Positions 1 through 32,219 are shown, counted from the first letter of the stretch. The stretch: DNA of 32,219 bases from an uncultured Pseudomonadota bacterium (GCA_964637745.1 CAZWYB010000004.1:1-32219), one strand, 5' to 3'. Made by a program: numbers and translations. Notes: generated by a model from the sequence alone, not told the origin.

Positions 1-32
1 CGGATGACTATTTCCTCCAAGCTCACGACGCC

Positions 33-938
33 ATGGACATGAAACACGTCAGCGGGGGGAAAGGCCCCGGCGGCGGACCTGGTGGAGGCGGAATCGGTGG
101 TGGTGGGGGCGGTGGTGGTGGTGGTGGCGGCGGCGGAGGTGGTGGTGGAGGTGGCGGTGGTGGCGGTGGTGGAGGCGGCGGTGGTGGCGGCGGAGGTGGT
201 GGTGGCGGCGGCGGTCAGTGCGAATTCTGGAGGACCCAACAGGCCACCATCTGCAAGGGAAGTTCCCGGACGTTCCTCGCGACGATCGGAGGGTTTGCCC
301 CGGCCAGCGTGACGGCCACCTCCAGCGATCCCTCGGTTGCGGATGTCTCGGTGAACGAAGCGAACGTGACCGTGACCGGCGAGAGTGAAGGCTCGACGTC
401 GATCAGCGTCACCGTCGTCGACGACGAGGGCTGCATCTATCATGTAACAATCCTCGTGACCGTCAAGAAATGCGGCGGTCCGAAACCGAAGATCCAGTGT
501 TGTTCGCCGGCCGAGATCGCCAAGGATCCGTCCCAATGCGAGAACTGCCACGTGGTCGGCTGGCAGATCTATGACAACGAAACGCCCGCAGGCGGCGGGG
601 ACTCCGTGAACGGAGGCATCGAACCGACCGGATCTTACGGCAACACCGATGCGAATAATCCCACCAAGAGTACGGCGGTGGGTGTGGGCAATACGGTGAA
701 GATCGTCGTCAACTATTACCAATGCGATCCGTGCGACGACGAGGCGGATGATTGCGACGGAGACGGCATTCCGGACGAACAGGACTGGTTCCCCAACGAG
801 GCCTACGACATGTCGCATCCGCATGACTTCGACGAGGAGCTCTACGTGGACAGCTACTTCGACTCCTTCTTCGACAGTAACAATGACCACGAGATCGTCG
901 ATCCGACAGACCTGACGAATCCGGGGATGTTACAGTAG
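33..938 (+). CDS. Surface/secreted-type protein: polyglycine tract, Big_2-like Ig domain, Cys-rich region, TSP3-like acidic Ca-binding motif (5' end possibly outside window)
   Basis: ORF 33..938. The frame stays open upstream to nt 3 and no Shine-Dalgarno precedes ATG33, so the true start may lie off-window. aa 8-61 are 50/54 Gly. SSDPSVADVSVNEANVTVTGESEGSTSISVTVVD resembles bacterial Ig-like group 2 domains. DDCDGDGIPDEQD fits the DxDxDGxxDxxD thrombospondin type-3-like motif. 11 Cys and an acidic C-terminus. Confidence 0.7.
   Translation: MDMKHVSGGKGPGGGPGGGGIGGGGGGGGGGGGGGGGGGGGGGGGGGGGGGGGGGGGGGGGQCEFWRTQQATICKGSSRTFLATIGGFAPASVTATSSDPSVADVSVNEANVTVTGESEGSTSISVTVVDDEGCIYHVTILVTVKKCGGPKPKIQCCSPAEIAKDPSQCENCHVVGWQIYDNETPAGGGDSVNGGIEPTGSYGNTDANNPTKSTAVGVGNTVKIVVNYYQCDPCDDEADDCDGDGIPDEQDWFPNEAYDMSHPHDFDEELYVDSYFDSFFDSNNDHEIVDPTDLTNPGMLQ
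54..215 (+). repeat. Imperfect (GGN)n triplet microsatellite encoding polyglycine
   Basis: nt 96-215 are 40 consecutive GGT/GGC/GGA/GGG codons in the frame of ORF 33..938. nt 54-95 are Gly-rich with K, P, P and I interruptions. Confidence 0.95.
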
Positions 939-977
939 TGTTCAAAAGCCGGGAGATCCGGTATAAAGGGAAAGACC

Positions 978-2339
978 ATGACAAGGACGGGACTAAGACG
1001 ATGGCTGGGCAGGGCGATGGGGGCGATCCTCATCGCCCTGCCCCTTTTTCTTCAGGCCTGCGGCGGCAGCGCAAGTGGAGCCCCTCCGGTCTCGATCCCG
1101 GCCCCGTCACCGGCGAGACTGAGGGTCACCTCTCCTAGCCAAGACGGACTCGTCACCGTCACGGGTTCCTCTGGAGCGGTTGCGGGAGGGAACACGGTGC
1201 GGGTCACCGACATCGGCGTCACAGGGGCCACGCCTCTGCATGCGGTCTTGGATGTATTGACTGATGCGCTGATTCCACCCGCCGAGGCTCAAGCGACCGG
1301 TTTCGTGGAAGTCACCGCCGCGGCGGACGGGTCCTTTACCCTTCAGATCAAGGCGAAGATCGGCGACACCCTGTCCGTCGTTCAGATCGACCCCGTCAAC
1401 GGCGCCCAAAGCCCGGCGACTCAGTTGGTCGTGCCGGCGAACTCCCCGCCCCTCGGCTTCTCGCCGGCGGCTGTCACCGTCGACGGCGCCGGCATGGGCT
1501 ATGCGGTCGGAAGCCAAGGCGGGTCGGGCATCGTCGCCGTCATTAATCTGGAACTGAATTCCGTCGTCGGCACCTTCAACATCGCGGCGAATAACCCAAA
1601 TGCGGTGGATTTCAATCCGGCCAACAACAAGCTCATCATCGCCGATCAGACGAACAACGAAGTCCTCTTCGTGGACCCTTCGACGCCCCTCGCTCAGAAT
1701 TCGATCCCCGTCACGGGACCCCAAAGCGTGGCCGTCGATACGCTCACGAATCGGGCCGTTGTCGGAACGACCAATGCGACCCAGTCCTTCGTCTTGATCA
1801 ATCTCGCCACGGAATCGATCCTGACGACCGATCCGATCACCAACGCCTCGAATCCCGGCGCGACCTACCTCGGAAGCCCGGCGGTCGACGCCGCCAACGG
1901 TCGGGCCGTGGTCGTCTCCAATTTTTCGGACGGATCATCCCAGATTGCGGCGGTCGATCTGACCGTTCCGGCCTTCACGCATTTCGAGGTCGTTCCCGAC
2001 AGCAACCTGCGAGGCGCAGCCGTCCTGAATACCAACCAGGCCCTCGCCTCCGACGCCGGAAACAACCGAATCCTCTTCGCCGACCTGACCGGGGCGGTAT
2101 CGGTATCGGGCCTTGCGGTCGGGACCAATCCCCGCGGGGTCGCGGTCAACGGGGCCGGTACGGTCGCCTTTGTCGCCAATCAAGACGACCACACCATCTC
2201 GGTAATCGACATCGCCAGCCGAAGCGTGTCGTCGACTCAGGACGCCGGTATCAATCCGCTCGGGGTCTCGCATTTCGACCTGGGCAACCTAACTGTGATC
2301 GCGAACAGCGGGAACGACTCGGTCACGATCCTTCATTAA
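978..2339 (+). CDS. Lipoprotein with N-terminal Ig-like region and YVTN-type beta-propeller repeats
   Basis: Signal peptide plus lipobox (ALPLFLQAC, Cys28). Repeated segments such as GTNPRGVAVNGAGTVAFVANQDDHTISVIDIASRS and NNKLIIADQTNNEVLFVD are typical of YVTN/YncE-like propeller blades. Confidence 0.85.
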   Translation: MTRTGLRRWLGRAMGAILIALPLFLQACGGSASGAPPVSIPAPSPARLRVTSPSQDGLVTVTGSSGAVAGGNTVRVTDIGVTGATPLHAVLDVLTDALIPPAEAQATGFVEVTAAADGSFTLQIKAKIGDTLSVVQIDPVNGAQSPATQLVVPANSPPLGFSPAAVTVDGAGMGYAVGSQGGSGIVAVINLELNSVVGTFNIAANNPNAVDFNPANNKLIIADQTNNEVLFVDPSTPLAQNSIPVTGPQSVAVDTLTNRAVVGTTNATQSFVLINLATESILTTDPITNASNPGATYLGSPAVDAANGRAVVVSNFSDGSSQIAAVDLTVPAFTHFEVVPDSNLRGAAVLNTNQALASDAGNNRILFADLTGAVSVSGLAVGTNPRGVAVNGAGTVAFVANQDDHTISVIDIASRSVSSTQDAGINPLGVSHFDLGNLTVIANSGNDSVTILH

Positions 2340-3415
2340 GGGGAACGGGGGCCTCCCTTGAGAATCCTCTGAAGAGATTCCAGAAACGCGCGGTTTTCGT
2401 CGGGGGTCCCGATGGTGACGCGCAAGGCGTCGGGCAGGCGCTTGGCGGTGACGTTCCGGATCAGGATCTCGTTTTTCGCAAGGGCTTCGAAGATCTCCTT
2501 CGATCGCGGCGATTGAAAGAGCACGTAGTTGGCATGAGAGGAATGGACCTTGAGCCCCGGCAAGGCCTTCAACCCCTGATAGACGAATTCGCGCTCGCCC
2601 AACATCTGATTCACCAATCGCCCGACGTATGCGTCTTCCTCCAGCACCACCTCCCCCACGATCTGCGACAAAAGGCTGACATGAAACGGGAGGACGACCT
2701 TCATCACCTCCGAGGCGACTTCGGGCGAGGACAACATGTAACCTAAACGAACGCCTCCCAGTGAAAAGGCCTTGGAGAGGGTTCGGATGAGGACCAGGTG
2801 AGTAAATTTTTTCAAATGACCGGCCAGGGTAAAACCGGAAAACGGATAGTAGGCCTCGTCGACCACCACCAGGGCCCCGATCTTGTCGGCAGTTTTCAGG
2901 ACGGCCAGGAGATCATCTTCGCAGATGAGGTTGCCGGTCGGAGCGTTCGGATTGGCGAGGAAGACGACGTTCGGCTTCGTCTTTCGCAGACTTTTTAGAA
3001 AGGCGTCTCGCGGAAACGAGAAGTCGTCCGAACGGAGCGGGATTTGAACCACGCGGTTTCCCAAGAGGCTTCCTTCGATTTCATAAAGGGAGAAGCTGGG
3101 CGTGAGGGTCAGGATCTTGGCCTTGACGGAGGTTGCGACAACAATCGCCTGAATCAGGATGTTGGAGCCGGCGGATACAATGACGCCCTGAGGGTCCCAA
3201 CACTCCCTTTCGGCAATCTTTTTCCTGAGGGGTTCGCAAAACGGGGTCGGATAGCGGTTCCAGTCGGCGGCCTTCATCCGCTCCAGGGCCTTTTTCTTGA
3301 GGGGGTCCGGGAGGTCATAGGGGGATTCGTTCTGGTTCAACTTGATCGTCCCATACTGATGCTCCAGCCGGTATCCTTTGAGCTTTTTGACTTCTTTGCG
3401 TATGGGGAGAACCAT
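2336..3415 (-). CDS. hisC: Histidinol-phosphate aminotransferase
   Basis: KLNQNESPYDLP near the N-terminus, ANPNAPTG, the PLP-lysine context LSKAFSLGGVRLGY and RVTIGTPDEN, at about 359 aa. GAGG lies 6 nt upstream of ATG3415. Confidence 0.9.
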   Translation of the reverse strand: MVLPIRKEVKKLKGYRLEHQYGTIKLNQNESPYDLPDPLKKKALERMKAADWNRYPTPFCEPLRKKIAERECWDPQGVIVSAGSNILIQAIVVATSVKAKILTLTPSFSLYEIEGSLLGNRVVQIPLRSDDFSFPRDAFLKSLRKTKPNVVFLANPNAPTGNLICEDDLLAVLKTADKIGALVVVDEAYYPFSGFTLAGHLKKFTHLVLIRTLSKAFSLGGVRLGYMLSSPEVASEVMKVVLPFHVSLLSQIVGEVVLEEDAYVGRLVNQMLGEREFVYQGLKALPGLKVHSSHANYVLFQSPRSKEIFEALAKNEILIRNVTAKRLPDALRVTIGTPDENRAFLESLQRILKGGPRSP

Positions 3416-3470
3416 TCACGACCTCTAGGGAAAGATGCTTGAAAGATCAATTGAATTCCGGGGAAATCGC

Positions 3471-3499
3471 TTGACACCCCATACCCCCTCCATTAACTT
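3471..3499 (+). promoter_or_regulatory. Possible sigma-70 promoter for rplM-rpsI
   Basis: Exact TTGACA at 3471-3476, followed 16-17 nt later by a weak -10 (TTAACT/TAACTT). It lies in the hisC/rplM divergent intergenic region. Confidence 0.3.
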
Positions 3500-3524
3500 A
3501 ACGCCCCTTACGATGGCGGAGACG

Positions 3525-3956
3525 ATGCAGAAAAGTACCTTGGTTAAAAAGGAGTCGGCGACGCGGAATTGGGTGCTGGTGGACCTGGACGGAAAGATCC
3601 TCGGACGGGCCGCAACCCGCATCGCGGATCTGCTTCGGGGCAAGACGAAGAGCAACTTCACGCCCCACATCGACATGGGCGACTTCGTCGTCGCCATCAA
3701 CGCCTCCAAGATCCGGCTGACCGGCAACAAACTGAAGGATAAGATCTACTATAAACACACGGGTTTTCGGGGCGGCCTGAAAGAAACGACGGCCGAGAAA
3801 ATGTTGCTGAAGAATCCCCAAGCCATGATCATCAAAGCGGTGAAGGGCATGCTTCCGAAAAATCGTCTCCAAAATCATTTGATGAAAAAGCTGAAGGTGT
3901 ATGCGGCGGCCGAACATCCGCATGCCGCTCAACAACCCAAGACCATCGAGATATAA
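3525..3956 (+). CDS. rplM: 50S ribosomal protein L13
   Basis: [40 protein letters not shown]...[17 protein letters not shown] aligns by eye with L13 over its full length (143 aa from ATG3525). ATG3513 and the track start 3435 would give N-terminal extensions not seen in L13. Confidence 0.9.
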
Positions 3957-3959
3957 TTT

Positions 3960-4364
3960 ATGACTGCAGCCAAGACAGCCAAGCGCCTGACATCGATCGG
4001 AAAACGCAAAACCTCCATCGCCCGGATCTTCCTGACTCCGGGAGAGGGAAAGATCCTCGTCAACGAGCGGGATTTCCCCGAATATTTCGGACGGGAGGCC
4101 TTGCGGTTCATCGTTCAGCAGCCCTTTGAGGTCACCAACACGGTCGGCAAATTCAACGTTGAGGCGAACCTCTTCGGGGGCGGACCGGCCGGACAGGCGG
4201 ACGCCCTCAAGTGCGCCATCGCCAAGGCCCTGCTTCAGGTGAGCCCGGATCACCGAAAGCCTTTAAAGGTGGCGGGCCTTCTGACGCGGGACGATCGGAT
4301 CGTCGAAAGAAAGAAGTACGGCCGTCACGGCGCTCGCAAGCGTCCGCAGTACTCCAAACGTTAG
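3960..4364 (+). CDS. rpsI: 30S ribosomal protein S9
   Basis: Starts 3 nt after the rplM stop. Classic S9 C-terminus RKKYGRHGARKRPQYSKR and GGGPAGQADA motif. Confidence 0.95.
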   Translation: MTAAKTAKRLTSIGKRKTSIARIFLTPGEGKILVNERDFPEYFGREALRFIVQQPFEVTNTVGKFNVEANLFGGGPAGQADALKCAIAKALLQVSPDHRKPLKVAGLLTRDDRIVERKKYGRHGARKRPQYSKR

Positions 4365-4409
4365 TTTCACAGCAAACGCAGGAAGGTTCCCTTCCGAAGT
4401 GAGCGATCC

Positions 4410-5501
4410 ATGAATCAGAGATCAGATGAGGGGTTTGGGGGGAGAGCGGTATCTTCCCCCAAAATCAAAGTCGCTGTCGTAGGGGCCACGGGTTACACCG
4501 GAATGGAGCTTCTGAGACTCCTCCTTCTCCATCCGAATGTCCAAGTGGTCCTAGCGACATCGGAAAAATTCGCCGGGAAGAGGTTGAACGAAACCTTTCC
4601 CTTTTTAAAGGGAAAGACCGATCTCGTTTTGGAAACGCTCGCCGACGAGCGGGTTCAAAAATGCGCCCTCGCCTTTTCCTGTCTTCCCCACAAAAGCGCC
4701 ATGAATCACGTGGCGAGCTGGGTCGAGAAAGGCACGAAGGTCGTGGATCTCTCCGCCGACTTCCGTTTTCGGTCGGCGTCCACCTACGAGCAATGGTACG
4801 CGGACACAAAACACACGCATCCCGAACTTTTGCAAGAAGCCGTGTACGGCCTTCCGGAACTTCATCGCGAGGAGATCAAAAAGACCTTTCTCGTGGGAAA
4901 CCCCGGCTGCTACCCGACGGGGACCATCCTGGCCTTAGCCCCTCTCTTGAAGGAACGGCTGATCGGTTCCGATGGGATCGTCGTCGACGCCAAGTCGGGC
5001 GTGACCGGCGCCGGGCGGAGTGCGATTTTGGAATCTCTCTTCTCCGAAGTCAACGAATCCGTTCACGCTTATAAGATCGGAAAGCACCGTCACACGCCAG
5101 AGATCGAACAAGAGCTTTCCGCCGTAGCGGGACACCCCGTAGTGATCTCGTTCACGCCCCATCTCATCCCGATGGACCGAGGCATCCTTTCGACCGTCTA
5201 CGCCCGTTCCCTCAAGAAAACCGACACGGCGACGGTTCTGAAGACGCTTACGAACTTTTACCAGAAAGAACCTTTCGTCAGGATCCTGCCGGAGGGAGTT
5301 CTGCCCAAAACGAAAGACGTCCGGGGCACCAACGTCTGCGAAATAGGCGCCGTCTATGACGGCCGCACCGAGCGGATCGTCGCGGTCGCGGCGATCGATA
5401 ATTTGATGAAGGGCGCGGCCTCTCAAGCCGTCCAGAACATGAATCTCATGTCCGGCCTGCCCGAAACGACGGGCCTGGAAGCGCTCCCCCTCGTTCCGTA
5501 A
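4410..5501 (+). CDS. argC: N-acetyl-gamma-glutamyl-phosphate reductase
   Basis: KVAVVGATGYTGMELLRLL Rossmann N-terminus and catalytic GNPGCYPTG motif. The first ~17 aa (MNQRSDEGFGGRAVSSP) are an unusual extension encoded by a repeat element. No alternative in-frame ATG/GTG/TTG lies between 4410 and the conserved KIKVAVVG. Confidence 0.9.
   Translation: MNQRSDEGFGGRAVSSPKIKVAVVGATGYTGMELLRLLLLHPNVQVVLATSEKFAGKRLNETFPFLKGKTDLVLETLADERVQKCALAFSCLPHKSAMNHVASWVEKGTKVVDLSADFRFRSASTYEQWYADTKHTHPELLQEAVYGLPELHREEIKKTFLVGNPGCYPTGTILALAPLLKERLIGSDGIVVDAKSGVTGAGRSAILESLFSEVNESVHAYKIGKHRHTPEIEQELSAVAGHPVVISFTPHLIPMDRGILSTVYARSLKKTDTATVLKTLTNFYQKEPFVRILPEGVLPKTKDVRGTNVCEIGAVYDGRTERIVAVAAIDNLMKGAASQAVQNMNLMSGLPETTGLEALPLVP
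4423..4460 (+). repeat. 38-nt GC-rich repeat element, copy A (in-frame at argC 5' end)
   Basis: CAGATGAGGGGTTTGGGGGGAGAGCGGTATCTTCCCCC is 34/38 identical to the reverse complement of 15275..15312 inside polA. G6...C5-6 arms can form a hairpin. Confidence 0.85.
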
Positions 5502-6972
5502 AATAATTCCGGATCGCCTCCACCAAGGATCCCATCGAGGCGCTTTTTGCCTGAACCACGACGTTGAATCCCAGACTCCTAGCCGTTTTCGCCGTCACCG
5601 GCCCGATGCAGGCGGCGGGGATGTCGCGGCGCCCGGAGAGTTTGGCGAAATTCTCCGCCGTCGCGGAGCTGGCGAAGGTCACGAGATCCATGTTGTCCAG
5701 GGGGACTAAAGCGGATCGAGGCACCGCATTCCGATAGGCCTCCACCAAATCCACTCGGGCCCCCAACGATTTCAAACCGTCGATCAAAATCTCCCGCCCT
5801 TCCTGGGCTCGGCAGAAAAGCACACGACGGCGTTTCAGCCCCTTCCCTTTCAAAACCCGGAGAAGCCCTTCGGAACGAAATTCTTTAGCGACGGCATCGA
5901 CGCGAAGCCCTTGCCCTTCGACGGCTCTTGCGGTCGCCGGCCCCACGCAGGCGATACGCGCGCCCTCCAAAGCCCTCACATCCTTCTTCCTTTTTCTGAG
6001 CCTTTCAAAAAAGAATCGGACGCCGTTGGCGCTGGTGAAAAGGATCCAGTCGTAACGCGAGAGATTTCCGATCGCCCGATCCATTCCACGCCAATGGGAC
6101 GGCGGGCGGATTTCGATCGTCGGCATCTCCACGGCCTCCGCTCCGAGATCCGTGAGCCGGAGGGCCAGATCACTCGCCTGTTCGCGGGAGCGAGTGACGA
6201 GAATCCTTTTACCGAAAAGCGGTTTCGTTTCGAACCAGTCGATCTTGCCCCTCAACGCGGCCACGCGGCCGATGACGACGATGGTCGGCGGACGGATGCC
6301 GGCCTCTGTCATCGCGGCGACGATCGTCTCCAAGGTCCCCGACGCGGTTTTCTGACGCGGCGTCGTCCCCCACTGGATGACGGCGGCCGGTGTTTCGGCC
6401 GAAAGTCCGGCCTCGCGGAGTTTTTCGACGATATGAGGAAGATTCGCGTAGGCCATCAGAAAGACCAGGCTCCCCACTTTCGAAAGGACCTTCCAATCCG
6501 GAGGCGAGGCCCCTTCTTCGTCCTTCTCATGACCCGTGACGAAGGCGACCGTCGAAGAAAAATCACGATGGGTGATGGGAATGCCCGCATACGCGGGAAC
6601 CGCGATGGCCGAGGTCACTCCCGGAACCACTTCATAAGCGATGCCGGCCTCGACCAGGGCCTCGGCCTCTTCGCCTCCGCGCCCGAAGACGAAGGGGTCC
6701 CCCCCTTTCAGGCGGACCACCGTCCGTCCCCGTTTCGCTTCGGCGATCAGCAGGGCGTTGATCTCCTCCTGCTCCCGACTGTGCGTCGCGCCTCTTTTGC
6801 CGACGTAGATTTTTTTTGATTTCACGGGGGCCGAATCCAAAAGGACCGGATTGGCGAGGTAGTCGTAGACGACGACGTCCGCCTTTTTGAGGCACTCGAC
6901 GCCCTTAACCGTGATCAGCCCCGGATCTCCGGGACCGGCGCCGACCAAATAAATGATGCCTCTCTTCGCCAT
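5446..6972 (-). CDS. cobA: Bifunctional uroporphyrinogen-III C-methyltransferase / uroporphyrinogen-III synthase (CobA-HemD fusion)
   Basis: N-terminal half has GAGPGDPGLITVKG and the tetrapyrrole methylase signature. The C-terminal ~250 aa is HemD-like (ILVTRSREQA..., ILFTSANGV). The start ATG6972 is preceded by GGGTGAGGA. Confidence 0.9.
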   Translation of the reverse strand: MAKRGIIYLVGAGPGDPGLITVKGVECLKKADVVVYDYLANPVLLDSAPVKSKKIYVGKRGATHSREQEEINALLIAEAKRGRTVVRLKGGDPFVFGRGGEEAEALVEAGIAYEVVPGVTSAIAVPAYAGIPITHRDFSSTVAFVTGHEKDEEGASPPDWKVLSKVGSLVFLMAYANLPHIVEKLREAGLSAETPAAVIQWGTTPRQKTASGTLETIVAAMTEAGIRPPTIVVIGRVAALRGKIDWFETKPLFGKRILVTRSREQASDLALRLTDLGAEAVEMPTIEIRPPSHWRGMDRAIGNLSRYDWILFTSANGVRFFFERLRKRKKDVRALEGARIACVGPATARAVEGQGLRVDAVAKEFRSEGLLRVLKGKGLKRRRVLFCRAQEGREILIDGLKSLGARVDLVEAYRNAVPRSALVPLDNMDLVTFASSATAENFAKLSGRRDIPAACIGPVTAKTARSLGFNVVVQAKSASMGSLVEAIRNYFTERGGALPGPSFRAGRT

Positions 6973-6980
6973 TTTCTGGT

Positions 6981-7039
6981 CCTCACCCCCAGCCCCTCTC
7001 CTGAATGATTCAGGAGAGGGGTGCCGAAGGCGGGTGAGG
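6981..7039 (-). repeat. Compound palindromic (REP-like) element filling the hemC-cobA/hemD intergenic region
   Basis: Perfect 13-bp inner stem 6993-7005 / 7009-7021 (CCCCTCTCCTGAA tga TTCAGGAGAGGGG). Perfect 8-bp outer stem 6981-6988 (CCTCACCC) / 7032-7039 (GGGTGAGG). Confidence 0.9.
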
Positions 7040-7969
7040 TTACTTTGATTTACTGGCCCTCAACATCTCCCGCGCACCGTGACCCAGCAGGATTTTCGCC
7101 AACTGGTCTCCCAGTAAAGCGGCCTCGCGGATATTGCCTTCAATGCGGTCGCGAATCAGCTCCCTCCCGTCGGGGGTCGCCACCATGCCGGTCAGCTTCA
7201 TCGTCTGGCCATTGACCTCCGCGAAGGCCGCGATGGGCGCCTGACAGTCACCCTCCAAGGATTTAAGGAACGTCCGTTCGGCCTGAAGACAGATGTTGGT
7301 TTCGATATCGTTGGTGAAATCAATCAGACGCCGCGTCCGATCGTCCCCCTCCCTCAACTCCAACCCGATCGCCCCCTGACCGACGGCCGGGAGCATGAGG
7401 GTCGTCGGCAGATATTCGGTGATCTTTGCAGACAGACCCAAACGGATCAGACCGGCCGCCGCAAGGATCATGGCATCCAGACCGGCACTCAGTTTTCTCA
7501 AACGCGTCTCGACATTGCCCCGGACGGGCAGGACCTGAAAATCAGGCCGAAAATTTCGAAGTTGGGCCTGGCGTCGGAGGGAGCCCGTCCCTACCTTGGC
7601 CTTCTTGGGCAGATGCAACAGCGAATCGAACTTTTTGGAAAGGAAGACGTCCCTGGGATCTTCCCTTTTCAGGATCGGGCCGATCACAAGCCCTCGAGGG
7701 AGAACTACCGGGACGTCCTTCATACTGTGAACGCCGACATCAATAATCTTGGAAAGGAGAGCGTCCTCGATTTCCTTTAAAAACAAAGCCTTACCGCCGA
7801 TTTCCGCAAGGGGAACCTTCTTAACCTTATCCCCCGTCGTCTTGATCACCTTGATGGTGACGGCAAGATCCTTATTATTTTCCTCCAGGGTCTTCTTAAC
7901 GAAGTTCGCCTGCCACAAGGCTAGGGGGCTTCCCCGTGTCCCGAGTACCAGGCGTTTCTTCTCTGCCAT
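7040..7969 (-). CDS. hemC: Hydroxymethylbilane synthase (porphobilinogen deaminase)
   Basis: MAEKKRLVLGTRGSPLALWQA is the canonical HemC N-terminus. GGAG lies upstream of ATG7969. The track ORF extends to 8080, but that extension overlaps the rlmI start and has no homology logic. Confidence 0.9.
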   Translation of the reverse strand: MAEKKRLVLGTRGSPLALWQANFVKKTLEENNKDLAVTIKVIKTTGDKVKKVPLAEIGGKALFLKEIEDALLSKIIDVGVHSMKDVPVVLPRGLVIGPILKREDPRDVFLSKKFDSLLHLPKKAKVGTGSLRRQAQLRNFRPDFQVLPVRGNVETRLRKLSAGLDAMILAAAGLIRLGLSAKITEYLPTTLMLPAVGQGAIGLELREGDDRTRRLIDFTNDIETNICLQAERTFLKSLEGDCQAPIAAFAEVNGQTMKLTGMVATPDGRELIRDRIEGNIREAALLGDQLAKILLGHGAREMLRASKSK

Positions 7970-8069
7970 CGTGAGCTCCGCTAGGAAAAAAGTAACACAG
8001 AAGTGAGCTAAGTCAAGGAAAGGATTCAGAAATCTTGACTCCCGCCCAATTGGAAAGTAGGACTCACTC

Positions 8070-9224
8070 ATGGGAGTCAAGGTGAACCTAAAGGGGGCCC
8101 AACGTATTAAGGCCGGTCACCCCTGGATCTTTCGTTCGGATATCACCGGTACCGGTGACGTCCTGGCAGGCGAGATTGTCCCCGTCTTGTCTCCCAAGGA
8201 TCAATTTCTAGGTCAGGCCTTCTACAGCCCTCGCTCCCAAATCACCCTCCGCCTGATCACAAGATCGCGCGAGACCATCGACCGGTCCTTCTGGCGTAAA
8301 CGCATCGAAGAATCGGTCCGGCGGCGGGAACCTTTTAGAAAAAACCGCGAAGCCTTACGCCTCGTTTACGGAGAATCCGATCTCATCCCCTCCCTGATCG
8401 TCGATCTGTACGGAAAAACGGCGGTGTTCCAGACGCTCTCGGCTGGCGCCGACCGCTGTAAAGAGGACTTTCTCATTCTTTTGGAAGAACTACTGGAACC
8501 GGAGGCGATCATTGAAAGGAACGACCCTCAGGTCCGTGAACTGGAGGGTCTCGTCCGGCAAAAAGGGGTTGTCCGAGGGGGCTATGATGAACTCTCGGTC
8601 GGCCTGGGGCCGCACCGGTTTCTCGTCGACCCTCTCGAGGGCCAGAAAACGGGGCTCTTCTTGGATCAGATCGAAAACCACGAGCGCTCGGCCGCCTATG
8701 CCCGCGGACGGGTGTTGGATCTCTTTACTTATCAGGGGGGCTTTTCCATTTTTGCCGCCCCGAACAGCGAAGAGGTGATCGCCGTCGACAGCTCGGCCCC
8801 CGCTTTGGAGGTCCTCGGACGGAACGCCGATAGGAATCAGATCGGCAATATTCACCGCGTCGAACGGAACGGTTTTGATTTTCTTCGGGAGGCCGAAAGC
8901 GCGGGCGAGCGTTTCGACGTCGTCATCTTGGATCCGCCTCCCTTCGCAAGGGACCGCAAAAACATGGGCGGGGCGACACGGGGTAATAAAGAGCTCAACT
9001 TAAGGGCGATGAAGATCCTGCAAAAGGACGGCATCCTCATCACCTGTTCCTGCTCGCAGAACTTCACGCCGGCGCTCTTCGAAGATATGCTGAAGGAGGC
9101 GGCGCGCGACACGCATCGCGAGATCCAAGTCTTGGAGAAGCGAGGAGCGGCCGCGGACCACCCGGTCTTGCTGACGTTTCCGGAGTCGAGTTATTTGCAG
9201 TGTTGGATATTAAGAGTGCTATGA
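8070..9224 (+). CDS. rlmI: Class I SAM-dependent rRNA (cytosine-C5) methyltransferase, RlmI-like (PUA + MTase)
   Basis: N-terminal PUA-like region (KGAQRIKAGHPWIFRSDI), SAM-binding VLDLFTYQGGFS and motif IV VVILDPPPFAR, at about 384 aa. Confidence 0.8.
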   Translation: MGVKVNLKGAQRIKAGHPWIFRSDITGTGDVLAGEIVPVLSPKDQFLGQAFYSPRSQITLRLITRSRETIDRSFWRKRIEESVRRREPFRKNREALRLVYGESDLIPSLIVDLYGKTAVFQTLSAGADRCKEDFLILLEELLEPEAIIERNDPQVRELEGLVRQKGVVRGGYDELSVGLGPHRFLVDPLEGQKTGLFLDQIENHERSAAYARGRVLDLFTYQGGFSIFAAPNSEEVIAVDSSAPALEVLGRNADRNQIGNIHRVERNGFDFLREAESAGERFDVVILDPPPFARDRKNMGGATRGNKELNLRAMKILQKDGILITCSCSQNFTPALFEDMLKEAARDTHREIQVLEKRGAAADHPVLLTFPESSYLQCWILRVL

Positions 9225-10111
9225 AACGGGGATTGGTTATTGAAGGCGGAGGGATGCGGGGCGCCCACAGCTGCGGCGCCCTCATGGCCCTGGTGCACAG
9301 CGGACTGACTCACTTCGACGTCGTCACGGCCGCCTCCGCGGGCGCCTGTACGGCGGCTTATTTGGTGAGCGGCCAATTCCATCTCTTTCCCGTCATCTGG
9401 ACCAAATACCTCCATGACGGGCGCTTCATCAATTTGAAGAAATTGGCCACCCGGCATTCGGTCATGGATCTGGATTACCTGATCCACACCGTCTTTCGCG
9501 AGCAACAACCCTTGGACGTCGAGGCCATCCGTAAAAGCCGGACGCGCTTTTTTATCGTGGCGACGGATTGCGAGACGGGCCTTCCCAAATATTTCGATAG
9601 CCGTCGGGACCCGATTTGGACCGCCCTCAAGGCCTCGGCGGCCCTGCCCATCGCCTACCGCCACCCCGTGGTCATCGACCGGAAGACCTACATCGACGGA
9701 GGCGTCAGCGATCCCGTTCCCTTGCAAAAGGCGATCGACGAAGGCTGTGACGAAATCTACCTGATCCTCACCCGCCCCGAGGGGTATCGAAAAAAGCCGC
9801 CGTTTTTTCATATCCTGCCGCGCCTCTATCAGAAGAAATACCCGAAGCTCGCTGAACTCTTTCAGACACGCTACCGGGACTACAACCAACTCATGGAGCG
9901 GATCGAAAATTGGGGCGTGGCCCCCCGTTCAGCGGAACGCCACATCCGGCTGACGGTGATTCGCCCCCAAGGCAAGCTTCCTCTCAACCGGCTCACCACA
10001 AATCGGATGAAGATTCTGGGAGCCGTGGAGCAAGGTTTTCGTGAAGCCATCTCGATCCTCACTCCGAACAAAAGTGGGAGCACGATTGACTTCAAGGCGA
10101 TGCTACCGTAA
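9221..10111 (+). CDS. Patatin-like phospholipase family protein
   Basis: GGGMRGAHSCGAL oxyanion motif, a TAASAGA nucleophile elbow variant and catalytic DGGVSDPVP. ATG9221 overlaps the rlmI stop as ATGA, suggesting translational coupling. Confidence 0.85.
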   Translation: MKRGLVIEGGGMRGAHSCGALMALVHSGLTHFDVVTAASAGACTAAYLVSGQFHLFPVIWTKYLHDGRFINLKKLATRHSVMDLDYLIHTVFREQQPLDVEAIRKSRTRFFIVATDCETGLPKYFDSRRDPIWTALKASAALPIAYRHPVVIDRKTYIDGGVSDPVPLQKAIDEGCDEIYLILTRPEGYRKKPPFFHILPRLYQKKYPKLAELFQTRYRDYNQLMERIENWGVAPRSAERHIRLTVIRPQGKLPLNRLTTNRMKILGAVEQGFREAISILTPNKSGSTIDFKAMLP

Positions 10112-10150
10112 AATGACAATAAATATCGCGGAGTTACTAAACAGCCCCCT

Positions 10151-11158
10151 ATGGAAGAGATTCTCAGCGACGAAGAAATTGCCCATCCCCTGAACGAGAA
10201 ACTCTTGGGGGAGGCGGAACAGATCAAGTTGGAACGGCGGACGCTGAAGGAACGCCTGGCCAAACTGGATGAGACCAAAGATTCGGTGAGCGTTTCGGTC
10301 TATCAAAAGGTCCGGAATGATTATGCCTCCAAACTCGACAAGACGACGAACCGTTTGATCGCCCTTAAAAGGGACCTGGAGGCCGAAGAGAGGGTTCTTC
10401 TCGAAAAGAAGATGGGGGTCGAGGCCAACATCGGATCCCATCGGGAGAAGATGGAAGAGTCCTCTTTACGGCACACCTTAGGCGAATACACGTCGACCCA
10501 GCATCAGGAAATCACGGCGCGTGAAAAGCAGGAAATCGAACGCCTCGACTCGGCCCTCAAAACCCTGAACGAAGGCCTCCAACGTCATCGAGAGATTTTT
10601 CAGGGAGAGGATTTGCCGGAAGCGGTCAAAGAGCCGTCTTTCCGGCCGGCCGAACCACGAGCAATGCCGGCTCCGTCCCCGGCAAAGCCGATGCCTGAAC
10701 CAACGCCTCCACCCACTTCGGCGCCTGCCCTACCGCCGCAATCCGCCGCCGCTCGCCGTCCCGAACCGCCGCCTCCTTCATCCATCGAAAGCACCGCAAA
10801 AATCCGCCTAGACACCGTCCGGCCCGAGGCCGAATCAACCGGCGCCACCGAGCGCTCCCAAGTGGCGCCGCGCCGGACTTCCGAACTGGTTGTCCTGGAG
10901 AATGGAAAAATCGTTCAGACGGTCCCCCTCGACCACACCGTCGTCATCGGCCGTTCGCCGGCGAGCGACATCGTCCTGAAGGAGCCCAAGGTCTCGCGCA
11001 AACACGCCGAGATCCAATTCGTCGGAGGGCGCTACGTCCTGCTCGATCTGGAATCCTCCAACGGAACCTTCATCGCCGGCAAGCGCGTCAGCGAACAGGT
11101 CCTTCAGCCGAACGACGAGATCACGATCGGCAATACCAAGATGATTTTTAAGGGATAA
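10151..11158 (+). CDS. FHA domain protein with N-terminal coiled coil and Pro-rich linker
   Basis: C-terminal VVIGRSPASDIVLKEPKVSRKHAEIQFVGGRYVLLDLESSNGTFIAGKRV is a textbook FHA core. The central PAPSPAKPMPEPTPPPTSAP stretch is low complexity. Confidence 0.85.
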   Translation: MEEILSDEEIAHPLNEKLLGEAEQIKLERRTLKERLAKLDETKDSVSVSVYQKVRNDYASKLDKTTNRLIALKRDLEAEERVLLEKKMGVEANIGSHREKMEESSLRHTLGEYTSTQHQEITAREKQEIERLDSALKTLNEGLQRHREIFQGEDLPEAVKEPSFRPAEPRAMPAPSPAKPMPEPTPPPTSAPALPPQSAAARRPEPPPPSSIESTAKIRLDTVRPEAESTGATERSQVAPRRTSELVVLENGKIVQTVPLDHTVVIGRSPASDIVLKEPKVSRKHAEIQFVGGRYVLLDLESSNGTFIAGKRVSEQVLQPNDEITIGNTKMIFKG

Positions 11159-11159
11159 G

Positions 11160-12893
11160 TTAGACGGGACAACAGCCGGGTTCTTCTTTAATGCTCTTCA
11201 AAATCTCTCCCCTCACCGAATTGGGACGAAAGACCGTGCACCCCTTGAGCCCCATCTCATAGGCCATGTCGTAGACCCCGAGGAAGGAATCGAAGTCGTA
11301 GGATTCGGGGATATTGATGGTCTTGGAAATGGCGTTGTCGACGTACGGAGCCAGGGCGGCCTCCATCTCCAAATGCTCCTTGGGCGACAGCGCATGCGTC
11401 TCGATGAAACACGACGGCAGCGGATCGTCGGGACGATGGCTCTCCTTCCACAGCCTCCAGGCGTAATCCGAAAGATCATAACTTGCGAAATGGCCGTCTC
11501 TGTCCAGCAGCCGCCGCTCATGCCGAAAGGAAAACACGGGCTCGATGCCGCTGGAGACGTTGTCCGCGAGCAGGCTGATCGTCCCGGCCGGGGCGATCGC
11601 AATCAGATGACTGTTTCGGATGCCGTCCTTCTCGATCCCCCTGCGAATCTCTCCCGGAAGGGTCGAGATGAATTCCCCCTCGAGGTACCCCTCCGTTTCG
11701 AGAAAGGCGAACGGCCCTTTCTCTCGAGCGAGCTCGATGGAGGTCCGATAGGCGGCATGTGAGATCGTCTTCAAGATCGCAGCCGCCAATTCGCGTGACT
11801 CCTTGCTCCCGTAGGTGAGTCCCATCATGAGAAAGAGATCGGCCAGGCCCGTGATCCCGAGTCCGATCCTCCTCGTCCTTTGAGCGACGATCTTCTGAGC
11901 CGAAAGAGGGAAGCGGGAGAGCTCGATGACGTCATCCAACATCCGGACGGCGATTTCGGCCAAGCGGCCGATTCCCTCCAAATCGACCGCCGCCTTTTCG
12001 GTGAATGGGTTTTGCACGAATCGCGTCAGGTTGATGGAGCCCAAGTCGCAAGCCCCGTACGGAGGAAGCGGGATTTCGCCGCAGGGGTTCGTGGCGCAGA
12101 TCTCTTCGCAGTACCACAGGTTGTTCATCTTGTTAATGCGGTCGATGAAGAGAACCCCCGGTTCGGCGCTCTCGTACGCCGACCGAAGAATCTTCCCCCA
12201 AAGATCGCGGGCTCGAACCCGGCGGAGAATAGGCCCGGGGGGGAACGTCAGAGGCCATTCGGCGTCTGTCTTCACGGCCTCAAAAAATTTGTCCGTGACG
12301 AGCACCGAAACATTGAAGTGTCTCAGCTCGTCGCGCTCCCTCTTCGCGGCGATGAAGTCTTCGATGTCGGGGTGGTCGCAGCGGAGTGTGGCCATCATCG
12401 CCCCGCGTCGCACGCCGGTGGAAAGGAGCGTCGCGCACATGGCGTCCCACACCTTCATGAATGAGACCGGACCGGAGGCGACGGTTCCGGCGCCCTTGGC
12501 CTCAACGCCTCGAGGACGCAGGGTCGAAAAATCGTAGCCGACCCCTCCTCCCTGCTGCATCGTCAGCGCGCCTTCCTTCAGGCCCTCGAAGATGCCGGTC
12601 ATCGAATCTTCGATGCGGCCCATCACGAAGCAATTGAGGAGCGTCACGCGCCGGTCCGTTCCGGCGCCTGCTAAAATGCGCCCGCCCGGGAGAAATTTGA
12701 AGCCCTCCATCGCGTCATAAAACGCCTTCTCCCAGACGATCTGGTCCCGCGGCTCCACGCTCGCAAGGGCCTTGGCAACCCGACGCCAGGTGTCCTCGAT
12801 CGTGCGGTCGATCACGCGATCGCCTTCGACGTAGCGGTATTTCAGATCCCAGATGTGATGCGAGATGTCCGTCTGAAAATACGAGTTCGCCAT
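11160..12893 (-). CDS. nrdJ: Adenosylcobalamin-dependent (class II) ribonucleotide reductase
   Basis: MANSYFQTDISHHIWDLKYRY..., NCFV, the catalytic ATNPCGEIPLP region and a C-terminal Cys pair (PGCCPV). I prefer ATG12893 over the track start 12995, which adds 34 non-conserved residues. Confidence 0.85.
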   Translation of the reverse strand: MANSYFQTDISHHIWDLKYRYVEGDRVIDRTIEDTWRRVAKALASVEPRDQIVWEKAFYDAMEGFKFLPGGRILAGAGTDRRVTLLNCFVMGRIEDSMTGIFEGLKEGALTMQQGGGVGYDFSTLRPRGVEAKGAGTVASGPVSFMKVWDAMCATLLSTGVRRGAMMATLRCDHPDIEDFIAAKRERDELRHFNVSVLVTDKFFEAVKTDAEWPLTFPPGPILRRVRARDLWGKILRSAYESAEPGVLFIDRINKMNNLWYCEEICATNPCGEIPLPPYGACDLGSINLTRFVQNPFTEKAAVDLEGIGRLAEIAVRMLDDVIELSRFPLSAQKIVAQRTRRIGLGITGLADLFLMMGLTYGSKESRELAAAILKTISHAAYRTSIELAREKGPFAFLETEGYLEGEFISTLPGEIRRGIEKDGIRNSHLIAIAPAGTISLLADNVSSGIEPVFSFRHERRLLDRDGHFASYDLSDYAWRLWKESHRPDDPLPSCFIETHALSPKEHLEMEAALAPYVDNAISKTINIPESYDFDSFLGVYDMAYEMGLKGCTVFRPNSVRGEILKSIKEEPGCCPV

Positions 12894-12976
12894 GAAGGAG
12901 GATTCTACACGAAGTGGTGTCAATGCTCTAGTCCCGCTTCCCGCGGGACAGCACTCGCTACGGCTCGTAATGGAAG

Positions 12977-15772
12977 CTAGTGCGCTTCTCCCCAATTGGC
13001 GCCGACGCCCACGTCGACCTTGAGGGGCACTTTCAAGTCCGCGACCCCTTCCATCTCGCTCCGGACCACTTGGGTGAAGGCATCGACGTCGTCATCCGAT
13101 ACATCGAACACGAGCTCGTCATGCACCTGGATCAACATCTTGGCCGTTGGGAATTCCTTTTCGATCCGACGCTGAATCGCAATCATCGCCTTTTTAATCA
13201 GGTCCGCCGCCGTCCCTTGAAAGAGGGTGTTGAAGGCCGTGCGCTCCGTCATGGCGCGGATATTGCCGTTCGGACTTTCGATCTCGGGAAAGCGTCGGAG
13301 CCGCCCGAACAAGGTCCGGACGATCTTTTCCTTTCGCGCCTCCGCCAAAACCTTCTCCTTGTATTGCGCCACGTCCGAAAACCTTTCAAAATAGTTCCGG
13401 ATGTAGTTTTCCGCCTCCGAGACGTCTATATCCAACTGTTGTGCCAACCCGTAGGCGCCCTGACCGTACAAGACGGCGAAGTTGACCGTCTTTCCGACGG
13501 ACCGCTGTTTCGGCGTGACGTGTTTTTCCGTCACCCCAAAAATACCGGCGGCGGTCGCCGTGTGGACGTCGTGATCGTGCCGGAAGGCCTCGACCAATTT
13601 CTTATCCCCCGACATATGCGCCAAAATTCGCAGCTCGATCTGCGAGTAATCCGCCGAAAGAAGCCGGCACCCCTCCGACGGAATGAAGGCCGCCCGGATC
13701 TTTTTGCCCTCGTCCGTGCGGATAGGAATGTTTTGAAGGTTCGGATCCGAGGACGACAATCGTCCGGTCGCCGCGATCGTCTGATTGAACGACGTATGGA
13801 TCCGTCCCGTCTCCGGATTCACAAGCTTGGGCAAGGCGTCCAGATAAGTGGACTTGAGTTTCGAGAGGCTGCGGTATTCCAAGAGCAGTCGCGGGACGTC
13901 GTAGGTTTTGGCGAGCTCTGTCAAAACCTCTACGTCGGTCGAGTAACCGGTCTTCGTCTTCCGCATCGCCGGCAACTTCATCTTTTCAAAGAGCACTTCC
14001 GCCAACTGCTTGGGGGAATTGAGGTTGAAGGCCCCTCCCGCGTGGCGGTGCACCTCCGACTCGATCTCTTTCAATTGATACTCGTACTCCTTCGACACCT
14101 TATGAAGCAGGGCCTCGTCGATCCGCACCCCGCTCCTTTCCATCACGGCCAGAACCGTCACGAGGGGCATCTCGATTTCATTAAAAACAGAATCGACCTT
14201 CTCCTCCTTCAATTTCGGGAGAAGGATGGGGATCAGGCGGTACGTGACGTCGGCATCCTCGCAGGAATAATCGCGTGCCGCTTCAACCTCCACGTCGCTG
14301 AAACTCTTTTCGTTTTTTCCCGTCCCCACCACTTCCTTATAAGTCGTCGTCTTGTGTCCGAGATGCTCCTGGGCCAAGTGGTCGAGGCTGTGCGTCCCGT
14401 CGGGATTCAGAAGATAGGAGGCGATGAGCGTATCGGCCTTGAGTCCGCGGACGGTCATTCCGTGTCGCAAGAGAACTTCGTAATCGTACTTCGCGTTCTG
14501 CGCATACTTGGGCAAGGCCTCATCCTCGAAAACGGGCTTCAGCGCCGTCCGGACCTCTTCCCACGGAAGCTGCTCGGGCACCCCTAAGTAGGAATGGCCG
14601 ATAGGGATATAGAACGCCTCGCCGGAGGTGTAAGAGAGAGAGACGCCCACGAGCTTCGCGCGCATCGTGTCCAGAGAGGTCGTCTCCGTATCGAAAGAAA
14701 ATCCTTTCGAGGACTTAAGACCTTGAACGAGCTCCTTTAATTCCTGACGGCTCAAAACGAGCCGGTATTGTTTGGTCGAGAGGGTCTTTTGAGGGGCGAG
14801 CTCGCCTAAAAATCGCCGGAATTCGAGCTCCTCGAACAACTCCCTCAAGGCATCGCGGTCCGGTTCGGTCATCTTGAAATCTTTGAGGTCGTATTCCAGC
14901 GGAGCGTCCGTCACGATCGTCGCCAGCTCTTTGCAGAGACGCGCCTGATCCTCAAATTGCTGCAACTTCTCCCCCATCTTTCCTTTGATCTGGGAAGCGT
15001 TTTTGAGGACGTTTTCGAGGCTGCCGAATTCTTGAATGAGTTTCGTCGCCGTCTTGTCGCCGACTCCGGGCACACCGGGGATATTGTCGGACGAGTCGCC
15101 CGCCAAGGCCAGGATATCGACGACCTGTTTCGGACCGACGCCGAATTTCTCGACGACCTCCGGCTCGCGGATCCATTTGTCCTTCATGCTGTCGTAGATC
15201 ATCACCTTGTCGTCGACCAACTGCATGATGTCCTTGTCGCCGGTGACGATGACCGTCTCCCAGGCTTCTTCAGCGGGGGGCGATACCGCTCTCCCCCCGA
15301 GCCCCTCATCTGTTACGGCGCGGCTGAATCGTTCGCTCCATTTGGCCGGCCGGAGTGAATCCGTTCCGGCCAAGCCTCGCTCACTGTACTTTTTCTCAAA
15401 CTGCCTTGCGATCGTACCAATCACATCATCCGCTTCGTAGTTCGGGAGTTCCAAGACTGCGAGGCCGAGGGCTTTGGCGATCTTTCTAAAATAAGGAAAC
15501 TGGGGAATGAGATCGGGAGGAGGCTCGTCGCGGTTGGCTTTATATTCGGGATATTTCTCATTACGGAACGTCTTGCGTGCGACGTCGAAGACGATACCGA
15601 TCATTTCGGGCTTTTCATCCTTGAGGAGTTTGAGGAGCATCGAGGTGAATCCGAAAAGTGCGTTGGTCGGGAGCCCCTTCGAATTCGAGAGCGGCCGGAT
15701 GGCGTAATAAGCCCTGAAGATGTAACCCGAGGCGTCGACCAGGAAGAGTCTTTTGGGACCGGCCATCGTCAT
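12977..15772 (-). CDS. polA: DNA polymerase I (5'-nuclease, 3'-5' exo and polymerase domains) carrying a 42-aa insertion
   Basis: LVDASGYIFRAYYA, TGDKD, GDSSDNIPGVPGVGDKTA, ExoI FSFDTETTSLD, motif A ADYSQIELRILAH, motif B KTVNFAVLYG and motif C QVHDELVF. The track start at 15781 is TTG. ATG15772 (MTMAGPKRLF) is equally plausible. Confidence 0.95.
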   Translation of the reverse strand: MTMAGPKRLFLVDASGYIFRAYYAIRPLSNSKGLPTNALFGFTSMLLKLLKDEKPEMIGIVFDVARKTFRNEKYPEYKANRDEPPPDLIPQFPYFRKIAKALGLAVLELPNYEADDVIGTIARQFEKKYSERGLAGTDSLRPAKWSERFSRAVTDEGLGGRAVSPPAEEAWETVIVTGDKDIMQLVDDKVMIYDSMKDKWIREPEVVEKFGVGPKQVVDILALAGDSSDNIPGVPGVGDKTATKLIQEFGSLENVLKNASQIKGKMGEKLQQFEDQARLCKELATIVTDAPLEYDLKDFKMTEPDRDALRELFEELEFRRFLGELAPQKTLSTKQYRLVLSRQELKELVQGLKSSKGFSFDTETTSLDTMRAKLVGVSLSYTSGEAFYIPIGHSYLGVPEQLPWEEVRTALKPVFEDEALPKYAQNAKYDYEVLLRHGMTVRGLKADTLIASYLLNPDGTHSLDHLAQEHLGHKTTTYKEVVGTGKNEKSFSDVEVEAARDYSCEDADVTYRLIPILLPKLKEEKVDSVFNEIEMPLVTVLAVMERSGVRIDEALLHKVSKEYEYQLKEIESEVHRHAGGAFNLNSPKQLAEVLFEKMKLPAMRKTKTGYSTDVEVLTELAKTYDVPRLLLEYRSLSKLKSTYLDALPKLVNPETGRIHTSFNQTIAATGRLSSSDPNLQNIPIRTDEGKKIRAAFIPSEGCRLLSADYSQIELRILAHMSGDKKLVEAFRHDHDVHTATAAGIFGVTEKHVTPKQRSVGKTVNFAVLYGQGAYGLAQQLDIDVSEAENYIRNYFERFSDVAQYKEKVLAEARKEKIVRTLFGRLRRFPEIESPNGNIRAMTERTAFNTLFQGTAADLIKKAMIAIQRRIEKEFPTAKMLIQVHDELVFDVSDDDVDAFTQVVRSEMEGVADLKVPLKVDVGVGANWGEAH
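15275..15312 (-). repeat. 38-nt GC-rich repeat element, copy B (in-frame inside polA insertion)
   Basis: The minus strand reads CAGATGAGGGGCTCGGGGGGAGAGCGGTATCGCCCCCC, 34/38 identical to 4423..4460. Both copies are translated in the same frame (DEGLGGRAVSPP vs DEGFGGRAVSSP). Confidence 0.85.
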
Positions 15773-15834
15773 CTTTTCCAATAGGACCGAAAAATTGTCA
15801 TGACATTTTTTCGAAACCGGGCCAGATTCGTCTG

Positions 15835-16440
15835 ATGAAAAAAATAACCCTCCTCATCGCATTGATTGCCGCAGGCGTTTCTTCAATGGCAAGAGCCGAA
15901 ACTCCGGCGGTTCAGCTTCCGTCCTTCAGCGCGGACGTTCAGATGATCAATAACGGTCAGGTCTTCGGCCAAGGAAAATTCTACATGAGCCCCGTCGGCG
16001 TCCGCATGGAGATGAACCACGGCGGAATGCCTATGACGGTCATCGACCGCCTGGACAAGGGCGTGATGTGGATGCTGATGGGCGCCCAAAAGACCTACAT
16101 GGAAGAGCCGCTGCCTTTTGATCCTTTGGTCCATCGGGACATCCCCCCGGGGTGGTCGCAGAACTGCAGCCCCGGTGAGGTCATCGACAATCACCCGACC
16201 GACAAATGCGTACTCACGGGAAAGGTGGGGGATCAGACCCTCACGACAACGATCTGGAAGGCCAAGGATTTAAACGGCGTGGTCATCCGCAACCTCGGAT
16301 CGCAGGGCGCCGGGATGGAGTTGAAGAACGTGGTCGCGGCCCCTCAGCCGAATTCCCTTTTCGAGCCGCCTTCGGATTTCAAGAAGATGAACGTTCCGGC
16401 CGCCGTGCAAAAGATGATGAAGCAGAAGGCGGGAAACTAG
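15835..16440 (+). CDS. Secreted hypothetical protein (LolA-like/DUF4412-like by eye)
   Basis: Signal peptide MKKITLLIALIAAGVSSMARA followed by a Met-rich beta-type sequence (FYMSPVGVRMEM..., VMWMLMGAQKTYMEEP). The family assignment is a guess. Confidence 0.7.
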   Translation: MKKITLLIALIAAGVSSMARAETPAVQLPSFSADVQMINNGQVFGQGKFYMSPVGVRMEMNHGGMPMTVIDRLDKGVMWMLMGAQKTYMEEPLPFDPLVHRDIPPGWSQNCSPGEVIDNHPTDKCVLTGKVGDQTLTTTIWKAKDLNGVVIRNLGSQGAGMELKNVVAAPQPNSLFEPPSDFKKMNVPAAVQKMMKQKAGN

Positions 16441-16441
16441 C

Positions 16442-16771
16442 TCAAAGCCCCAAAAGATTGCGCAGAACGGCCCTCACCTTCCTTCGTTCTGGAGAGCCCA
16501 GTCTTCCCATCCTTTTCAAGATCAATTCTTTACTCAGCGTCGCCATCTTTGAAATTCTGATGGTGGACGGCAGGAGCAATCCTGCGTCCCTCCAGCGCTC
16601 CAAAGAAACATCATAACCGTCCCGCGCTCCTTCACTGGTAATGCGGGCCACCAACACGTCCTCATCTCCAATATCCGCAATGACCAAGGCGGGACGTTTC
16701 TTCCGGCCCGAAAGATCTGAAAAAGGATAGGCATTGAGAAGCAGAATCTCCCCAAACTCAAAGCTTGTCAT
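16442..16771 (-). CDS. PemK/MazF-family type II toxin
   Basis: FGEILLLNAYPFSDLSGRKKRPALVIAD...LLPSTIRISKMATLSKELI matches the MazF/PemK fold pattern. ATG16771 overlaps the upstream antitoxin gene by 14 nt. Confidence 0.8.
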   Translation of the reverse strand: MTSFEFGEILLLNAYPFSDLSGRKKRPALVIADIGDEDVLVARITSEGARDGYDVSLERWRDAGLLLPSTIRISKMATLSKELILKRMGRLGSPERRKVRAVLRNLLGL

Positions 16772-16994
16772 ACACTCCGTCTTTCTCGGAATACCCTTCG
16801 AAGAACTCACGCGCCGCGAGACGGCTCCATCTCTCGTCTTCCGAAAGGCACTTTCCCTCCTCGAGAAGGTGCTCCCTTAAGACTTCTGCAACAGCCTGGG
16901 AGAAAGACCACTTGCGCGAGCGGGCAAGTTTCTCAAGCACCCTTTTCAGAGCGCTTTCATCTTCCTTGGAAATATATACGGACCAATAGGCCAT
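16758..16994 (-). CDS. Type II antitoxin (small, RHH/CopG-like guess) of the MazF-type toxin
   Basis: 78-aa ORF directly upstream of and overlapping the toxin gene, with an acidic C-terminus ending GVYDKL. Strong RBS AAAGGAGAAGTT precedes the ATG. Confidence 0.7.
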   Translation of the reverse strand: MAYWSVYISKEDESALKRVLEKLARSRKWSFSQAVAEVLREHLLEEGKCLSEDERWSRLAAREFFEGYSEKDGVYDKL

Positions 16995-17013
16995 AACTTC
17001 TCCTTTGAATTAG

Positions 17014-17055
17014 AATATATGAGATCCAGTGAGGAAGTCAAATATGGCAACTTCC
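17014..17055 (-). promoter_or_regulatory. Sigma-70-like promoter with overlapping inverted repeat (candidate operator) for the TA operon
   Basis: The minus strand has TTGACT (17041-17036), a 16-nt spacer and TATATT (17019-14). The inverted repeat GGAAGT (17033-38) / ACTTCC (17050-55) overlaps the -35. Confidence 0.5.
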
Positions 17056-17079
17056 TTCCTCATCCAACGATAAGACGTC

Positions 17080-17949
17080 ATGGTCTATAGCGCCTTCCAC
17101 CCCATACTTTCTGTGCCACTTTTTGATGCTCACTCCATCTCATTGCCTGATTATCTGAGCCAACATGCGGGAGCGATTTTTCAACGTTGGAGCGATTGGA
17201 TCGCGCTGAGAGCCGTTCAGGATTTCAGAGGGGAAGGCCGGTTCGATCATATCAACCGTTTAGAGGATACCGCTGTCTTCATCGACCCGCCCTATGTCTT
17301 GAACCCTCATAATCATGCGGTTCTGTGGGACAAACTCAAACCCTTTGAAACATCGGATTCAACCGGTGGTCAAGGATACCGGGGAACCACCGGACGTATC
17401 GATAGAGAGAGGTTCGCCCGAAAGATATACGTCAATCCGCATCCCGCGCAGGCTCTCGATTTCCTTCTCGCCTTCAATACGATGGTGCAAAGCGAAAATC
17501 TCCCGATCATCTCCAGCAAGTTGCATAATAATATCGATTGGATTCGCACTCCGTCCGGCAGGGCCGTTCGAGCGGTAAGACACAACGGCTACTGCATCTA
17601 TCTCGCAGACGATTCCGGAGTGCCGGCGATCTTAACCGCGGTTGAGCGCGCCGCGACAAATTCTGAAGCGACACTTTTGAATCAGAGAATCGAAAATTAT
17701 CCTAAAGCCGTATTGGCGCTCGGCGGTCTCATTTTAATGGGTTTGGATCTGAACGGTGACCAATCTTTCGACAACTGGACTCGTCCGATCGGGTGGGCCG
17801 GATTTCGAGCCGTCCAAGAGATCCTTCAAAGGCATCCTCAAAGTTCAACCGAAGAATGCAAAGAAACGGCCTATCAAAACATGGTCGCCGGTCTCCTTCG
17901 CGTTCGAGGACCAAACATCGACCCGTCCCAATTTCTCTCTTTTGTTTAA
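17080..17949 (+). CDS. Hypothetical protein (orphan, 289 aa)
   Basis: Long ORF in the only non-overlapped frame, visibly less GC-rich than its neighbours. I recognise no family. An isolated DPPY tetrapeptide lies at 17284-17295. Confidence 0.6.
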
Positions 17950-18911
17950 GATAGATTCTTCGCCGCTTCCTTCGCAAAGTAAGTGAGTATCAGATCCGCT
18001 CCCGCCCGGCGGATGGAAAGAAGCGTTTCCATCATAACGGCCTTTTCATCGACCCAACCCTTTTGGGCAGCCGCCTTGATCATGGAATACTCGCCGCTGA
18101 CGTTGTACGCGGCGACGGGGAGTTTCGTTTCGGCTCGAAGCGCGGAGATCACGTCGAGATAGGCTAATGCGGGCTTGACCATCAGGATGTCGGCGCCCTC
18201 CTCTTCATCCAACCTCGCCTCCCGCATCGCTTCCCGGCTATTCGCCAGATCCATCTGATAGGTCTTTCGGTCGCCGAACCGGGGCGTCGATTCCGCGGCG
18301 TCCCGGAACGGCCCGTAAAAGGCCGAGGAGTATTTGACGGCGTAGCTCATGATTGGCGTCTCGAAGAAACCGGCCTCTTCCAACCCCCGGCGCAGCGCCC
18401 CGACGCGCCCGTCCATCATGTCGGACGGCGCCACCATGTCGGACCCTGCCTGGACTTGCGAAAGCGCGGCCTGCCGCAAGAGCTCGAGGCTCTCGTCATT
18501 TAAGATTTTTCCGCCTTCAACGATCCCGCAGTGCCCATGGCTCATATATTCACAGAGACAGACGTCCGTGATCACGACCATCTCGGGCACTTTGTCTTTG
18601 ATCGCCTGAGTCGCCCTTTGAACGATTCCTTTAGGATCATACGCCCCGGAAGCCCGCGCATCTTTCTTGGAGGGAATGCCGAAGAGGATCACGGCAGGGA
18701 TGCCGAGCTTGGAGGCTTCTTTGGCCTCCTTCACCGCCTCAACCACCGAATATTGGAAGACACCCGGCATGGAGGAGACCGGGCCGCCCCTGCCCTCTTT
18801 CACGAAGATCGGCAGGACGAGTTGATCGACGGAAAGCCTCGTCTCGCGGACCATACGTCGTATGGCTTCACGGGAACGGAGACGGCGTGGGCGAAGGTTC
18901 CGCGCTCTCAT
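17946..18911 (-). CDS. hemB: Porphobilinogen synthase (delta-aminolevulinate dehydratase), Zn-type
   Basis: [21 protein letters not shown]-terminus, Zn-binding [14 protein letters not shown] and the active-site MVKPA context. Confidence 0.95.
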
Positions 18912-18979
18912 GACCGAAGATAGTGAGGAATCGGCGGGACGAAGTCAACGTTCACTTTTTATCATTTCTTCGTATACGA

Positions 18980-20071
18980 TCAGAGGAGCTTCCTTAACAC
19001 GCGCATGGCCCTGTCATAGGCCCTTTGTCTTGCTTTGGCCTTTTGAACCTCGGACCGACGTATCTTGAATTCGAATAAGGCGCTGTAGACATGCTTCAAG
19101 CTCTCCATTCTCTCCTTCACCTTAAGGAGCTGTACGCGAAGCCTTAATGGAATTTTTAATCGAGAAGACACCCGCTCGAGGCTCGATATGGTCTCCAGAT
19201 AATCGAGAATAAAATCGGACCCGGGCTCACGCGCCATGATCTCCAGGAGAGCATCGGCACTTCGCAGTTTGTTCGAGATAACTCTCAGCCCATCCTGGCC
19301 GTCCATTCTCAGCCGCTTAAAAAGCATCCTCTGATGATCGAGATTGACCGGTCCCAGGCCCTCGTCGTCCCATTTCAAGTAGGCCTCGTAAAACGCGGGG
19401 TGATGAACGCCGAGATAGACGAGGTTCTCCAAGGCCTCCGGCCGTTGGCTCATCAAGAGGGAGGCGACGATGTCCTTCACCTCGCCCATCCAGGTGACGA
19501 TCCTGACGAATTGCGACGGTTGGTGCAGATAACGGATGAAGTCGGGAAATGCCTTTTCCACTGGAACCGGGCTCGTCTCGCCAAGAAGGACTGACAAGAA
19601 GCCGATCACTTCGCCCTCTCCCTTCAGCGTTTCTTCGGAGATTTCCAGTTCGATGACCAAGGTGGAAAGGATGCGGATGAATTCGGCGGGACATTTCAGG
19701 GAGCGCTCTATTTCCTCGTCGATCCTTTTGCAAATCGTCTCCGGCGATACCGAGGCGGATGCCTGCAACCACGCGCGCTCTGAGGATTCTTCAAGGATAT
19801 CCCGCAAAAGCTGGATTTCATAATGACGACCTGTGACTTCCGTCCCAGGAAGGGCCCCCAAAAAGGAATGGCATTCTTCGGCGCTCTTGACGAGCTTCGC
19901 CAGACGAAAGGCCTGTTTCCAATCCTTGCGGCCCACCGCCTCCGAAAAAGCGCTCAGACGGGAACCCGTATTTTCGTCGTCGGGCTTCCCTCCCTTGGAG
20001 ACCAGACAAATCGCGCCGCCCGTTCCCAGGAGCCTCTCGGCATAGGCCGTTGGATTTGCGATCTGCAGCAA
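18980..20071 (-). CDS. Hypothetical all-helical protein (363 aa); start uncertain (TTG in track)
   Basis: Long ORF on the same strand as, and 68 nt upstream of, hemB. No family recognised. The first in-frame ATG is about aa 194, so a non-ATG start is required. Confidence 0.6.
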   Translation of the reverse strand: MLQIANPTAYAERLLGTGGAICLVSKGGKPDDENTGSRLSAFSEAVGRKDWKQAFRLAKLVKSAEECHSFLGALPGTEVTGRHYEIQLLRDILEESSERAWLQASASVSPETICKRIDEEIERSLKCPAEFIRILSTLVIELEISEETLKGEGEVIGFLSVLLGETSPVPVEKAFPDFIRYLHQPSQFVRIVTWMGEVKDIVASLLMSQRPEALENLVYLGVHHPAFYEAYLKWDDEGLGPVNLDHQRMLFKRLRMDGQDGLRVISNKLRSADALLEIMAREPGSDFILDYLETISSLERVSSRLKIPLRLRVQLLKVKERMESLKHVYSALFEFKIRRSEVQKAKARQRAYDRAMRVLRKLL

Positions 20072-20220
20072 CTCTGCATGATGGAAAAGGGATGAGAGAC
20101 GGTCTTGGGTCGGGAGGACCGGCTCGCCTCGAGTGAACGGAAATTAAGCCTGAGCCAATGAGTTGGAGCAAACAGAAGGACTAAGGTTGAAGGACGTAAC
20201 CAATAACATACTTGTCTCCT

Positions 20221-21024
20221 TTATGAATTTTTCTCTCTCAAAAATTGGGAATGGAACGCCGCGCCGACCCGAAATCCGGTGCGGATGTCGTGGTAGTCGG
20301 GGCGTTCGTCCTTGCGGATGTCAGGGTGCAAATCCTGCGGATGACTATCGTTCCAGGAACCGCCGCGTAGGCCGTAGGGATGTTTGGCACCGGGATTTCT
20401 CTCCACCCATTCCGAAACGTTTCCCATCTTGTGGCGAAGACCGAAGGGCCCGTTTCCATATTTTTGGTCGTCCACTTCAATCGTCTTTCGCTCCCTTCTT
20501 CCGATGCTACAATGGGCCAACTTTCCACCCTCGGAGTCGAGGAGATCCCCCTTTCCAGCGCTCCATTCCCATTGGGCATCGTTCAACAGGTAAAGTCCCC
20601 CTTGAGCCAGCGTCCAGCCCTTCGCATGATACCAGCTCACATCAACGACCGGTTGACTGTCCCCGTCGAATTCCTGACTTGACATCGTCGGGTTCCACGC
20701 GAAGAGGGCGATTTCACCCAAGCCCGAGACCTCTCTCACAACAAGCGAGTCTTTATATTGCCAATTTGGTTTTTGATTGTCCCAAGCGGGCGGCAAATTA
20801 TCCCTTCCGACCCTATCAAAGACGGCCTGCAGGCTCTCGAGATGCCTGACCGTCATCTCCCCTCGAATCTGAGGCTCCAGAAGGCAGTAGCGAGCCCCCT
20901 CATTCCAAAAGGAATCGACGCCTTTTCGCCATTGAAGATTGGTGACGGGATTGATCCCCTCTAACCACGAACCTTGCGGGTGCGTAATCAGGGCCATAGG
21001 GATGCCGCAAATAGTGTAGTTCAT
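20221..21024 (-). CDS. Formylglycine-generating-enzyme (SUMF1/EgtB/PvdO) domain protein, no signal peptide
   Basis: VDVSWYHAKGW, NDAQWEWSAG, FGLRHKMGNVSEWVE, LRGGSWNDS and TGFRVG match the FGE-sulfatase fold signature. ATG21024 is preceded by AAGGAGG, and the track start 21093 lacks an RBS. Confidence 0.85.
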   Translation of the reverse strand: MNYTICGIPMALITHPQGSWLEGINPVTNLQWRKGVDSFWNEGARYCLLEPQIRGEMTVRHLESLQAVFDRVGRDNLPPAWDNQKPNWQYKDSLVVREVSGLGEIALFAWNPTMSSQEFDGDSQPVVDVSWYHAKGWTLAQGGLYLLNDAQWEWSAGKGDLLDSEGGKLAHCSIGRRERKTIEVDDQKYGNGPFGLRHKMGNVSEWVERNPGAKHPYGLRGGSWNDSHPQDLHPDIRKDERPDYHDIRTGFRVGAAFHSQFLREKNS

Positions 21025-21132
21025 GGAACCTCCTTGTTTAAGGACGTTCCTCGGGGAAGGATCGGACGAGGGGCTCAATGAGATTGTCGTCAACGATGAA
21101 AAAATGTTGCTAAAAAGAACGGCTCACTGACG

Positions 21133-21167
21133 TTAAAAAAAGGAAAGGGCGGGGTTTCCCCCGCCCT
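21133..21167 (-). terminator. Rho-independent terminator after the delta-60 repeat gene
   Basis: The minus strand reads GGGCGGGG-gaaa-CCCCGCCC (perfect 8-bp GC stem, 21147-21166) followed by TTTCCTTTTTTTAA. Two further hairpins lie between the stop codon and it (21177-21203 and 21208-21224). Confidence 0.85.
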
Positions 21168-21237
21168 CCCTGAGCCCCTCGGAAACGATCGCTCGTCCCG
21201 AGGTATGTACATCATCGTGATGTAGAATTTCTTTGAT

Positions 21238-22860
21238 TCATCTCACCAAGCTGCAACCACCCGTAGGTGCTTGGGCGGCGACCGATCCACCGGCCGACGG
21301 CGCAAGCGCCTCGACTTTTCCGTGAATCGCGGGGGCTTCACCTAATGGACTTTCTGGAACCGACGGAGTTGCCGGCCCGGGAGTCACGGTAACGGGCGTA
21401 CTCAACAAGGCGCCGCCTCCCGCAGGAGGAGTTGGGGTTGCGGGAGGCGGCACCGGAACGGGAACGGGCGCAGGGGCTGTCGCAGAACCTGCGGGGGGAT
21501 GAAGTTGAGTCACGAAAGTCTGCGGGGCGAGCGGCATCGCGACAACGGTAAGAGATTCAGCCGTCTTCGTCTGGTAACGGGCCAGAGCAAATTCAGAAGT
21601 AGAGCTGCGAAGACTGGTGCCGGCCACGATGACACTGTCGTCGTTGGGATCGCGAACAAGACCGACGGCGAAATCGACTCCTCCGACATCGGTGGTCGTA
21701 TAACCACGAGTCCCGAAACTCGGATCGAGTCGTCCATTGTCGGAGCCGGAGGTCAGGACCTTGGCGAGGGCGAAGTCGCTCCAGCCAGTGTGGCGATCGA
21801 GGTTGTAACCCGCCACGATCAATGAACCGTCGGGCATGACTTCAAGTCCTGAGATCACGGTCTCGTTTGTAATTTGGAGGGTCAGCCGCGCCATGCCGAG
21901 CCCGCCGAACGACGCATCCGGGCTTCCGTCGGCATTCCGGCTGGCGATCGCGAACTCGCTGTTGCTGTTCCGATCCACCACTAGGCCCGCGATAATCACG
22001 CGGCCGTCCGGAAGAATCCCCACGGCCTTGCCGTATGTCTTATCGACAAGATCGATGGTGAGGAGCCCGTCTCCATCAAAGGATCGATCGAGGCGGCCAT
22101 CCGCGGAATAGACGGCAAGAGCGAACTTTTGGTGGGGATCGATCCCCGAAGTCCCGCCGACGACGATCCGTTGTTCCTCCTCGCTGATGGCAAGCGCTGC
22201 CGCCTCCTCTTGATCACCGAAGTCGGTATGGATCCAACCATTCCGGTTGAACGACGAATCCAAATTGAGATCCGCGTCGTAGCGGGCCACGAGAAAATCG
22301 GAATCACTGCCGTTGTCTCGTTTCCCGACAACCAGGATCCTGCCATCTTTTAGAACCTTGACGGCGTTCAGGCGTTCATCGGCTCCCAGGTCATTCACGA
22401 CGTATCTTTCCAAACTTCCATCGAGGCGATAGCGGGCCAAAAGGAGATCTCCCTTGCAGGAGGATGCGACATTGCAGCTTAACTTTGTCCCGGCGACGAC
22501 GATCGCGTCACCGAAGGGTCCACCCTTTTGAAAAGCCACTCCGCCGACTTCGATGCGATCGTCTGCGTCACCGCCTAAGGAAGCGATCGTCATGACGGCA
22601 AAGCCCATACCCTGATTAAAGGAGGGATCTGGCTGGCCGTTTCCTTTATAACGCGCCACGATCAAATCCGATCCGTCGGTACCGACCACGACGATCTTGC
22701 CATCCGGCTGTATGGCAATTCCTGATGCTTTAACCGTACTAAAGTTTGAAAGCGCCACGCCGTTGGTCCCAAAGCTGGGAAACAGATCTCCCGCTGCGGC
22801 ATATGCGAGTCTTGCAACGAGGGTCGTCAAAAGAACGAGTGAGATAATTTTTGTGCTCAT
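21238..22860 (-). CDS. Secreted delta-60-repeat (beta-propeller) protein with Pro-rich C-terminal tail
   Basis: Signal peptide MSTKIISLVLLTTLVARLAYA. About 7 repeats of the (L)DxSFGxxG motif occur roughly every 55-60 aa (PSFGTNG, DPSFNQG, DSSFNRNG, DRSFDGDG, DASFGGLG, DPSFGTRG). RBS AAGGAGAA precedes ATG22860. The protein ends ...APTGGCSLVR. Confidence 0.85.
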   Translation of the reverse strand: MSTKIISLVLLTTLVARLAYAAAGDLFPSFGTNGVALSNFSTVKASGIAIQPDGKIVVVGTDGSDLIVARYKGNGQPDPSFNQGMGFAVMTIASLGGDADDRIEVGGVAFQKGGPFGDAIVVAGTKLSCNVASSCKGDLLLARYRLDGSLERYVVNDLGADERLNAVKVLKDGRILVVGKRDNGSDSDFLVARYDADLNLDSSFNRNGWIHTDFGDQEEAAALAISEEEQRIVVGGTSGIDPHQKFALAVYSADGRLDRSFDGDGLLTIDLVDKTYGKAVGILPDGRVIIAGLVVDRNSNSEFAIASRNADGSPDASFGGLGMARLTLQITNETVISGLEVMPDGSLIVAGYNLDRHTGWSDFALAKVLTSGSDNGRLDPSFGTRGYTTTDVGGVDFAVGLVRDPNDDSVIVAGTSLRSSTSEFALARYQTKTAESLTVVAMPLAPQTFVTQLHPPAGSATAPAPVPVPVPPPATPTPPAGGGALLSTPVTVTPGPATPSVPESPLGEAPAIHGKVEALAPSAGGSVAAQAPTGGCSLVR

Positions 22861-22883
22861 AACTTTCTCCTTATAATTAGTTG

Positions 22884-23333
22884 TCACTCGAAGGACATTG
22901 AAGCGGTTGCCGGGTGATCGATCTCGTATCGGCGAAGATCGAGCGCGCCCATTTTCTCCTCAAAATCGTTTTCCTGCTTGTCGACGCGGGCCTGATAATC
23001 CAGCTCCGCGATTTTCAGCGAGTTCTGAAGTTGTTCGCGACCTTGCTGAAGCCCCGCAGCGATCTGCGCCTGACCCAAGGTGAACATCGCCTGTGCTTGC
23101 ATCATCTGCTGGCCCACCTGCGCCATGCCGACCCGGAACATATTGTCGGACTCGTGCATCATCGCCGATGAATTGAGAGACAACAATTCGCCGAATGGTG
23201 AGGAGGCGTGGTGGCCACCAGAAATAGTGTCGCCGACAGCACCTAATGTCCCGCCCACCAAAGAACCAAATCCGCCTAAGGCATCCCCAACCAATGATCC
23301 TGCTGCGGTCCCGATCTTATCTAAGAGTCCCAT
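22884..23333 (-). CDS. Small Cys-free glycine-zipper / Gln-Met-rich protein (149 aa)
   Basis: MGLLDKIGTAAGSLVGDALGGFGSLVGGTLGAVG has GxxxG registers G8-G12-G16-G20 and G23-G27-G31. No signal peptide. GGAG lies 7 nt upstream of ATG23333, whereas the track start 23339 is only 1 nt from it. The gene ends 23 nt before the delta-60 gene. Confidence 0.75.
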   Translation of the reverse strand: MGLLDKIGTAAGSLVGDALGGFGSLVGGTLGAVGDTISGGHHASSPFGELLSLNSSAMMHESDNMFRVGMAQVGQQMMQAQAMFTLGQAQIAAGLQQGREQLQNSLKIAELDYQARVDKQENDFEEKMGALDLRRYEIDHPATASMSFE

Positions 23334-23362
23334 AAACATTCTCCTTTCGATGGGAATTCATA

Positions 23363-23381
23363 AGAGCAAGGTGGGTGCCAA
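23363..23381 (-). promoter_or_regulatory. Sigma-54 (-24/-12) promoter P1 for the small-protein/delta-60 operon
   Basis: The minus strand reads TTGGCACCCACCTTGCTCT, which is TGGCAC-N5-TTGC with exact GG-N10-GC spacing. The predicted TSS is near 23354, about 21 nt before the ATG. Confidence 0.8.
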
Positions 23382-23585
23382 ACAAAGATTCGCGCTGCCG
23401 AGGTCGACAAGCGGCTTGGATCATTCAGAAAATTGGATATTGATAATTAAAATTAACATTAAAATATAATTCACAATTGTTCACATTTCAGGATGTAATT
23501 AATCATAAACAATTATAATTATTTCTGTTAATTAACATTAACAAGCAATTTCTTAATTAATAACAATTAGATACGGCTCACATTA
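23382..23585. promoter_or_regulatory. AT-rich divergent control region (candidate enhancer/UAS and bending sites)
   Basis: My hand count of 23431-23580 gives 29/150 G+C. Perfect palindromes TGTTAATTAACA (23526-37) and ACAATTGT (23473-80). Direct repeat ATTAACATTAA at 23452-62 and 23531-41. Several TTAATTAA copies. Confidence 0.6.
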
Positions 23586-23602
23586 TTGGCACGCCTCTTG
23601 CT
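23586..23602 (+). promoter_or_regulatory. Sigma-54 (-24/-12) promoter P2 for the 1048-aa/485-aa operon
   Basis: TTGGCACGCCTCTTGCT matches the TGGCACG-N4-TTGCW consensus exactly. The predicted TSS is near 23613, with AAGGAG at 23615-20 and GTG at 23630. Confidence 0.8.
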
Positions 23603-23629
23603 CTCTCATCGGTCAAGGAGATTCAAGAC

Positions 23630-26600
23630 GTGTCCATAAGAGCTCTTACAGCACACAACGCGAAGCGGTCCCACTCGCCTCGACACGACTTTAAACCAAC
23701 TACGAGTACGACCCCTCATCCCCCTGTGGAGACTGGGACCCGGTCTTACTTCAACATGATCACAGGAGGAGCCACATCCATCCTCCCCTGCCTCTTCGGT
23801 GGTCTGGAGAAGATCGGGTCCCTCGTCTCCTCTTTTCGGAAGAGAATGGAAGCGGAGGCGGAGACCTACGCCGCCAAGGGCGATTATGAAGGCGCGCTTC
23901 AAATCGGCCTCAAACTGCGCGGGGGATTGAAAAATGACATCACCTTAGACCTCAAGCTCGCGGAGTGGGCGAAGAAGGCCCACAACTTGGTCGTTGCCTA
24001 CGAAATCCTAAAACCCCATCGTGCGCCGCTGCCGCTCAACATCCGTGATGAGGCGCGACAGAAGACCTTCATCGAGCTGACGCGAGATCCCAAGACGTGG
24101 GTCGCGGTCGCTCATGAGCAAATGAATAAGGGCGATTATGCGGCGGCCCTCGAACACCTCCGGTTGGCCCGCGAATTCGCGTTCACCGAACCGAGGTTCC
24201 CGCGTCCGGGCGAATGGCAGGTCTTTCGAACCGTGCCCAGAGAGACCGTCGATGCGGCCTTGGTCCAGCGGATTGAAGACGAGATATCGGCAGTCACCCA
24301 CGCCGTTGAGGATCTCCCAGACCGCGTGCGAAGGATGTATCCGGAAATCTATCGTTCCGAGATCGCGCCTCCACTCGATTCCCTCTCGAAGTTGGAAACC
24401 AGGCATATCGACCTCTCCACCCTCACCCAGGAAGCCAAGACGAAGATCCTGGCCGGCATTCTTTATCACAATCAGCGACTCATCGGTGAGGGCTACAACC
24501 TTACGAGCCAGATCGAACGCTACACCCAGCTTGAGCCCTACAAGGCCAATATGATCGAGGTCGTCTCCGCTCAGCGCCCTCGAAACTCCCGATTCGCCTT
24601 CGAACTCGACCCATCCGCCGTCCAGGGCGACGTGGATCCCATGGAGGTCCCTGCGGAGGCGATTCGAAACGATGCGGTCATGAAGGCCTATGAGGGCTTA
24701 TCTCGGGAAAACCCGATCACCGCGCATCTCATCTCAGAGATTTATGGAGATATGAAGGAAACCCTTGTCCGAGAAAGCGCGCGAGCCTTTGATCGGGGAC
24801 GCTACAACCCCTCCCTTTCTTCTTACGACCCGATCCGGGATCAAACGATGTTCTCGGACTACCGTGAGGAACCGGTCCACAACGTGCAAGAGTTGACGGC
24901 CCTCAATGACCGCCTCGCGAGGCTCTACGTCGGCGCCCCCGTCGAAGAGTTTTTAAAAAAAATCAGCAGTCAAAAAGAAGCTCCAAAAGTTGATGAAACC
25001 GGCGGCGCCTTGGCCGCCCTCCCCCGCTATTCCCGGATCATTTTTGAAACACCCGAACCGACCGACGACTGCCGTCATACCACTTGGGCGGATGTGAGTG
25101 ACACCAAACACTTACTGATCAGTCGCCTGGAGGAACACGAACGTTACTTCCTCCAGAAGCGGGCCTCCCTCGACGTCGACGCGGAGAAATCCCTCCGTAA
25201 CAGAGACCTGAAAGGCATGAATCGAGTCACCGAGATCCTCGATCATCTCCGTCAGGAATACCGGCCGGCGGCCGCTGAGATTGAAAAGATCAAATCCATC
25301 CCTCTCAACAACATCCCCGAGGCCCTGGCTCTCCTGAAAAGGGTCGGCCCATCGGTCTTTGAGGCGGAGGAGCGATATCTCCGCTCCAACCTCCGAGACA
25401 AAATCGAGACGCTCCCGGGCTCTCCCACTTGGACGGACGGAAACGGACGAGAGCAAAAGTTAAAAGACATCTTGGGAGACATCAGCCCCTTCAGCGCCAA
25501 GATCTTCCATGTCGATGTGGGAGGACACAGAGCCTTCGAGCAAAGGATCGCCCGATATCAGCGCCTGAACGACATCGTCAACGAAAAGGGGACGGATGCG
25601 GCCGTCAGCGAGACGATTTCCCACCTCGAAAGCCAGGAAACCAAGGCGCATCGCTCGGATTGGATCAAACGGCATGTCGGTGTCATGGTCGGACCGGATC
25701 CCATTCCAGACATGATCGAGGGGCTTAAAATCGCGCGCGGAATGATCCGTTCCGATGATTCACAAGTCCGGGCGCGCGGGTACGAGGCCTTGAGGCAGCT
25801 GAACAACGCCTCCCAAAATGAGGACATCAAGGGTAAGGTCGCGTCCCTTCGTTGGTATGAACGATATGTCGAGAATTTCGCGGTCCCCGCCGTCACGATC
25901 ACCGCCAGCATGGCCCTCGGAGGCATCACCACGAAATTCATGGGCCCGCTTGCGACCCGTTTCCTGGGTCAAACGGCCGCCGGCCACATCGCCTTCTGGT
26001 CCGGCACCGCCGTATTCAATATATCCAACCGCCTGCTGACCGCGAAGTATGAAGGCGCCGGTGTCGTCAACGAACTCAAAAATATGGCCGCACATCCCAT
26101 CCAGACCGGCGTGGGGGTTTTGTTCGACGGTCTGATGATGCACTATCAAAACTTCGTCACGGGACGTGTCGGCCGCCTGGCCGAAAACAGTCTCGGTCTT
26201 AAAGGCTGGTCTCGGAAGCTCCCTTTTCCGGTCCGCTTTCCCGTTACGGTCGGCGCCTTGCACGTTTGGAACAACGGCGTCCTGTCCGTCTACCGCAACC
26301 TCGAAAACAACGGTTCATTCGCGAACGTCATCAGCGACCTCACGCATCCAAATCTTCTTCATGACGCCGCCTTCCTCTTTGCCCTCGAAACGTTCGGAAA
26401 CGGCATCTTCCGGGCCGCGAAGAATTTCGATGCCGCTGAGGAATTAGGCATCAAGATCGCGCGCCTGGATAAGACCCGCCTTAAACTGGAGGCGGAAATC
26501 GACGGACTTCAATCCCTCCGAAGGAGATCGCCGGACCGCTCGACGGCCCTTTCGCTGACGAACCAATTGGAGGGACTCTTAGAAAAGTATCGCGACCACC

Positions 26601-32219: not shown

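Follow-up and report, generated by a model that had tools for sequence, protein, structure and literature searches.

Probable divergent sigma-54 promoters around an AT-rich spacer with repeated dyads in an uncultured Pseudomonadota bacterium

Introduction

Divergent sigma-54 promoters served by a single bEBP are known from the zraP/zraSR locus of E. coli and Salmonella, where the bEBP is ZraR (PMC4987338). In the standard layout, bEBP dimers bind tandem upstream palindromes, with IHF between the enhancer and the promoter (PMC6296734). The rpoN gene is nearly universal in LPS-bearing diderm bacteria, and sigma-54 has been proposed to control the cell exterior (PMC3162934). In the sigma-54/CtcC regulon of Chlamydia, membrane-remodelling proteins and type III secretion effectors are switched on together (PMC7482065).

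The locus described here lies in DNA from an uncultured Pseudomonadota bacterium (GCA_964637745.1, CAZWYB010000004.1:1-32219), and we refer to the whole 32,219-bp stretch that was analysed as the window. The window is chromosomal, with ~57% GC, and carries rplM/rpsI, argC, hem genes, an RNR gene and polA, followed by a lineage-specific gene block. An initial annotation had proposed that back-to-back sigma-54 promoters in this block drive two divergent operons. As at zraP/zraSR, we find opposed sigma-54-type promoters across one intergenic region and genes for predicted envelope products; one bEBP serves both promoters there and is proposed to do so here. The divergent pair is supported by exact consensus matches, by intergenic position facing the adjacent gene, by a workable distance to the Shine-Dalgarno and start codon, by dyads in the spacer and by promoters with the same dyad type before remote homologs. 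We assign the pair to sigma-54 with good confidence on the strength of what sequence analysis shows, namely the motifs and how often they would arise by chance, where they lie, and that remote homolog clusters conserve them.

Results

Two exact -24/-12 elements face divergent genes

The two elements, which we call P1 and P2, are as follows.

P1, 23586-23604, plus strand: sigma-54 -24/-12 element TTGGCACGCCTCTTGCTCT, an exact TGGCACG-N4-TTGCT match with GG at 23588-89 and GC at 23600-01
P2, 23363-23381, minus strand: sigma-54 -24/-12 element TTGGCACCCACCTTGCTCT, an exact consensus match

Both are intergenic, and each faces the adjacent gene. The strings quoted in the initial annotation occur where it had placed them, TTGGCACGCCTCTTGCT at 23586-23602 (+) and TTGGCACCCACCTTGCTCT at 23381-23363 (-), and the core TGGCAC-N5-TTGC is indeed matched exactly at both sites, 23587-23601 (+) and 23366-23380 (-), and nowhere else in the 32,219-bp window. 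The annotation had also judged such a pair unlikely to arise by chance, and this holds: in 100 dinucleotide-preserving shuffles of the window a mean of 0.03 copies was expected against the 2 observed, and none of the shuffles (0/100) had two or more. A repeat finder recovered the 19-nt imperfect inverted repeat that had been described for P1 and P2, with arms that are complementary at 16/19 positions (84%) and lie 204 nt apart.

We also carried out a check that had been suggested, scoring the window with a sigma-54 PWM, here a rough approximation of the published consensus. P1 was the best match in the window (17.7 bits) and P2 the second (15.9 bits). Shuffled sequence reached a mean maximum of 13.9 bits, and the PWM alone therefore supports only P1 and P2 in the window.

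Each element is followed by a short leader with a strong ribosome-binding sequence.

P1 leader, 23615-23632, plus strand: Shine-Dalgarno AAGGAGA at 23615-23621 and GTG start at 23630, in agreement with the 1048-aa gene call
P2 leader, 23331-23346, minus strand: Shine-Dalgarno AAGGAGA at 23346-23340 and ATG start at 23333, in agreement with the public 149-aa gene call

The C of the -12 element lies 29 nt before the start codon at P1 (C at 23601, GTG at 23630) and 33 nt before it at P2 (C at 23366, ATG at 23333). Placing the start site 12 nt downstream of the -12 C gives predicted starts at ~23613 for P1 and ~23354 for P2, which are 259 bp apart with three in-phase dyads between them. On the minus strand, the start codon is most likely ATG 23333, 7 nt after GGAG. 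ATG 23339 follows GGAG by only 1 nt and is disfavoured as too near the Shine-Dalgarno, and the public 149-aa call also fits 23333. The leaders described in the initial annotation stand as to length, 17 nt for P1 and 21 nt for P2, and as to the AAGGAGA before both starts. Its placing of CATCG in both leaders does not, because the P1 copy (23607-23611) lies upstream of the predicted start site; CATCG is in register with the Shine-Dalgarno and not with the promoter.

The flanking genes form two divergent units

The genes that face P1 and P2, and the next genes behind them, are listed below.

Minus unit gene 1, 22884-23333, minus strand: 149-aa orphan with a Gly-zipper-like N-terminus, no Cys, acidic
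Minus unit gene 2, 21238-22887, minus strand: 549-aa secreted delta-60-repeat (DUF5122) beta-propeller, overlapping gene 1 by 4 bp
Intrinsic terminator closing the minus unit, 21143-21170, minus strand: 12-bp stem with 9 G-C pairs, and a T-run
Plus unit gene 1, 23630-26776, plus strand: 1048-aa all-helical protein with TPR-like repeats, a member of a rare giant-protein family
Plus unit gene 2, 26791-28248, plus strand: 485-aa orphan with one predicted membrane helix, after a 14-nt gap

The proposal of two divergent operons of unknown function is thus borne out, with a minus unit of 149 + 549 aa and a plus unit of 1048 + 485 aa. A structure model of the 149-aa protein predicts two long helices and is uninformative on function. 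AlphaFold predicts an all-helical structure for the 1048-aa protein (pLDDT 67, pTM 0.39); a Foldseek search with this model gave no match at E <= 0.001, and a PDB profile search with the protein returned generic TPR repeats only. Searches of the window in six reading frames found no rpoN, no bEBP gene and no bEBP signature, and neither unit contains a regulator gene that could provide autoregulation. PADLOC returned nothing for the locus, PHROGs nothing meaningful and a plasmid DNA search nothing. A replication origin was considered and rejected: the cumulative GC skew falls steadily with no turning point, and Pfam scans showed no dnaA-type gene.

A third promoter-like site precedes a lipoprotein-like gene

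The promoter pair proposed in the initial annotation is supported, and it does not stand alone: a third copy of an extended motif lies at 28794-28810 (-). We call this site P3.

P3, 28791-28810, minus strand: sigma-54-type element TTGGCCCTCCCTTTGCTCTT with one mismatch to the core (TGGCCC); predicted start site ~28783
Gene behind P3, 28285-28764, minus strand: 159-aa lipoprotein-like protein with a signal peptide, from gene calls and sequence features
Dyad upstream of P3, 28891-28908, minus strand: TGTTTCCGATCGTTATCA, centred at -116.5 and beginning 2 nt past the stop codon of the upstream ORF

P3 was found by allowing one mismatch to the core (28795-28809, minus strand), and it keeps the GG and the GC; at P1, P2 and P3 alike, the GG at -24 and the GC at -12 are exactly 10 nt apart. 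The site is intergenic, with its -12 C 31 nt before ATG 28764 of the 159-aa gene. Its PWM score taken by itself, 13.5 bits, is at chance level. The window has three copies of the extended form TTGGCNC-N5-TTGCTCT (P1, P2 and P3), a motif that we defined once the data had been seen, against ~0.001 expected; 300 Markov simulations produced none. All three copies fall within the intergenic 3.8% of the window and face the adjacent start codon, with the -12 C 29-33 nt before it and a Shine-Dalgarno between the two. P3 has 13 of the 14 positions of the P1/P2 consensus and is correctly placed, and judged from its sequence it would be very unlikely to be there by chance.

The P3 dyad has TGTTTC as its left half, and the distal dyads of the homolog clusters described below are built from the same half-site. 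Because P3 appears to be the same type of promoter, with its own dyad, before a lipoprotein-like gene, P1, P2 and P3 most likely form one regulon of predicted envelope and secreted proteins.

The AT-rich spacer carries repeated dyads

Between P1 and P2 lies the lowest-GC 147-nt stretch in the window (23423-23569), the next lowest having 39% GC. It contains the following features.

AT-rich core between P1 and P2, 23423-23569, no strand: proposed enhancer and DNA-looping region, 17% GC against ~57% for the window
Dyad S1, 23441-23458, no strand: TGATAATTAAAATTAACA (TGWTAA-N6-TTAACA), putative bEBP site centred at -95.5 from the P2 start and -163.5 from the P1 start
Weaker middle dyad, 23494-23511, no strand: TGTAATTAATCATAAACA, centred at -110.5 from the P1 start and -148.5 from the P2 start
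Dyad S2, 23526-23543, no strand: TGTTAATTAACATTAACA (exact TGTT-N10-AACA), centred at -78.5 from the P1 start and -180.5 from the P2 start

S1 and S2 are 18-mers, 89% identical and 85 bp apart, each with dyad symmetry, and are absent elsewhere in the window; a further copy with one mismatch overlaps S2 at 23520-23537. The dyad centres, at 23449.5, 23502.5 and 23534.5, are spaced by 53 and 32 bp, or ~5 and ~3 helical turns. P1, P2 and P3 all have upstream dyads within about 79-181 bp of their predicted starts, and bEBPs usually bind at such upstream distances. Although the pattern was spotted after looking at the data and its definition derives in part from the window itself, TGTT-N10-AACA (one mismatch or fewer) occurs 4 times in the spacer against 0.18 expected, with four or more in 0 of 20,000 composition-matched simulations. 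In such simulations TGTTAA-N6-TTAACA (one mismatch or fewer) was expected 0.003 times, and the spacer has 2 copies. These results moderately favour the reading of the TGTT-N10-AACA dyads as a putative enhancer.

Several other features were sought in the same DNA. The IHF consensus WATCAANNNNTTR has three one-mismatch matches at 23543-23573, between S2 and P1, while the window-wide count of 14 is not above the 11.7 given by chance. The spacer showed neither A-tract phasing nor 10.5-bp AA/TT phasing. Its ORFs are short (35 aa or fewer), apart from the tail of an antisense ORF, and none has support; an Rfam search returned nothing. When metagenomes were scanned with the 18-mer TGWTAATTAAMATTAACA, at least 120 matches were found, mostly chance occurrences in AT-rich contigs (median GC 0.35). 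Among the matches listed, five were in high-GC contigs, intergenic and unrelated, with no sigma-54 site nearby. The exact 18-mer TGWTAATTAAMATTAACA was rejected as a general sigma-54 enhancer on account of these high-GC matches.

Remote homologs of the 1048-aa protein lie behind similar promoters

Word-index searches with the 1048-aa and 149-aa proteins found no homolog besides the proteins themselves, both present on a single contig of 33,093 bp, and the intergenic region therefore has no orthologous copy with which it can be compared. No exact match to three window proteins was found in public assemblies, and GTDB had no close genome when HemB was used as an anchor, the best identity being 67% with hits spread over several phyla. 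An exhaustive HMMER search, confirmed by tblastn, identified 13 remote relatives of the 1048-aa protein (P0003-P0015), 1100-3100 aa long and 24-32% identical, with phmmer E-values from 6e-28 to 1e-3 and best alignments that span residues ~70-1035. We examined the genomic context of 8 of the 13, which make up seven distinct clusters, P0006 and P0007 being on one MAG contig.

Four independent clusters, L201, L202, L205 and L206/L208 (MAG GCA_035454885.1), come from metagenomes of other uncultured bacteria and carry their homologs in one-directional arrays of large unannotated genes. The 1048-aa protein is the only window protein with relatives in the clusters; the 149-, 549-, 485- and 159-aa proteins have none, and the 149-aa protein does not resemble the 150-aa product of the gene before the family member in L213. 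Among the neighbours in the clusters are genes for HSP20, for Cys-rich lipoproteins and for Ser/Thr kinases that carry PEGA domains, a lone sctU (TIGR01404, 359.5 bits with the cutoff at 358) and an AvrPphF-like domain of borderline score (25.2 bits vs 25). In MAG GCA_035454885.1 the last gene of the cluster, convergently oriented, encodes a 1429-aa bEBP with Pkinase, TPR, GAF, Sigma54_activat, AAA-lid and HTH_8 domains and a GAFTHA loop, and its sequence makes it an obvious candidate activator.

Across L201, L202, L205 and L206/L208, PWM matches of at least 13 bits lie directly upstream of the gene start (within 46 nt) in 13/13 cases, a count that includes P0005 re-started at ATG 4973, where the conserved N-terminal peptide begins; counted as 12/13, the binomial P is 2e-22. 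An alignment of 17 promoters shows the GG, the TTGC and a T-rich stretch after the -12 to be invariant or nearly so. The zones from -220 to -40 of these 17 promoters contain 23 copies of TGTT-N10-AACA against 1.2 expected. In the homolog clusters the dyads sit at nearly fixed centres, ~-134 (TGTTTC-N6-GAAACA) and ~-87 (TGTTRC-N6-TTAACA), and the proximal dyad of L206, TGTTCATTAACATAAACA, at -88.5 from its sigma-54 promoter, is identical to S2 at 16/18 positions. Three L208 promoters, those of the 518-, 724- and 377-aa genes, have no dyad even with one mismatch allowed. Among the other clusters, whose homologs are more distant, the L211 homolog has no sigma-54 site, and L210 and L213 have weak sites only.

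The family shares an N-terminal peptide, M[TA]xNxxLKxGVF, which is conserved in the homolog clusters and starts 14-17 nt after the -12 C. The peptide is absent from the window protein, whose sequence starts MSIRALTAHNAK and whose 17-nt leader includes a Shine-Dalgarno. We found no description in the literature of the regulon, of these giant-protein clusters, of the dyad or of leaderless sigma-54 transcripts.

Discussion

We propose that P1 and P2 are probably working sigma-54 (RpoN) promoters served by one enhancer in the AT-rich spacer. Binding of sigma-54 and of the bEBP, looping, start sites and co-regulation are what we infer from the arrangement, as follows. Sigma-54 RNA polymerase would bind each -24/-12 element and form a closed complex that it is unable to open alone. 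A dedicated bEBP ATPase, encoded elsewhere than on the 33-kb source contig, would bind S1, the weaker middle site and S2 on the same face of the helix. The flexible AT-rich DNA would then loop, possibly with IHF or HU, allowing the bEBP to reach either closed complex and to open that at P1 or P2 by ATP hydrolysis. Transcripts would start at ~23613 (+) and ~23354 (-), with 17-21-nt leaders that run into a strong Shine-Dalgarno. At P3, a closed complex would form as well, and the promoter with its own dyad would drive the 159-aa lipoprotein-like gene. The predicted envelope, secreted and lipoprotein-like products of the locus fit the proposed control of the cell exterior by sigma-54 (PMC3162934).

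The AT-rich spacer invites another reading of the promoters themselves, in which sigma-70-type promoters within it are the real ones and the -24/-12 matches have no function. A consensus scan does find ~7 sigma-70-like hexamer pairs within 23404-23609, one of them TTAACA-18-TATGAT (-), which matches at 10/12 positions; however, such matches are expected at 17% GC. This reading would also leave unexplained two exact and one near-exact -24/-12 elements, where 0.03 and ~0.001 were expected, as well as the recurrence of -24/-12 elements before remote homologs in other organisms, and we consider it improbable. An extra sigma-70 promoter alongside the sigma-54 promoters is possible. The inverted arms, 84% complementary and 204 nt apart around an AT-rich interior, could instead mark the 242-bp unit as a MITE or some other repeat whose ends merely resemble sigma-54 promoters. 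We rejected a transposable element: no direct target-site duplication flanks the arms, P3 stands alone without an inverted partner, and the homolog clusters have single, correctly oriented copies before genes. In addition, the similarity stops at the promoter core, no plasmid DNA matched, and the flanking proteins are known from one contig only, leaving a repeat origin with hardly any likelihood.

A different question is whether the dyads are the enhancer. The sigma-54 promoters could be real while the dyads are bound by something other than the bEBP (perhaps a repressor, a nucleoid protein or a silencer of AT-rich DNA) or simply make the DNA bendable; in that case the bEBP would have its true site elsewhere, or the activator would work without binding DNA. 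Near-identical 18-mers in unrelated high-GC intergenic DNA with no sigma-54 site would fit this, as would the three L208 promoters that lack a dyad. So would the 47-48 bp between the dyads of the homolog clusters: at ~4.5 turns the two face opposite sides of the helix, an unusual arrangement for co-operating bEBP dimers. Set against these points, the zones from -220 to -40 contain ~20 times as many dyads as expected, at fixed positions relative to the -24/-12 elements and in several lineages, and the excess is still significant against composition-matched controls. The 6-N6-6 geometry and the position are also typical of bEBP sites (PMC6296734). We therefore think it rather unlikely that the dyads have a role other than that of an enhancer.

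The proposed mechanism is the standard sigma-54/enhancer switch, a known arrangement that holds no new lesson about transcription. What is new is the regulon, the layout of dyad plus promoter that links the window to undescribed giant-protein clusters, and the near-leaderless sigma-54 transcripts predicted there, which would be unusual if confirmed. The analysis marks five orphan or near-orphan genes as what would be one tightly switched regulon. What it offers is a way into unknown biology, with predictions on the activator, on its DNA site and on the genes that respond, and metagenome-assembled genomes can be searched for the remaining members of the regulon with the pattern of a dyad followed by a -24/-12 element.

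Among described systems, the likeness to zraP/zraSR has limits: the bEBP is encoded by one of the zra operons, whereas neither unit in the window encodes a regulator. The window also differs in its extremely AT-rich spacer with three or four dyads, and its genes are unrelated to zra. The layout resembles the NtrC/glnAp2 type, in which palindromes lie ~80-180 bp upstream of GG-N10-GC, often in tandem, with AT-rich DNA between (PMC6296734). The TGT...ACA character of the dyads recalls the sites of NifA (TGT-N10-ACA), and their TGTTAC-like half-site the TGTTAC subsites of CbrB (PMC6296734); however, the window dyad is TGTT-N10-AACA (6-N6-6), and the IHF site of the standard layout is not above chance here. 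The Chlamydia sigma-54/CtcC regulon has no sequence relationship to the window. The link to type III secretion comes from the sctU neighbour in the homolog clusters and the borderline AvrPphF-like match, and from nothing in the window.

The giant-protein arrays (L201, L202, L205 and L206/L208) share more with the window: they encode the remote homologs of the 1048-aa protein, their -24/-12 elements have the TTGCT/TTGCA form at -12, and they have upstream TGTT-N10-AACA dyads with AT-rich DNA between dyad and promoter. They differ in being long and one-directional and in adjoining sctU, Ser/Thr kinase and bEBP genes, whereas the window holds a compact divergent pair. Their family genes have the -12 C just 14-17 nt ahead of the ATG and almost no leader, in contrast to the 17-21-nt leaders with a strong Shine-Dalgarno in the window; their half-sites are TGTTTC and those of the window TGTTAA, and no other genes are held in common. 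We speculate, with considerable doubt, that the window represents a compact, divergent branch of a sigma-54/bEBP system of uncultured bacteria that has so far gone undescribed. Such a system would be made up of arrays with a separate promoter and dyads for nearly every gene, encoding giant all-helical TPR-like proteins (many of them near-leaderless and with a conserved N-terminal peptide) and Cys-rich lipoproteins, and adjoining a lone sctU, Ser/Thr kinases and a kinase-GAF-bEBP fusion. One possibility is that this system is a signal-triggered set of secreted and envelope-remodelling proteins tied to type III-like export.

Predicted leaders and start codons of the giant family

Among the homolog clusters carrying remote relatives of the window's 1048-aa helical TPR-like protein (the giant family), the start codon of the family genes lies only 14-17 nt downstream of the sigma-54 -12 C. 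The promoter-to-start segments, from loci in other uncultured bacteria, are as follows:

L201, 5973-6003
L202, 1447-1480
L202, 5971-6003
L205, 258-289
L205, 4942-4975
L206, 7972-8003
L206, 12603-12634

With this spacing, the predicted mRNA leaders would be only ~2-5 nt long, and such near-leaderless sigma-54 transcripts would be unusual if real. A peptide conserved at the N-terminus, M[TA]xNxxLKxGVF, backs the start codons. For one family member, P0005, the public gene call apparently includes 44 extra codons at the 5′ end (L205 4841-4972). The conserved N-terminus, together with the sigma-54 site (4942-4957), suggests that P0005 truly starts at the ATG at 4973.

Regulatory and export genes beside the giant-protein arrays

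In MAG GCA_035454885.1, the terminal gene of the homolog cluster (L208 18329-21259, minus strand) encodes a 1429-aa protein in which a Ser/Thr kinase, TPR repeats, GAF, a sigma-54 AAA+ domain with a GAFTHA loop variant, and HTH_8 are fused, an unusual architecture for a sigma-54 enhancer-binding protein (bEBP). A lone SctU-type gene, the non-flagellar type III export switch, adjoins giant-protein arrays in two independent lineages:

L206, 5302-6459, SctU-type gene
L201, 3380-4528, SctU-type gene

Its neighbours are a Pkinase-PEGA gene and a conserved unannotated gene of 433-440 aa, with no further type III secretion genes in view around it at either locus.

Other genes in the window

Two overlapping features resemble a type II toxin-antitoxin pair:

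16442-16810, minus strand, MazF/PemK-type toxin gene
16758-16994, minus strand, 78-aa ORF upstream of it

The two lie where the housekeeping genes give way to the lineage-specific block. The ORF at 28910-32219 (minus strand), listed as 1093 aa, has no closed end at the window edge, and its N-terminus is therefore missing. Its product joins a TPR region of the STAND/MalT-like type to a membrane helix and an extracellular C-terminus rich in Cys. The dyad of P3, the third sigma-54 site, starts 2 nt past the stop codon of this ORF. The C-terminus of the delta-60-repeat propeller protein (21238-21270, minus strand) reads ...APTGGCSLVR and follows a long linker rich in Pro, Thr and Ala; it resembles a truncated C-terminal sorting signal.

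Related motifs and sigma-54 sites outside the window

Near-identical palindromic 18-mers of the form TGTTAATTAA[AC]ATTAACA are intergenic in unrelated high-GC metagenomic contigs:

L098, 2231-2248
L172, 11535-11552
L182, 5222-5239
L134, 2271-2288
L085, 790-807

No sigma-54 site was found near the 18-mer in these five contigs, and it may be an operator of some common regulator.

On L211 (45% GC), a strong sigma-54 match, TGGCACTCAACTTGCT (27392-27407, minus strand, 16.6 bits), lies 16 nt 5′ of an 81-aa gene; the giant family gene on this contig is without a sigma-54 site. The 62% GC contig L213 contains an AT-rich island of ~190 bp (3040-3230) carrying GTTATTATAAA. In L201 and L202 this motif is also found 5′ of sigma-54 promoters, with a similar GTTATTGAATTTAAA in L208. 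Downstream of the L213 island lie a weak -24/-12 site, TGGCATGCCGTTTGTA, and a 150-aa gene that is coupled to one of the family members; this layout is reminiscent of the window's AT-rich spacer.
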